From an uncultured Chloroflexia bacterium (GTDB taxonomy: Bacteria > Chloroflexota > Anaerolineae > B4-G1 > SLSP01): a DNA stretch of 64,000 bases. Below are positions 1-64,000 of this stretch, piece after piece (the first letter of the stretch is position 1; every line of letters starts with the position of its first letter). Position numbers and translations under genes: made by a program. The notes beneath the pieces are model-generated. The model searched no databases. It was not told the DNA's origin and was given only the letters and a program-made list of their open reading frames with translations. The stretch lies in the NCBI GenBank assembly GCA_963751345.1, contig CAVVUS010000014.1:1-64000 (forward strand), read 5' to 3'.

Positions 1-8
1 GCCACCCA

Positions 9-38
9 TTGACACGACGCTCTCACAGGTCGTATAAT
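9..38 (+). promoter_or_regulatory. sigma70-type promoter for the large secreted protein
   Basis: TTGACA (9-14), 18-nt spacer, TATAAT (33-38); about 160 nt upstream of AAGGAG RBS and ATG 198. Confidence 0.6.
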
Positions 39-197
39 GAAGGTGAGCGGAGCGCCGCGTTCAAGCCGGACCTTCCTGGTCATTTCCAAGCCGCCAAGTG
101 GGTGCCATCGGCGAACCTTCTCACAGTCTCTGCCTTCCTCGTATCCGGCTTACCAGTGGTTGTGTGTTGTGTCACACCATGTGAAAGGAGGCTCCCC

Positions 198-3100
198 ATG
201 TGGAAACCTCGTGTGCTTTCCTCGCTGCTGTTGGTCTCGGTTGTGACAATTGCGCTGGTTGCCGTCGTTTTGGTCGCCGCCCAGGGCAGTGTGGCGAGTG
301 GCCCGGCTTCGCCGTCGGCCCAGGCGGGCGACCCGGCCTGGCAGACGTGGGTCAATGGCGCCGCCTGGACGCAGGGCATGCAGATCACGGCGGAGACCTC
401 AGACACGATCGAGGTCGTGAACGTGGTCACAACGCTGCCCAGCCAAGGGATCGAACTGGTCGAGACGTGGACGCCCGGCGAGCTCAAGCTCCTCGACGTA
501 CAGATCGAGCCGGGCGGATCCGCCCACCAGGTGGAGATCGGGAAGGTGACCTGGCAGGTGCCGGAGGGCGCGACCCAGGTCTACACCATGACCAAGTGGT
601 TCCACGTCGAGCCGTGCACGTGGACCTTGACGGCGCTGAACGAGACCCTGTCCATCCCCGGGCAGCCCGATGGCGGAACGGCGGGTGACCGTCAGCAAGA
701 CGCCGCCTGACCTGTGGATCGAGAGCGACTATGAGCCAACGGTGCGGCCTGGCGATGTGGTGACGCTGACTTTGCGCTATGGCAACGCGGGCGGATACGA
801 GAACGGAGTCTGGATCCGGGCCAATTTCCCGTCCCAGTCACCCTTTGCGTGGTCTGATCCTCCTCCGGATGTCATCGGGCCCCTGATGGCCCGCTGGAAC
901 GTGGGAGACCTGGCCGAGGGCAACGCCGGCGAGATCCTGGTCGCTATTGCCGTGACCGATACCATGCCCCCGCCGCCCACCCTGACAGTGTGGTCCGGGA
1001 TCTTTGACCACGTCAACGTCCAGCGGGACCAGGTCTCTTCGGTCTTCACCGTCGAGACGCCGGTCCAGGAAGTCGCGTGGGAGAAGGTCGTGAATGGGCA
1101 GCCTTGGGACCCCAACATGGTGATCACGGCTCAGACCGGCGATACGATCACGGTGCAAGACGTGGTGCTCAGCGCCGACCCGTTTACCCTCACCGAGACC
1201 TGGGATCCGGCGCACCTATCGCTGATCGGTCAACAGATCTCGGATGGCATCGTCGTCGCGGCCGACGACCGGACCGAATGGACCGTGCCGGGCGGCGCCG
1301 GCGAAGTCACGATGTTAAAGAGCTTCCACGTCGAGCCCGGTCTCTGGGACTGGACGGTCTTGAAAGAGGTCGTGGAGGCCAACGGCGAGCGCCGCGTGCG
1401 CCTCGTGCCGATCCGCCAGCGCCCGGTCACCTTCCCCGAGGGCGAGTGGCCCTGGTACGCGCAGGATGAGATCACGGTGCACCCCGAGCCGCCCGTGGCG
1501 GGCCAACCGACCCGGCTGTGTGCGGAGGTGGTGAACCGCGATCCCGCCAACGCGCACCCCGCGCTGATCGAGTTCGCCGTGGCCAACTTCGGCATCGGCC
1601 TGCCCTTCGCGCCGGTTGGGCAGGCGGAGGCGTGGGTGCCGCCGGGCGGTCGCGCCGTCGGGTGCACCGTCTGGGTGCCGCCGAGCGATGATCATTGGTG
1701 CATCGAGGTACGGCTGATCGAGGAGGGCGAGCCGTATGCGATCAGCCAGCGCAACGTCGACGTGGATGAGCCGCTCGCCCCGAACACGCTGCACGAACGG
1801 ACCTTCCCGGTGGGCAATCCCTTCGATCATCCGGTGACGATCACGCTGGGGCTGATCCCGCATATGCCCGGCTGGGGGCTGGAGCTGTCACAGGACGTGC
1901 TGCCGAACATGCAACCCGGCGAGGTGCGCGAGGTGACGTTGAGCGTGACGCCACCGGCCGATCTGCCGGAGGATGGTGCACCGGTGGTGGACGTACAGGC
2001 CTGGGTGGGGGGCGAGATGATTGGCGGGTTCCGCAAGATCTTCCGCCCGCCCGTGATCCTGCACCCCTTCCCCGACCCCCCGTACGCCGAACGCGAGATC
2101 ACGGTGACGCCCTATCCACCACGCGCCGGGGAACCGACCGAGATCTGCGTCGAGCTGCGGAATCCCACGTCCTCCCCGCAGGACGTGACCGTGCGGTTCT
2201 CGTGGGCGGCTTTCGGCATCGGCCTCCCCTTCACGCCCATCGACGGGCTGCGACCGGTCTACCTGCCGCCGCACAGCGTCGTGAGGGAGTGCATCCACTG
2301 GATTCCGCCGGTGGGTGGCCACGTCTGTCTACAAGTGGAGCTGCTCATGGACGGCTATCTGCCGCAGCGCAGCCAACGCAATCTCGACGTGGACGAGCCG
2401 CTGCGGCCCCATGTGCCCCACGCACTCACCTTCCCTGTGGGTAACCCCTTCGATCATCCGGTGACGATCACGCTGGGGCTGATCCCGCATTTCCCGGACT
2501 GGGGGCTGGAGCTCTCGCAGGACGTGCTGCCCGCCATGGGTCCCGGGGAGATCCGGGAAGTGACCCTGACCGTCACGCCGCCCGCGGATCTCCCGGCGGA
2601 TGGTGACCCGATCGTCGACGTCGAAGCCTACGTCGGGGGTGACGCGGGCTCCCCGCGACTCATCGGCGGCTTCCGCAAGATCTTCCGCCCGCCGATCCCG
2701 ATCCACCGTCCCAAGGACCCGGTCTATGCCGAGTCCGAGATCGGCGTGGATCCCTATCCCGCTATCGCCGGGCAGCCGACGGTGCTCAGCGTCGAGGTCT
2801 ACAACCCCACGGACCAGGATCGCTATGTCACCGCCACCTTCAGCATCGCAGACTTCGGCATCGGGCTGCCCTTTAGCACGGCCGACATCGCACCCAACCC
2901 GATCCGCATCTTCGTGCCGATGCACGGCGCGGCGCGCGGACACGTCATCTGGACACCACCCAACTGGGGAGGTAAGTTCTGCGTGCAGTGACCCTGGAGA
3001 TGGAGGGCTACGCGCCGATCTGGAGCCAGCGCAATATCGACGTGGGCGAGCCGCTGAAACCTGGGGTGCCGCACGGGATGGCGCTTCCTCGTGGGCAACC

Positions 3101-4075
3101 CCTTCGCGGAACCTGTAACCGTGACGCTGGGGCTGATCCCACACATGGCCGGCTGGGGGCTGGAACTGTCGCAGGACGTGGTGCCGGCGCTGCAGCCGGG
3201 CGAGACCGCCGTGGTGACGCTGACCGTCACGCCGCCGAATGACGCCGAACTCGGCACCGGCGACCCGATCGTCGACGTCGAGGGCTTCGTCGGCGGGGAG
3301 CTGATCGGGGGCTTCCGCAAGCTCGACCGCCCGCCGGTCCCGCTGCACAAGCCGCACGAGAAGGGATACGCCGAGTCGGAGATCCTCGTCGAGCCCTATC
3401 CGCCGCGACAGGGCGTGCTCAACCCAGGTCAGCGCCGTCGTGCAGAACACCAGCGACGTGCCGGTGACGGTGGATCTGGCGTTCGGCTGGGCGGATTTCG
3501 GCGTCGGGATTCCCTTCACCACCACCGGGATGGTGCCTGCCACACGCTCAGTGACGGTGGGACCGATGCTGACGGAGACCGCGACCGTGACGTGGACGCC
3601 GGTGCAGTCCGGGCACCAGTGCCTCCAGGTGCGGCTCACTTCCGAGGGCTATCTACCCCAGCAGAGCCAGCGCAATGTGGACGTGACCGAACGCCCGCCG
3701 TGCGGAGTGACGAAGGTCTTCACTTTTACGGTCCGCAACGACTCACCGCTCGCCGTGACGGTGGACGTGGGGATGATCACGTTCAACGTGCCCGCGGACT
3801 GGCAGATCACGGTCTCGCCCAGCCCGACGCTGGCGCTGGGGCCGGGTGAAGAGGGCGTGATCACGGTGACGGTGCAGATCCCGTGCCCACCGACGACCCA
3901 GGCGGTTCAGGCGCAGGGGTCGATTGAGGCGATCCAGCAGGCTGCGGCGAGCATCCCCACAATCGACGTCGAGGCATACGTGGCGGGGGAGCTGAAGGGC
4001 GGGATCGAGATTCAGTTCGGCGAGCCCACGGGACCGCGTCTGATCTACCTGCCGCTGGTGCTGCGCGGGCCGTAG
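198..4075 (+). CDS. Large secreted/surface modular protein (signal peptide, two copies of an N-terminal module around a DUF11-like domain, four ~209-aa Ig/CARDB-like repeats, C-terminal IYLPLVLR); frameshifted near 665, 2985, 3085 and 3420
   Basis: AAGGAG RBS then MWKPRVLSSLLLVSVV signal peptide; ORF pieces 198-710, 670-2991, 2988-3242, 3091-3849 and 3440-4075 continue the same repeated motifs (FGIGLPF, SQRNxDV, LGLIPH, IGGFRK). Confidence 0.75.
1440..4020 (+). repeat. Intragenic tandem domain repeat, about 627-bp period, four copies
   Basis: CCCTTCGATCATCCGGTGACGATCACGCTGGGGCTGATCCCGCAT identical at ~1819 and ~2446; a diverged copy near 3100; fourth unit recognisable only by protein motifs. 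Confidence 0.85.
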
Positions 4076-4153
4076 GCGGTGCGCCCAGCGACCGAGCTGG
4101 ATGAAGAAAATGGGTTCGTTTCGTAATTGAGGGGGGAGAAGTAACAATGAGAT

Positions 4154-4198
4154 CCTCTTCCGGGTTGCTACCCCTTGTCCCCGGCAACCCGGAAGAGG
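4154..4198. terminator. 15-bp perfect inverted repeat, probable terminator or repeat element
   Basis: CCTCTTCCGGGTTGC (4154-4168) and GCAACCCGGAAGAGG (4184-4198); no clear U-tract. Confidence 0.5.
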
Positions 4199-4385
4199 CG
4201 GAGGGCCTCGTGGTGCTGCTTTGGGCTATGACGCCGATTCCCTATTCCCTGATCTTCGGTATCCTACCGATAGTCTGATCTATCAGAGTTTCTGCACGGT
4301 TGTCTGTCTCCCGATAGGGACGGCGACCGTCGTTTTTCTCCAGAGAGCACAAGACGATACCACCATCTGAGAGGAGAAAAGCACT

Positions 4386-5761
4386 ATGACGATCAAGGTC
4401 GCGATCATTGGTGCGGGGAGCCAGTCATTTGGGCCGGGGACGGTGCGCGATATGTTGTTGAGCGAGCCGCTGGCTGAGGCCGGGGTCGAGCTGGCGTTGA
4501 TGGACATCGTCGCCGACCACTTACCGGGGATCGAGGCGTATGCCCACCAGGTGGCAGAGCGGCTGGGACGGCAGGTGACGGTCTCGGCAGGGACGAATCT
4601 GGACGCGGCGCTGCGAGGGGCGGATTTCGTCGTCTCGGCGATCGAGGTGGAGCGCTATCTCTACTGGGCCCAGGACTTCCACGTTCCGCGCCGCTACGGC
4701 TTCATGCAAATCTACGGGGAGAACGGCGGACCGGGTGGCCTGTTTCACGCGCTGCGCAATATGGGCCCGACGATCGAGATCGCGCGGCGGATGGAGGCGC
4801 TCTGTCCCGACGCAGTCCTGCTCAACTTCACCAATCCCGAGAGCAAGCTGTGCCAGGCGCTCAACACGCTCACGGGCGTGCGCGCCTACGGCCTGTGCCA
4901 TGGGGTGGCGATGGGCCAGGACCAGATCTGCGCCTTCCTGAAGCGGCCGATCGCCGAGGTGGAAACCGCGGCCTGCGGAATGAACCATATCACCTGGTTC
5001 CAGACGATCCGCGATCGGGCGACGGGAGAGGATCTGTACCCGCTGCTGCGCGCGAGGGAGCGCGAGGCGGCGCCACTGGCGCAGTGGGACGAGCTGGCGC
5101 TGAGCCGGGTCTGCCTGCGCACTTTCGGCCTGTGGCCCTCGCCCGGGGCCAACCACATCGGGGAGTACCTCCGCTGGGCAGGTGAGTTCCTGGCCAGCAG
5201 CGTGCTCCAGTACTACTACGATCCCGCCGACGGCGAGCCGTGGGTGACCAGGAGATGTCCCGGAGTTTGTCTACTCCCTGCGCGACAACCCGACCGCGGT
5301 CCCGTTGTTCCCGGAGGCGGAAGGCGCGCCAGGCTAGTGGACCGGCCCCCGAACACCCACTCGACCCACAAGAGCTGGAACCGAGCGGCGAGGTGGCGGT
5401 GCCGATCATGGAGGCGCTCGCGTGCGGGATCAGACACGAGATCGGCGCGGTGATCGTCCCCAACCAGGGGCTGATCCCCGGCCTCGACGACGACGTGGCC
5501 GTGGAGGTGCCGGCGGTGGCAGATGGCAGCGGCGTGCATCCCCGGCAGATGGCGCGGCTGCCCGAGCCGGTCACGGCGATCCTGCGGACCCAGGGCAGCA
5601 TCCAGAAGCTGCTCGTCGACGCCTTTGCGGAGGGGTCGCGCCGCATCCTGCTTCAGGCACTGCTCCTGGACCCGACGGCGGCCTCCTATCACAACGCGGT
5701 GGCGTTGATCAACGAGATGTGCGAGCTGCAGGAGGGGTTGCTGCCGCCGATGAAGTGGTAG
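4386..5761 (+). CDS. Family 4 glycoside hydrolase (NAD-dependent alpha-galactosidase/glucosidase), frameshifted ~5250-5330
   Basis: KVAIIGAGS Rossmann motif, YGENGGPGG, LNFTNP, GLCHG, GMNHITW; C-terminal VEVPA. Confidence 0.85.
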
Positions 5762-5954
5762 CTGGATAGCCATCAGCGATCAGCTGTCAGCAGGCTGCAG
5801 AGGGCTGATTGCTGAAAGGCACGCACTCGGGTGCGGCAGCTAGGCGCGGCGAGCTGCGCCCGATCTCGTGCGCACCAAGGTGTGAACGCCGTGACGAGCT
5901 ACGCTGACGGACTGGTGACGCGCCTGGCTTGCGCCCGCTGACGGCGGGGAAGTG

Positions 5955-6536
5955 GCGCCGGGCTTGGGCCGGAGGTAGCTATACCGCTGCTGGATGCAGC
6001 AGTACTCGGCCCAGCCGTTGGCCCGGCTGACCATACGGGCCTTCTCCAACCGCCAGGCCAGGAAGTTGCTGGCGCCAATGAAGCGCACCTTGCCGGCCCG
6101 GACCAGGCGATCGAAAGCCTCCAACGTCTCCTCCAGCGGCGTCGCGCGATCGTCCACGTGGGCGTAGTAGAGATCGATCACGTCGGTCTGGAGCCGTCGC
6201 AGGCTCTTTTCGCACTCGGTCACTATCTGTTGCTGCCTGCAGGCCGCCCTCGCACGCCGGGTAGGCGAAGCCCACCTTGCTGGCGACAAACATGCGCGAG
6301 CGGTTCGCGCGGTCCGCCATCCATTGACCCAACACGGTCTCGCTCTCACCGCCCTGGAAACCATCGATCCAGTGCGAGTAAATGTTCGCGGTGTCGAAGA
6401 AGCTGCCGCCGGCGTCCACGTAGCGGTCCATCAAGTGATAGGACAGCGTCTTGTCAACACGGTTGCCGTAGTACAGGATCCCCAAACAGAGCTTGCTGAC
6501 GTGCTCACCTGCGTTTTCAACAGCTATAGTTTTCAT
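5955..6536 (-). pseudogene. Aldo/keto reductase, frameshifted and apparently lacking its C-terminal third
   Basis: SKLCLG, FFDTANIY, SETVLG, SLRRLQTDVIDLYYAH, GKVRFIGASN, QQRYSYL; similarity ends near 5955. Confidence 0.7.
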
Positions 6537-6676
6537 GGTCCTTAGGACCCCACGACGTCGTGTGCAAAGGCTCGGGCCTTCTCCAGATCTTCGGCATCCA
6601 GGTGCCGGCACGCTTCCACGACCCTCCCCGCGTTGCCCGTCTGTGAGAAATACCCAACCAGGATCTTCAAATCAAC

Positions 6677-8442
6677 TCACGCCTTTCGCGGGGCGTTCAG
6701 CGTCATGCCCGGACCCTTGATCACGATGCCGGTGATCGCGTCGCCGTCGCGTGTGAAGTCGAGACGGTTGCGATCCACCCGGAAGCCGACGACGTCATCG
6801 GTCAGCTTGTAGGGCTTGATCTCCGCGGGGGGATTGCCGGTCTGCGCGATGTAGATCTTGCCATCGTGCGCGGTCACGGCAAAGGCGATGCCCTCGATGG
6901 CCGTGGTGTAGTCGCCCACGAGCGCAGAGATGACCGCGTCCGACAGTTCAGGCGGTTTGCGGGTAAAGGTGACGTTGTCGACTGCAGGCTCGATGGGGAT
7001 CGAGATGGCGTCAATGTCGCCGTTGTCATTGGTCAGGAAGCGCATCTTTATCCGTTGGTCGAAGCTGGTCAGCTCCCACTCAAAGACGTCGTAGTGGTAG
7101 TGGCGAAAGGGACTCCAGTCGAGGCTGCCCACCAGGCTGGCCTGCAAGCCCGCGCCGCGACGCTCGCCAGCTCATTGCCACGTCATTGCCGCACCGCAAA
7201 GTCGGGGTAGCCCTCGGCACCATACGTCCCTATGTAGGCATCCAGCGGATGCGTCGGCGGCGCGCCTTCAACGCGCTCCTCGGACGCGGTCTTCTTGCCG
7301 TGGGCCTCCGCGACGATGATCGGGTCGGTAATGGCGTGGTACTTGGCGTTCCAGTCCCGGTCGGACAGGTCGAGGGCGCGATCGAGGCCCTCGTAGAGGA
7401 GCACGTCGCGCAGCGGCATCCCGGCGATGTTGGTCAGCGCCACGAGGCCGACCTGCTCCTGGGGAACGAAGCCGATCATCAGGCTGTGCCCCTCGACGTT
7501 GCCGCCGTGCTGAACCAGAGTGTAGCCGCGATAGGGCTCGATGAACCAGCCCATGCCGTAGGTGGAGATGGTGGTGCCCCTCAGGGCCTCGCTCACCCCA
7601 CCACCGGGGATGATCGTCTGTGGCAAGTGCATCTGGTGGAGGTTGTCAGGAGAGACGAACCGGGTATCGCCCAGCCGGCCATCGTTCACGTGAACTTTGA
7701 GCCAGCGGGTCAGGTCCGAAAGGGTGGAGAAGAGCGCCCCGGCGGACCCCGGCGAGAGCTCCGTATGGGCTCCAAAGGGCATAAGGATAAGGCCCTTGGC
7801 ACCACCCTCCTCGTCGCGATCGACGCGGTAGCCCTTGGCGTTGACCTGGCCCTCACGGGGCGGCTCGGGCGCGAGGTTGGTCGCGTCCATGCCCAGGGGC
7901 GAGAAGACGTGCTCCTGCATGAAGTCCTCCCAACGCTGCCCGGCGACCTGCTCGACCAGGTAGGCGGTGGCGTAGTACATCAGGTTGTTGTACTGGAACT
8001 TCTCACGGAACGAGGTGCTGAACTTGAGGTGGCGCATGCGCTTGACGAAGTCGGCGCGCGGCAGGTCCAGCCGCCACGCCGCGAGGTCGTGGCGGGGCAA
8101 CCCGGTGCGATGGCTCAGCATATCGCGCACAGTGATATGCTCGGTGGCGTAAGAATCGTCAAGGATGAACTCCGGGATGTATTCCCTCACGGGCTTGTCC
8201 CATTCCAGCTTCCCCTGGTCGACCAGCAGGGCCACGCTCATCGCCGTGAACGACTTGGTGACGGAGGCCATCGCGAAGCGCGTGTCCTCGGTCATCGGGA
8301 GCTGGGCCTCCACGTCGCGCAAGCCGTAGGCGCCCCGGAAGAGGACATCGTCGCCCTTGACGATGGAGATGGCCACGCCGGGACAGTTCCAGGACGCCAT
8401 CGCATCCTGTATGTAGGCCTCAAAACTCTCAAGACGCGTCAT
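6677..8442 (-). CDS. Serine hydrolase (beta-lactamase/AmpC-like) with DUF3471-type C-terminal domain; disrupted near 7150-7185
   Basis: FAMASVTKSF (SxxK), FQYNNLMY, HGGN, LSHRTGLP; C-terminal part in ORF 6677-7147. Confidence 0.8.
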
Positions 8443-8478
8443 GGTTACACTCTCCTTATGGTTCATGACAGTTGTTGC

Positions 8479-8963
8479 TCATTTCGGCACCAGCGCGATG
8501 TCAAGGAAACGATCGCCGAATAGGTCAAGTTTCTCCTCGTAAGGCGCGTATCCGGGGGCTTCAGCGTGAATGTGGATGTTGTCGGTATCGTGGACGATCA
8601 TAGGCAGGCTGAACTGGCCCTGTTCGTCCGTGACGGTGGCGTGAGGCCGGCCTTCCTGGATCTCGGAGAAGTACGAGGCGATGACCTCATAGCGAACCGC
8701 CGCGTCTGCGATGGGCTCACCGGTTGTGCTGTCGTAGACCTTGCCGTTGAGCACCATCTCCCAGGTACCCACCGGCGTCGGGGTGTCGGTCTGCAGCGGT
8801 GGAGCAGCGAGGGGTCGCCGTAGGTGTCGGGCGATGAAGGAGCGCCAAGGTCGGGCACAAGTATGGCACAGCAGGACGCCAGCAGTGAGGTTGCCACTGC
8901 CAGCGCCGCTAGGCGCAACCCTGTGAGGACAGCCCGCGCGGTGCTTTTCTGCAAGCTTTTCAC
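8479..8963 (-). CDS. Putative lipoprotein with carboxypeptidase-regulatory-like (transthyretin fold) domain, frameshifted
   Basis: Lipobox-like LLASC; GKVYDSTTGEPIADAAV...TDEQGQFSL...APGY. Confidence 0.55.
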
Positions 8964-9190
8964 TGTATTCCGCTCCGTCTGGTCCAAACTGCCGGCTTGC
9001 GCGCACGGACGTGCAGGAAGTAGGCGACGGCCTGAAAGTCCCGGCAGACGGCCGATATCGCCAACGTCGAGAACCGCGGCGACTTGATGGTTGAGGTTGC
9101 GTCACCAGTATAGCCTTGGAGCCGGTCGGACACAAAGCGGCGGTTTCAGCGTGCGGCGGCTTCGTCCTCCTCTCGGAAGGGCAGATGTCG

Positions 9191-9989
9191 CTAGATGTAG
9201 AGATCGCGGCGGTTGTAGATCACGTACGCCGCTGCCAGGCAGACCACGACGATGGCCGCCGAGAGCGCCACGTAAGCCCAGTCGAGGTGACCGGTGCGGA
9301 AGAGGGCGCCCGCGTCGTAGTAGCGGAAGGGCGTGAGGTACTTGAGGAAATCGAGCTTCTGCTGCATCGTGGAGAGGATGGACGCGAAGTAGGTCGCCAG
9401 GATGATGGCCACGGCGGTCGAACCGGCGCGCTTGTACTGCTTCATCGCGCAACCCAACAGCAATCCGATGGCCAGGAAGATCAGCTCGATGGCGATCATT
9501 GCCTGCATTTCGAGCGCCAGGAAGGCGTAGAAGGCCTGGTCGGGGTGGTATTGCCGCACGGCCACGACCGAGATCACCCAGGTGATCCCGCACGAAGGCG
9601 ATGCAGTTGGCCAGCGCGGCCAGCGCCTTGGCGGTGATGACCCGGCTGCGCGAGACCGGGAGGACGAGCGAGAACTCGACTGTCTTATCGCGCTCCTCCT
9701 TGGAGATGGTGTCGCTGCCCCACATGGATGCCGCGATGGCGCCCATCAGGGCGAAGTAGGTGAACATCACGCCGTAGAAGCCGCTCACCGTGGTCAGATT
9801 GAAGGCACGGAGGTTCATGGCGTCGATCAGGGGCTGGGGCAGGGCATCGAGCATCGCCAGCGTCGCAGGGATCGCCGGCAAAGGCGGCGATACTTGGCCA
9901 TCGCCGATGAGGACGAAAAGCGCGATGATGACGCTCCAGATCACCAGCGATTTGAAGTTGGCCTTGAGCTCACGAAAGAAGATGTTCAT
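9191..9989 (-). CDS. ABC-2 type transporter permease (frameshifted)
   Basis: MNIFFRELKANFKSL, ISKEERDKTVEFSLVLPVSRSRVITAK, YLTPFRYY, YNRRDL. Confidence 0.8.
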
Positions 9990-9998
9990 CGCGCCTCC

Positions 9999-10811
9999 TC
10001 AGGACACCGCGGGATGTCGCGGCGGATGTAGCGCCAGTAGCTGACCGCCAACGATACCAGGGTGATCGCGACATTGAGCAGCACCAGTGGCGTGTCGTAG
10101 GCACCCTGCCGGACGATGTAGGCCGGATCGAAGTGCTTGAAGGGCGTGATGAACTCCAGCTTGACGTCGCCAAAGAGCCCACTGAAGGTCGCCAGGATGT
10201 AGGTCCCGAAGGCGAGGCCGAGCGAGTAGGGCGTCACGTTGCGCACGCGCCTGACCAGCAGGGAGATCACCAGGCCAACGGACAGGAAGAAGAGCTGGAA
10301 GATTGGGACGCTGAGACAGCAGGAGGCGCAGCGTCGCGGGATCGTAGCTGCGACCGCCGCGGAAGAGGGCGATGGCAGACGAGCGTGCTGACCCAGAGGA
10401 CCAGAGCCGTGACGAGCAGGCTGGTGAGGGCCGCCAGTAGCTTGCCGGTGAGGATCTGCGCGCGACTCACCGGCTTGCTCAGCAGGAAGTCCGCCGTCAG
10501 CTCGCTCTCCTCGATCGAGACCAGGCCGAAGCCGTAGTTGCCGGCCTGGATCGCCAGGCAGAGCTGGACGAAGAGAAAGACGAAGCCGTAGAAGCCCAGC
10601 ACGGTGGCCATATCCAGCGCGTCCAGGTCGAAGGCGGCCCGCAGCTCCGGGGGGAATTGCGACCACAGGTCGTTGATCAGCGCGGCCTGGTCGGCGAAGG
10701 TGGGGAAGATGGAAAAGAAGAGGCACCACGATCGCTGCCACAGAGAGCGACCAGGTGAGCGTGGATCTTGAGCCGGGCGCGGAACTCATGTCTGTAAATG
10801 TTAGCGTTCAT
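9999..10811 (-). CDS. ABC-2 type transporter permease (frameshifted; 3' end approximate)
   Basis: MNANIYRHEF, SIEESELTADFLLSKPVSRAQILTGKL, ITPFKHFD, YIRRDI. Confidence 0.75.
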
Positions 10812-10825
10812 CTCTGGGCTCACGC

Positions 10826-11699
10826 CTACTCGTAGTAGTGCATGAAGATTTCTTCCAGCGACGGCTCCTCGATGGTCACGTCGGCCACCCGGATCTCGCC
10901 GAGCTTGTGCAGCACCGCGTTGATGTCGCCCTTGAAGAAGAAACGCAGATTGCCGTTCTCCTGCTGCACGTTGGTGACCCCGGGCAGATCGAAGGCTAGC
11001 AGGGTCGAGCCCCTCGGCCGTGATGGCCACTTTCTTGTAGTTGTTCTGCTGGAGGGTACGGATGTCGGAGATCTCCACGATGCGGCCCTCGCGGATGATG
11101 CCCACGCGGGTGCAGAGGCGCTGGACTTCGCCCAGGATGTGCGAGGAGAAGAAGATGGTCACGCCACGGGCGTTCTCCTCGCGGATCAGGTCGAAGAACC
11201 GGCGCTGCATGAGCGGATCGAGGCCGCTGGTCGGTTCATCCAGGAAAAGCAGCTTGGGGCTGTGCAGCAGGCCCTGGACGATGCCGACTTTCTTCTTGTT
11301 CCCGTAGGACAGGTCACTGATGCGGCGGTTCATCTCCAGCTCCATGGCCTCGGAGAGCTCGCGGATGCGCTGGGTGCAGTCGTGGTCGTAGAAGCTGGCG
11401 GAATACTTGAGCAGGTCGATGACCTTCATGCCCTCGTAGTAGTAGACCTCCGAGGGCAGGTAGCCGATATCGCGGCGGATTTTGGGACCCTGGGTGGTCA
11501 CGTCCATGCCGAAGACGCGGGCGCTGCCGCTGGTCGGGTGGATCAGCGACAGAAGCAGGCGGATGGTGGTGGATTTGCCGGCGCCGTTGGGGCCGATAAA
11601 GCCGAAGATCTCGCCCTCCTTCACGTCGAAGGAGACGTCCACGATGCCGCGTGCTTTGCCGTAGTATTTGGTCAGGTTGGCAACTTCGATAACACTCAC
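10826..11699 (-). CDS. ABC transporter ATP-binding protein (frameshift ~11000)
   Basis: GPNGAGKST, LSYGNKKK, LFLDEPTSGLDP, SSH; C-terminus EEPSLEEIFMHYYE. Confidence 0.9.
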
Positions 11700-11905
11700 A
11701 GCGTCGCTCCTATGGCTGAATGGTGAAAGCCACCCGTGGTTGGCGAGAGAGGGTCGAAGGGATCGGCCGGCTCGGCTAGCCCAAGGCTCAACGTCGCAGC
11801 ATAGCGCGGGGGCGCGGGTTGTCAAGAGGTATGGAAACCCTCAAACCCTCTATGCGAGCTTCGACGCTCTACCCGTGACGTCCTATACGTCAGAACCCAC
11901 TGGGG

Positions 11906-13131
11906 TCAGGCATCGTCGCCTTCGGCCGCGTCGAGCGCGGTGATGTAGGCCCATACGAACCGGTAGGCGCGGCTCAGCACCTCGGGATCGATCTTGTCGA
12001 CGGTGTCGCCCACCTGATGCCAGTAGGGCATCTCCCCGTTCGGGCCCCTGCCCCGTCAGCGTGATGGCAGGAATCCCCACGCGCAGGGCATCGGACATCT
12101 CGGTGTTGCCGCCCTTGATCTCGGAGGGGTAGGCGCCGAGCTCGGGATGGACTTGCGCGATATGCTCTGCCAGCCGGATCAACCCCGGGTCACTGCGGAA
12201 GGGCACGATGATGCCTTCCTTGGTCAGCCACGAAGGACCTGCGCAGCCCAGCATCTCGAAGACCACGGTCACCGGGTTGACGAACTCGGACCGGTGGCGG
12301 CGGAAGAAGTCAATGGCGCCGTAGTGCTGGACCTCCTCACACCCGGTGCAGACCAACCACACACGGGTGTGTTGCAGGGGCTGGTCTTGAAAGCGCTGAG
12401 CAAGGGTGAGGACCAACCCGGCTGCGGTGGCGTTGTCGTTGGCGCCGGCGGTATAGGGGGTGCGGTCCGCCTGGATGCACATCGCGGCAAGGGCGACGGA
12501 GCCGAGGGCGCTCAGATATCGTCACGGGCCAGATCCAGGCCCATTGCGTGATGGCGCCGGCGACGTAGAGGAGGGCCTGTGCCAGACTCAGGACAAAGGC
12601 CACGGTGGTGAACGTTTGGTAGACCTTCACCCAGGTGGGCGTGCGGAAGACCAGGGGCGTTCGCTGGCTGTCCACGTGACCGATCAGGATGAGGTCCTGC
12701 CGGTGCTCGCCTGCAGGCGGCGTCACGGCGACGACGTTCTGGCTCCCGGCCTTGGGGGCCAACCTGCGGAAGAGGTTGTCGCGAAAGCCCAACTCGAGGA
12801 GCTGCGAGACCAGGCTGATCCACGAGATCGCGGCGGCCAGGATGGCGCTCACGCGCCCGAAGAGCGGGTAGATCGCAAAGGCGAGCAGCATCAACACAGC
12901 CGCCAGTAGATGGGGGACGAAAATGGAGGTCGCGCTCTTGAAGCCCTCCATCTGCGGCGCCAGTCCCAATGCATCAAGGGTGTGTTGACAGTAGTCTGAG
13001 CCCGCCCTTTCGCCGGCTGTGGTCGATCCCCGGGGCCCGATATCCGATGCGAGCGCTTTGATATGGCTGAGCCAGACGGAGAGATGGGGGTCTGCGGTCT
13101 GTAGCGTTGGTGCTTCCCTGGTCGTGGTCAC
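11906..13131 (-). CDS. M28 family metallopeptidase with membrane insert (frameshifted)
   Basis: IGPRGS, LIGHVDS, GANDNATA, TGCEE, YWHQVGDTVD. Confidence 0.8.
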
Positions 13132-13244
13132 GTGTTCCTCCCGCGATGCTATGAGTGCTGGTGATGGATTGGGATAAAGCCCTATTGTAAACGCATCCCC
13201 TTCGCCTAGACGTAGAGTTGACCGGCCATTCCAGGGCAGCCCGC

Positions 13245-14222
13245 TTACCGCGCCGCCGCGGCGACCTCCGACAACCTATCAAGGGTCGCGGGGTCGATGG
13301 CGATGTGGAAGACCTCCATGATGACCTGGGTCCAGCCGTGGATGAAGTAGAGCCAGCCGTCCTCGACCGTGAGGCGGCGCTCGGCCTGCTGGGCGAGCGC
13401 CTGGTGCATGAAGTCGAGCTCGCCGCGGTAGTTGAGCTCCCACGCGATGCCGTCCAGCGGCCACTGGCCCTCGTCAGTGAGCGGCGAGCCGGGGCGGTCC
13501 TTCCCCATCCCCGTGCCGTTGATGACGATGCTGCCGGGCGGGAGCGACGCCATGATGTCGTCGTTGCGGCGCGGGTCGACGTTTTGGACGTACTCAAAGG
13601 CGATGTCGGTCCCCACGTCCTCGACCATGGACCGGACGTTCTCCAGGCGCCCGGGCGAGCGATTGACGGCGATGAAGCGCTCGGGGCGGTCGCCCGGATC
13701 CTGCTTGTTCATCAGGTGGAGGGCGATGGCCGTCCCCGCCCCGCCCATCCCGATGCAGAAGACGTGGCCGCCCGTGCGGGCGAAGTAGCCCCTGCCCGTC
13801 CGAGGGCCGTCGCCCAGGATGGCGTCAAGGCTAAGTCCCGCGGAGATGGGGTCCTTGGCCCGGCCCTCGAGCCGCCCGTCCTGCTTGGAGATGCAGGAGA
13901 CCTCGCCGCAGATCCGGGCGTAGCGCCCCAGATCGTCGAACATATCCCGCGCGGCTTCCAGGACGTCGATCTTGTGCGTGGTGACGAGCGCGCCCAGCGA
14001 GAGCGGGTCTTCCTTGATCCGGCGGACGGCCTCGCGGTAGCGCGCAGGCTCGTCGTGCAGCGCGAAGTCCCAGCCCTCGATCTGCCACTCCGGATGGCCC
14101 AGGACCTCGGCCCAGCGGGGAAAGACCTGCATGATCGATGAGTGTCCGGTGGTGACGCCGATGAAGTAGAGGGTCGGCTGTGATTTCGGCTCGAATTGGG
14201 TGAGGGATCTATCTTGGCTCAT
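13245..14222 (-). CDS. Shikimate-dehydrogenase-like oxidoreductase (divergent)
   Basis: LGALVTTHKID, IGMGGAGTA Rossmann motif, VNRS, INGTGMG, WELNYRG, EDGWLYFIHGW. Confidence 0.7.
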   Translation of the reverse strand: MSQDRSLTQFEPKSQPTLYFIGVTTGHSSIMQVFPRWAEVLGHPEWQIEGWDFALHDEPARYREAVRRIKEDPLSLGALVTTHKIDVLEAARDMFDDLGRYARICGEVSCISKQDGRLEGRAKDPISAGLSLDAILGDGPRTGRGYFARTGGHVFCIGMGGAGTAIALHLMNKQDPGDRPERFIAVNRSPGRLENVRSMVEDVGTDIAFEYVQNVDPRRNDDIMASLPPGSIVINGTGMGKDRPGSPLTDEGQWPLDGIAWELNYRGELDFMHQALAQQAERRLTVEDGWLYFIHGWTQVIMEVFHIAIDPATLDRLSEVAAAAR

Positions 14223-14245
14223 GGGTTGCGCTCCTTTCGGGAGGT

Positions 14246-14824
14246 CTACGCCTGCTGCCACTTGGGGTTGGGGACGACGACAGGGCGTCCCTCCCGCTCG
14301 ACGACCAAGTTACGGAAGCCGCGCACCTCGATCGTCCCGTAGTCGTGGCCTGCGTGGGCGGGGAAGACGTAGAAGGTCACCAGATCCTGCGTCGGGCTGA
14401 CGTTGACCGAGCGATGGGCCCACCGCGGCGGCACGTAGAGAACGCTGCCGGGCACGAGAACTTCGACGGCGCTCTCGCCTTCGGGGGTCTCCATCACCAT
14501 GCGACCGTCGCCTTGCAGGCAATAGTAGACCTCGGCGGTCTCCAACACCTGGTGGAAGTGGCCCTTGGTCATGAAGTACTCGTCGCCCACCTTGCCGGGG
14601 TGGACGATGGAGATGCCGTGGAGTAGCTCCCCAGCGACCTCGGGGCGACGGATCTCATAGACCTCGTAGAGGACGAGATCTTCCGCGGCCAACATCTCGG
14701 CGTAGCGGGCCTGGTCGGCGTACTGCCCCGCCATCGCGGAGAGGTGGCGCACGATGTGGTTATCATAGCGCGTGGGCACGCCGTCTGGCATCGCAACGCC
14801 GAAAGTAAAGGGTAGGTCTGACAA
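14246..14824 (-). CDS. Cupin-type (archaeal-like) glucose-6-phosphate isomerase family protein
   Basis: PGKVGDEYFMTKGHFH, EVYY, VPPRWAHRSVN, AGHDYG. Confidence 0.85.
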   Translation of the reverse strand: MSDLPFTFGVAMPDGVPTRYDNHIVRHLSAMAGQYADQARYAEMLAAEDLVLYEVYEIRRPEVAGELLHGISIVHPGKVGDEYFMTKGHFHQVLETAEVYYCLQGDGRMVMETPEGESAVEVLVPGSVLYVPPRWAHRSVNVSPTQDLVTFYVFPAHAGHDYGTIEVRGFRNLVVEREGRPVVVPNPKWQQA

Positions 14825-14897
14825 TGGAAACTCTCCTCGTGCGGATGCGATAGGTGATAAGTCAATGCCGGTAGGGAGCTAAGGCTTGAAAAGCGGA

Positions 14898-15987
14898 TCA
14901 GGGCTCGATGACGATCTTCATCGAGTCCCGGTCCTCCGCGGCGGCGAAGGCCTCCAGGATTCGATCCAGCGAATAGCGGGCGGTCACCAACGGGGCCAGG
15001 TCGATACTTCCCGAATCGACGATCTCCGCGGCCTGGCGGCAGTTGGCCGTGCTGCAGGCCGTTGTCCCGGTGACGGTCAGCTCCTTGTAGTGAACCAGGT
15101 TCGAGTCAAGCGTGACCGTCGAGTGACCCTTGGGCAGTCCACCGAAGAAGTTGATCCGCCCGCCAATCGCGGCCAACTCCAACGATTGCGCCTGCGCCCG
15201 AGGGGCCGGCGCGGCAACGATGATGACGTCGGGGCCCCGCCGTCCGAGGCGCGTCCGCCGTCCGAGGCGCGTCCGTCGGTCTCCTCGTCGAGCACGGCGG
15301 CCAGATCCTCCTCGCTCGGGTTCACGGTCCGGTCGGCGCCGACGTCCCGGGCCAGCACCAGCCGGTCGGCGATCAGGTCGCTGACGACCACGCGCGCCGC
15401 CCCGTGAGCCGCGCGAGCATCGTGTGCATGACGCCGATCGGCCCTGCGCCGACGATCAGCACGTTGTCACCTGAACGGAGGTCGACCGCCCGCTGACCGC
15501 GCAGGACGCAGGCAAAGGGCTCCAGCAGCGCGGCACCCGCGGGATCGATCTCGCGGGGGACCGGGATGAGGTTGCCCTGGCGAATAGCCGCCGCAGGGAC
15601 GCGCACGTATTCGGCAAAGGCGCCGTCGAGCGTGACCCCCAGCGCCTCGTAGGCCGCGCAGCGGTTGTTGTTGCCGCTCAAGCATTGGCGACAGTGTCCG
15701 CACCCCATGTTGGGCGCCACAAAGACCCGCTCGCCCACGTGGAGGTCAAGAACCGCGGCACCCACGTCGGCGATGTCACCGACGACCTCGTGGCCGGGAA
15801 TGCGAACCGTCCCCGGCGGATACTTGCGGTGCGCGCCGTGCACGATCCGCAGGTCGGTCCCGCAGATGCCCGCGCTGACCACTCTGAGCAGCACCTCGTC
15901 CGGGCCAATCCTCGGCCTGAGGGTGCACTCCAGGCGAAGGTCGTTCGGCCCGTGGTAGACCGCCGCCAACATCGTGCCATCAGCCAT
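14898..15987 (-). CDS. Zinc-dependent polyol/sugar alcohol dehydrogenase (frameshifted)
   Basis: GICGTD, GHE, CGHCRQC...C, VGAGPIG, HYKELTVTG. Confidence 0.85.
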
Positions 15988-17026
15988 AGCCACCCCTCAG
16001 GATCTCGCTCAGATAGACCGGGCGCTCCTCCTGGAAGGATCTGGTCCCCGCCAGGACACCGGCCACGGCCCATCGCCCGTCGACGCCGCCAACCCGCGGC
16101 GGGGTGCCGGTCCTGACGCACTCGATGAAGTGCGCCATCTCGTGGATGTAGCCCCACGCGAAGCGCTGGGGCCAGGTCCGATAGATCGGCGTCACCAGCC
16201 CGTGGTCGCGGTCGGTGCAGACGACCACGGCCTGCCCCTTGAGCTCGCCGATCTGCATGATCCCTTTCTCGCCCACGATCTCGACCCTGGCGTCGTAGCC
16301 GTAGTCGCAGGGACAGATCCCGGAGATCGACCCAAGCCCGCCCCCTTCGAAACGAATGTCGACCATCAGCGTGTCGTAGAAGTCGGGGGTCTCCACACCG
16401 CGGGCGTCGCCCTTGAAGTTCGCCACCTCCACGTAGACGCGCTCCGGATTGTCGCCCATCAGCCAGCGCACACAATCCCAATCGTGGCTGTTCACCTCGG
16501 CCAGCATCCCGTTGGACTTCTGCAGGTCCCGCGCCCAGGGCGGCGGCAGGCCCGGCCCGTGGGTAAGCGACTTGACGAGCATCGGCCGGCCGATCTCGCC
16601 CGCCCGGATGCGCTCGTAGGCCGCGGCGAACTCGGGATCGAAGCGGCGCATGAAGCCCACCTGGAGCATGACCCCGGCGGCCTCGGCCGTGTCGATCACG
16701 GCGTCACACTCCTCCAGGTCCAGCGCCATCGGCTTCTCCAGGAAGACGTGCTTCCCCGTGCGGGCGGCCATGGTGGCCAGCTCGGCATGGGTGAACGTCG
16801 GCGTCGTGATGACGACGGCATCGAACGCGCCCCAGTCGAGCGCTGCCTCCAGCGAGGCGAACCGGGCATCCACGCTGAATCTATCCGCCATCGCCGCCAG
16901 CGCCTCGGGCACCGCATCGACGACACCGACCAACTCGCCGTCGGGCACATAGCGTGCCAGAGAATTGGCGTGCACGCCGCCTACTCTCCCTGCACCGACC
17001 AGACATACGCGCACCTTATCAGCCAT
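15980..17026 (-). CDS. Gfo/Idh/MocA family oxidoreductase (inositol dehydrogenase-like)
   Basis: VGAGRVG, EKPM, VGFMRRFD, NSHDWD, YGYDARVE. Confidence 0.85.
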   Translation of the reverse strand: MADKVRVCLVGAGRVGGVHANSLARYVPDGELVGVVDAVPEALAAMADRFSVDARFASLEAALDWGAFDAVVITTPTFTHAELATMAARTGKHVFLEKPMALDLEECDAVIDTAEAAGVMLQVGFMRRFDPEFAAAYERIRAGEIGRPMLVKSLTHGPGLPPPWARDLQKSNGMLAEVNSHDWDCVRWLMGDNPERVYVEVANFKGDARGVETPDFYDTLMVDIRFEGGGLGSISGICPCDYGYDARVEIVGEKGIMQIGELKGQAVVVCTDRDHGLVTPIYRTWPQRFAWGYIHEMAHFIECVRTGTPPRVGGVDGRWAVAGVLAGTRSFQEERPVYLSEILRGGYG

Positions 17027-17029
17027 CAA

Positions 17030-18577
17030 TCACTCCTTGTGCCGACGGCGACCAGATCGGCGCCTGAACGTCTCGGCAAGCACCCTCTGCCAGTCGACGT
17101 AGTCCTGTATCAAGGGTTGGTAAACCTCGTTTATCTCGGGGTGCGGCCGAATCGCCGCCCCACGCCGCTCCGTCGTCTCCACGGCGGCCTCGGCCAGGTC
17201 ATCAAAGAGGCCCACCGCATATCCGGCGACCAGGGCGCTGCCCCACGTGGCGAACTCGGAACGCTGCAGCCGCTGGTAGGGCACGCCCAGGACGTCGGCC
17301 TTGATCTGGTTCCAGACCGCGCTTCTGGCCCCGCCGCCGATCGCGACCGCCTCGATCAAGCCGAGATCGGGGACCAGCGTGCGAAGGATTCGGAGGTAAT
17401 AGGCGTACTCAAAGGCCACGCCCTCCAGGATCGAGCGGATGAAGTGCGCCTGGGTGTGTCCCCACGAGAAGCCCGTCCACGCGCCGCGCATATCCGGGCT
17501 GGACGGACAGACCCGGCCCCCCAGATGGGGCGAGAAGCGAAGCCCCTCGGCGCCGGGCGGCACGCGGCCGGCCAGTTCCGCCATCACGTCATAGGGGTCG
17601 CGGTCGATTTCGTCTCCCGGACGAAAAAACTCGTCGCGGAACCAGCGCAGCGCCTGCCCGCCTCCGGCGACATAGGCCAGCGGATGCCAGAGGCCGGGGA
17701 TCACCGAGCGCATCGTGAGCAGCGCGCGGTTTGCCTCGTCGACCACGAAGTGGTCGGTGCAACTCGCCAGCACCGAGGCCGTGCCCGCCGTATCGAGCAG
17801 CATCCCCGGACGGACGACGCCCGCGCCCAGCGCACCCGCCGCCGTATCGCCGCACCCCGCCGCGATCGGCGTGCCGGGCGCCAGCCCAAAGTCCGCCGCC
17901 GCGGCGTCGGTCACCTCGCCGATCACGTCCCAGGGGGAGACGATGCGCGGCAGCTTGTCCAGGTCGATGCCCAGACGGTCGCACAACGTCGCCGACCACG
18001 TCCCCGCCCGCGCATCACTCAGGCCCGAGAAGTGGATAAAGGTGTGATCGATGAAGGCCTCGTCGCCGCGCAAGCCGGCCATCGAGCCTGCGACGTACCC
18101 CGCGGGCGTGACAAACTTGGCGACTCCGACGTAGGCCTGGGGCTGCTCGTGCTGCCACCACAGGATCTTGGGCCCGTGGTCGCACGTCGGCGGGCAACCG
18201 GTCAGGCGCGTGACGAGATCTCCGCACTGCGCCTCGATCCAGTCGATGTAGGGTTGACAGCGCATATCGAGCCACGAATCGAAACGGGTCGCGGGCTCGA
18301 AGTTGTCGGTCACCGAGCCGATGCCGGCCATCTGGCTGTCGAAAGCGATGGCGGCGACGTCGCGGGGATCGGTGCCGCTCTCGATCAGGCATCGCCGCAC
18401 CGTCTGCGCGGCCGAGCGATAGAAGTCCCCGTTCTCCTGCTCCACCACGCCGGGCTGGGGGTGGTACAGCGGCACCTCGGCGCTCGCCTCCGCTACCGGG
18501 GTGCCATCGGGGCGGTACAGGACCGCCTTGGTGGCGCTGGTGCCCAGGTCGACGCCGAGAAGGTAGGTATGGTTCAT
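17030..18577 (-). CDS. FGGY family carbohydrate kinase (xylulokinase-like)
   Basis: LGVDLGTSATKA, AGCGDTAAGALG, DTAGT, RSILEGVA, IGGGARS. Confidence 0.9.
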   Translation of the reverse strand: MNHTYLLGVDLGTSATKAVLYRPDGTPVAEASAEVPLYHPQPGVVEQENGDFYRSAAQTVRRCLIESGTDPRDVAAIAFDSQMAGIGSVTDNFEPATRFDSWLDMRCQPYIDWIEAQCGDLVTRLTGCPPTCDHGPKILWWQHEQPQAYVGVAKFVTPAGYVAGSMAGLRGDEAFIDHTFIHFSGLSDARAGTWSATLCDRLGIDLDKLPRIVSPWDVIGEVTDAAAADFGLAPGTPIAAGCGDTAAGALGAGVVRPGMLLDTAGTASVLASCTDHFVVDEANRALLTMRSVIPGLWHPLAYVAGGGQALRWFRDEFFRPGDEIDRDPYDVMAELAGRVPPGAEGLRFSPHLGGRVCPSSPDMRGAWTGFSWGHTQAHFIRSILEGVAFEYAYYLRILRTLVPDLGLIEAVAIGGGARSAVWNQIKADVLGVPYQRLQRSEFATWGSALVAGYAVGLFDDLAEAAVETTERRGAAIRPHPEINEVYQPLIQDYVDWQRVLAETFRRRSGRRRHKE

Positions 18578-18599
18578 AGAATGACTTCTCGCAGTATGA

Positions 18600-19990
18600 C
18601 GCTAGATCAAGCTGAGACCTTTGGGGTTTCTGGCCCGAGCAAGTCGGCCTTACAACCTCAAAGGTCTTTCCCGGTATTACACGTACCTGCAGGTCAAAGA
18701 CGGGCGCGACCATCCGGATGTCGGCCAGGTTGTGGCCGGTCATCAGGAGATAGTGGTGCGAGACGAGGCGGCTCATCACCGCGGGCCCGTCGGGCACACG
18801 GATGACGCCGCCGTTGATGCAGTCGGAGTCGGTATACTGGACGTATTCCTCGAACTCTCCCTCGATCACGGAGAGCTCCCCCATCGTCGGGCCGAGCTTC
18901 GCCAGCGTGATCCCGCCGGTCGGCATCCGCGCATCGAGCGCCGTGGCGTTGTCATCCACGATGGCGAGCACTTTCGGTTTCAGGACCCAGGAAGTGCAAA
19001 ACGGCCGCGGGACGACGCCGAGATAGCCGCAGTGCGCCACCAGGATGTGATCCTCGGGATCCTCCGCCTCGGGGAAGTTCGGGATGTTCTCGTGCTTCAG
19101 CGCCGCCTGGCCCATCAGGAAGGGATAGAGGTTGGTCATCATAATGGGGGCGCCGAGCGACTTGTGCAGGATGTATTTGGTCAGCATGGACACCGTGTCG
19201 GCCTCGCAGCCCCAGATCATGCCACGCTCCTCGTAGAGCATGGCCCAGGCCAGGCAAGGCGTCGTGTCCGAGAAGTAGGACTCGTTGAGGCAGTTCTGCC
19301 CGACGGCGACGATGGCATCGTCGGCCTCGATTTCGCGCTTGATCGCGATGTACTGCTTGACGGCGCTGCGGAGCGCACGCTCCGAGACACCCTCGGTCGG
19401 CATCTGCCACATCTTCCAGACCTCGTCGGCCTCCGCGTCGGGGATCGCCCGGGCCTGCTCGCCCAGCGCCTTGAAGCTCTTCTTGACGACGGTCAGCCCG
19501 AACTTGTCCTTCATCCGCCGGCTGCACTCGTCCTCCCACCAGTAGAAGCGCTTGAAGATGCTCGCCTGCATACCGTCGCCGGGATCATCCTGGAAGACGA
19601 GGAACTTCGCCCCGTCCAGGTCCTTACGGGCACCCAGGGCCTTGCAGATGCTCTTGGCCTGCGCCAGGTTGTAGGGGGCGATCGTCGCGACGTCCTCCGC
19701 CTTGAGGTAACTGATGACCTCCCAGTCCCACATCGAGAGCGTGCCGAACTCCGAGGTGATGATCAGGATGGGCACCTTGAATGCCTTGAAGGCCTGGAGT
19801 TGCCCGTAGGCCTCGCCCAGGAGTTGGGGAAGACGACGGCGTCGGCCTCGTCGGGCACCGGGGCGCCGAGCCCGACCGGGTCCAGGAACTCCGCCACGTC
19901 GGCGAGCAGCGAGCGCAGCCTCACCACCTGCTCGTCGAACTCCTCGTCTCTGCCGCGCTGAAAATAGATCGGTGCCAATCGAGCTTTCAT
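18600..19990 (-). CDS. L-fucose/L-arabinose isomerase-like protein (frameshift ~19825; 3' end uncertain)
   Basis: NCLNES, PCLA, GCEAD, AHCG, GGITLAKL, HHYLL motifs resemble FucI/AraA C-terminal folds. Confidence 0.55.
18615..18667. repeat. Palindromic hairpin element
   Basis: AGACCTTTGGGGTT ... AACCTCAAAGGTCT arms enclosing TGGCCCGAGC. Confidence 0.6.
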
Positions 19991-20032
19991 CGCAACTACC
20001 TTTCCTCCATCGCGCGTACCTCAGGAGTCACT

Positions 20033-21382
20033 CTACAGCGCATTAGCGCGGGTCACGTGCCCGTACCAGTGACCACTGTCCTTCAAGATCCGTTCGAGCG
20101 TGTCGAATTGCGTGTAGGCCAGGCCAAAGCGGCTGCTCGTGCCGAACGCCCACTCGAAGTTATCGGCGAGCGTCCAGTAGAAATAGCCCTTCAGCGGCAC
20201 ACCTTTCTCGATCGCCTCGAGCATCACCTCGAGATGCTGCCGGACGAAGTCGATGCGCTTCGGGTCGTGGATCCGGCCATCCTCGGAGACCTCGTCCTTA
20301 TAGGAGGCGCCGTTCTCGGTGACGTAGAGCGTCTCAAAATCATAGTCGTGGTCCAGTCGGGTCAGCAGATCGTATAGCCCCTGAGGGTAGATCTCCCAGT
20401 TTCTATCCGAGACGTTGTCATCATCCCGCTCGTAGAGCACCTTGCCGCCCTGCGAGGCGACCCCCGTCTGCGGGGCTGGGTCATGACAGACCCTGCGCGA
20501 GTAGTAGTTGATGCCCAGGAAATCTAGCGGCGGGGCCATCCGCTCCAGATCTGCGGGGAGCACCTCGGGCACGTCATCGCCGTAGTCTTTCCAGGCTAAC
20601 TGCGGGTAGCCACGCCCCACGATGGGATCCAGGAACCAGCGATTGTACTTCTGATCGTGCAACTCCGTTGCTCTCCGATCGGCCTCTGTGTCGGTGGCGG
20701 GATAGGCGGGTGAAAAATCGATCACGATCCCCACCTTCGCGCCCGCGGCATGTCCTCGAATGACGGGCACCGCGGCACCGTGGGAGACCAGTACGTTGTG
20801 CGCCACCTGCAGCGCCAGCGCTTGATCGTGCAGGCCCGGGGCGTGCTCTCCGGTCAGATGGCCCAGGAGCGAGACACACCGTGGCTCGTTGTGCGTCATC
20901 CAGAACTTGACCCGATCTCCCAGCTGCGCGGTCACGATGTCCACGTAACGGACGTAGGCCTCAATCGTCTCACGCTTCGCCCAACCCCCCTTGTCCTGGA
21001 GAGCCTGCGGAAGGTCCCAATGGTAGAGCGTGGCGAAGGGCACGATCCCGGCCTCCAGCAATGCGTCAACCACCCGGTCGTAGTAGTCGAGCCCCGCCGG
21101 GTTGACGTCGCCATCCCCATCCGGGATGACGCGAGGCCAGGCAATCGAGAAACGGTAAGCGTTGACGCCCAACGCCTCCATCACCTCGATGTCCCGGGGG
21201 TACAGGCGGTAGGAATAGCACGCCGGATCGCCGGTTTCCCCCGTGAGGATGTTGCCCGGTTCGGAGGCGAACCGATCCCAGATCGATTCACCGCGTCCGC
21301 CCTCCCGTGTGGCGCCCTCAATCTGGAAAGAGGCGGTCGCCGTTCCCCAATAGAAGCCTTCCGGAAATCTATAAAGTGACAT
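20033..21382 (-). CDS. GH1 beta-glucosidase
   Basis: FYWGTATASFQIEG, YRFSIAWPR, LYHWDLP, THNEP, VTENG, DNFEW. Confidence 0.95.
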   Translation of the reverse strand: MSLYRFPEGFYWGTATASFQIEGATREGGRGESIWDRFASEPGNILTGETGDPACYSYRLYPRDIEVMEALGVNAYRFSIAWPRVIPDGDGDVNPAGLDYYDRVVDALLEAGIVPFATLYHWDLPQALQDKGGWAKRETIEAYVRYVDIVTAQLGDRVKFWMTHNEPRCVSLLGHLTGEHAPGLHDQALALQVAHNVLVSHGAAVPVIRGHAAGAKVGIVIDFSPAYPATDTEADRRATELHDQKYNRWFLDPIVGRGYPQLAWKDYGDDVPEVLPADLERMAPPLDFLGINYYSRRVCHDPAPQTGVASQGGKVLYERDDDNVSDRNWEIYPQGLYDLLTRLDHDYDFETLYVTENGASYKDEVSEDGRIHDPKRIDFVRQHLEVMLEAIEKGVPLKGYFYWTLADNFEWAFGTSSRFGLAYTQFDTLERILKDSGHWYGHVTRANAL

Positions 21383-21409
21383 ACGCTCCTCCCTATTCAG
21401 ATGGCAGCC

Positions 21410-22258
21410 TCACCGGTGAACCAACCCACTGCCGGGAGGCAGCTCTGCCAAGTCCTCACCAAGCAATGCCTTCCGCGAGCCACGTTCCTCGATGCGGACA
21501 AGCTCTACCTCAAACTTCGACCGGTCGCCCCGGTGGAGGGCGTGGTAGACCTCGATGGGTGTGCCGTCCTGGAGGTAGCTCACGCTATCCAGCAGGAGAA
21601 GGGGCGCACCCTTCTCGACCTGCAGCTTCTGTGCCTCAGCCTCATGCGCCGGAACCGCCTCGATCGTCCGGTGCCCCCGCGCGATCTGGAGCCCATACTC
21701 CTCCTCCAGGAAGGCGTAGAGTGACTGCGCCGTTAGGTCGGCATGGAGCACCTTCGGGCAGAGGACATAGGGAAGATAGGTCGTGACAAGAACGATGGGT
21801 TCATCCTCGATAAAGCGCAGCCGGTCGATCTGAACCAGATCGGTCCCCGGCGCCAAGTCCAGGCGCGCCGCGATGTCGGGATCGGCGGGCACGAGCGCCT
21901 GCTTGAGGACCTTGGTAAGCGGCCTATGTCCCCTGGCGACCATGTCCTGGTAGAAGCCGGTCAGCTTCTGAAAGAGGCCCTCCACGATCTTGGGCTCGGC
22001 GACAAACGTTCCCTTGCCCTTGCGTCGAACGATCAGACCTTCGTACTCCATCTCGCGGAGTGCCTGCCGGATCACGGTCCGGCTGACCCCACAGGTGTCG
22101 CACAACTCCTTCTCTCCGGGAAGCTGATCGCCCGGCTTCCAGTCCCCCCGGGTAATGCGGCGCTGCAGGTCTCGCTTCACCTGGACGTAATAGGGCAGCG
22201 GGCTGTCGTAGTCGACGATGTTCGCCAGAGGCTCGCGGGGCGGGTCAGGAACGGCCAT
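21410..22258 (-). CDS. GntR/HutC family transcriptional regulator (wHTH + UTRA)
   Basis: PYYVQV, LPGEKELC, VSRTVIRQAL, GKGTFV; UTRA-type C-terminus. Confidence 0.9.
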   Translation of the reverse strand: MAVPDPPREPLANIVDYDSPLPYYVQVKRDLQRRITRGDWKPGDQLPGEKELCDTCGVSRTVIRQALREMEYEGLIVRRKGKGTFVAEPKIVEGLFQKLTGFYQDMVARGHRPLTKVLKQALVPADPDIAARLDLAPGTDLVQIDRLRFIEDEPIVLVTTYLPYVLCPKVLHADLTAQSLYAFLEEEYGLQIARGHRTIEAVPAHEAEAQKLQVEKGAPLLLLDSVSYLQDGTPIEVYHALHRGDRSKFEVELVRIEERGSRKALLGEDLAELPPGSGLVHR

Positions 22259-22269
22259 GTCACCTCTCG

Positions 22270-22323
22270 TGTCATCCTGTAATCCTGTCATTACAAGCAT
22301 AGGCAGAGGGAGGAGGATGTCAA
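22270..22323 (-). promoter_or_regulatory. Promoter of the sugar operon with candidate GntR operator
   Basis: Minus-strand TTGACA (22323-22318), 16 nt, TATGCT (22301-22296); downstream TGTAAT-N6-ATTACA palindrome (22278-22295) within TGTCAT/TGTAAT repeats. Confidence 0.6.
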
Positions 22324-22351
22324 TGGCAAAATCTGACCAGATCAGTAGATC

Positions 22352-23841
22352 CTAAGCGCCGTCAGTGTTCGCCAGGATTTCCCGCGCCTTGCGCATCTGC
22401 TCCCGCACCGCCGATGGCGCTGTGCCGCCGATTACGTCGTGGCGTGACACGGACCGGCGGAAGTCCAGCACGTCGCGAACCTCCTCACCGAAATGCGGCG
22501 AGATGGCCAGGTAGTCCTCCAGCGACAGGTCGCGGAGCCCGCTGCCAGCGCTAGCGCGCGACGGACGACCTGGCCCACGAGGCCGTGGCTCTCGCGGAAG
22601 GGGATCCCGCGACGGGTGAGGTAGTCGGCGAGGTCAGTCGCCAGCAGCTCGTCGCCGAGCGCCGCCGCCATCCGCTCGCGATTGACCGTCAGCGTGGCAA
22701 TGACGCCGGTCAACACAGGCAGCTCGATCTCCAACGTGTCGATCGCGTCGAAGAGCGGCTCCTTATCCTCCTGGAGGTCTTTGTCGTAGGCGCTGGGGAG
22801 TCCCTTGAGCGTGGTCAGCAGGCTCACGAGATGGCCCACCATCCGGCCCGTCTTGCCGCGCGCCAGCTCCAGCGGGTCGGGGTTCTTCTTCTGCGGCATG
22901 ATGCTCGAGCCGGTGCTGTAAGCGTCGTCGAGCTCGACAAAGTGGAACTCCCCCGAGGCGTAGATGATGAGGTCCTCGGCAAGACGGCTGAGGTGGGTCT
23001 GCAGCAGGGCGGCCCAGAAGAGGAACTCGGCGATGAAATCGCGGTCGGCGACGGCGTCGAGACTGTTCTGGCTGACGGCCTCGAAGCCCAGATCCGCGGC
23101 AAGCGCCTCGCGGTCGATGCCGAAGGTGTTGCCGGCGAGCGCGGCGCTGCCCAGCGGCATGACCGCGGCCCGGTGCGCCAGGTCGTCGAGCCGGGCGGCG
23201 TCGCGTTCCAGCATCCAGAAGTAGGACATCAGCCAGTGGGAGAAGAGGATCGGTTGGGCGGGCTGGAGATGGGTGTAGCCTGGCATCATCACATCGAGGT
23301 GTACCTCGGCCTGGTCGACGACGGCAGATTGGAGGTCGCGAAGGAGATCCCGAAGGCCGCCCTCGTTGCCGTAGAGACGCCCCGATGGGGCGTCTTCGGG
23401 CAAGACGTCCTCCCCCGGAAGACGGCCCACGCCCACCGTCCGAGGCGCCCCGTCTCTACGGGGAGAGATACGGTCGAGGAGGTAGAGGCGGACGTCGGTG
23501 GCGACCTGGTCGTTGCGGCTACGCCCGGTGTGGAGCTTGCCCGCGACATCGCCCTTGAGCTCGTGGAGGCGGCGCTCCACGGCGGTGTGGATGTCCTCAT
23601 CCATCGGCTGGAAGGCGAACTCGCCCCGGCTAAACTCGTCAAGGACGGTCTCGAGGCCGTCGACGATCTCGCCGGCCTCTGCCTCGGTCAGAACGCCGGC
23701 CCGAGCCAGCGCCCGGGCGTAGGCGATGCTGCCGGCGACGTCGGCAGCGTAGAGCCGCCGGTCGAAGCCGATGGAGGCGTTGTAGGCCCAGAGCAGCTCG
23801 TCGGGTTCTTTGGCGAAGCGTCCGCCCCAGAGTTTTGCCAT
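22352..23841 (-). CDS. argH: Argininosuccinate lyase (in-frame palindromic insertion; frameshifts near the 3' end)
   Basis: MAKLWGGRF, EDIH, LHTGRSRNDQVATD, PGYTHLQ, STGSSIMPQKKNPD. Confidence 0.95.
23369..23461. mobile_element. GTAG-type REP-like palindromic element inserted in frame in argH
   Basis: Terminal inverted repeats CCGTAGAGACG...CGTCTCTACGG, 93 bp; internal GACGCCCC-GAT-GGGGCGTC hairpin. Confidence 0.7.
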
Positions 23842-23862
23842 GTCGATCTCCTGTCCTATGTA

Positions 23863-23977
23863 CGTAGTACGCCGCAGAAGACGTGCCACCGGTACGTCTC
23901 TACGACGGCTGCTAGTCGCAGGGCACCAACCTTGCGAAGGTGGCCCGAGCGGACTCGGGCTTAACCTTCGCAAGGTT
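23863..23977. repeat. Cluster of palindromic elements between argG and argH
   Basis: GAAGACGTGCCACCGGTACGTCTCTACG, then AACCTTGCGAAGGT...ACCTTCGCAAGGTT (23928-23977) with inner GCCCGAG-CGGA-CTCGGGC hairpin. Confidence 0.65.
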
Positions 23978-23989
23978 TCCGGGATGAGC

Positions 23990-25252
23990 CTAATCTCGCT
24001 TGAACTGGCCGAAGTCGGGCTGGGCGTAGGTGGATTTGCCGAGGCCCTCGATGTCGAGCAGGGCCTTGACCTTGAGCGGGAGGCCGAAGAGGTGGATGAA
24101 GCCCTCGGCGTCGCTCTGGTCGTAGACGTCGTCCTCGCCAAAGGTGGCATAGTCCTCGCGATAGAGCGAGTAGGGCGACTTGCGACCGACGACGGAACAG
24201 GTGCCCTTGTAGAGCTTGAGCCGCACGGTGCCGGTGACGTTCTTCATGAGGCTGTCGACAAAGGCATCCATCGCGGTCCGCAGCGGCGTGAACCACTTGC
24301 CGTTGTAGACGATCTCCGCGTACTTCTCGGCAACGACATCCTTGTAGTGCTGGGTAAGGCCGTCGAGGCAGAGGGTCTCGAGTGCGCGGAGAGCGGTGTA
24401 GAGCATCGTGCCGCCGGGTGTCTCGTAGACGCCGCGCGACTTGATCCCGACGAGGCGGTTCTCGACGATGTCGACCCGCCCGACGCCGTGCTCGCCGCCG
24501 ATCTTATTGAGCAGGGTCAGCAACTCGACGGGGCCGTGGACTGCACCGTCGACCTTGACAGGGATCCCGGCGCTGAAGTCGATCTCGACATAGCGCGGGG
24601 TGTCCGGCGCCGCCTCAGGCGCGACCGTGAGCAGGAACATGTCCTCCTCGGGCTCCAGCCACGGGTTCTCCAGGATGCTGCCCTCGTGGCTGAGGTGCCA
24701 GATGTTGCGGTCGCGGCTGTACTTAGACTTCCCGGTCGAGGTGACGGGGACGCCGTGGGCGGTCGCGTAGGCGAGCGCATCCTCACGCGAGCGGATAGAC
24801 CACTCGCGCCATGGCGCGATCACGCTCAGACGCGGGTTGAGCGCCATGACGCCCAGCTCGAAGCGCACCTGGTCGTTACCCTTGCCCGTGGCGCCGTGCG
24901 CAATCGCGTCGGCGCCCTCCAGCTCGGCGATCTCCACCAGCCGCTTCGCGATCAGAGGCCGGGCGAAGGAGGTGCCCAGCAAGTACTGGCGCTCGTAAAT
25001 TGCGCCCGCGCGCATCGTCGGAAAGACGAAGTCATTGAGAAACTCCTGGCGCAGATCCTCGACGTAGGACTTGACCGCGCCGCTGACCTTGGCCTTCTCG
25101 GGGAGCCCGTCAAGCTCCTCCTCCTGGCCGAGATCCGCCGTGAACGTGACGACCTCGCAGCCGTAGGTCTCGATCAGCCACGGGACGATACAGGACGTAT
25201 CGAGCCCGCCCGAGTATGCCAGTACTACCTTGGTGATCTTCTTTGGTGCCAT
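23990..25252 (-). CDS. argG: Argininosuccinate synthase
   Basis: [43 protein letters not shown]. Confidence 0.97.
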
Positions 25253-25280
25253 TGTGTGCCTCCGTAGATGAGAATAACTA

Positions 25281-26630
25281 TTATGCAATCGGCCAGACGT
25301 CCGACGTCTGTTTGGGGAAGAGGACATCTAGCAACAACCGCGCCTCGCGGTTGCCGAAGCAATCCGGGAAGGCGTGATCCAACTCCGCAAACGAGCGGTA
25401 CCCGAAAAGAAGCTGGAGGAAGACCAGACCGGGGAACCGCGCCATCCCCTCGTCGCCGCCGACGGTGGGCTGCCAAGGCTCAATCGAGACGAGGCGCCCA
25501 CCTTCGAGAACGAGTTTGACGCCGTCGCGGTAGAAGCTCAGCGTCAGCGTCCCGCTGTGACCAACCAGCGCCGACGCAGCGAGGCGCTCCTCCAGCACCG
25601 GGGCGATCGTGCTCAGGAAATCGGGAACGTCCGGGACCCGAATGTACCACGCCCACGGCCTGCGGGTCCCGAGCAGCCAATCCGCCGCGACCGTGTAGGC
25701 GGGATGCTCGGTACCCAGCAAGAACCCGACCGTCGTGAAGGGTGTAGGATCCGGTGACGATGAGGCGTAAGGCGCCAGCTCGGCACCGACCGTCTTGAGA
25801 TAGCGGAGCACCGTTGGGGTGACTGACCACCAGGATGTACCGGGCTTGAGCTCATACCGCGATGCCAGGAAGCTGTTGCCCCAGCGTACGTTGGGATGGG
25901 CAAGGAAGCCTACCGCCTCGCCGTCGGACGTCTCAATGATCCGCCATGCCTGCGCCGCAGCGCTCTCCGGGCTATGGCCTGACAGCTCGTAGCGCCATAG
26001 TGCCGCATCCCGTACACATCTGAGCAGCCGGCGTTGCTCACCGTGCGCGTCGACATCAGCGATGAAGTCCAGGTCCTGCACCTCGGCCGGGCGGACGTGA
26101 TACCGCTCCACCTCGCCCTCCCTCAACATTGGCACGCTCGTCACCGGGCCACCGCGCCCGCCGTGAAGGTCCACCGCCATCTCGTACCCGAACTGGCGGT
26201 AGTACCAGGCGATGCCCGTAATGGCTTGCACCTTGTGGCCGCGCTCGGCGCTCCATTGGTGGAGCACCTCGAACTGCGAACGGACCAGACCACGCCGCCG
26301 GTAGTCGGGATGGGTGCCCACCAGCTCGGGGCGGCCCACACCAAACTCCATCCCGGCATAGGACCAGGTCTGGGAGATGAGGTTGGTGCTGGACACAATG
26401 GTGCCCTGCGCCGTATCCTCGACGACCAGGAAGTCGCCGACATCGAATGTCGGATGGGCGCCGGACATCAGGTCGCGGACCCACGCCCCGACGTGGACGT
26501 CGGGAGTATCCCAACCCGAATCGCTGTGGACGCGGGCATCGAAATCCGCCAGCGCGTCGGTGTCCGCGCGGGTGGCGCGGCGGAGGATCAAGCCGTCGCC
26601 CAAGTCCCTCAGATACGTTGTGTCAGCCAT
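25281..26630 (-). CDS. GNAT family N-acetyltransferase (long, Eis-like)
   Basis: [14 protein letters not shown] acetyl-CoA motif, YYRQFGYE; C-terminal LLFGYRS SCP2-like tail. Confidence 0.75.
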
Positions 26631-26701
26631 CGGGTCACCTCTCATGACGTATGTTCCAGGCGGATCTGTGATCCGCTTGGAACTCGTGTCGTAGCGTGCT
26701 T

Positions 26702-27763
26702 TCACGCCCGCGCCAGCGTCTCCAGTGCGTGAGCCAGGATCACGATCGACCTCCGGAAATCGTCGATCTGGATATGCTCCCTAGGCGTATGGTCCAGCGA
26801 GGAATCGCCCGGGCCATAGGCTACCATTGGACATTCCCAGACCGGCCCGACAGTGTTCATGTCCGAGGTCCCGGTCTTGAGCTTGAACCGGGGACGCCCA
26901 CCCTCCGCGCGAATGGCCCTCAACAGAGCCCGAACGGGCGGGGTGTTCTTGTCGGATTGATAGGCCGGGTCGGAGCCGAGGAACTTGAGCTCGGCGCCGT
27001 TGCTCCACGTCTCCATGCTCGCCTGAAGGGCGTCGATGCTGAAGTCGGGCGGGAGCCGGGCCACGATGTTCATCTCGACGAAGTCGTAGAGCCCGTCGCT
27101 GTAGGTGTGCAGATCACGCAGGGCGGGGTCGAGCGTGTTGTAACGCCCGTTCTTACCCTGGTTGTAAGCGTAGGCATAGCGACGCAGCCGGTTCCAGAAA
27201 TAGACGGCGTGCTCGGCGGGGCCGGGTGCCTCGCCGGCGCTGTGACCGCCGGGCTGTACCAACTTGTACTCCATATTGAGCATCCCCTTGTAGCCCAGGG
27301 TGATGCTGTCCCAGTCGCTCGGCTCGCCGATGATGGCGCACTCCGGCGCCGCCATCGTCTGGGCGAGGTAGTGCGCCCCCCAGCCGTGAGATTCCTCCTC
27401 CACGGCGCCGATCACGGTCACCCGCGCCGGCCCCAGTCTCGGCGCCACCCGCGCCGCCGCCAGGACGAAGGTGGCCAGCGGGCCCTTGGCATCCACCGCG
27501 CCGCGCCCGTAGAGCTTGCCGTCGTCCCACCGCACGGGGATGAAGCCGGGGACGGTATCCATGTGACCGAGCAGCACGATCTCGCGGGTCGCGTCGGGAT
27601 TGCCGACCGTGCCCACGACGTTGCCGGCCTCGTCGCGATCGGCGCGGAAGCCCAGCTTTCGCATCTGGGTGACCAGGTACTCGGCGAAGATGTCCTCGCC
27701 CCCTGAGGGGCTGGGAATTGATAGCAGCTTCTCGAGAAATTCAGCTTCGTCCACTTCTTCCAC
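26702..27763 (-). CDS. lysK: [LysW]-ornithine/lysine hydrolase (M20)
   Basis: PSPSGGE, LLGHMDTVPG, GRGAVDAKG, VEEE, IIGEPS, KTGTSDMN, YGPGDSSLDHTP. Confidence 0.9.
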   Translation of the reverse strand: MEEVDEAEFLEKLLSIPSPSGGEDIFAEYLVTQMRKLGFRADRDEAGNVVGTVGNPDATREIVLLGHMDTVPGFIPVRWDDGKLYGRGAVDAKGPLATFVLAAARVAPRLGPARVTVIGAVEEESHGWGAHYLAQTMAAPECAIIGEPSDWDSITLGYKGMLNMEYKLVQPGGHSAGEAPGPAEHAVYFWNRLRRYAYAYNQGKNGRYNTLDPALRDLHTYSDGLYDFVEMNIVARLPPDFSIDALQASMETWSNGAELKFLGSDPAYQSDKNTPPVRALLRAIRAEGGRPRFKLKTGTSDMNTVGPVWECPMVAYGPGDSSLDHTPREHIQIDDFRRSIVILAHALETLARA

Positions 27764-27797
27764 CTTGTCTTCCTGCGCTGCTCCGGTTCCCCTCCCA

Positions 27798-27874
27798 AGT
27801 GCCGGGGACTGCGGACGCCGTCCGAGGCGCTTTCGCCGTCCAGGCGCTCGCCGTCCAGGCGCGTCCCCGGCACT
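27798..27874. repeat. Hairpin element carrying three CGCCGTCC(G)AGGCGC units
   Basis: AGTGCCGGGGAC (27798-27809) / GTCCCCGGCACT (27863-27874) arms with units at 27816, 27834 and 27849. Confidence 0.7.
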
Positions 27875-30800
27875 CAAGGACACGGTGCGTCCCCCAGCCG
27901 GCTGACGGTCAGCGTCTGGGCGCGCAGGTAGCGGATCGCCGCTACGGTAGCGCGGAGCGCGACCAGGGTCGTGACATAGGGCACGTGATGCTCCAGCGCC
28001 GCGGCCCGGATGCGATAGCCGGACGTGCGGGCCAGATGCCACGGCAGGGGCACGCCGCGCTGTTGCACGCTGCCTGGCGCAGCGGGACTCACGACGCCGC
28101 CCGCTGCCACCGTAGGTGGAGGGCGTGTTGACCACGAGTTGGACCTTGTCCTGGACGATGATGTCGACGCAGTCGGGTCGCCCCTCGCCCACTTTGTGCA
28201 CCTCTCGTGCCGCCACGCCCATCGCCTTGAGAACGCGTGCGGTGCCCCGCGTCGCGACGACGTCGAAGCCCAGGTCACCGAGCTGAGCGACCAGCGAGAT
28301 GCCGTCACGCTTGTCCGTGTCCGCCAGGCTCACCAGCACCGTCCCCTGCGTCGGGAGCGGGTTGCTGGCCGCAATCTGCGCCTTGGCGAAAGCCTCGGGG
28401 AAGCTCTGTCCGAAGCTCATCACCTCGCCCGTGGAACGCATCTCGGGCCCAAGCAGGACGTCGGCGCCCTGGAAGCGACCGAAGGGCAGCACGACCTCCT
28501 TGACCGAGGATTGCCCCGGCCAGGGCATAGGGGCATGGCCCATCTCGTCCAGATAGGTCGCGAAGTCCGTCGACGGCGGGACGTGTGAGGGATAGGGCCA
28601 GTACGGCGCGAGCAATTCGCTGAGGGGCCGGCCCACGAGGATCTTCGCGGCCAACTTGGCCACGGGAATCCCGATCGCCTTGCTGACGTAGGGCACGGTG
28701 CGCGAGGCGCGCGGGTTGGCCTCCAGCACGTAGAGGTCGTTACCCCGGATGGCCATCTGGATGTTGACCAGTCCCACAGCACCCAAAGCCCGTACGAGGC
28801 TGGCGACCGAGGTCTCGATCCGATCGACCATCGTGTTCGATAGACTCACCGGTGGCATCACGCACGCGGAGTCGCCCGAATGCACGCCGGCCTCCTCGAT
28901 CTGCTCCATCAGCCCGGCGATCCACACGTCCCTACCATCGGAAAGGACATCGACGTCGAGCTCCACCGCGCCCTCGAGGAAGCGGTCGATGAGCACAGGG
29001 TAGCCCGGAGAGACCCGAGCGGCCTCGACGATGTAGTGGCGCAACTCCTCGGCGTTGTTCACGATCTCCATGGCGCGTCCCCCCAGCACAAAGCTGGGCC
29101 GGAGGAGCACCGGGTAGCCCAACCGCTCCGCCACCTCCAGCGCCTCCTCAACCGTTGAGGCCAGTCCATAGGGCGGGCTGTGGAGGCCAACTTCGTCCAA
29201 CAAGGCGCCGAACTGCTCGCGATCCTCGGCCATCTCAATCGCGGCGAAATCGATCCCCAGGAGGGGAATGTGGTGATCGACCAGCGCGCGGGCAAGCTTG
29301 AGCGGCGTCTGCCCGCCAAATCCCACGACGACGCCTTTGGGCTTCTCGTGCTCGACGATGCCCAGCACGTCCTCGACGGTCAGCGGCTCGAAATAGAGAC
29401 GGTCGGCGGTGTCGTAGTCGGTGGAAACGGTCTCGGGATTGGAGTTGACCATGATGACCTCATAGCCCTCCTCCTGGAGTGCCCAGACGGCGTGGACGTT
29501 GGCATAGTCGAACTCCACGCCCTGACCGATCCGGTTGGGGCCGGAGCCCAGGATCACGACCTTCGGCCGGTCCGTCGGCTCGGCCTCATTCTCGGTTCCG
29601 CCATAGGTCGAGTAGAAGTAGGGCGTGTAGGCCTCAAACTCGGCGGCACACGTGTCGACCATCTTGTAGACGGGGCGCACGCCCAGCGCGTTACGGCGCT
29701 CGCGAACCTCGTCCTCAGAACAGTCGAAGACCTCGCTCAACTCCAAGATCGCTGAACCCCCAGGCTTTGGCCTGCGTCAGGGCCTCGCGGTCCAGGGCCT
29801 CCCAGGGCATCTCGCGCAGCGCCGACTCGAGTTGGACGAACTGCGCCAGCTCGGTCAGGAACCAGCGGTCGATATGGGTGAACGTGTGGATCTCGTCGAC
29901 CGTATAGCCGCGGCGCAGCGCAGCGTAGATGTAGGCCAGGCGCTCGGGCGTGGGGTTGGCGAGATACTCGGGGATCCGATCGAAATCGAGGTCGGGGGTC
30001 GGGTCCAACTCCAGCGAGCGGACCGCCTTGCCGAGCGCCTCCTTGAAGGTGCGCCCGATAGCCATCGCCTCACCCACGGACTTCATCTGCGTGGTCAGCC
30101 GCGGGTCGGCGCCGGGGAACTTCTCCAACTGGAACCGCGGCATCTTGACCACCACGTAGTCTAGGGTGGGCTCAAACGCCGCCGTCGTACGGCGGGTGAT
30201 GTCGTTGGCGACCTCGTCGAGACGATAACCGACGGCGAGCAGCGCCGCGACCTTGGCAATGGGATAGCCGGTGGCCTTGGAGGCCAGAGCCGACGAGCGC
30301 GAGACACGCGGATTCATCTCGATGACCACCATCCGCCCCGACTCGGGATCAATCGCGAACTGGATATTCGACCCGCCGGTATCCACGCCGATGGCGCGCA
30401 GTACCGCAATTGAGGCGTCGCGCATCCTCTGGTACTCGCGATCGGTGAGCGTCTGGGCCGGGGCGACGGTGATCGAGTCGCCGGTATGGATGCCCATCGG
30501 ATCGAGGTTCTCGATCGAGCAGACGATGATGGCGTTGTCAGCGTGGTCGCGCATCACCTCCATCTCGTACTCTTTCCAGCCGATCACGGATTCCTCGAGC
30601 AGCACGGTATGGGTGGGGCTCTCGATCAGGCCGCGGGCCACGATCTGGGTGAGCTCCTCGGCGTTGTAGGCGATGCCGCCGCCGGTCCCACCCAACGTGA
30701 AACTGGGGCGCGCGATCAGCGGGTACCCAAGCTCGTCGGCAGTGGACAGCGCCTCGGGCAGGTTGGCAATCTGGCGACTTGCCGGCACCTCGAGGCCGAT

Positions 30801-31214
30801 GTGCTGCATCGTCTCCTTGAAGAGCGCGCGGTCCTCCGCCAACTGAATGGCCCTGAAGGGCGCTCCGATGAGCTCCACGCCGTAACGCTCCAAAATCCCG
30901 GTCTCGGAGAGCGCCACCGCGAGGTTCAGCGCGGTCTGGCCCCCCAGGGTCGGCAGAAGGGCATCGGGCTGCTCCTTCCGGATGATGGCTTCGAGGAACT
31001 CGACGGTGAGGGGCTCGATATAGACGGCGTCGGAGAGCTCGGGGTCGGTCATGATGGTCGCGGAGTTGGCGTTGACCACGATCAGGCGATAGCCGGCCTC
31101 CCTCAGCGCCTTGAGTGCCTGGGTGCCGGAGTAGTCGAACTCCGCGGCCTGGCCGATGACGATCGGGCCTGATCCGATGATGAGAATGGATTCGATGTCG
31201 GTGCGCCTCGGCAT
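27874..31214 (-). CDS. carB: Carbamoyl-phosphate synthase large subunit (frameshifts ~29745 and ~28090)
   Basis: [60 protein letters not shown] domain. Confidence 0.95.
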
Positions 31215-31240
31215 AGTCTCTCCCTCTAAACGTGGTGTCC

Positions 31241-32572
31241 CTACTCGCGTTCGCCGATTCCGCCCGGCGCATTCGCCGATTCCGATCGGCGCGTAACCAG
31301 CTTGATGAATTGCTCGAAGAAGTCCTTCGCATCGTGGGGCCCCGGTGAGGCCTCAGGATGGAACTGTACGGAGAACGCGGGGTAGTCTCGAAGGCGCAGA
31401 CCCTCCACCGTGCCATCGTTGAGCGAGAGATGGGTCACCTCGACCGGGCCGAAACCCAGTGGGCTGACGCCCACCAGCGGTTCCGAAGGGAGCTGCTCGG
31501 CCATGGTCGCGTCCTGATCGGGCGCCTCAGACGGCGAAAGCGCCTCGGACGGCGGGCCGTTCGACGCGCCACACAACTCGGGGCGCGCGGGCTCAAACGC
31601 CGCGTCCAGCGGCGTCCAGGCGATGCCAAGGCTCGTGGGATCGACGGCAAAGCCGTGATTCTGCGTCGTAATCACGATCTTGCCGGTTCGCGTATCCTTG
31701 ATGGGATGGTTGGCGCCCCGGTGTCCGAAGCGCATCTTGTAGGTACGTCCGCCGACAGCCAGCCCGAGCAGTTGGTGGCCGAGGCAGATGCCTGCCAGGG
31801 GCACGCGGGCGCGGAGAAGGTCCTGGATCAGCCGGATGGTCGCGTCAAGAGGCTCCGGGTCTCCCGGGCCGTTGGTTGCCAGCACGCCGTCGGGCTTGAG
31901 AGAAAGCACGGTCTCCAGGTCGACGTCATAGGGCACCACGGTGACCTTCGCGCCTCGATCCATCAACTCGCGGACGATGCCGCCCTTGCGACCCGTGTCG
32001 ATCACGACGATGCGGGCATCGCCTAACTTCCCGTCCTGAGGGGAGGAGAGAGAGGTCACCGCGTCGGGGCTGACCTCACCGGCGAGATTGAGGCCGTTCA
32101 TCTGGGGGCGCTGGAGGACGCGGGCCAGCAGACGCTCCGCGTCGAGGTCGCCGCCATCCGTGGCAATGACACCGCGCATCGCGCCGTAGGTGCGCAGGTG
32201 GCGGGTCAGGGCGCGCGTATCGATGCCCTCAATCGCCACAATGCCGGCGTCGGCCAGATAGTCGGTGAAGGAGCGATTGGCCCGGTAGTTGAACGGCGTG
32301 CGCACCGCGCGGTGGACCACAAAGCCCGCGACCTGAATCCGGTCGGACTCGACGTCGTCCGGGTTCACACCGTAGATACCGATCTCGGGATAGGTCATCA
32401 CCACGATCTGTCCGCGATAGGACGGATCGGTCAGCACCTCCTGGTATCCGGTCATGCCGGTGTTGAAGACCAGCTCGCCGAACGACTCCCCCGCCGCCCC
32501 GACCCCGCGGCCCGAAAAGCGCGTGCCGTCCTCGAGGACGAGCAGGGCGCGGGGGGTATTGCCTTCACCCAT
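31241..32572 (-). CDS. carA: Carbamoyl-phosphate synthase small subunit, with a ~55-aa insertion
   Basis: [46 protein letters not shown]. Confidence 0.95.
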
Positions 32573-32598
32573 TGGAAATCTCCTTCTAGCTCTTTGCT

Positions 32599-33780
32599 CT
32601 AGGCCGCCAAGACCACGCTGACCTTCTCAATCACCGTCTCGATGTCCGCTTCGCTGATGACCAGAGGCGGCAGGAAGCGCATCACCGTGGCGCCCGCAGG
32701 CAGGGCCAACACGCCCTGCTCGGCCAGCGCCGCGAGATAGGCACCCGACCGCTCGCGGAGTTCCACGCCGACCATCAGACCCATCCCCCGCACCTCGCGG
32801 ATCACGGAGGCGTCCAAGGCGCGGAAGCCCTCCAGCAGCCGCGCGCCCAGGTTGGCAGCGCGCTCGGGCAGGTGCTCCGCCTCCATCGCGTGGATCGTGG
32901 CCAATGCGGCGGCACAGGCCAGCGGGTTGCCGCCGAAGGTGCTGCCATGCACGTGGCCCGGGATCTCGCCGACGCGCTCGCCGATCAACGTCGCGCCCAT
33001 CGGCACCCCACCGGCCATGCTCTTGGCGATGGTCATCAGATCGGGGCGGAGGCCATAGTGCTCGCCGGCAAATAGCTTGCCCGTCCTCCCGAACCCTGTC
33101 TGTACCTCGTCGACAATGAAGAGCGCGCCGTGCTCCCGGCAGAGCGCCTGCGTACCGACGAGGAACTCCTCGCTCCCGGGATTCACGCCACCCTCGCCCT
33201 GCACGACCTCGACGATCACCGCCGCGGTCTGATCATCTACCGCCTTCGCCATACGCTCCAGCCGATCGTAGGGCACGAAGCTGACGTCGGGGACCAGGGG
33301 CTCAAAGGGATCGCGGTACTCCTTGCGCCAGGTCGTCGAGACCGCACCCATCGTGCGACCGTGAAAACCGCGCATCGTGGAGATGATCTTGGTCCGGCCC
33401 GTGCCGAGACGCGCGAACTTGAGTGCGGCCTCTACGGCCTCGGTGCCCGAGTTGCAGAGGAAAACGCGGTCGAGACCCGGCGGCGCAACGCGCACCAGTT
33501 CGGAGAGCAGCTCTGCTCGCATGTCGTTGTAGAAGCCGTTGGGCGCAAGGAAAAGCCGCTCGGCCTGCGCCTTGACGGCGGCGACCACGGCGGGATGGGC
33601 GTGGCCCATATTCGCGGCGCCGTGCCCGCCAATGCAGTCAATGTACTCGGTCCCATCGATGTCCCAGATGCGCGCGCCCTCGCCCCGAACCAACACGATG
33701 GGCTGCTTTCCATAGACGCCGCTCTCGTGCTGGTCTTCCCAGGCGATAAGTTGGTCGCGGTCGGCGTGTGTGTTGTTCAT
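32599..33780 (-). CDS. lysJ: [LysW]-semialdehyde aminotransferase (class III PLP; ArgD/LysJ)
   Basis: CNSGTEAVE, FHGRT, DEVQTGFGRTG, IAKSMAGG, HGSTFGGNP; lysW cluster context. Confidence 0.85.
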   Translation of the reverse strand: MNNTHADRDQLIAWEDQHESGVYGKQPIVLVRGEGARIWDIDGTEYIDCIGGHGAANMGHAHPAVVAAVKAQAERLFLAPNGFYNDMRAELLSELVRVAPPGLDRVFLCNSGTEAVEAALKFARLGTGRTKIISTMRGFHGRTMGAVSTTWRKEYRDPFEPLVPDVSFVPYDRLERMAKAVDDQTAAVIVEVVQGEGGVNPGSEEFLVGTQALCREHGALFIVDEVQTGFGRTGKLFAGEHYGLRPDLMTIAKSMAGGVPMGATLIGERVGEIPGHVHGSTFGGNPLACAAALATIHAMEAEHLPERAANLGARLLEGFRALDASVIREVRGMGLMVGVELRERSGAYLAALAEQGVLALPAGATVMRFLPPLVISEADIETVIEKVSVVLAA

Positions 33781-33814
33781 GTGAGCCTCCTCGCATGAGC
33801 TTGAAGCTGATCCG

Positions 33815-34621
33815 CTACTTGATCACCGTTCCCTGCCCCGACAGCGCCGTCACTACCGGCTTGTCGATGCGCCCGTCGGCCAGAATCACCTGGCCCACGC
33901 CCTCCTGCAGAGCCTCCGTGGCGCCCAGGACCTTGCGCTTCATCCGCCCCTCGGCATACCGGTCGAGGTAGTCCCCGGCCTGGGCCTGGGGGATCTCCTC
34001 GATCAGGCTGCCCTCGTCCTCGACGTCGCGCAGCAGACCGGGCACGTTGGTGAGAATCACCAGGGTCTCGGCACCCAAGGCGGCGGCGATGGCCGCTGCT
34101 GCGCGGTCGCCATCGACGTTCAGCGCCTCGCTCTCATAGCTGATGGCCTGAGGCGCGATCACGGGCACAAATCCGGCCTGCATCACGGCGGTCAGCACGC
34201 CGGCATTCACCTTCTCGATCACGCCGCTGAACTCGTCACGCAGAATCTTGGTCCTGCCGGCCTCGCGGATGCGCAGGAACGACTTGCGCCGTCCTTCCAG
34301 GAGACGCCCGTCGATGCCGGAGAGCCCCACGGCATTGACGCCGAGTTGCTGGAGCCGCTCGACCAGTAGCTTGTTGATCTTGCCGGCGGTCACCATCACG
34401 AAGATCTCCAGCGTCTCCCGATCCGTGTAGCGACTGCTGTGGCCCGAGACCGAGGTGACAAACCGCGGCGGATGTCCGAGCTTCTCGGAGATCACGTTGG
34501 TCTCGTGCGAGCCGCCGTGCACCAGCACCACCTGCTGTCCTTGCTTGACGAGATCGGCGACATCCTGGCAGACCGACTCGGTGTCGACGCCCTCACCGCC
34601 CCCTACTTTGATCACGATCAT
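33815..34621 (-). CDS. lysZ: [LysW]-glutamate/aminoadipate kinase
   Basis: MIVIKVGG, VHGGS, SRYTD, LNVDGDRAAA, GRMKRK. Confidence 0.9.
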   Translation of the reverse strand: MIVIKVGGGEGVDTESVCQDVADLVKQGQQVVLVHGGSHETNVISEKLGHPPRFVTSVSGHSSRYTDRETLEIFVMVTAGKINKLLVERLQQLGVNAVGLSGIDGRLLEGRRKSFLRIREAGRTKILRDEFSGVIEKVNAGVLTAVMQAGFVPVIAPQAISYESEALNVDGDRAAAAIAAALGAETLVILTNVPGLLRDVEDEGSLIEEIPQAQAGDYLDRYAEGRMKRKVLGATEALQEGVGQVILADGRIDKPVVTALSGQGTVIK

Positions 34622-34725
34622 GGTTGCCTCCAAGACGAAGCTCTCAGCTGTCAGCCTTCAGCAGGGAGCCTTATCAACTGTCCCTAGTCCCTGGCGTCAA
34701 GCTCAGTTAAGCTAAAGGTTGTGGT

Positions 34726-34812
34726 TGTCATCCTGAGCCGAGGCGTACGATCTCTGTACTCGGCGAATACTCCTTCACGTCCCCACGCAGCGTGGGCACG
34801 TTCAGGATGACA
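34726..34812. repeat. Palindromic intergenic element with 11-bp terminal inverted repeats
   Basis: TGTCATCCTGA ... TCAGGATGACA. Confidence 0.65.
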
Positions 34813-34822
34813 GGTCCTCAAA

Positions 34823-35878
34823 TCAGGCTAATCCCTGGCCATAAATAGGATGTAGTCCCGGGAACTCGAGCCCCAGCTTCTCATTCCAGCCGTACATCAC
34901 GTTCATCGACTGGACGGCGCTGCCCGCGGCGCCCTTCATCAGGTTGTCGATCGCCGAAATGACCACGAGGCGACCGCCCTCGGGATCGGCCGCGAAGCCG
35001 ATGTCACAGTAGTTCGAGCCGGAGAGCAGCTTGGGTTCCGGATAGCGGTGGATGCCGCGGCGCGACCGCACCAACCGCACGAAGGGCTCGTCGTTGTAGT
35101 CCTCGCGGAACATACGCCAGACATCGCGCTCGTCGATAGGTTCCTTGAGCAGGCAGTGACATGTCGCCAGCGCGCCGCGCACGATGCCGACGGAGGTCAC
35201 GCTGAAGTGAAAGTTGGGCTTGGCGGGATCGAGATCCAGCTCCTGGATCATCTCGCCGATGTGCCGGTGGCCGAAGGGCGAATAGGTGCGCACGACGTCG
35301 GCACGCTCGGGGTGATGCGAGGCCGGGCTCGGATGATGTCCGCCCTCCGACGATCCGACCTTGACCTCGACCACGGTCTCGCGCACGATGCCACGCTTGT
35401 AGAGCGGGCGCAGCGCCAGGTTAGTCACGGTGGCGTTGCAGCCCACACCGCTGACGTACTTCGCCCCGGCCATCTCCTCGCGGTGAAACTCGGGCAGGCC
35501 GTAGACGAAGCGCTCCAACCACTCGGGATGGGGGTGCTTGTGCTCGTACCAGCGCTCGTAGTCGGCGGGGTTCTTGAGGCGGAAGTCACCCGAGAGATCC
35601 ACAATACGCTCGGCCATACCGGCATATTTGTCGATCTGCTCCCAGGCTGTCCCGTGAGGCAAGGCCAGAAAGAGCAAGTCGCAGGGGGCGAGTTCGGAGA
35701 GCGGCACGAATTGGAGGGTCGTCTGCCCGCGCAGATTGGGGTGGACGAAGTAGGCGAACTGCCCGGCGTAGGTCTCCGACGTGATCTGGACGACCTCGAC
35801 CTCTGGGTGGAACAACAACAGGCGCAGGAGCTCACCACCCGCATAACCCGAAGCGCCGACAATAGCTGCCTTGATCAT
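34823..35878 (-). CDS. lysY: [LysW]-glutamyl/aminoadipyl phosphate reductase (ArgC/LysY)
   Basis: [49 protein letters not shown]. Confidence 0.9.
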
Positions 35879-36729
35879 ATCGCTTTCCCCTCCGCCACCT
35901 GAAGCACGTAATCCACAATCTTGGCCGCGATGTCCACGTCGGTCGCGTTGCGAGCGCCGTGGAACTCCGGCGTATGGTTGACCTCGTTGACCAGAAGGTC
36001 ACCGTCAGCATCTTCCAGCAAATCGACGGCGACGATCCCCCCACCCACGGCCTTCGCAGCCCCCACGGACAGATGCGCAATCTCGTCGGTGACCGGGCAG
36101 GGCACAGGCTCACCGCCCAGCGCAGTATTGGTGATCCAGTGCTCGGACTGGCGGTAGATCGCGTAGACGACCTCATCGCCCGCCACCATCACGCGGATAT
36201 CGCGTCCGGGCTTGTCCACGTACTCCTGGATATAGGCCACGCCGTGAAGATAGCCACCCAGGGTGCTCTTGTGCTCCAGCAAGGCCTCGGCGGCGTCACG
36301 ATCATTGACCCGCGCCAGGAGCCTGCCCCACGAGCCGAAAAGCGGCTTGAGCACGACGGGGTAGCCCATGGCCTCGATGGCCGCCAGTCCCGACTCGGGC
36401 GTGAACGCCACGGCCGTCCTGGGAATCGGCAGCCCCGCCTCCTGGAGCGCGGCGCTCGTCAAGAGCTTGTCCCCGCACACTGAGATGGTCTGGTGTGGGC
36501 TGACCGTCGGGATACCCAGACCCTCAAGCCACCGCGAGATGTAGTAGGCATTCGTGTGACTCAAGCAGCGCACCAGGAACGCGTCATAGGCGCCAGGGGA
36601 CGTGCCGTCGAACCGGAACGTCAGCTCGCGGGGATCGAACCGGTCATAGGCCACGCCCCGGTCGTCAAGTGCCGCGGTGATCAGTTTCTCCTCAACCCGC
36701 TTGCGGGAATAGAGCACCCCAATCTTCAT
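35875..36729 (-). CDS. lysX: LysX/ArgX ATP-grasp ligase (amino acid--LysW ligase)
   Basis: [45 protein letters not shown]. Confidence 0.9.
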
Positions 36730-36741
36730 GCAGGACCTCCG

Positions 36742-36912
36742 TCACTCGCCCCAGTCTTCCTCGACCTCAGGCGCCATCTCAACCTCAAGCGGGTTCACGG
36801 AGACGACCTCCAATTCGACGCCGCAATCGGGGCACACAATGATCTCGCTCTCCTCGACATCGGGGCTCAAGGTCAGCTCTGCTTCACACTCAGGACAGAA
36901 TACGGTTGCCAT
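36742..36912 (-). CDS. lysW: Amino-group carrier protein LysW (56 aa, absent from the ORF track)
   Basis: [56 protein letters not shown]: two CxxC motifs and diagnostic EDWGE C-terminus. Confidence 0.97.
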
Positions 36913-36964
36913 CAGGAATCTCCCTTCCGATATAGTTTAGTACTGCGTACACGCGCTTTGACAT

Positions 36965-36998
36965 AGAAAAAGCCAGTCCCTGTCTGGGACTGGCTTTT
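36965..36998 (-). terminator. Intrinsic terminator in the 5' leader of the LysW/arg operon (attenuator)
   Basis: Minus strand AAAAGCCAGTCCC-AGACA-GGGACTGGC-TTTTT, about 50 nt upstream of the lysW ATG. Confidence 0.85.
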
Positions 36999-37021
36999 AC
37001 ACCCTTGTAAGCGATCTCGTG

Positions 37022-37108
37022 CTAGCTACGCACAGAGGCGCCGACCCAGCAGGCCTGGTTCAGCATAGCTCGAGCTCGTCGCTTTAGATCAAAAATGGTT
37101 GTTATCAT
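37022..37108 (-). CDS. Putative attenuator leader peptide MITTIFDLKRRARAMLNQACWVGASVRS
   Basis: ATG just downstream of the -10; AAG CGA CGA GCT CGA codon cluster; stop 24 nt before the terminator. Confidence 0.65.
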   Translation of the reverse strand: MITTIFDLKRRARAMLNQACWVGASVRS

Positions 37109-37123
37109 TTCAACTCGTCGAAG

Positions 37124-37151
37124 AGCATACCATAGCTCTTGTTTTTGTCAA
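37124..37151 (-). promoter_or_regulatory. sigma70 promoter of the LysW/arg operon
   Basis: TTGACA (37151-37146), 16 nt, TG-extended TATGCT (37129-37124). Confidence 0.75.
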
Positions 37152-37173
37152 CCCGGCGGGGCGAAAATCGTCA

Positions 37174-37222
37174 TTGACACAGCCATACAGGTCGCTATAA
37201 TGAGGATAGAACATATGTTCTA
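37174..37222 (+). promoter_or_regulatory. Consensus sigma70 promoter with LexA (SOS) box at the transcription start
   Basis: TTGACA 37174-37179, TATAAT 37196-37201, perfect palindrome TAGAACATATGTTCTA 37207-37222 (GAAC-N4-GTTC). Confidence 0.85.
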
Positions 37223-37248
37223 CCTATAGAGTGAACGGGAGGCGAGTT

Positions 37249-38347
37249 ATGTCGCAGCAAGTCAGGCCGTATCTGGAATATCAAGCCGACCGCGTCGAAG
37301 CGGTCCTCGCCGCCCACCGCGCTCCCGGGCGCGTCACCGGCGGGACCGTCGGCCCCCGCCTCATCCGCTTCTTCCTCAACCCCGACCCCGCCACCCGCTT
37401 CTCCGCCATCAAGCGCCTCGCCGACGACCTCGCCCTCGCCATGCGCGTCTCCGCCCTCAACGTCGACCGCGACGAACACGGCGTCGTCCTCTCCTTCGCC
37501 AATCCCGATCCCAAGCCCGTCGAGCTGCTCGCGCTCCTCGACGATGTCCTCCCCATCCCCCCGGCTACCGCCGTCCTCGGCCTCACCGACGCCGGCCTCC
37601 CCCTCCTCGCCCGCCTCTCTGCCCCCGACGTCGCCCACGTCCTCGTCGCCGGCACCACCGGCTCCGGCAAGTCCGTGCTCCTGCGCACTATGGCCACCTC
37701 CCTCTGTCTCACCAACTCCCCCGACCGCCTTGCGCCTGCTGTGCATCGATCCCAAGGGCCGCACCTTCCGCTCGCTCGCTCCTGCTCCCCACCTCGCCCG
37801 TCCCATCATCTCCGATCCCCTCGAGGCCGGCGAGGCACTCCGCTCGCTCCTGCGCACCATGCAGGTCCGCGACCGCCGCGGCGAGCTCCCCGGTGAGGCT
37901 ACCCCGCGCATCGTGGTCTGCATCGACGAGCTTGCCGATCTGATCATGGCCGGCGGCGATCCGGTCGTCGAGACCCTCACCCGCCTCGCCCAACGCGGGC
38001 GCGAGGCCGGCATCCATCTGGTTGCCGCCACCCAGCATCCTGCCGCCGCGATTCTCGGCAGTCTCATGCGCGCCAACTTCCCCCTGCGCCTTATCGGGCG
38101 CGTCGCCTCCGCCCAGGATGCCTTGGTCGCTTGCGGGCGCGGCGGCACCGAGGCGCATCTGCTCCACGGGCGCGGTGACTTCCTCGCGGTCTCCGGTGGC
38201 GATCTGCCGATTCGTTTCCAGGTGGCCAATCTGCGCGAGCGCGATGTCCGCGCGCAAGTGGCGCAGGTGGGCACGCAGGAGAGCGTGTTGGCCCTGCCCG
38301 TGCGTGACGCGTCACGCGTCTCGAAAGGATCCACCCATGCGACGTAG
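37249..38347 (+). CDS. FtsK/SpoIIIE-type ATPase with alpha+beta motor only (no N-terminal TM, no gamma domain); frameshift ~37730
   Basis: VGPRLIRF...LADDLALAM alpha domain, HVLVAGTTGSGKS, IDPKG, IVVCIDELADL, GREAGIHLVAATQHP, GRGDFL. Confidence 0.85.
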
Positions 38348-38769
38348 ATACGTTGAGGATGAACCAGCGGCGTACGAGCCGCACACGCCGCTGCGCGCCC
38401 GGCTGGCGCGCTTTTTCGGGCTGATGGGTGCGCTCTTCGCCATCACCATGGCCGTGATCGTCACCCAGAAGTTGAGCCACGACTCGCTGGCGCTCTTGAT
38501 CGGGCTCACCTGCGGCGTGCTGGCGATGCTGCCCACGCTGGCTCTGGGGGTCTTCATCTGGCGCCGCGAGGATGCCCGCCGTGCAGCAGCGTGAGCAGGC
38601 CCAGCGCCAGCCCGCGTATCCGGCGACTCCGCCGGTCATCGTGATCTCCCCTCAGGCTTTGCCGGGATACGGCGCCTCAGCACGGCCTTCGGGCAGACCG
38701 AGGCATACAAATCCCTGGGCACCGTCCTCCTCCGGGCGGCAGTTCAAGATCGTGGGCGGCGACGACTGA
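38337..38769 (+). CDS. Small 2-TM membrane protein with Pro/Gln-rich tail (frameshift ~38580)
   Basis: Overlaps the FtsK stop; FFGLMGALFAITMAVIV and LALLIGLTCGVLAMLPTLALGVFIW; tail PPVIVISP...RQFKIVGGDD. Confidence 0.65.
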
Positions 38770-38926
38770 ACGTTGAACGTTCCTTCCGCAGCGACGATGC
38801 AATCTCGAGTAGTGCACCATTCTGCCCACTGTCTTCCCGGCAGGCAATCTGCTCGTTTCGGCGTCCTCGCATCCGGTGTACAATCGACGCAGCAGAATCG
38901 ACCCCCTACACCCCAAGGAGCCTGCG

Positions 38927-40316
38927 ATGATGCGACGCACAGAGGTGGACTTCTCAAAGATCCTACGCGACTGGGACGGTTTCGGCGTCAACTACGTCGA
39001 GGCAGCCCAGACGCGCGACTATCAGGTCGATCCCCAGGAGTACGGCGGCTTCAGCATCCTCACGGAGACACAACGCCAGGAGATCATCGACCTGATCTTC
39101 GGCGAGGACGGCCTGAAACCCGGGCCTGGTCAAGATGTTCCTCGATCCGTTCCACCAGGAAGGCGCCGGGCGCTCCGTACGATCACGAGACGACGACGCA
39201 CTGGATGCGCGACCTTCGTGCGCGAGGGGCTGCGGGTCACCCGCGCTCGCGGCGCCGATCTCTCCATCATCACGACGCTCTACGGCCCGCCGGCCTGGGC
39301 GACCAAGCAGAAGTTCATCCGCGGCCGAGATCTGGACCCGGCCCATAAGGCCGACGTCGGCGAGTACCTCGCCGCCTGGGCCCGGTATCTGTTGGACGTC
39401 GAGGGCTTCCCCGTGCGGGTCGTCTGCCTCCACAACGAGGGAGAGGACTGGATGCGCTGGCCCCTGGACGGCAGCACGGCCGACCGGCCAAGCCACGACT
39501 ACAATATGTACTGGCCCCCCGAGCAGGTCGTCGAGTTCCTCAAGCTCCTGCCGCCGATCCTGGAGGCCCAGACCATTTCCGACGTGGGCATCGCGCCCGG
39601 CGAGACGACGAACTGGTATCGTTTCTCCGAGTGGGGCTACGCCGCCGCCATCGCCGAGCGATCCTGAGGCCCTGGAAGCGCTCGGCTTGATCACATCGCA
39701 CGGCTTCAAGGGCGCCGAGCGCGGGCGCTGGTATGGCGATTGGCGGAGCAGGGCATCGATCATCCTCCGCGAGAAAGCGTCCCGAGCTTCACGCGTGGGT
39801 GACCAGCACGAGTTGGAGCAAGATGGACGTCTGGTTCGTAGACGAGATCCGCAACAACATCTACGCCGCCAAGGTCAACGGCATCATCCCCTGGGCTTGC
39901 ATTCAGCGCCCCGGCAAATGGGTGGGCGGCGATCCGAACCCCGGCACGGCCTTCGAGGTCTACGACGACGGCCACTATGAGGTGAAGCCCGGCTACTATT
40001 TCTTCAAGCAGGTGAGCCGTGCCGGCCAGCCGGGTATGGCGGTCGCGCAAGTAGTCTCCAACGACTCCGAGATCGGGCTGATCGCCTTTGCCGGACGCGG
40101 GAGCGGCAACCCCGACGCCTTCGTCATTCTCAACATGGCCGACCACGCCGTGCCGTTGGAGATCGACGTGCGGGGCACCGGCCACGCGACGTTCAGCGTC
40201 GTTCGCACAGGGCCGGACGAGGCCTACGCGGCCCTCGATGACGCTCGACGCTGCGCGAGGGCCACGTGGCCTACGAGGCGCCGGCAGGGTCCGTGACGAC
40301 CTTCACCGGCGCCTGA
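38927..40316 (+). CDS. Putative clan GH-A glycoside hydrolase (GH30-like), frameshifted
   Basis: WDGFG, YGPPAW, LHNEGE acid/base-like motif, ITSHGF, WVTS, YYFFKQVSR, C-terminal PAGSVTT. Confidence 0.5.
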
Positions 40317-40317
40317 G

Positions 40318-41088
40318 CTAGCGCGCCGTCCAGCCTCCGTCGACGAGGATGCCGGCCCCGGTGACGAAGCTGGAGGCGTTGCTGGCGAGGAAGAGCGTCA
40401 CGCCGCCGATCTCCTCGATCTCGCCCCACCGGCCCAGCGGGATCTGCGAGACAAACGCCTGATACTTTTCGGGATCGTCGAGGAGCGGGCGGTTCAACTC
40501 GGTGCCAAAGGGACCCGGCAGCAGGGCGTTCACCGTGATCCCAAACGGTGCCCACTCCAGCGCCAACGTCCGCGTGAGCTGCAGCACGGCACCCTTGCTG
40601 GTCGCATAGGGCGTGCGCTCGGGAATCGAGACCAGCGAAAGCATCGACCCGACGTTGATAACGCGCCCGTAGCGCTGCGCCTTCATATGCGGCGCGACCT
40701 CACGACAGAGCAACCAGGGTCCGGTTACGTTGGTGTCCTGCACGCGGCGGAAATCGGCCAGCGACACATCCTCGATGGCACCGCGGATGTTGATGCCCGC
40801 GTTGTTGATCAGCACGTCGATCTTGCCGAACTCCTCGAGAGTATAGGCGACCAGCCCCTGGACCTGCTCGGGCTCGGCGACGTCGGCCGCGTAGCTGCGG
40901 CAAGGTCGACCGTAAGTGTCCTCGATCTCCTCGGCCACCACGCGAACTGCCGCGGGGTCCCTGCTCGTCACGACGACGCTTGCGCCGGCCTCCGCCAGCG
41001 TGAGCGCCATCACCTTTCCCAGACCTCGACTTCCCCCCGTGATAATCGCGACGCGGCCGTCCATTCGAAATTGATCCAAGATCCCCAT
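40318..41088 (-). CDS. SDR family oxidoreductase (gluconate/2-deoxygluconate dehydrogenase-like)
   Basis: TGGSRGLG, NNAG, YATSK, VDGG. Confidence 0.9.
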   Translation of the reverse strand: MGILDQFRMDGRVAIITGGSRGLGKVMALTLAEAGASVVVTSRDPAAVRVVAEEIEDTYGRPCRSYAADVAEPEQVQGLVAYTLEEFGKIDVLINNAGINIRGAIEDVSLADFRRVQDTNVTGPWLLCREVAPHMKAQRYGRVINVGSMLSLVSIPERTPYATSKGAVLQLTRTLALEWAPFGITVNALLPGPFGTELNRPLLDDPEKYQAFVSQIPLGRWGEIEEIGGVTLFLASNASSFVTGAGILVDGGWTAR

Positions 41089-41263
41089 CTTTCCCCCTTA
41101 TTACCTGGTCGGTATGCCATCGAACCTCCGCATTGTCGACGACTCGCCGGTCGCGTCAAGCGAGCGCCGCAGTCAAGCGCGGCTCCTAGGGTTTGCCCGT
41201 GCCATGCCGCATGGTATACTCCAAAGAGATTTGCAGAAACCAGGATGACCCTCAGGAGGAACC

Positions 41264-41512
41264 ATGGTTGACGCCGAACTTCTGGAGATTCTACGTTGCC
41301 CCCACTGTGTGAGCGGGGAGACGCGCCTCAAGGACAAAGAGGATCCAGGTGTGCTGGACCTAGTCCGCGATGACAGCTGGCTCGTCTGCCAGGACTGCGG
41401 GCGGAAGTATCCTATTCGCGAAGATATCCCCGTGATGCTCATCGAGACGGGTGAGAAGTGGATGAGCACTGCCGTCGAAGACCTGCCCGTCCCGCCGCCC
41501 GAAGAGAGCTAA
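41264..41512 (+). CDS. Trm112 family protein
   Basis: LLEILRCPHC...LVCQDCGRKYPIREDIPVML. Confidence 0.85.
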   Translation: MVDAELLEILRCPHCVSGETRLKDKEDPGVLDLVRDDSWLVCQDCGRKYPIREDIPVMLIETGEKWMSTAVEDLPVPPPEES

Positions 41513-41751
41513 TGTCGCGGACTCGCAGCACTTGGCCGGTCGTTGCCGTCAGTGCAGCGGGTGTACTTTTCATTCTACTGGGCCTGGTGGCACTGGCGCT
41601 GCCCACTTCCCAGGAAGGCGCGCAGGTCTGGCAGCTCGACCCACAGCACGCCGTCACCCTGATGGATGTCGCCGGAGCTTTTGCCCTGGGCCTGGGGATT
41701 ATGCTGACGTGGGTGGGCAGCCGCGTCTGGCACCACATACTGCAGGGCTAG
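41512..41751 (+). CDS. Small 2-TM membrane protein
   Basis: TAATG overlap with the Trm112 stop; two hydrophobic segments. Confidence 0.55.
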   Translation: MSRTRSTWPVVAVSAAGVLFILLGLVALALPTSQEGAQVWQLDPQHAVTLMDVAGAFALGLGIMLTWVGSRVWHHILQG

Positions 41752-41756
41752 ACGAC

Positions 41757-42218
41757 GTGGGGGCAGATGATCTCCCCCCGACCGGTGGCACCTACGGCCT
41801 TGTATTAGAGCTTGGAGGCGCCTCGCGGCTGCAGATCGGGGCGCTGGGATCGTGGACCTTTCCCGAAGGTACCTACCTCTACGTGGGCAGTGCGTGGGGT
41901 CCCGGCGGTCTGAGGGCGCGGGTCGGGCGCCATCTACGAGGTAGCGCCGCGCTGCGTTGGCACATCGACTATCTGCGCGCCGCGTCCGATCCCGTAGCCG
42001 TCTGGCTCGCGGTGGGGCTGCGGGTTGAGTGTACCTGGGCGCAGGCCCTGGCTGAGGGCCCTGCTGCTGAGATCGTGGTCCCGCGTTTCGGCGCCTCCGA
42101 CTGCAGCTGCCCCAGCCACCTTTTCCGCATTGAGCAAGATACGTCTGCGGCGCTCGCGCTCCCCGGTTCCCCATATCGCCTTTCTGTGAGACCAACGGAC
42201 GGCGACGCTAATCGCTGA
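41757..42218 (+). CDS. GIY-YIG-like DUF123 family protein
   Basis: GTYGL, YLYVGSAWGPGGL, RWHIDYL, FGASDCSCPSHLF. Confidence 0.8.
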   Translation: MGADDLPPTGGTYGLVLELGGASRLQIGALGSWTFPEGTYLYVGSAWGPGGLRARVGRHLRGSAALRWHIDYLRAASDPVAVWLAVGLRVECTWAQALAEGPAAEIVVPRFGASDCSCPSHLFRIEQDTSAALALPGSPYRLSVRPTDGDANR

Positions 42219-42231
42219 GCGCAAGTTGCGT

Positions 42232-42259
42232 TTGACAACCCACCCCCACATGCTATACT
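42232..42259 (+). promoter_or_regulatory. tRNA promoter
   Basis: TTGACA 42232-42237, TG-extended TATACT 42254-42259. Confidence 0.65.
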
Positions 42260-42270
42260 CCAGCTCACCT

Positions 42271-42344
42271 GGGTCGTTAGCTCAGTCCGGTAGAGCAGGG
42301 GCCTTTTAAGCCCAGGGCCGCAGGTTCGAATCCTGTACGACCCA
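42271..42344 (+). tRNA. tRNA-Lys(UUU), CCA not encoded
   Basis: Acceptor GGGTCGT/ACGACCC, D arm GCTC/GAGC, anticodon loop CTTTTAA, T arm GCAGG-TTCGAAT-CCTGT. Confidence 0.95.
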
Positions 42345-42352
42345 CTGAAAAT

Positions 42353-42386
42353 CGCACCCCGGCACACAAATGTGTGCCGGGGTGCG
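42353..42386. terminator. Hairpin downstream of the tRNA (between convergent genes)
   Basis: CGCACCCCGGCACACA-AA-TGTGTGCCGGGGTGCG. Confidence 0.7.
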
Positions 42387-42433
42387 TCGTTGTACGGCGA
42401 AGTCTGAATCCTCCGTGGTTCAGGTATTCCCCC

Positions 42434-44206
42434 CTATCGAAAGATGGGCGCCGGCAACGCGTCGATGCACGAGGCATCCAGCTCTGCCGTAGGGTCGTCG
42501 ATGAACTGAAGCCCGATCTCGAGCCCACACGCATTTGCGCGCATCACGCCATGTCCCAGGCCGGGAAACTCATAGAAGCGGCTGTTGGGCAGTGCCTCGG
42601 CGGTGCTGCGCCCCCACTCGGGCGGCGTGATGGGGTCGAACTGCCCTGCAAAGACCAATGCGGGCACGTCGGACACCACAGCCTGCGCCTCAATCGCATC
42701 GGCGGGCGCCACCTGCCACTCCGCGCATAGATCGAAATGGAACTTGGCGAAGGCGTCGACGTAGTAGTCCACCACCGGGGCAGGTAGGCCTGCAGCCGCT
42801 GCCTGGGCGTGCGCATAGGTGTCAAACGGGATCTCTTCGTGACATTGAATGCAGTAGAAGACCGCCAGGTTGATATCCGGGACGTAGGAGAGGGCCGGGG
42901 CCATCGAGCGCACGAAGTTGAGCTTATCCGTCGTGCGTGTCCTGGATGAGCGTCGGGAGATCGCCAACGGTCTCGCCCGAATAGAGCAAGAGGTAGGCAA
43001 TCTCCATGAAACCGCCTCCGTCGAGCACCACGCTACCGAAATCGTACTTGAATGTCTCCGGCGCCCGGTTGAGCGAGTCCACCACCTCGTAGAACGTCGT
43101 CTCGAGGTCGGGATAGCGCGTGCGGCAATCTGCGTCCGTACGGCAGCTCTCGAAGACCACGTCGAAAGCCCGCACGGCATCGAGCGCGTATTCGCTGTAA
43201 TAGTCGACCTGCGGCGGATAGACGGAGTCGAGAATGATGCTACGCACGCCTTCCGGGAAGTCGCGGATCAGGTCGAGGCCAAAGCGCGTGCCGTAGGAGG
43301 TGCCGTAGTAGTTAGCCTGTTCGTAGCCCAGGGCGACTCGCAGGTCATTGGCGTCGGCTGCATTGACCGCGCTGTTGTACATATTGAGGTCGATACCTTG
43401 TATCAACAGATCGTCCTGACACGCCAGCCAGAAGTCCTTCTGCTGCCGTATAGCGTTCGACCCAGCTCATCGGCTGACCGACCAGGTCGCGCATCAGTTC
43501 CGTGTATCCCGGACACGCCAATGCCGGCTCGGTGAACGTGACGCCGCGCTGATTGTAGAAGATGAAGTCACGATGAGCCAGGACGCCGTCAATGACGGCC
43601 TGATAGTATTCGAACTGCGCGGTCTCAAGTTGGTTGGCGCCCCCGCCTCCCGTCAGATAGATCAGGGGATCGGGTTGAGGGTCGGTGCTCGTGCTCTTGA
43701 GAATGAGGACCGGCAGGTGAACTTGGGGGCCCTCCGGTGTCGACCGGTCCTCCGGGCACGATCAAGGTGCCGCATTCGTAGACATAGCTCTCTGGGATCT
43801 CGATAGGACACGCGGACGGCTCGAAGGTCACCGTGTACCCGCCATCGGTGGTCACGACGCGCGTTGCCGGCGTGGGGATGGGCGTACCGGTAGGGACAGG
43901 CGTAGGTGTGGGTGGCACGGGCGTCGCGGTTGGCGACGCCGTAGGGACAGCTGTGGCCACCTGCACGGGTAAGGTCACCGAAGGCGGCACGCGAGTGGTT
44001 GTATTGGCTGCTGTCAGAGGCACCGGCGCGATCGGCGCCTGTTGGCATGCCATCAGCAAGAGTATCGATAGCAACCAGATCACGAATTTCGCAAACGGGG
44101 CGCAGCGTGAAGCACCCTTACCACGCCAGCAAGAATGTGCTGTCACGACTACCTCCGCGTGTTGTCCAAAACAAGAATTACAATCTTTATGAAATGTCCG
44201 CGCCAT
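42434..44206 (-). CDS. Alpha/beta hydrolase lipoprotein with TAP-like C-terminal domain (several frameshifts; start uncertain)
   Basis: LLMAC lipobox, Pro/Thr linker, YECGTLIVP, YYGTSYGTR nucleophile motif, AGQFDPITP, GLGHG. Confidence 0.75.
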
Positions 44207-44268
44207 TCTAGCCGGAATGCCCCGCTTGTGCTACCATCAAGCTATCCTGATATCGAGGTCCAATCTGA

Positions 44269-45549
44269 ATGCAGCTTTCTGCCGTGATGCGCGGCCTGCG
44301 CGCCAACTCGAGGTGGTTGCGACCAGCGCAGCTCTCGCTTGAGAATCGCAACATCCTCTACTTTACGATTGATACCGCCCTCCAGGGACTGATGATGGGC
44401 GGAGTCTTCAGCTTTATCTCCGTCTTTATCGTCCGGCTGGGCGCCACGGAACTCCAGACCAGCTTGCTCACCTCGCTGCCCGCCATCGTGATGACGCTCG
44501 CCGCCATTCCTTCCGGACAGCTCATTCAGCGCCAGCGCGACCTCGTCCGGTTCACCAACATCGTGCGCGCCTTCCACCGCGGTTCGATTCTGCTGGTCGC
44601 CCTGCTGCCCTTCATGGTGCACACCGCCTTGATCGAGGTCATCATCGTCGTGTGGACGGTGAAGGCGATCTCCAACGCAATGCTCGATCCGTCGTGGACG
44701 GCCGTTATCGCGGAGCTGATCCCGCCTGCGCGCCGGGCCCGGGTCAATGGAATGCGCTGGACGATCATGAGCGTCGTGACAGCGGTCTCCGTGGCAATCT
44801 TCGGGTTTATGCTCGACCAGCTCCCCTTTCCCCTCAATTATCAACTGGTCTTCCTGATCTCGTTCGTAGGCGGGTCGGTCGGCATGATCTACTGGGGCAA
44901 ACTGCGCATGGCCGAGAACGTCCAACTTGATGCGCAGCCCCGGGCATCACGGACTATCGGCCAGCAGCTCCTGGGGTACTGGCGAAGCCTCCGGGTACCG
45001 GCCTTTGTCCGCTATGAGATCACAACGAGTGTTCTTCGCTTGGGGATGAATATGCCGATAGCGCTCTACAGCATCTACTGGATCCGACGCCTCAACGCCT
45101 CCGATCTCTGGATCGGCTGGCAGTCCACGACCAATCAGATTGCCACCATCGTCGGCTACACGTTCTGGGGTAGGATCATCAGCCGAAAGGGTCACTTTCG
45201 CTCTTTGTTGATCTGTACCGCGGGCGTGGGGCTGTATCCGGTGCTGACGGCCATGGTGCCAAGCCAGACGTGGCTCCCTATCATCTCCCTCGTCCAGGGG
45301 TTTTTCATCACCGGGGTGAACCTGGCGTTCTTCGACACCCTGTTAGCCGTCTGTCCATCGGAGCGGCGGCCCACCTACATCGCCGTGAACACGACGCTCG
45401 CCAGCCTGATGATCTTCGTCGCGCCCCTGCTTGGCTCCGCACTGGCAAGCTGGATCGATATCCGGGGCGTCTTCTACACCGCCGCGGTGATCCACGTCGC
45501 CGCGGTCCTGGCGTTCTGGATCTTCAGAGTCGCCGACGAACCGGCCTAG
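44269..45549 (+). CDS. MFS transporter
   Basis: About 12 hydrophobic segments; ELIPPARRARVNG, PSERRPTY. Confidence 0.8.
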   Translation: MQLSAVMRGLRANSRWLRPAQLSLENRNILYFTIDTALQGLMMGGVFSFISVFIVRLGATELQTSLLTSLPAIVMTLAAIPSGQLIQRQRDLVRFTNIVRAFHRGSILLVALLPFMVHTALIEVIIVVWTVKAISNAMLDPSWTAVIAELIPPARRARVNGMRWTIMSVVTAVSVAIFGFMLDQLPFPLNYQLVFLISFVGGSVGMIYWGKLRMAENVQLDAQPRASRTIGQQLLGYWRSLRVPAFVRYEITTSVLRLGMNMPIALYSIYWIRRLNASDLWIGWQSTTNQIATIVGYTFWGRIISRKGHFRSLLICTAGVGLYPVLTAMVPSQTWLPIISLVQGFFITGVNLAFFDTLLAVCPSERRPTYIAVNTTLASLMIFVAPLLGSALASWIDIRGVFYTAAVIHVAAVLAFWIFRVADEPA

Positions 45550-45650
45550 GGCAATCGAGGAGCGCTCTGGCTTCCGAGAGATCGCGGGTATCGAAGCCTT
45601 CCGTGAACCAACCGTAGAGCTCGGCTAGATGCTCGCGTGCCTCGGGGTGC
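45546..45650 (-). pseudogene. C-terminal remnant of an adenylate-cyclase/AAA-TPR regulator
   Basis: EAREHLAELYGWFTEGFDTRDLSEARALL matches the typical C-terminus of these proteins; no upstream body. Confidence 0.6.
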
Positions 45651-45800
45651 TCCCATACACATCCAGGTGGAACAGTGCGGGGCGATGATGGTATGGACTG
45701 CGTCAAAGATAAACTGGCGGGCTTTGAGGAAGACTATGATGAGGTCCTCCCCACGGTGCCATAACCGTTGGCAACTCGGGCGCAGTTCGCGCCTATCCAC

Positions 45801-45832
45801 GAGTCCTGAGGGCCACTCAGGACTCTTTTCTT
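45801..45832 (+). terminator. Intrinsic terminator
   Basis: GAGTCCTGAG-GGCCA-CTCAGGACTC followed by TTTTCTT. Confidence 0.65.
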
Positions 45833-45988
45833 GCACCGAAGCAGCAGTACTGCTTCCTTGCCGGGTTGGCGGAGCCCTGTACAATTCCGAGAGGCGGGCA
45901 TAAGGCAGGTCCTCGACTGATGGGCTCACTGCCGGCGTCACGCCATGCTATAGTGCGCCCGAACTAACTCTCAACCGGAGCTACGTCT

Positions 45989-46726
45989 ATGTCAGAAAGC
46001 CTGCGCATGTGGGTCGAGATCTCGTTCAACATCGCCTACCTTGTTGGTGTTTTCGTCCTCATCGTTGCCATGATCCGGCGGCAGCCCACGGTAGCCACCG
46101 AAGATCAACCTTTGACGCGACGATTCATCTGGGCATTTGTGCTACTGGCATCAGGTGACGTCGGGCACGTCGGACTCCGTGTACTCGCCTATGCAATGGG
46201 CGATCTAGGAACCCAGGTCAATCTCTTCGGGCGGTCCGTCGGCCTCGTCGGGCTGGGTGCGCTGTCAACTGCAACCACGGTGACGTTCTTCTATGTCCTG
46301 ATGCTGACAGTCTGGCGCCAACGGTTCGATAAGCCCTACGGCTGGTTCGGCACCCTTTTGTTCGTCGCAGTAGCGGTCCGTCTTGTCATCATGACCTTTC
46401 CCCAGAACGCATGGAACCAGGTCGTGCCGCCGTGGGGATGGTCGATCGCCAGGAACGCCCCCCTGGTCGTCCAGGGCTTGGGGGTTGCCTACCTGGTCCT
46501 CCGTGATGCGAGACAACAACACGATCGTACGTTCGCCAAGATCGGATGGATGATCATCGCCTCCTACGCCTTCTACACTCCGGTGATTCTCTTCGTTCAG
46601 CGCGTGCCCATAGTCGGCATGCTGATGATCCCAAAGACACTGGCTTACATCGCCATTGCCGTGATCGGATATCAGGACTTGTTTCCAGCTCAGGCAGCCA
46701 CGCTCACGGCGGAGCCTGTGGCATAA
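45989..46726 (+). CDS. Conserved multi-TM membrane protein of unknown function
   Basis: About 7 TM; GDVGHVGLR, ARNAP, GMLMIPKT. Confidence 0.7.
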   Translation: MSESLRMWVEISFNIAYLVGVFVLIVAMIRRQPTVATEDQPLTRRFIWAFVLLASGDVGHVGLRVLAYAMGDLGTQVNLFGRSVGLVGLGALSTATTVTFFYVLMLTVWRQRFDKPYGWFGTLLFVAVAVRLVIMTFPQNAWNQVVPPWGWSIARNAPLVVQGLGVAYLVLRDARQQHDRTFAKIGWMIIASYAFYTPVILFVQRVPIVGMLMIPKTLAYIAIAVIGYQDLFPAQAATLTAEPVA

Positions 46727-46737
46727 CGCGGGGTGCT

Positions 46738-47946
46738 ATGAAACGACGGTATATTGTCCTGTTCCTCTTTGTCTTCATCGATGTGCTCGGATTCAGCCTC
46801 ATCCTGCCCCTCCTGCCGTACTACGCCCGGACGTTTGGCGCGACCCCCACTGTGATTGGATTCCTGATCTCGTCCAACGCCCTGACCCAACTCATGACCG
46901 CTCCTATCCTTGGGCGGCTCTCGGATCGCTATGGGCGCCGCCCGCTGCTCATCGTGTGCATCATCGGCACAGCAGTCAGCTTCCTTCTGCTTGGCGCAGC
47001 GAATTCGCTCTTGGTGCTCTTCATCAGCCGTCTCGTCGATGGTCTCCTCGGCGGGAACACCTCTCTGGCCCAGGCCTACGTGTCCGACATCAGCGAGGGC
47101 AAAGACCGCGCCAATGCCATGGGCCTGATCGGTGCTGCCTTTGGCCTCGGGTTCATCTTCGGGCCTGCGATGGGCGGCATCCTCAGCCGGGGCGGTAACT
47201 ATGCGCTACCCGCCTTTGTGAGCGCGGGACTGGCGATTGTGAATCTGATCTCGGTCCTGATCTGGCTGCCGGAGTCACTGACGCCGGAGCGGCGTGCGGC
47301 GCTGCGCGATCACCCCCAGCACCGGACGACCGTCAAGTCGCTCATGGCCTCCTTCAGACGCCGGTACGTCGGCCCCCTGCTGACGATGAGACTCTTTTAC
47401 GGCTTGGCGTTCACGATGTTCGAGACGGTCTTCTCCCTCTATGCCATCGCCCGGTTGGACCTGAATGCACAGAGCACGAGCTACGTCCTCGCCTACGTCG
47501 GCGTCTTGGTTGTGCTGATACAGGGCGGCGGCATCCGCCTGTTGACCAAGAGGGTGAGCGAGACCGCACTTACCTTCTGGGGTTTCGTCCTTATGGCTAT
47601 CTCGTTGCTGGCCTGGGCGCTCGCCCCCAGTCTGTGGGTGCTTCTGATCGTGCTCGTCCCGCTTTCGTTTGCCTCGGGCGTGCTCAACGCCGTGCTCAGC
47701 AGCTTGCTCAGCGAGGTCGTGCCACAGGAGGAGGTGGGCGGCACACTGGGCCTTTCTTCTTCATTGGGTAGTTTTGCCAGGATCATCTCGCCTTCGTTGG
47801 GCGGATGGCTGATCGACGTCCTGGGGGCATGGGCCCCGGGCGTGCTCGGCTCCGCCATTGTGGCCGGTGTGACGCTCTATGCACGACCTCACCTGGCCAC
47901 CATCCGGGATGAAGCCGGTATCTCCGGCGATAAGCCGGCGCCGTAG
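46738..47946 (+). CDS. TetA/DHA1-like MFS efflux transporter
   Basis: GRLSDRYGRRP, AYVSD, GFIFGPAMGG, LPES. Confidence 0.9.
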   Translation: MKRRYIVLFLFVFIDVLGFSLILPLLPYYARTFGATPTVIGFLISSNALTQLMTAPILGRLSDRYGRRPLLIVCIIGTAVSFLLLGAANSLLVLFISRLVDGLLGGNTSLAQAYVSDISEGKDRANAMGLIGAAFGLGFIFGPAMGGILSRGGNYALPAFVSAGLAIVNLISVLIWLPESLTPERRAALRDHPQHRTTVKSLMASFRRRYVGPLLTMRLFYGLAFTMFETVFSLYAIARLDLNAQSTSYVLAYVGVLVVLIQGGGIRLLTKRVSETALTFWGFVLMAISLLAWALAPSLWVLLIVLVPLSFASGVLNAVLSSLLSEVVPQEEVGGTLGLSSSLGSFARIISPSLGGWLIDVLGAWAPGVLGSAIVAGVTLYARPHLATIRDEAGISGDKPAP

Positions 47947-48005
47947 GAGCGCGATCATCCTGGTATCTCGCTATTCACCGTAGCTTACAGTTCGGAGGGC
48001 CACAT

Positions 48006-49394
48006 ATGACAGACACATCACTGGAATCAAGCCTCACTTACGCTCACGAGCACACCGATGCCTTCATCGAGCAGTACAAAGATCTGCTGTGTATCCCGTC
48101 CATCGGCACAGACCCGGCGTATCGCGCGGATGTGCAGCGTGCGGCAGAATGGATTGCCGGCGAGATGGCACGCCTGGGCATCGAGCACTGCCAGGTGTTG
48201 GCGACGGACGGGCAGCCCGCGGTCTATGGCGATTGGCTGCACGCCGGCGACGATGCACCGACGGCGCTCCTCTACGCCCACTACGACGTCCAGCCTGTCG
48301 ACCCGCTCGACCTATGGGTCGCGCCTCCCTTTGAGCCGGATATCCGAGAGGGGAAGCTCTACGCCCGAGGCGTCATCGATGACAAAGCCGGGGTCTTCCT
48401 GCACCTCAAGGCCTTCGAATCGGTTATGGCTGCCGTAGGCAGCCTGCCGGTTAATGTGAAGTTCATCTTCGAGGGCGAGGAGGAAAGCGGCTCTCCCACG
48501 ATGGAGCCTTTCATCAAGGCGCACAAGGATCTGCTTACGGCAGATGTCGCCGTGATCTCAGATGGCGGGTCATCCGACGAAAGCCCGTCGATGATGGCAT
48601 CGGTCCGCGGCATCGTGACGGCTGAGGTCAAGATCCACGGGCCTAAACGGGATCTGCACTCCGGCAGCTTTGGGGGCGTCGTCCACAACCCCACGCACAT
48701 GGTAGGGAAGATCATCGCGGCCCTACACGATGACGAGGGGCGCATTCAGATCCCTGGTTTCTACGACGACGTGGTACCCGTCTCCGCAGCGCAGCAGGCC
48801 CTGATTGAGGCCAATGAGCCGCGTGCGATAGAGCGTGCGAAGGAGGAGACCGGCCTCGAGACCTTCTGGGGTGTGCCGGGGTACTCATACCTGGAGCGCG
48901 CCACGGCACAGCCCACCTGCGACGTCAATGGCATCTACGGCGGCTACCAGGGCATCGGCGCAAAGACCGTGTTGCCGGCTGAAGCCGGTTTCAAGGTGAG
49001 CATGCGCCTCGTCAACAACCAGAGCCCAATCGACATCGCGGAGAAGTTCGCGACCTTCGTCAACAGCTTCGCCTGCGATACGCTGAAGCTCGAAGTGAAG
49101 ATCCTCTCGAGCTCGTGGCCCGCGGAGACCCTTGTCAGCGGCCCGATCGCACAGGCCGTCATCGATGCCTATGCCGACACGTGGGGCCGGGCACCGCGGA
49201 TGGAACGCGCAGGTGGGTCAGTACCGATCATCGGTATGCTGCAACACGTCCTGGACATCCCGGTGACCAGTATGGGGCTCGGTCACGGCAGCAACGGGCA
49301 TTCGCCGAATGAGTACTTCGACCTGGCATACTTTGGCACCAATGTCGATACGGCGATCCACTTCCTGTACAACCTGGCGAAGGTAGGCCGCTAA
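48006..49394 (+). CDS. M20 family dipeptidase
   Basis: YAHYDVQP, ARGVIDDK, EGEEESGS, DLHSG, GGSVP, HSPNE. Confidence 0.9.
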   Translation: MTDTSLESSLTYAHEHTDAFIEQYKDLLCIPSIGTDPAYRADVQRAAEWIAGEMARLGIEHCQVLATDGQPAVYGDWLHAGDDAPTALLYAHYDVQPVDPLDLWVAPPFEPDIREGKLYARGVIDDKAGVFLHLKAFESVMAAVGSLPVNVKFIFEGEEESGSPTMEPFIKAHKDLLTADVAVISDGGSSDESPSMMASVRGIVTAEVKIHGPKRDLHSGSFGGVVHNPTHMVGKIIAALHDDEGRIQIPGFYDDVVPVSAAQQALIEANEPRAIERAKEETGLETFWGVPGYSYLERATAQPTCDVNGIYGGYQGIGAKTVLPAEAGFKVSMRLVNNQSPIDIAEKFATFVNSFACDTLKLEVKILSSSWPAETLVSGPIAQAVIDAYADTWGRAPRMERAGGSVPIIGMLQHVLDIPVTSMGLGHGSNGHSPNEYFDLAYFGTNVDTAIHFLYNLAKVGR

Positions 49395-50011
49395 GAAGCG
49401 ATCGGGGCAAGTTCGCTGTTAATCACCGCAGCAACCATCGGGGCGATGCGCGCGAAGTCGGCATCGCCCCGCACGATCAGATCCGCGTGGACGCGCGAGG
49501 GCTCGACGTAGCGCTGGTGGCCGACCTTCGCCGATTCGAGGTAGTAGGCAGCGATGGATCTAGGGCCCTGATTCGAGATTGGGTCCCCGTGATGTTCTAT
49601 GTTGCGGATCAGACGGCGCAGCGCGCGGGTATCGGCGTCCAGCTCGACGAAGAGACGTAGGTCAAGCCGCTCGCGAATCTCATCCGAGTGCAGGACCATC
49701 AGCCCCTCGACGATCAGAACGTCCGGCGCATCTTCCGCTTGGGAGATGGCATCGAGATCCTCGGCCACCTGGTGGAGGTCAATCGAGTCAGGCCGGTTGT
49801 AGTCGGGCGATCTCTGACCATTGAAAGAGAGCACAAGGGTCGGCATCTCGGGAGAGCCCGGCTTGAAGTAGCTGTCGGTGTGGATGACACGAAGGGTCAT
49901 CGCGGGGCGGAGATCGGTCAGGGCCTGGCACAGTGCGGCAGTAAGCGCGCTCTTCCCGGACGCGGAGCCACCCGCGATGCCGACGATCAGGCTTTTGCCA
50001 TGAGTGTGCAT
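49391..50011 (-). CDS. Uridine kinase family protein
   Basis: VGIAGGSASGKS, HTDSY, IVEG, YVEPSRVHAD. Confidence 0.75.
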   Translation of the reverse strand: MHTHGKSLIVGIAGGSASGKSALTAALCQALTDLRPAMTLRVIHTDSYFKPGSPEMPTLVLSFNGQRSPDYNRPDSIDLHQVAEDLDAISQAEDAPDVLIVEGLMVLHSDEIRERLDLRLFVELDADTRALRRLIRNIEHHGDPISNQGPRSIAAYYLESAKVGHQRYVEPSRVHADLIVRGDADFARIAPMVAAVINSELAPIAS

Positions 50012-50041
50012 TAAATGTCCTTTGCGCAGTGATGTTCTCGT

Positions 50042-51367
50042 CTAGGGTGCGGCATCGTACTCGGCGAGGATGGCGGTCGCCCCGGCGACGTTGCCGGATA
50101 GAAGCGCGTCAACAGCCTGGTCCAACCGTGCATTGACCTCCACGTCGCCGGCGTACTGCCGGCGTGCATCGAGCAATTGCAGGGGAAGTGACAGGTCTAA
50201 GGCGTCATACGGAAAGACCTGGTCGTCGGTCACCCGACGGGTCTCCTGCACCATCTCCAGGTAGCGATAGCCGAACTCCACCGTCGGCTCGATGATCGTG
50301 CCCTCGCCGTAGTCGTTCCACGTGATCAACTGGATCACGTCGGGGTGCTGGCCTAGCGCCATCTCGAGCGTCGCACGGAACGTCTCGCCGTCGCGCGGGT
50401 CCAGATAGCCGTAGGAATCCCCCACACCCGCTTCCTTGTAGATATCCTCGAAGCCCGGGAACGCACCGCCCACCACGTAGTCCCTACGTTCGGCCTTCAG
50501 GTAGAAACTCGAAAGATACTGGTCCAATCGTTCCTCGGTCAACACACCGTTCGTGCCGGCCCACATCGGGGGCCACGGGAAACTCGACGTCGCCGCGGCC
50601 TCGGTGTGGCCATCGAGCGTGACAAAGGCGGGCTGGACGTCCAGCACGGAGAACAACGTCTCCCAGTCGGAGGCCTTGGTGAAATACTGGGGCCCGAAGG
50701 TGAGCAACACCGGCTGCCCGCCGGCCTTCAGGTAGGTCTCATCGCCGAACCAGGTGTCCTGGAGGTAGCGCATGACCTCCTGCCCGTGGGCGAGCGCGTC
50801 CTCGGCCCGCAGGTAGCCGCCGTCGATCATGTGCCCGATGGTCTGGTCCTCGTAGCAGATGGCGAACCGCAGTCCGGCTTTCTTGATGGCCTCAAAGAGC
50901 CTCTGCGTGCTCTCGTTGATGGCGCCGTAATCGTAAACGTCCTTCATCCCATACCAGTCCACGATGACGCCATCGATGCCGCTCACCTTCATCAGCAATG
51001 TCTGGTACTCCAGAATTGCAGGATCGCTTGAGTCATAGGGGCCTGTCAGCGGCGTATAGTGGGAGGCGATCTCGGGCCGGCCCGAGGCATCCACCTGCGT
51101 GGGGTCGAAATGGTTCATCGTCCAGTGCCACCCCCAGACGCCGCTGACGTCGGGCGTTTGGTACCACGGCATGGTGTGCGCCATCAGCAGTGGGCGCTGG
51201 GGCACCGGGGTCTGAGTCGGCGGTGTGGCAGGCGTCGGCGAAACCGCCGGGACCGGCGTCGCCGGTGCGGCGGTCGCGTTACCGGGTGTCACCGGCAGGC
51301 TATGGCATCCTGCGATCACCGAGCCCATGGTGAGAAGGCAGAGCCCTCGAAACAGCCCCTGTAGCAT
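50042..51367 (-). CDS. GH99/GH71-like glycoside hydrolase lipoprotein
   Basis: AAGGAGG RBS, IAGC lipobox, AHTMPWY, IDGVIVDWYG, ITWNDYGEGTIIEP. Confidence 0.7.
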   Translation of the reverse strand: MLQGLFRGLCLLTMGSVIAGCHSLPVTPGNATAAPATPVPAVSPTPATPPTQTPVPQRPLLMAHTMPWYQTPDVSGVWGWHWTMNHFDPTQVDASGRPEIASHYTPLTGPYDSSDPAILEYQTLLMKVSGIDGVIVDWYGMKDVYDYGAINESTQRLFEAIKKAGLRFAICYEDQTIGHMIDGGYLRAEDALAHGQEVMRYLQDTWFGDETYLKAGGQPVLLTFGPQYFTKASDWETLFSVLDVQPAFVTLDGHTEAAATSSFPWPPMWAGTNGVLTEERLDQYLSSFYLKAERRDYVVGGAFPGFEDIYKEAGVGDSYGYLDPRDGETFRATLEMALGQHPDVIQLITWNDYGEGTIIEPTVEFGYRYLEMVQETRRVTDDQVFPYDALDLSLPLQLLDARRQYAGDVEVNARLDQAVDALLSGNVAGATAILAEYDAAP

Positions 51368-51551
51368 CGCCGGCCTCCTTGAAATAGCCCTTCCCTCGTG
51401 CCACATTTGACGCGCCACATCGTCAAGATATCATCGCCATGAATGCCTGGAAGACGAATAGAGCCGGATTCTACGTTGGTTCTATACTCAACACAAATGA
51501 CGCTAAGCCTTGCGAAGGTTCAACGAAAGCCCTACGCAAAAGAGGAGATCT

Positions 51552-53703
51552 ATGCCAGAGCAAATCAACTCACCCATCGTCCTTGAGAACGACTCACTGC
51601 GGCTGACCTTCGACCGCGCGACCGGCGCCCTGACCGGTCTGACCGCCATCGAGACCGGGTGGACGCTGCTCGACCGCCCGCACCTGGGCCTGTCGTTTCG
51701 CCTGCTGGTGCCGCTGCGACGATCGGATGAGGATCTACTCACCGGTCGCCGCGACAACGCCGTCCTGGGCGAAAAACAGACGGTCACGTCCGTCCGAGTC
51801 GCCGAGGATGACCAGAGCGTCACCTTCGTGTGGGACGGTGTGACGTCGGAGCTTGGCGGGCCGATGGACATCAAGCTTACCCTGCAGGTCACACTCTCCG
51901 CACGGCAGGCCATCTTCGCCATGACCGTCGAAAACCATTCCGAGCACATCGTCGAGAACGTCTACTGCCCCTACCTGGGCGACGTGGCGCACCCCGAGGG
52001 CGCGGCGTGGTTCAAGACGTTCATCTACCAATACGCTACGGCGAACGAGTGGTCGCTGTGGCCGACCTTCCAGAACATGCGCGGTTATTTTGGCGTCGAC
52101 TTCCCCACCCAGGTCGCCCAGTGGAGCCCGGGCGTCGGCGCCCCGATGTCACCCTACATCCTGCTGCGCGACGAGGATCAAGGGCTCTACGTCGGCGTGG
52201 CCGAGCCCAGTGCCGAGCTCGTCGCCTGGCACGCCGAGCTGCGGCCCGGCTACGGCAGCTCCATCGACGCCCGCGTATCGGGGGGACAGGTGCCGAATAC
52301 ACGTACGATTTCGGGAAAGGATATCGCCACGCGGTTCGCGGCCGTCCACATTCCCTATATCATGCCGGGCGAGACCCGTGCGCTCACGCCGGTGGCGCTG
52401 GAGGCCTATCAAGGCGGCTGGCAGCAGGGCGTGGACGTCTACAAGCGGTGGCGCAACACGTGGATGACAACCCCCGAGCTGCCCGCGTGGGCCCGCGACC
52501 CGCACGCCTGGCAGCAGATTCACATCAACTCGCCCGAGGACGAGCTGCGCCTCCCGTTCCGCGATCTCATCAAGGTCGGCGAGGAGTGCGCTCGCCACGG
52601 CGTCAAGGCGATCCAGCTCACAGGGTGGACGATCGGGGGCCAGGATCAGGGCAACCCGTCGCACGATCCCGACCCGCGCCTGGGCACCTTCGAGGAACTC
52701 CGCGACGCCATCGCCAAGGTCCAGGCAATGGGCGTCAAGGTGATCCTCTTTGCCAAATTCACCTGGGCCGATCGGGCGACCAAGCGCTTCCGCACCGAGT
52801 TGGTCAAGCACGCGATCAAGGACCCCTACGGCGACTATCAGATGCACCCCGGCTACGAGTACCAGACGATGACCCAGCTCCTCGGGATCAACACGAAGCG
52901 CCTGATCCCGATGTGTTTCCTGAGCGAGAACTATCTGCAGGTCTGCGAGGAGGAGTTCCAGAAGACGCTCGACCTGGGCGCCGATGGCATCCTCTTCGAC
53001 GAATGCCTCCACCACGGCCCGGCGCTGCTCTGCTTCGACGAGAGCCACGGCCACCGCTACGGCGCGCCGGTCTATGCCAACGACCGGCTGCTGATCCAGC
53101 GCTTTGCCGAGATGGCCCATCGCCAGAACCCCGACTTCCTCTTCGCCGCGGAGGCCGCCTACGACTGGGAGTTCGAGGCCTACCACGCCTCTTACCACCG
53201 CAGCGAGAGCAAGCGCCACATCCCGCTGAGCCGCTATATGCTGCCCGACGTCCCGTTGATCACGGCGGTGACCGGCTTCGACGACCGGAATATGGTCAAC
53301 CAGTGCCTGCTCTACCGCTACGCCATCAGCTACGAGCCCTACAACTTCAAGGGTCACCTCGACGACTACCCGCTGACGATGGCCTACGGCGAGCAGATGG
53401 ACGCCCTGCGCACGGAGCTGCGCGGCTATTTCTGGGACGGCGAGTTCCGCCACGAGGTTGGCGCGACCGTCACCGCCGAAGGCGAAGCCGCACCACCCGT
53501 ACGCAGTCTTCATCAACCGCGAGAACGGCAAGCCCGGCGTGGCCGTCGCCAACTACGACGAGGAGGAAACCATCACGGTCCGCGTCTCGGCGGACGACGG
53601 GTCCCCGCTGACTCGCTACCGGCTCGTGGACGACCCGGTGTGGCAGTCGACGAAGGACGGCGTCGTCCTGCCCCCCTGCTCGGCGGCGGTGGTCATTGCG
53701 TAG
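51552..53703 (+). CDS. DUF6259-like putative glycoside hydrolase (frameshift ~53490)
   Basis: AGGAG RBS; N-terminal ENDSLRLTFD beta-sandwich, GWTIGGQDQGNPSHDPD, GADGILFDE. Confidence 0.6.
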
Positions 53704-54772
53704 GCTCTGACCCCGCCGCCTCGCGTTCGAGGATGGCCCGCTTGCGGTCGAGGCCCCAGCGGTACCCGCCAAGGCCGCCGTCACTGCGCACCACGCGGTG
53801 GCACGGGATGGCGACCGCAATGTGGTTCGCGGCGCACGCTTGCGCCACGGCGCGCGCTGCCTTCGGGCTGCCGATCCGCGTGGCGATCTCAGAGTAGCTA
53901 GCCGTCGCGCCCGCAGGGATCTCCTGCAGCGCGGCCCAGACCCGCCGCTGGAAGGCCGTGCCCTGGATGTCCAGCGGCAACGATTGCCCACGGTCGGGTG
54001 CTTCCAGCATCGCGATGACCTCGTTCACCATCGTGTCGAGGTCCGGGTCGTCCGTCCGCAGCTCGGCCTCGGGAAAAGCGGCGCGCATCCGCGCATCCAG
54101 CGCCCCGGGCGAACCTCCAAGGTCGATGCGGCAGATGCCCTGATCTGTCGCCGCCACCAGCACAAACCCAAGGTAACATGGTGCAACCGCATATCGAATC
54201 ACGATACCCTCCCCTCCATTCCGGTATTCCGACGGCTTCATCCCCAGCGCTGGGGCATCTGTCGCATAAAAGCGGCTCGCGGACTCGTACCCGGCGTCGT
54301 AGATGGCGTCGGTAACCGAGGCCTCATCCTGCAGACCGGTTCGCACCCGGTCCAGCCGTTTCTCCATCGCGTACTGCTTGGGCGAGACCCCAACGATCTC
54401 TTTGAAGAGCCGCTGAAAGTGGTAGGGACTGTATCCGGTGAGCTCGGCCAGCTCGCGCAGCGAGGGCGCATGGTCCGCGCTCTCGATGAGGCGGCAGGCC
54501 TCCAGCACGGCGTCTCGTCCGGGATCGGCGGGCGCCCCGGTCTCGCGAGGCGTGCAGCGTCTGCAGGGGCGGAGGCCCGCCGCCTCGGCCATCTGCCACG
54601 TGTCAAAGAAGCGCACGTTCTCGCGGTTGGGCAGGCGCGAGGCACACCCCGGCCGGCAGTAGATCCCGGTCGTCACGACGCCGTAGACGAAGTCGCCGCG
54701 GGCACTCTCATCACGCCGGACAACTGCCGCCCAACGACGCGACACTTTCACTTGATTCTCAGCTCTTGCCAT
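53693..54772 (-). CDS. ada: Bifunctional Ada regulator / O6-methylguanine-DNA methyltransferase
   Basis: TTGIYCRPGC, RPCRRC zinc site, AraC HTH, IPCHRV. Confidence 0.95.
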   Translation of the reverse strand: MARAENQVKVSRRWAAVVRRDESARGDFVYGVVTTGIYCRPGCASRLPNRENVRFFDTWQMAEAAGLRPCRRCTPRETGAPADPGRDAVLEACRLIESADHAPSLRELAELTGYSPYHFQRLFKEIVGVSPKQYAMEKRLDRVRTGLQDEASVTDAIYDAGYESASRFYATDAPALGMKPSEYRNGGEGIVIRYAVAPCYLGFVLVAATDQGICRIDLGGSPGALDARMRAAFPEAELRTDDPDLDTMVNEVIAMLEAPDRGQSLPLDIQGTAFQRRVWAALQEIPAGATASYSEIATRIGSPKAARAVAQACAANHIAVAIPCHRVVRSDGGLGGYRWGLDRKRAILEREAAGSEPTQ

Positions 54773-54819
54773 CGTCTCTCTCCAGAAACGCTACCCTCTG
54801 TACTAACGTTACAGTCCTC

Positions 54820-54868
54820 AGTATACCGATGGGGCAGACGAAAGCTATGCGTTTCTTGCGGCGCAATT
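54820..54868 (-). promoter_or_regulatory. Ada box and -10 element upstream of ada
   Basis: Minus strand AAT-TGCGCC-GCAA (54868-54856) matches AAT-N6-GCAA; TATACT at 54825-54820. Confidence 0.65.
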
Positions 54869-54885
54869 ATAGGCAGCGGTCGCAA

Positions 54886-54925
54886 CAGACAGCCCCGGCA
54901 CGCGTACGCGTGCCGGGGCTGTCTG
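54886..54925. repeat. 40-bp perfect palindrome (likely terminator of heliorhodopsin)
   Basis: CAGACAGCCCCGGCACGCGT|ACGCGTGCCGGGGCTGTCTG. Confidence 0.75.
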
Positions 54926-54944
54926 CAACCTACACCGGGAAGAC

Positions 54945-55725
54945 TCACACCGGCGCCAGCGTGCCGGCGAAGATCAGCCAGGCCAATACTGTCTTCGCGA
55001 CCAAGCTCAAGATGATGTACACACGTTCGCCGAAGAGATAGTTCCCCCAGCGTCCCACCTTCTTGTACTGGAGGACCATATTGACCGCGAAGGCGTTGAA
55101 GAAGACGAAGATCGTGGGGATAATCGTATACACGAAGGCCGGTGGCTTCGCATCCCCGGAGGAGAGCGCGCTCAGGAAGTACATTACGATGACGACCCAG
55201 GGGATGATCCCAGCGATGCTCCCGTAGACGAACGCCGTCCAATCCGTGCGCTTGGTCGTCTGATTGTGGAGCTCCATCATGATCCCGAAGAGGTTCATCA
55301 TCGCGTTGAGGCCGAACATCAGGATCATGCTGCCAAGATCCCAGATGCCTGTGAGCATGCCAATCAACACGATCATCAAGCGATGAACTGAGTGCATACT
55401 CGTAGAATCGAATGGGATTCATACCCCGCTTCAGGTTAGCGACATACCGTCGGTATCCCACTGTGGATAGGTAGAAGTGCGCCACCGCCGAGATCAGCAG
55501 GAATACGGCGACCGCCGGCCCGAAGCGCAGCTCGTAGATGAGCTTCGGATCAGGTACCAGTGAGAACGACTCCCTATCAAACCGCAGGAAGTTGGTGAAG
55601 ATCGGGTAAGTCGTGTCATTACTGAGCACGATCATGAGAATCCCCTGCACCAGGTGCAGGAAGCCCATTACAACGTTGAACCTTCGCAACCCAGTAAATG
55701 TCTTATCGGCAGTTTTATCGTTCAT
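54945..55725 (-). CDS. Heliorhodopsin (frameshift ~55380)
   Basis: LHLVQG, SAVAHF, NPIRFYEYALSSS, MNLFG, and GERVYIILSLVAK with the retinal-binding Lys. Confidence 0.92.
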
Positions 55726-55763
55726 TGCTAGTCCTCGCCCTTCTCTTGTCGTGAATGAACCCA

Positions 55764-55822
55764 AGTATAGCACAATGGAGCATGTTTGTCAATATATTGA
55801 ACATATTTATTGGTCAATATGT
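55764..55822 (-). promoter_or_regulatory. Heliorhodopsin promoter with AT-rich operator array
   Basis: TTGACA (55792-55787), 17 nt, TATACT (55769-55764); TCAATATATTGA palindrome and three ATATTGA-like motifs overlapping the -35. Confidence 0.65.
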
Positions 55823-55876
55823 TAATCAATAGCCTTTGAGGCAGATAGGGCGCGATGCCACAATCGCGCAGTTTGG

Positions 55877-55934
55877 TTGACAACGGCCTGGATATCCAAT
55901 ACAATGAGACCAGTTACTTGGATATCCAAGTAAC
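55877..55934 (+). promoter_or_regulatory. MarR operon promoter with two TTGGATATCCAA operators
   Basis: TTGACA 55877, 17 nt, TACAAT 55900; CTGGATATCCAA in the spacer; perfect 22-bp GTTACTTGGATATCCAAGTAAC 55913-55934. Confidence 0.8.
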
Positions 55935-55962
55935 ATCCACCCATGTTTCCGTCGGAGGGACC

Positions 55963-56433
55963 ATGAATCGGGGCAATCCGCGCCCGGCAGATAACTCGGC
56001 ACATCTGATCAGTACCGCCCGGCGAGCCATCAACCAGTTCTTGGTTACGTCAATGGCGGCCTACGGGCTCGAGGGGTTAGCTCCATCGCATGGAGATATC
56101 ATCGCGACACTCCTCCAAGGAGACCCTATGACGATGAGTGAGCTTGCCGAGCGTATCCACCGCGACCGATCCACGGTCACGACCCTCGTCCATAAGCTGG
56201 TCGATCGTGGCTATGTGGCATTTGGGGATAACCCTGAGGACGCGAGATCCAAACTCGTCCATCTGACTGAGGCCGGACGGAACTTGAGTACGGTATTTGC
56301 GTGCATCTCACAGGAGCTCGCAGAGGTCACGTGGCGCGGTATTGGTGATGAGCATCGCCAGGTCTGCCGGGAGGCGCTCAAGCAGATCATCGGCAATTTC
56401 ACGGAATCAGTCGAACCTGGAGAGGAGCCTTGA
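55963..56433 (+). CDS. MarR family transcriptional regulator
   Basis: TMSELAERIHRDRSTVTTLVHKLVDRGYV...DARSKLVHLTEAG. Confidence 0.9.
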   Translation: MNRGNPRPADNSAHLISTARRAINQFLVTSMAAYGLEGLAPSHGDIIATLLQGDPMTMSELAERIHRDRSTVTTLVHKLVDRGYVAFGDNPEDARSKLVHLTEAGRNLSTVFACISQELAEVTWRGIGDEHRQVCREALKQIIGNFTESVEPGEEP

Positions 56434-56434
56434 G

Positions 56435-57238
56435 ATGAAGAACGTTGTGTCCCTGGTGATGGTATTGCTTCTGGTGGTCACCGGCGTGCTCGGCTGCAAA
56501 CCAGCCCCAAAGGATGAGCTTGTCGTGGGCATGGAGCTGGCTTATCCACCCTTTGAGACCACGGATGAGCAAGGCAATCCCGATGGCATCAGTGTACAGA
56601 TGGCTTACGCCCTGGGCGAATACCTCAACCGCCCCGTGCGCATCGAGAATATGGCGTGGGCCGGCCTGATTCCATCCCTCACAACCGGCAAGATCGACAT
56701 CATCCTTTCGTCGATGACGATCACTGAAGAACGGGCAAAGACTGTGGCGTTCTCGGACCCCTATGCCAAGTCGCAGCTCTCCCTGTTGGTGAACAACGAC
56801 TCACCCGTCCAGGTCTTCGATGATCTCGCGGCACCCGGTCGCATGTTGGCAGTCAAGAAAGGAACCACGGGCCACATTTTCGCACTCGAACACCTACCCG
56901 AAGCAAACATCGTGGTCTTCGATAAGGAAAGCGCCGCTGTCCTTGAGGTGGCTCAGGGTCGGGCCGACGCCTTCATCTACGATGCACTGACCGTCTACCG
57001 CAACGCGCAGGATCACGCCACAACGCACGCCGTCTTCACGCCCTTCCAGGAGGACTACGAGTACTGGGGAATGGCGCTGCGCCAGGAGGACACCGAGCTC
57101 TTGCAGCAGGTCAACGCCTTTATCGCAGACTATCAGGCCAGGGGCGAAATCAACAAGCTGGCCGACACCTATCTGGGCGAGATCAAGCAAGTTTTTGATG
57201 CTCAGGGCCTTTCCTTCTTCTTCGACATCGGCGATTAG
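56435..57238 (+). CDS. Polar amino acid ABC transporter substrate-binding lipoprotein
   Basis: VLGC lipobox, YPPFE, GKIDIILSSMTITEER, FSDPY, KKGTT. Confidence 0.9.
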   Translation: MKNVVSLVMVLLLVVTGVLGCKPAPKDELVVGMELAYPPFETTDEQGNPDGISVQMAYALGEYLNRPVRIENMAWAGLIPSLTTGKIDIILSSMTITEERAKTVAFSDPYAKSQLSLLVNNDSPVQVFDDLAAPGRMLAVKKGTTGHIFALEHLPEANIVVFDKESAAVLEVAQGRADAFIYDALTVYRNAQDHATTHAVFTPFQEDYEYWGMALRQEDTELLQQVNAFIADYQARGEINKLADTYLGEIKQVFDAQGLSFFFDIGD

Positions 57239-57279
57239 GCAGTGCCATTGGTCGTGAAGTGCACAAAGAGGGAGATGCC

Positions 57280-58062
57280 ATGTCTGCCATCTTCGTAGCC
57301 AACGCGGACAACCCACGAACGAGCTCTCTGGCACGTTGGGTGAACATCCTGCTGGTGGGTGGCTTTATCGTCGCCATCGCGTGGGCCTCCCTCGCCAGCC
57401 TCAACTACACGTTCGACTGGAGTGTGATCTGGCGGTTCCGCGCGAAGTTCATTCGCGGGTACGAGATGACGCTCTTTATCTCCTTCTTTGCCCTCTTCCT
57501 GGCCCTGCTGATCGGCGCGGTTGGCGCACTGGCGCTGGAGGGCCAGGTGCTTTTCTTCAGGTACCTTGCCCGCGCTTACGTGGAGGGCATTCGCGGTACG
57601 CCCTTTCTGGTCCAGATCAACTTCTTCTACTTCATCATCGCCACGGCGCTGGGGATGAACAGCAAGATTCTGCTGGGGATCGTCATTCAGTCCATCTTCA
57701 CCGGTGCCTATGTGACCGAGATCATCCGCGGGGGCATTCAGAGCATCCCGCAATCTCAGTGGGTCACGGCACGCGCGCTGTCGTTCTCACGATGGCAAAC
57801 CTACCGCTTCATCGTCTTTCCCCAGGTCCTGCGACGCATCCTGCCGTCGCTGGCAGGTCAGCTTTCGTCCCTGGTCAAGGACTCGTCGCTGCTTTCGGTG
57901 ATCGCCGTGAGCGAATTCACCATGAACGTGATGGAAGTGGATGCTCTGACCTTCAGGACCTTCGAGAACCTGACCTTCCTGGCCTTTGGGTACCTCGCCA
58001 TCACGATCCCTATCTCGCTGCTCTCAAAGCAACTGGAGAAGAAGTTCTTCTATGCGTCTTGA
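57280..58062 (+). CDS. Polar amino acid ABC transporter permease
   Basis: YVEGIRGTPFLVQ, AYVTEIIRGG, LVKDSSL. Confidence 0.9.
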   Translation: MSAIFVANADNPRTSSLARWVNILLVGGFIVAIAWASLASLNYTFDWSVIWRFRAKFIRGYEMTLFISFFALFLALLIGAVGALALEGQVLFFRYLARAYVEGIRGTPFLVQINFFYFIIATALGMNSKILLGIVIQSIFTGAYVTEIIRGGIQSIPQSQWVTARALSFSRWQTYRFIVFPQVLRRILPSLAGQLSSLVKDSSLLSVIAVSEFTMNVMEVDALTFRTFENLTFLAFGYLAITIPISLLSKQLEKKFFYAS

Positions 58063-58781
58063 TATCGAGGACCTGGTCATGACCTATGATGGCCAAGACG
58101 CGCTGAATGGGCTATCGATATCCCTCAAAGATATCCATTCGCTCGTGGTCATCGGCCCTTCCGGCGGTGGGAAATCCACGCTGTTACGCGTTCTGGCGGG
58201 ACTGGAGAGGCCTAACAGAGGGAAAGTGATCGTCAACGGCACACCGCTCGTCTTCGAGGAGAAGTGGCTGCGCGGCTACCGCAAACAAACGGGGGTTGTC
58301 TTCCAGGCCTACAACCTCTTCCCGCACTGGACCTCGCTGCAGAACATCACCGTGCCGCTGGTAAAAGTCCACCGGCATGGGATTCGATGCAGCGGAAAAG
58401 CTGGCATTGGAACTGATGACGCAGTTCGGACTGGCAGACCACGCGCACAAGACGCCGGCGCAGCTCTCGGGCGGACAACAGCAGCGCATCGCCATCGCTC
58501 GGGCCCTCGCCATTCAGCCGGCGATCCTGCTGCTCGATGAACCAACCAGCGCCCTCGACCCTCAACTCACCCACGAAGTATTGGACATGATCCTGGCTCT
58601 CAAGGAACAACGTCGCGATCTGATCTTGGTGACCCACGAGATGGCATTCGCCCGGATCGCTGCCGACTACGTGCTTTACATCGACGGGGGCAGGTTGGTG
58701 GAGCACGGATCGGCTGACGTCCTTTTCACGAATCCCCAGACCCCGGAACTGAATGCGTTCCTCGAGCACATCCTGTCCTGA
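58052..58781 (+). CDS. Polar amino acid ABC transporter ATPase (frameshift ~58375)
   Basis: [33 protein letters not shown]. Confidence 0.9.
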
Positions 58782-58816
58782 TTCCGTTGCGGGACTTCGG
58801 ACAATCGATGCTGGGT

Positions 58817-58845
58817 TTGACATTTTCCAGAGTCACCTTTATACT
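58817..58845 (+). promoter_or_regulatory. sigma70 promoter for the ABC exporter leader
   Basis: TTGACA 58817, 17 nt, TATACT 58840. Confidence 0.75.
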
Positions 58846-59065
58846 GTGCATAGTTCTGGAGGTATCCGATACGATGGTGAGCGACAACAACTCCCTGCAC
58901 TAATACCCAACCTGTAGGATCTCGCGCGGGTTGCCCCGCGCCCGGTTTCTCCTACGATTGGGTAACGCCAGTACGGTGCGTGCCTACCGGTGGCGCTGAT
59001 GGTGTTATGGGAGCACGTTGTCGCAGTGCGTCTCTAGGGGCTCGCCCCTACCCGTATCAACATTG

Positions 59066-59106
59066 AGGCCGTGGACGTCTGTGACGTCCGCGGCCTTTTC
59101 TTTTTG
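59066..59106 (+). terminator. Intrinsic terminator inside the 5' leader of the ABC exporter operon
   Basis: AGGCCGTGGACGTC-TGT-GACGTCCGCGGCCT then TTTCTTTTT, about 25 nt before ATG 59130. Confidence 0.8.
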
Positions 59107-59129
59107 CCCGGACACACAAAGGACCATCG

Positions 59130-60969
59130 ATGAAACTACCGATCAAGCGTTACTGGGCCCTGTTGCGAACCTATCTGCGCCCGCAGCAGCGTCGCCTGAT
59201 CCTGCTCGCCGTGCTGCTGGCCCTCAAGATCGCCTCGCGTCTGGTGAACCCACAGATCATGCGCTCCTTCCTCGATCAGGCGATGACAGGCACCGGCACG
59301 CCGGTGCTGCTCCGGGAGGCTGGGCTCTTCTTCGCAATTGCCGCGGTCACCCAGGTGCTCACGGTCGTCAGTGTCTCCGTCGGTGAGACGGTCGCGTGGA
59401 CCGCTACCAACGCGCTGCGCCTAGATCTGCTGCGCCACTGCCTCGGCCTGGATATGACGTTCCACAAAGCGCATCGGCCCGGCGAACTCACCGAACGCAT
59501 TGATACCGACGTCGACGCACTCTCCAACTTCTTCTCACGATTCGTTGTCAACGTCATCGGAAACGGCGTGCTGGCGATCGGCATCCTGGCGCTTATCTTC
59601 GGGCAGGGCTGGCAGTACGGTGCGACCTTCACGATCTATGCCGCCATCGGCCTGCTCGTCCTGATGCGGCTCCGGAACTTCGCCACGCCCTTCTGGACCC
59701 GGCTTCACGAGATTCAGGCGCAGTTCTACGGGTTCCTCGGCGAGCAATTCTCAGGGACCGAGGACGTCCGCGCCAATGGCGCACAGGGCTACGTGATGCG
59801 CCGATTCTACGAGTACCTGCGGCAATGGCTGCCGATCAACCGCAATGCCAGTCTGGCCGGATACTCCGGTTGGATGACCAACGCAGCCCTTGTGGCTGCG
59901 GGTGAGGTGCTGGCCTATGCGCTACCGGGCTACTACTTCTTCCGTGGGCAACTCACCATCGGCCAGGCCTATTTGATCGGTGACTACATGGGCCTGCTCT
60001 TCGGACAGATCGCCGAGCTCCGCTGGCAGATCACGGATCTGCAGCACGCCGAAGCCGGGATCAACCGCATCCACGCGCTTTTCGGCCTCCGTTCCGCCCT
60101 ACCGGACGGTACGGGCGGGCCACTGCCCCAAGGTGCACTCTCCATTGCCTTCAGGGATGTCTCATTTGCTTACGCCGATACGTTGGGAGCTCGCCGCTCG
60201 GCGGATGCCCACCGACGACGATGGCGCGGACCCAGTCGAGGCACCTGCCCAAAAGGCCGCCCCACCGACTTCAGACGATCGCGTTCTGCATCACCTCGAT
60301 TTTGACCTTGCTCCGGGACGCGTCCTGGGGCTGCTGGGGCGCACGGGCAGCGGAAAGACCACGCTAGCGCGGCTTCTGCTGCGGCTCTACGACCCCACCG
60401 AGGGAGAGGTCCACGTGGGCGGGCTGCCGCTTACGGAGGCCTCACGGCGCGACGTCCGGCGGCGAATCGCGCTGGTGACACAGGAGGTGCAGCTCTTCCA
60501 GTCCAGCGTGCGCGACAATCTGACCCTATTCAACCCGGCGATATCGGATACGGCGATCGAGGACGTGCTCGGGCGGCTGGGGCTTGGTGAGTGGCTGGCG
60601 ATGCTGCCCGAGGGGTTGGACACGGAGCTCGGCAGTGACGGCGGCGGGCTCTCCGCCGGGCAGGCACAACTACTGGCCTTCGCCCGCGTCTTCCTGGCAG
60701 CCCCCGACCTGGTGATCCTCGACGAAGCATCGTCCCGGCTGGACCCGGCAACGGAGCAACTCATCGAGCATGCCGTGGATCTCCTGTTGGCCGGGCGCAC
60801 CGGCGTCGTGATCGCACACCGGCTCAACACAGTGCAGCGAGCGGACGAGATCCTGATCCTGGAGGACGGGCATATTCGCGAGCACGGCGAGCGGGCGCAC
60901 CTGGCTGCCGATCCCGACTCACACTTCTATCATCTCCTGCAGACGGGTCTGCAGGACGTGCTGGCGTAG
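59130..60969 (+). CDS. ABC exporter, fused TMD-NBD (frameshift ~60190)
   Basis: TM domain with ERIDTDV; GRTGSGKT, LSAGQAQL, ILDEASS. Confidence 0.9.
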
Positions 60970-60981
60970 AGAGGACCGGAA

Positions 60982-62856
60982 ATGACTGCCATTACACAGA
61001 AGTCACAGTTCGGCCGCGCAGCCAAGGCCCCATCGAAGGCCGCCCTGAGCACAGGGCAGATGGTGTGGCGCCTGATCGCCTACAGACCCTGGTGGTCCGC
61101 CGGCTTCCTGGCCATCTGGATTGTGATCCACATCATGGAGTTGACGCCGCGCATCGGGACGAAACTCTTCTTCGACACGCTGACCGGCGACAAGCCTTTT
61201 CGCTTTGGGATCACGGGCATCGTCGTCTACACCCTCGTCACGCGGGGCTTCCACATCCTCACGATCGGAACCGGCGCCATCGTGAGCGCCCGTCAGAAAT
61301 TCGGTGTCGGTTCCCTGTTACGCCGGAATCTGCTCGCACACATCCTCAACCGGCCCGGCGCGCGGGCGGTGCCCGGCGCGCCCGGCGAGGCGCTCAACAC
61401 CATCCGCGACGACGTGGGCGAGATCGAGTCCACCATGGGCTGGCTCGCCGACCAGATCGCGATCTTCACGTACACGGCAGTGACGCTCGGTCTGATGATC
61501 AGCATCAACGCCAGAATCGCCCTCCTCTCCCTGCTCCCGCTGGCGGTCGTCATCCTGATCTCGCGGGCGATGGCGACCCACGCGGAGCGCTACCGGCAGG
61601 CCAGCCGGGCTGCCACATCACGCGTCAGTGGCGCGCTGACCGAGATCCTGAGCGCTGTGCAAGCGATCAAGGTGGCCGGGGCGGAGCCCCACGCAGCATC
61701 ATACGTCGACGCTCTGGGCAAGCAGCGCCAGTACGCCATGGTACGAGATCGCTCGCTCAATCAGATGCTCTACTCGATGTGCGAAGAAGCGGGTGCGCTC
61801 AGCACGGGCTTCATCCTGATGTTGGTCGCAGGCGCCATCCGAGACAACTCGTTCACGATCGGCGACTTCGCTTTCTTTGTCACCTGCCTGGATAGCTTCA
61901 CGATGCTCATCGTCGAGGCCGGTGGCTTCACCACGCGCCTCAAGCAGGCGGGGGTCGCGTTCCGGCGCCTGATGGAGTTGATGGAGAATACGAACACTGA
62001 CAGCGCAGAAGACAAGGGCGGGAGCCAGAAGGAGGCCGGCGAATCGCTCGTGGCTCACCGGCCGATCTATCTGCGAAGCAACCTGCCCGCGATATCGAAG
62101 CCGGAGCCGGCTGTCGGGAGACCGTCTTGACTCGCTGGCCGTGCAGGGCCTGGCCTATCACTATCCGACTAACGGGACCGGATCTCCCTTTCGCATCAAG
62201 GATATCGGCTTCTCGCTACGCAGAGGTGACTTCGTCGTGATCACCGGACGCATCGGATCGGGCAAGACCACGCTGCTGCGGGCACTACTGGGACTTCTGC
62301 CGGCGCACGAGGGCACGGTCCTGTGGAATGGCACGCCGGTGCTGGACCGGGCCGCGTTCTTCACGCCGCCGCACAGCGCCTACACCGCCCAGATCCCCAC
62401 CTCTTCAGTGACACCTTGCGCGACAACATTCTGATGGGGCTGCCGGAGGATCGCGTGGACCTGGCGCGTGCGCTCCACCTCGCGGCGCTGGACCCTGACG
62501 TGGAGCGCATGCCCAACGGGTTGGAGACCGTCATCGGGCCCAAGGGCGTTCGGCTCTCCGGCGGGCAGCGCCAGCGTACCGCTGCCGCGCGCATGTTCGT
62601 GCGTGAGCCGGAGCTCCTCGTCTTCGACGACCTCTCCAGCGCATTGGATGTCGAGACGGAGCGGACGCTGTGGGAGAACGTCTTTGCGCGGACCGGCAGC
62701 CAGGGCGACGCCACCTGCCTGGTCGTCTCGCACCGCCGACCGGCGCTGCAGCGCGCCGATCAGATTGTGGTGCTCAAAGACGGGCGGATCGAGGCCAAGG
62801 GCACGCTCGACGAGCTCATGGCGACGAGCGAGGAAATGCGCCAGATCTGGGGATAA
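60982..62856 (+). CDS. ABC exporter, fused TMD-NBD (frameshifts ~62120, ~62395)
   Basis: TM domain; [26 protein letters not shown] (degenerate catalytic Glu to Asp). Confidence 0.9.
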
Positions 62857-62906
62857 TCTACCACTGCGAGCTCCAATTCTGCTAACATGCAGGATACGGG
62901 AGGGCA

Positions 62907-64000
62907 ATGGCTATGGAGGATTACGCGGATCAACCTCGGATAGAGCAATCAGCTTTGTCCGACCAAAGAGAAACCAAAGTCTCGTTCAAGGAGGTCAACT
63001 GGCGCCGTCTGCTCGGCTACCTGAAGCCCTACCGTGGACGGATGGGCCTGGCGGTGCTGTCGTTGGTGCTCTCGACCGGGTTCGGCCTGGCCTTCCCGGC
63101 CATCATCGTCCGACTGCTCGATTCGGTGACGAAGTCGCAGAGCCTCAGCTCGCTGAACATGCTGGCCGGCTTGCTGATTGCCATCTTCCTGGCCCAGGCA
63201 GCCTTCAGCTTCGTGCAGTCGTACCTGTTGGCGTACGTCGGCGGGCATATCGTCTACGACCTGCGCACGTCGCTCTATGCCCGCCTGCAGCAGCTCTCGC
63301 TCGACTTCTATGCTCTGCGGCGTGTGGGAGACCTGGTCTCGCGCCTCTCCAGCGACGTCACCCAAATGCGCACGATGTTGACCAACAACTTGACCATGAT
63401 GCTGAGTCAGACGCTGACGTTGGTCGGCTCAGTCACGATCCTGCTCACGATGAACGCGCGCTTTACGATCTTCATCCTGGCACTGGTGCCGGTGTTGCTA
63501 GGGGTGGCCTTCGTCTTCGGCAACCGCATTCGCAAGAGCAGCACACACGTCCAGGATCAGTTGGCGGCCTCGACGGTGGTCGCCGAAGAGGGCCTGCAGG
63601 GCATTCGCATTGTGAAGAGCTTCGGCCGGGAAGATTACGAGACCGGGCGCTATCACGACGCGATGGACAAGACGTTCCGTGCTTCCCTGCAGATGGCGGT
63701 CTACAACTCCCTCTTCGCCTCCGTTATGATGTTCCTGGGCTTCGGCTCCATCGCGGCGATTATGTGGTACGGGGGACACGAGGTGATCGCGGGCCGCCTG
63801 ACCTTGGCCATGATCACTGGCTTCCTGATGTACGGCGTCTCCGTCGCCGGGAGCCTGGGTGGGTTGGGCGGTCTGTACGGGCAACTCAGTGCGGCCCTCG
63901 GTGGCGTGCAGCGCGTTTTCGAGATCCTGGACAGCGAGCCCTCGGTGCGCGACGCACCGGACGCAGCGGTTCTCCAAGCCAGCCAAGGGCGCCTTACGTT
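62907..64000 (+). CDS. ABC exporter (MsbA-like) TM domain, truncated by the window end
   Basis: GGAGG RBS, WRRLLGYLKPY, GDLVSRLSSDV, GIRIVKSF, QRVFEILD; open to the window edge. Confidence 0.85.
   Translation, partial: MAMEDYADQPRIEQSALSDQRETKVSFKEVNWRRLLGYLKPYRGRMGLAVLSLVLSTGFGLAFPAIIVRLLDSVTKSQSLSSLNMLAGLLIAIFLAQAAFSFVQSYLLAYVGGHIVYDLRTSLYARLQQLSLDFYALRRVGDLVSRLSSDVTQMRTMLTNNLTMMLSQTLTLVGSVTILLTMNARFTIFILALVPVLLGVAFVFGNRIRKSSTHVQDQLAASTVVAEEGLQGIRIVKSFGREDYETGRYHDAMDKTFRASLQMAVYNSLFASVMMFLGFGSIAAIMWYGGHEVIAGRLTLAMITGFLMYGVSVAGSLGGLGGLYGQLSAALGGVQRVFEILDSEPSVRDAPDAAVLQASQGRLT

Follow-up and report, generated by a model that had tools for sequence, protein, structure and literature searches.

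The window, the whole stretch of 64,000 nucleotides of DNA that was analysed, carries on its minus strand an arginine operon of roughly 14 kb with the gene order lysW-lysX-argC-argB-argD-carAB-lysK-argG-argH. Gene identities were assigned by NCBIfam matches, and the genes are arranged as follows:

36912-36742, minus strand: lysW (amino-group carrier protein), at the head of the operon; TIGR01206 match of 68.8 bits (cut-off 53.2)
36729-22432, minus strand: the rest of the operon taken as one block; NCBIfam matches
36729-35875, minus strand: lysX/argX; NCBIfam
35878-34823, minus strand: argC/lysY; NCBIfam
34633-33815, minus strand: argB/lysZ; NCBIfam
33780-32599, minus strand: argD/lysJ; NCBIfam
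32572-31241, minus strand: carA; NCBIfam
31214-26702, minus strand: carB as two ORFs, together with a lysK-like hydrolase domain; NCBIfam
26705-25281, minus strand: ORF without assignment
25327-23990, minus strand: argG; NCBIfam
within 24150-22432, minus strand: argH; NCBIfam

Upstream of lysW lies a leader element composed of a promoter, a short upstream open reading frame (uORF) and a set of overlapping RNA segments that end in an intrinsic terminator:

37151-37124, minus strand: promoter, with TTGACA at 37151-37146, a 16-nt spacer and TATGCT at 37129-37124
37108-37022, minus strand: leader ORF of 28 codons plus TAG (ATG at 37108, TAG at 37024-37022), peptide MITTIFDLKRRARAMLNQACWVGASVRS
37081-37070, minus strand: Arg box CGA CGA GCT CGA (Arg Arg Ala Arg), with AAG at 37084-37082 immediately before it
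37084-37063, minus strand: segment 1, the 5′ strand of the clamp helix (anti-antiterminator), containing the Arg codons
37031-37009, minus strand: 3′ strand of the clamp helix, covering the uORF stop codon, from the minimum-energy helices
37063-37041, minus strand: consensus hairpin A, CTGAACCAG (37063-37055) with CTGGGTCGG (37049-37041)
37053-37040, minus strand: segment 2, the 5′ strand of the antiterminator, complementary to segment 3
36994-36979, minus strand: segment 3, the antiterminator partner, formed by the 5′ arm and loop of the terminator and pairing with 37053-37040
36998-36965, minus strand: intrinsic terminator, a 13-bp stem (36998-36986/36980-36968) with a 5-nt loop and T5

Re-extraction by script recovered all of these parts at the minus-strand coordinates listed, and the promoter, the 28-codon uORF, the AAG CGA CGA GCT CGA run, the terminator and the antiterminator of about 12 bp lie exactly where a preliminary description of the locus had placed them. 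The promoter agrees with the consensus at 10 of 12 positions and carries a TG one base upstream of TATGCT; it is one of only two promoter-like sites in 35500-38500, where shuffled sequences lead one to expect 0.5 +/- 0.6, and TTGACA together with TGGTAT-type hexamers recurs at the promoter position in relatives. Transcription probably starts at about 37116-37119, which would give a 5′ untranslated region of only about 8-11 nt, and no Shine-Dalgarno motif precedes the window uORF. Among the related leaders, a Shine-Dalgarno-like motif stands before 17 of 29 argG-type and 9 of 16 other lysW-type uORFs, as assigned by an automatic picker that misassigned some rows. The terminator (-22.3 kcal/mol) is kept in 17/17 sequences of the window's genus; a simple terminator scan of the region did not list this hairpin, because the A-T pairs at the base of its stem consume four of the T's that the scan's rule counts. 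Folding of the 159-nt leader gives -58.8 kcal/mol against -44.8 +/- 4.0 for shuffled sequences (n=200; z -3.5; 0/200 as good), and in the minimum-energy fold 37084-37063 pairs with 37031-37009. Hairpin A has seven pairs in the RNAalifold consensus of the 17 genus sequences and -6.9 kcal/mol on its own, while the alternative antiterminator (37053-37040/36994-36979) comprises 12 bp at -18.1 kcal/mol, reaching -22.5 kcal/mol if the arms are extended slightly.

In bacteria, control of arg genes is normally attributed to the repressor ArgR, the presence of which had been raised as a point to check in the preliminary description. No argR was detected by PF02863 or TIGR01529 in the window's genome (93% complete), and ArgR was found in 0/145 genomes of the order by a search that was positive in 8/14 model genomes serving as control. 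A covariance model of the element (R1) was searched in genomes of the order and the class. At E <= 0.01 it matches in 65/145 genomes and 25/58 genera of the order, the other 80/145 genomes giving no match, and at E <= 0.001 in 10/150 further genomes sampled across the class (uncultured Anaerolineae); the window's own genome holds a single full copy, at the window locus. The more distant full-length matches number 51; in 16 of them the downstream genes are lysW-lysX (arg type) and in 23 the downstream gene is argG, and at nine class-level loci the element precedes argG in seven cases and lysW in one. A genome-wide regular-expression scan for Arg-rich short ORFs followed by a terminator was set aside, its 45 candidates being mostly out-of-frame artefacts in this 63% GC genome; it found a CGA box at the window locus only. 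Upstream of lysW, the combination of uORF, hairpin and terminator occurs in 23/29 related loci and is therefore more than a chance arrangement. We consider it likely that the element is a ribosome-mediated transcription attenuator which reports the supply of charged Arg-tRNA and controls the whole arginine operon. The comparative tests agree with this core of the preliminary description, which had proposed a trp/his-type, Arg-sensing leader-peptide attenuator for a LysW-type arg operon.

In the window's lineage all Arg codons of the box are CGA. This codon had been described beforehand as usually rare in high-GC genomes. It is not rare here, accounting for 10.8% of Arg codons (8.1 per 1000 codons). 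A low-threshold ARAGORN run returned 339 tRNAs that are mostly false, and its TCG calls are not real. Arg codons in the box were counted by hand from the leader peptides of 68 arg-operon leaders, because automatic uORF pickers mis-picked several rows (L001, L004, L011, L019, L025, L027, L029, L097, L111, L122, L123, L129 and others); the box holds at least three Arg codons in 55 leaders, two in 11 and one in 2.

A basic stretch of this kind could also act as a nascent peptide, RRAR (an R-x-R motif) arresting the ribosome in response to free arginine or ornithine, or to an antibiotic, and not to tRNA charging. Nascent-peptide arrest is exemplified by the fungal arginine attenuator peptide (AAP), SpeFL, TnaC and the Erm leaders. 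The sole conserved residues of the window peptide are indeed basic and close together; R/K-x-R/K motifs are problem sequences for macrolide-bound ribosomes according to the accessible portion of PMC12583479, and the two Arg codons of the Salmonella speF leader are regulatory according to the accessible portion of PMC6386406. The leaders described here are nonetheless not conserved over most of the peptide, as AAP, SpeFL and TnaC are: only the K/R box is conserved. Known arrest peptides require a longer conserved peptide, whereas here the N-terminal codons vary freely among related leaders and the part C-terminal to the box is frame-shifted, and the box itself varies (RRAR, RRR, RRPR, KRSR, RRP). 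Stalling on free arginine would, moreover, open the operon at high arginine, which is the wrong sign for biosynthesis. Macrolide-type R-x-R sensing was rejected because the downstream genes are biosynthetic, being arg genes and not resistance genes. Sensing by the nascent peptide is, in our judgement, improbable.

Conservation at the nucleotide level brings up a different explanation, an untranslated RNA switch in which the conserved CGACGAG..CGA and the hairpin region are recognised by a protein or a small ligand that selects terminator or antiterminator, the reading frame being incidental. Long runs (CTGAACCAG, CTGGGTCGG and the terminator arm) do not vary within the genus, the nucleotides after the box stay constant among relatives while the peptide that they encode shifts frame, the Arg box doubles as one strand of a helix, and the lack of a Shine-Dalgarno motif before the window uORF would also suit such a switch. 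The reading frame nevertheless behaves as if it mattered. The conserved Arg-rich uORF that the preliminary description expected in relatives was found, with an ATG in the frame of the Arg box, 21-33 nt upstream of it, in 22/23 distinct lysW-upstream leaders (the 23rd has GTG), against 1/23 and 0/23 for the other two frames. In the box, the third base of the middle codon is variable (GCT, GCG, GCC; also GTG and GGC), and in other genera the box nucleotides differ yet Arg is kept, its codons becoming CGT, CGC or AGG synonymously, with replacement of CGN by AGG included (for example CGT CGC CCT CGT; CGT CGC GCC CGT; CGT CGT ACC CGC; AGG CGT CGC). In other families, the leader stop codon occupies a fixed place inside the antiterminator strand. 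No Rfam family reaches its gathering threshold in 36400-37700. The best match there is Thr_leader, with 24.0 bits against a gathering score of 55 and over the terminator hairpin only, and the five matches at E <= 10 include no T-box, no Lysine riboswitch and no other leader family; a T-box or riboswitch match is what the preliminary description had named as speaking against attenuation.

An untranslated switch would also leave it unexplained that Lys codons, or Lys and Arg codons together, appear precisely where the genes downstream are different. In the same genus, the paralogous aminoadipate (lysine) cluster is preceded by a uORF ending in AAG AAG CCG GAC CGC TAG at 18/18 loci, and the window's genome itself has a second leader with tandem Lys codons on contig C37, before its aminoadipate lysine cluster (homocitrate synthase ... 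lysW). Within the same RNA family, six leaders whose box is of the K R K P R type precede the gene for a substrate-binding protein whose best match is the Lys/Arg/Orn family, and two genomes with tandem lysX genes have the boxes K S K R and S K R R. As far as sequence comparison can tell, the regulatory codon content of the leaders tracks the genes controlled (Arg, Lys or mixed). We accordingly regard a ligand-operated switch with an incidental frame as quite improbable. The suggestion that the single AAG before the Arg box adds Lys sensing to Arg sensing did not hold up either: 2/17 genus members have TAC or AAC in the place of this codon, and dual sensing is unsupported at this locus, the separate lysine cluster of the genome having its own Lys-codon leader.

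It is very unlikely that the promoter and terminator constitute an independent gene for a small RNA or small protein, or that the terminator merely insulates an arg operon served by its own downstream promoter: a terminated leader RNA of ~150 nt is expected under any model, and attenuator RNAs act in trans in other bacteria (accessible portion of PMC7968998), but the scan found no promoter-like site between the terminator (36965) and lysW (36912), this spacer shows no conservation among relatives, the element stays directly before the first gene of the arg operon, be it lysW or argG, and the leader's conserved ability to pair with the terminator arm would be purposeless.

For a ribosome-mediated attenuator, the relevant structures are the clamp with hairpin A and the terminator on one side and the antiterminator on the other. 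Clamp-type pairing is found in 14/17 genus leader folds; its counterpart in 30 other-family leaders shows 72.6% paired cells and three compensatory pairs. When clamp, hairpin A and terminator are taken together in these 30 leaders, 89.2% of cells are paired, as against 31-55% when the segments are slid, with eight pairs showing compensatory change and a covariation score matched by 0/500 shuffles. The antiterminator of the other-family leaders reaches 87.2% paired cells against 31-56% when slid, with four compensatory pairs, and covariation links one terminator column to each of its two alternative partners. Within the window's genus (17 sequences), 92.5% of antiterminator cells are paired and there is no covariation: six pairs are invariant, and only two are changed on both sides, a count reached by 167/500 shuffles. 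The advantage of the genus duplex over shuffled sequences is modest (z -0.3 to -3.5), and another window of sequence pairs better in 1/17. The support for the antiterminator within this genus, as judged from these alignments, is conserved complementarity only. In a third lineage (5 sequences), the helix differs in sequence and the logic is the same; the energies of its antiterminator duplexes lie between -23.8 and -27.6 kcal/mol, with z between -3.3 and -4.4. A cross-lineage duplex test revealed a cognate preference in two lineages and none in the window's genus, whose leader strand gives -18.6 kcal/mol with third-lineage terminators versus -17.7 with its own. As for the covarying stems that the preliminary description proposed to look for, both alternative structures persist among relatives; compensatory changes occur at some pairs in the other families, and the genus antiterminator shows no covariation.

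The effect of ribosome position was computed by masking the ribosome footprint in equilibrium folds and counting the sequences in which the antiterminator arises. Placing the A site on the last codon of the box raises this count from 3/17 without a ribosome to 14/17 in the genus and from 0/5 to 5/5 in the third lineage; in the other families it is 5/30 without a ribosome, 19/30 at the last box codon and 0/30 with the ribosome on the stop codon. In the same kind of fold, placing the A site on the second CGA does not yield the antiterminator in the window leader; a ribosome on the stop codon does, as it does in 7/17 genus leaders.

Computation shows which elements are present and how far they are conserved, that the frame is open, that codons change synonymously, that the alternative pairings can form and that the element accompanies arg genes. 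From this we infer a course of events, in which the start site, translation of the uORF, stalling of the ribosome, and how far and in which direction the operon responds are all predicted. RNA polymerase would start from the promoter at 37151-37124, and a ribosome would load on the leader ORF near the 5′ end of the transcript. With ample Arg-tRNA, the ribosome would pass CGA CGA GCT CGA and cover the antiterminator strand, or, in other families, halt on the stop codon that lies inside this strand. Behind the passing ribosome the clamp (the Arg-box region with 37031-37009) and hairpin A would re-form, the terminator at 36998-36965 would fold, and polymerase would stop ahead of lysW. When Arg-tRNA is scarce, the ribosome would stall at the CGA codons, melt the clamp and reach the foot of hairpin A, freeing 37053-37040 to pair with 36994-36979 and thereby allowing read-through into lysW...argH. 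A leader that is left untranslated would form the clamp and be terminated. Of the 20 sequencing runs listed for the sequence, all are DNA metagenomes, with 0.40 or less of the sequence words, and none is an RNA run.

The predicted device resembles the leader-peptide attenuators of enterobacteria (trpL, hisL, leuL, thrL, pheL and the ilv leaders) in having a short ORF after the promoter with clustered codons for the amino acid of the operon, alternative 1:2, 2:3 and 3:4 pairings, and an intrinsic terminator before the first gene; in other families of the order, the antiterminator strand contains the leader's stop codon, which agrees with the trp model. It differs from them in its amino acid, arginine, in the LysW-carrier type of the arg operon, in the lack of RNA sequence similarity, in the nearly leaderless uORF of the window and in its host, an uncultured Anaerolineae lineage. 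In Thermus thermophilus, the lysine (aminoadipate/LysW) cluster is reportedly controlled by a leader-peptide attenuator. That leader shares with the window element the basic-amino-acid codons in the leader peptide and termination control of a LysW-pathway cluster, whereas the window element has Arg codons instead of Lys codons and serves the arginine branch (carAB, argG, argH); in the window's genome, a leader of the Thermus Lys-codon type is the one on contig C37 and not the one at the window locus. The fungal AAP of arg-2/CPA1 is a conserved peptide that stalls ribosomes at high free arginine and acts on translation. It likewise uses a uORF to link arginine-pathway expression to arginine, unlike the window peptide in that the latter is conserved only in its Arg codons and has transcription termination as its predicted output. 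A further comparison is with orf34 of the Salmonella speF leader (Ben-Zvi et al. 2019, PMC6386406), which has a pair of consecutive Arg codons and where, in the part of that article accessible to us, a ribosome pausing at adjacent Arg codons under low arginine refolds the downstream RNA. The output described there is mRNA stability (RNase G) and Rho or translation effects on a polyamine gene, in contrast to the intrinsic terminator before an arginine-synthesis operon in the window. For attenuation in general, a model is given by Elf and Ehrenberg (PMC1183508, accessible portion).

The window lineage is without tRNA-Arg(ACG) or TadA, so that CGA would be read only by the single-copy tRNA-Arg(UCG). 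A broader proposal can be put forward tentatively, at slightly less than even probability: in this ArgR-less class, attenuators re-coded by codon swap for Arg synthesis, Lys synthesis and, with mixed boxes, basic amino acid uptake may form an RNA-based basic-amino-acid regulon, in which the window lineage would sense one isoacceptor, CGA via single-copy tRNA-Arg(UCG).

Arginine is, to our knowledge, absent from the textbook list of amino acids with leader-peptide attenuation. The preliminary description knew of no bacterial Arg leader-peptide attenuator, and none was found in a search of openly accessible articles. The element offers a concrete, testable answer to the regulation of arginine synthesis in a lineage without ArgR, and it would allow dozens of unannotated leaders in Anaerolineae metagenome-assembled genomes, before lysW, argG or a basic-amino-acid transporter gene, to be annotated. 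Its relatives provide a natural series of attenuators differing mainly in their regulatory codons (Arg, Lys or mixed), and such a codon-variant series would be useful for studies of attenuator specificity and for building amino-acid sensors. Arg codons confined to CGA and decoded by one tRNA present in single copy are relevant to the theory of isoacceptor choice (PMC1183508, accessible portion); if true, single-isoacceptor CGA sensing would be a natural test of whether attenuators choose the synonymous codon that is most sensitive to starvation.

Ahead of lysW, the promoter, upstream open reading frame (uORF), run of Arg codons, terminator and 12-bp antiterminator of the preliminary description were all recovered, as follows:

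37151-37124, minus strand: promoter, TTGACA and TATGCT spaced 16 nt apart, with a TG 1 nt upstream
37108 (ATG) to 37024-37022 (TAG), minus strand: putative, nearly leaderless leader uORF MITTIFDLKRRARAMLNQACWVGASVRS, 28 codons
37084-37070, minus strand: AAG CGA CGA GCT CGA, read from the sequence and re-extracted by script
37053-37040 with 36994-36979, minus strand: antiterminator, 12 bp, -18.1 kcal/mol (-22.5 kcal/mol if the arms are extended slightly)
36998-36965, minus strand: terminator hairpin, 13 bp, T5 tract, -22.3 kcal/mol
36912, minus strand: ATG start codon of lysW, the first gene of the operon

Only two promoter-like sites occur across 35500-38500, this promoter being one of them, against 0.5 ± 0.6 in shuffled sequences; the folding energy of the 159-nt leader is -58.8 kcal/mol, compared with -44.8 ± 4.0 kcal/mol in 200 shuffles. 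A simple terminator scan of the region did not list the 36998-36965 hairpin, since T's that the rule counts are taken up in the hairpin's A-T pairs. That promoter and terminator delimit an independent small-RNA gene is unlikely, given their fixed position before the first arginine gene and the lack of any promoter-like site in the spacer between terminator and lysW. The gene upstream of the leader is divergent. On that side lie a perfect promoter (TTGACA-16-TATAAT, 37174-37201, plus strand) and, 3' of it, the palindrome GAACATATGTTC (37209-37220, plus strand), which has the form of a Gram-positive-type LexA box. An FtsK-like ATPase follows, with matches in two overlapping ORFs of different frame (37231-37896 and 37544-38347, plus strand), which suggests a frameshift or an assembly error.

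The operon, of about 14.5 kb, is one for arginine synthesis with the LysW carrier, its NCBIfam-assigned order 3' of the leader being lysW, lysX/argX, argC/lysY, argB/lysZ, argD/lysJ, carA, carB, an unassigned ORF, argG and argH. The carB region (26702-31214, minus strand) consists of two overlapping ORFs, one (31214-29715) encoding the N-terminal half and the other, from 29746, the C-terminal half; the latter continues without a stop into a domain resembling LysK, the [LysW]-lysine hydrolase, 1014 aa in total, an arrangement that could represent a split gene, a fused gene or a frameshift. Between this domain and argG, the 474-codon ORF at 25281-26705 (minus strand) matches nothing in NCBIfam at an E-value better than 8e-6, and no ornithine carbamoyltransferase gene was seen within the operon. 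The check for argR proposed in the preliminary description found none in the window's genome or in any of 145 genomes from the order, with a control that was positive in 8 of 14 model genomes; ArgR control of the operon is therefore ruled out as far as the search allows.

Among related genomes, LysX is present in 40 of 41, and lysW adjoins lysX at 29 of the 30 loci examined. The conserved Arg-codon uORF anticipated in relatives was borne out: the box CGA CGA GNN CGA, followed by a strong terminator, lies upstream at 23 of 29 lysW-lysX loci, counts that are not independent since the genomes are related to each other. Among the six box-less loci, those of genomes G029 and G039 have lysW inside a longer operon with the leader at its head, ahead of argG; that of G025 carries a variant leader, and locus L028 is a lysine-type paralogue. 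An ATG in frame with the box occurs 21-33 nt 5' of it in 22 of 23 distinct sequences (GTG in the other), compared with 1/23 and 0/23 at the same distance in the other two frames. Codons 5' of the box vary freely among close relatives, and the middle box codon varies at its third base (GCT, GCG, GCC), with GTG and GGC also found. Beyond the box the peptide is frame-shifted among relatives (AMLNQACWVG, AIAEPGLLGR, ETAEPACWVG), and the nucleotides CTGAACCAG and CTGGGTCGG are invariant despite the differing frames. Such a pattern is expected for a translated leader in which the Arg box would contain the sole selected codons and the 3' part would be selected as RNA. A sensor based on nascent-peptide arrest is unlikely, as there is no peptide conservation outside the box and such a sensor would give the wrong sign of regulation.

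Folding of the window's leader and its relatives, a check proposed in the preliminary description, yielded two alternative states, clamp and terminator versus antiterminator. The minimum-energy fold of the window's leader pairs 37084-37063 with 37031-37009, a clamp enclosing the stretch that holds consensus hairpin A (37063-37055 with 37049-37041); a similar clamp appears in 14 of 17 folds from the genus, for which RNAalifold retains hairpin A and the terminator. The genus antiterminator has 92.5% of cells paired, against 16-58% when slid; it displays no covariation, six pairs being invariant and shuffles doing equally well. For other families, we used 30 leaders, omitting 15 from other genera of the window's family and loci L109, L115, L121, L128, L131 and L132. 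Here the clamp, hairpin A and terminator together have 89.2% of cells paired (31-55% when slid), with eight compensatory pairs and a covariation score reached by 0 of 500 shuffles, and the antiterminator, whose strand contains the leader stop codon, has 87.2% paired (31-56% when slid), with four compensatory pairs. Column 167, in the terminator arm, covaries with both its terminator partner (183) and its antiterminator partner (111). A third lineage (n=5) achieves the same logic with a quite different long 1:2 helix containing the box, its antiterminator duplex reaching -23.8 to -27.6 kcal/mol (z -3.3 to -4.4). When leaders and terminators were cross-paired between lineages, the cognate pair was favoured in two lineages, a preference absent for the window's genus.

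The effect of a ribosome was modelled with equilibrium folds of transcripts cut before the terminator 3' arm, with a 28-nt footprint masked.

Sequences forming the antiterminator in each ribosome state
Window's genus: no ribosome, 3/17; A site on last box codon, 14/17; ribosome on stop codon, 7/17
Third lineage: no ribosome, 0/5; A site on last box codon, 5/5; ribosome on stop codon, 1/5
Other families: no ribosome, 5/30; A site on last box codon, 19/30; ribosome on stop codon, 0/30

For the window's leader, the folds agree with expectation when the A site is on the first or the last CGA, not when it is on the second; its antiterminator also forms when the ribosome occupies the stop codon, a state in which timing must therefore play a part. 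We propose that, when Arg-tRNA is short, the ribosome would wait on the box, opening the clamp and allowing the antiterminator to form and the polymerase to read through; when Arg-tRNA is plentiful, the ribosome would cover or pass the antiterminator strand and the terminator would form; a leader left untranslated would form the clamp and terminate. This model, which rests on sequence comparison and folding, is the classical one for attenuation.

A covariance model of 17 sequences from the genus (excluding L002, which is almost identical to the window's leader) finds one full copy in the window's own genome, matches in 65 of 145 genomes and 25 of 58 genera of the order (E <= 0.01), and matches in 10 of 150 other sampled genomes across the class (E <= 0.001). 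Scanning species representatives for the exact pattern gave 15 loci, all labelled as being from uncultured Anaerolineae, Anaerolineales, Thermoflexales or Chloroflexia MAGs. Downstream of the 51 distant full-length matches lie argG (23), lysW-lysX of the arginine type (16), a substrate-binding protein gene (6), glutamine-synthetase-like genes (2, both weak matches), a homocitrate-synthase-like gene (1) or a gene not assigned (3); of the nine class-level loci, seven precede argG and one lysW, and one is a terminator-like partial match only. Distant members keep the uORF with synonymous Arg codons (CGT CGC CCT CGT, CGT CGC GCC CGT, CGT CGT ACC CGC, AGG CGT CGC). By hand count of the peptides, the box holds at least three Arg codons in 55, two in 11 and one in 2 of 68 arginine-operon leaders (17 + 5 + 17 + 29; L109, truncated, L103, at a contig end, and rows not linked to arginine genes were omitted).

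The preliminary description held CGA to be usually rare in high-GC genomes, which is not the case here: in 2079 long ORFs it accounts for 10.8% of Arg codons, at 8.1 per 1000, and ranks fourth of the six. All box Arg codons are CGA in 17 of 17 genus leaders, and three successive CGA would arise at genome frequency with a chance of about 0.001 by simple arithmetic. The tRNA-Arg genes of the assembly have GCG (in two copies), CCG, TCT or CCT as their anticodon, and an ACG gene is absent; a tRNA 5' half with a TCG anticodon loop follows tRNA-His and is cut by the end of contig C48 (C48:1-125), and the complete His-Arg(TCG) pair occurs in three related genomes. Since no ACG tRNA was found, the best TadA score in the genome is 26.7 bits against a cut-off of 150, and part of a TCG tRNA is present, the tRNA that decodes CGA is probably tRNA-Arg(UCG), encoded in a single copy. 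Decoding of CGN in the lineage may do without inosine, an unusual feature for bacteria. Since CGT or CGC takes its place in other genera, CGA reflects a habit of this lineage, one that the family does not require.

Box codons also track the genes controlled. The six binding-protein leaders (L107, L108, L119, L120, L126, L127) have boxes K R K P R, K R K R R or K R S x R (for example in the context D K R K P R); the best family match of the periplasmic substrate-binding protein is Lys/Arg/Orn, at 192.5 bits under its cut-off of 256, which suggests that uptake of basic amino acids may be attenuated too. Leaders L123 and L124 (genomes G025 and G066), at clusters with two tandem lysX paralogues behind one lysW, have both Lys and Arg codons (K S K R and S K R R, in the contexts N K S K R C and E S K R R P), which would fit a shared lysine and arginine pathway. 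The window's genome has a second lysW-lysX pair, 56% identical, on contig C37, assigned to a lysine (aminoadipate) cluster because it lies behind homocitrate-synthase- and homoisocitrate-dehydrogenase-like genes; its leader is:

C37:158096-158330, plus strand: lysine-cluster leader comprising a separate promoter, a uORF of 16 codons with K K P D R stop at its end, and a terminator

In the genus, a 15-22-codon uORF with a free N-terminus occurs in 18 of 18 such loci (L160-L177, from 18 of 22 genomes with a match), its end invariant as AAG AAG CCG GAC CGC TAG before a hairpin and terminator. At several such loci, C37 among them, a further Lys-rich leader appears to lie in series, ahead of the homocitrate-synthase-like gene. 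With an Arg box in one and AAG AAG in the other, the only conserved codons in the leaders of the two paralogous LysW pathways match the end product. A non-translated RNA switch is thus an improbable account of the leader, being opposed by this match as well as by the frame test and the synonymous changes.

A Lys-codon leader in Thermus is reportedly a precedent. Our search of the main texts of openly accessible literature found no description of an Arg-codon leader-peptide attenuator before bacterial arginine-synthesis genes. By term search, the text of Naville and Gautheret 2010 (PMC2965389) contains neither 'arginine' nor Chloroflexi, and the uORF attenuators found in the parts consulted of Brewer et al. 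2021 (PMC8632094) concern cysS and aroF, not arginine genes. Ben-Zvi et al. 2019 (PMC6386406) describe pausing at Arg codons in the speF leader, as proposed here, but with a different output. The mechanism is of a classical, already known kind; the novelty of this predicted arginine leader lies in its amino acid, its RNA family and its host lineage, and in the proposed codon-swapped regulon.
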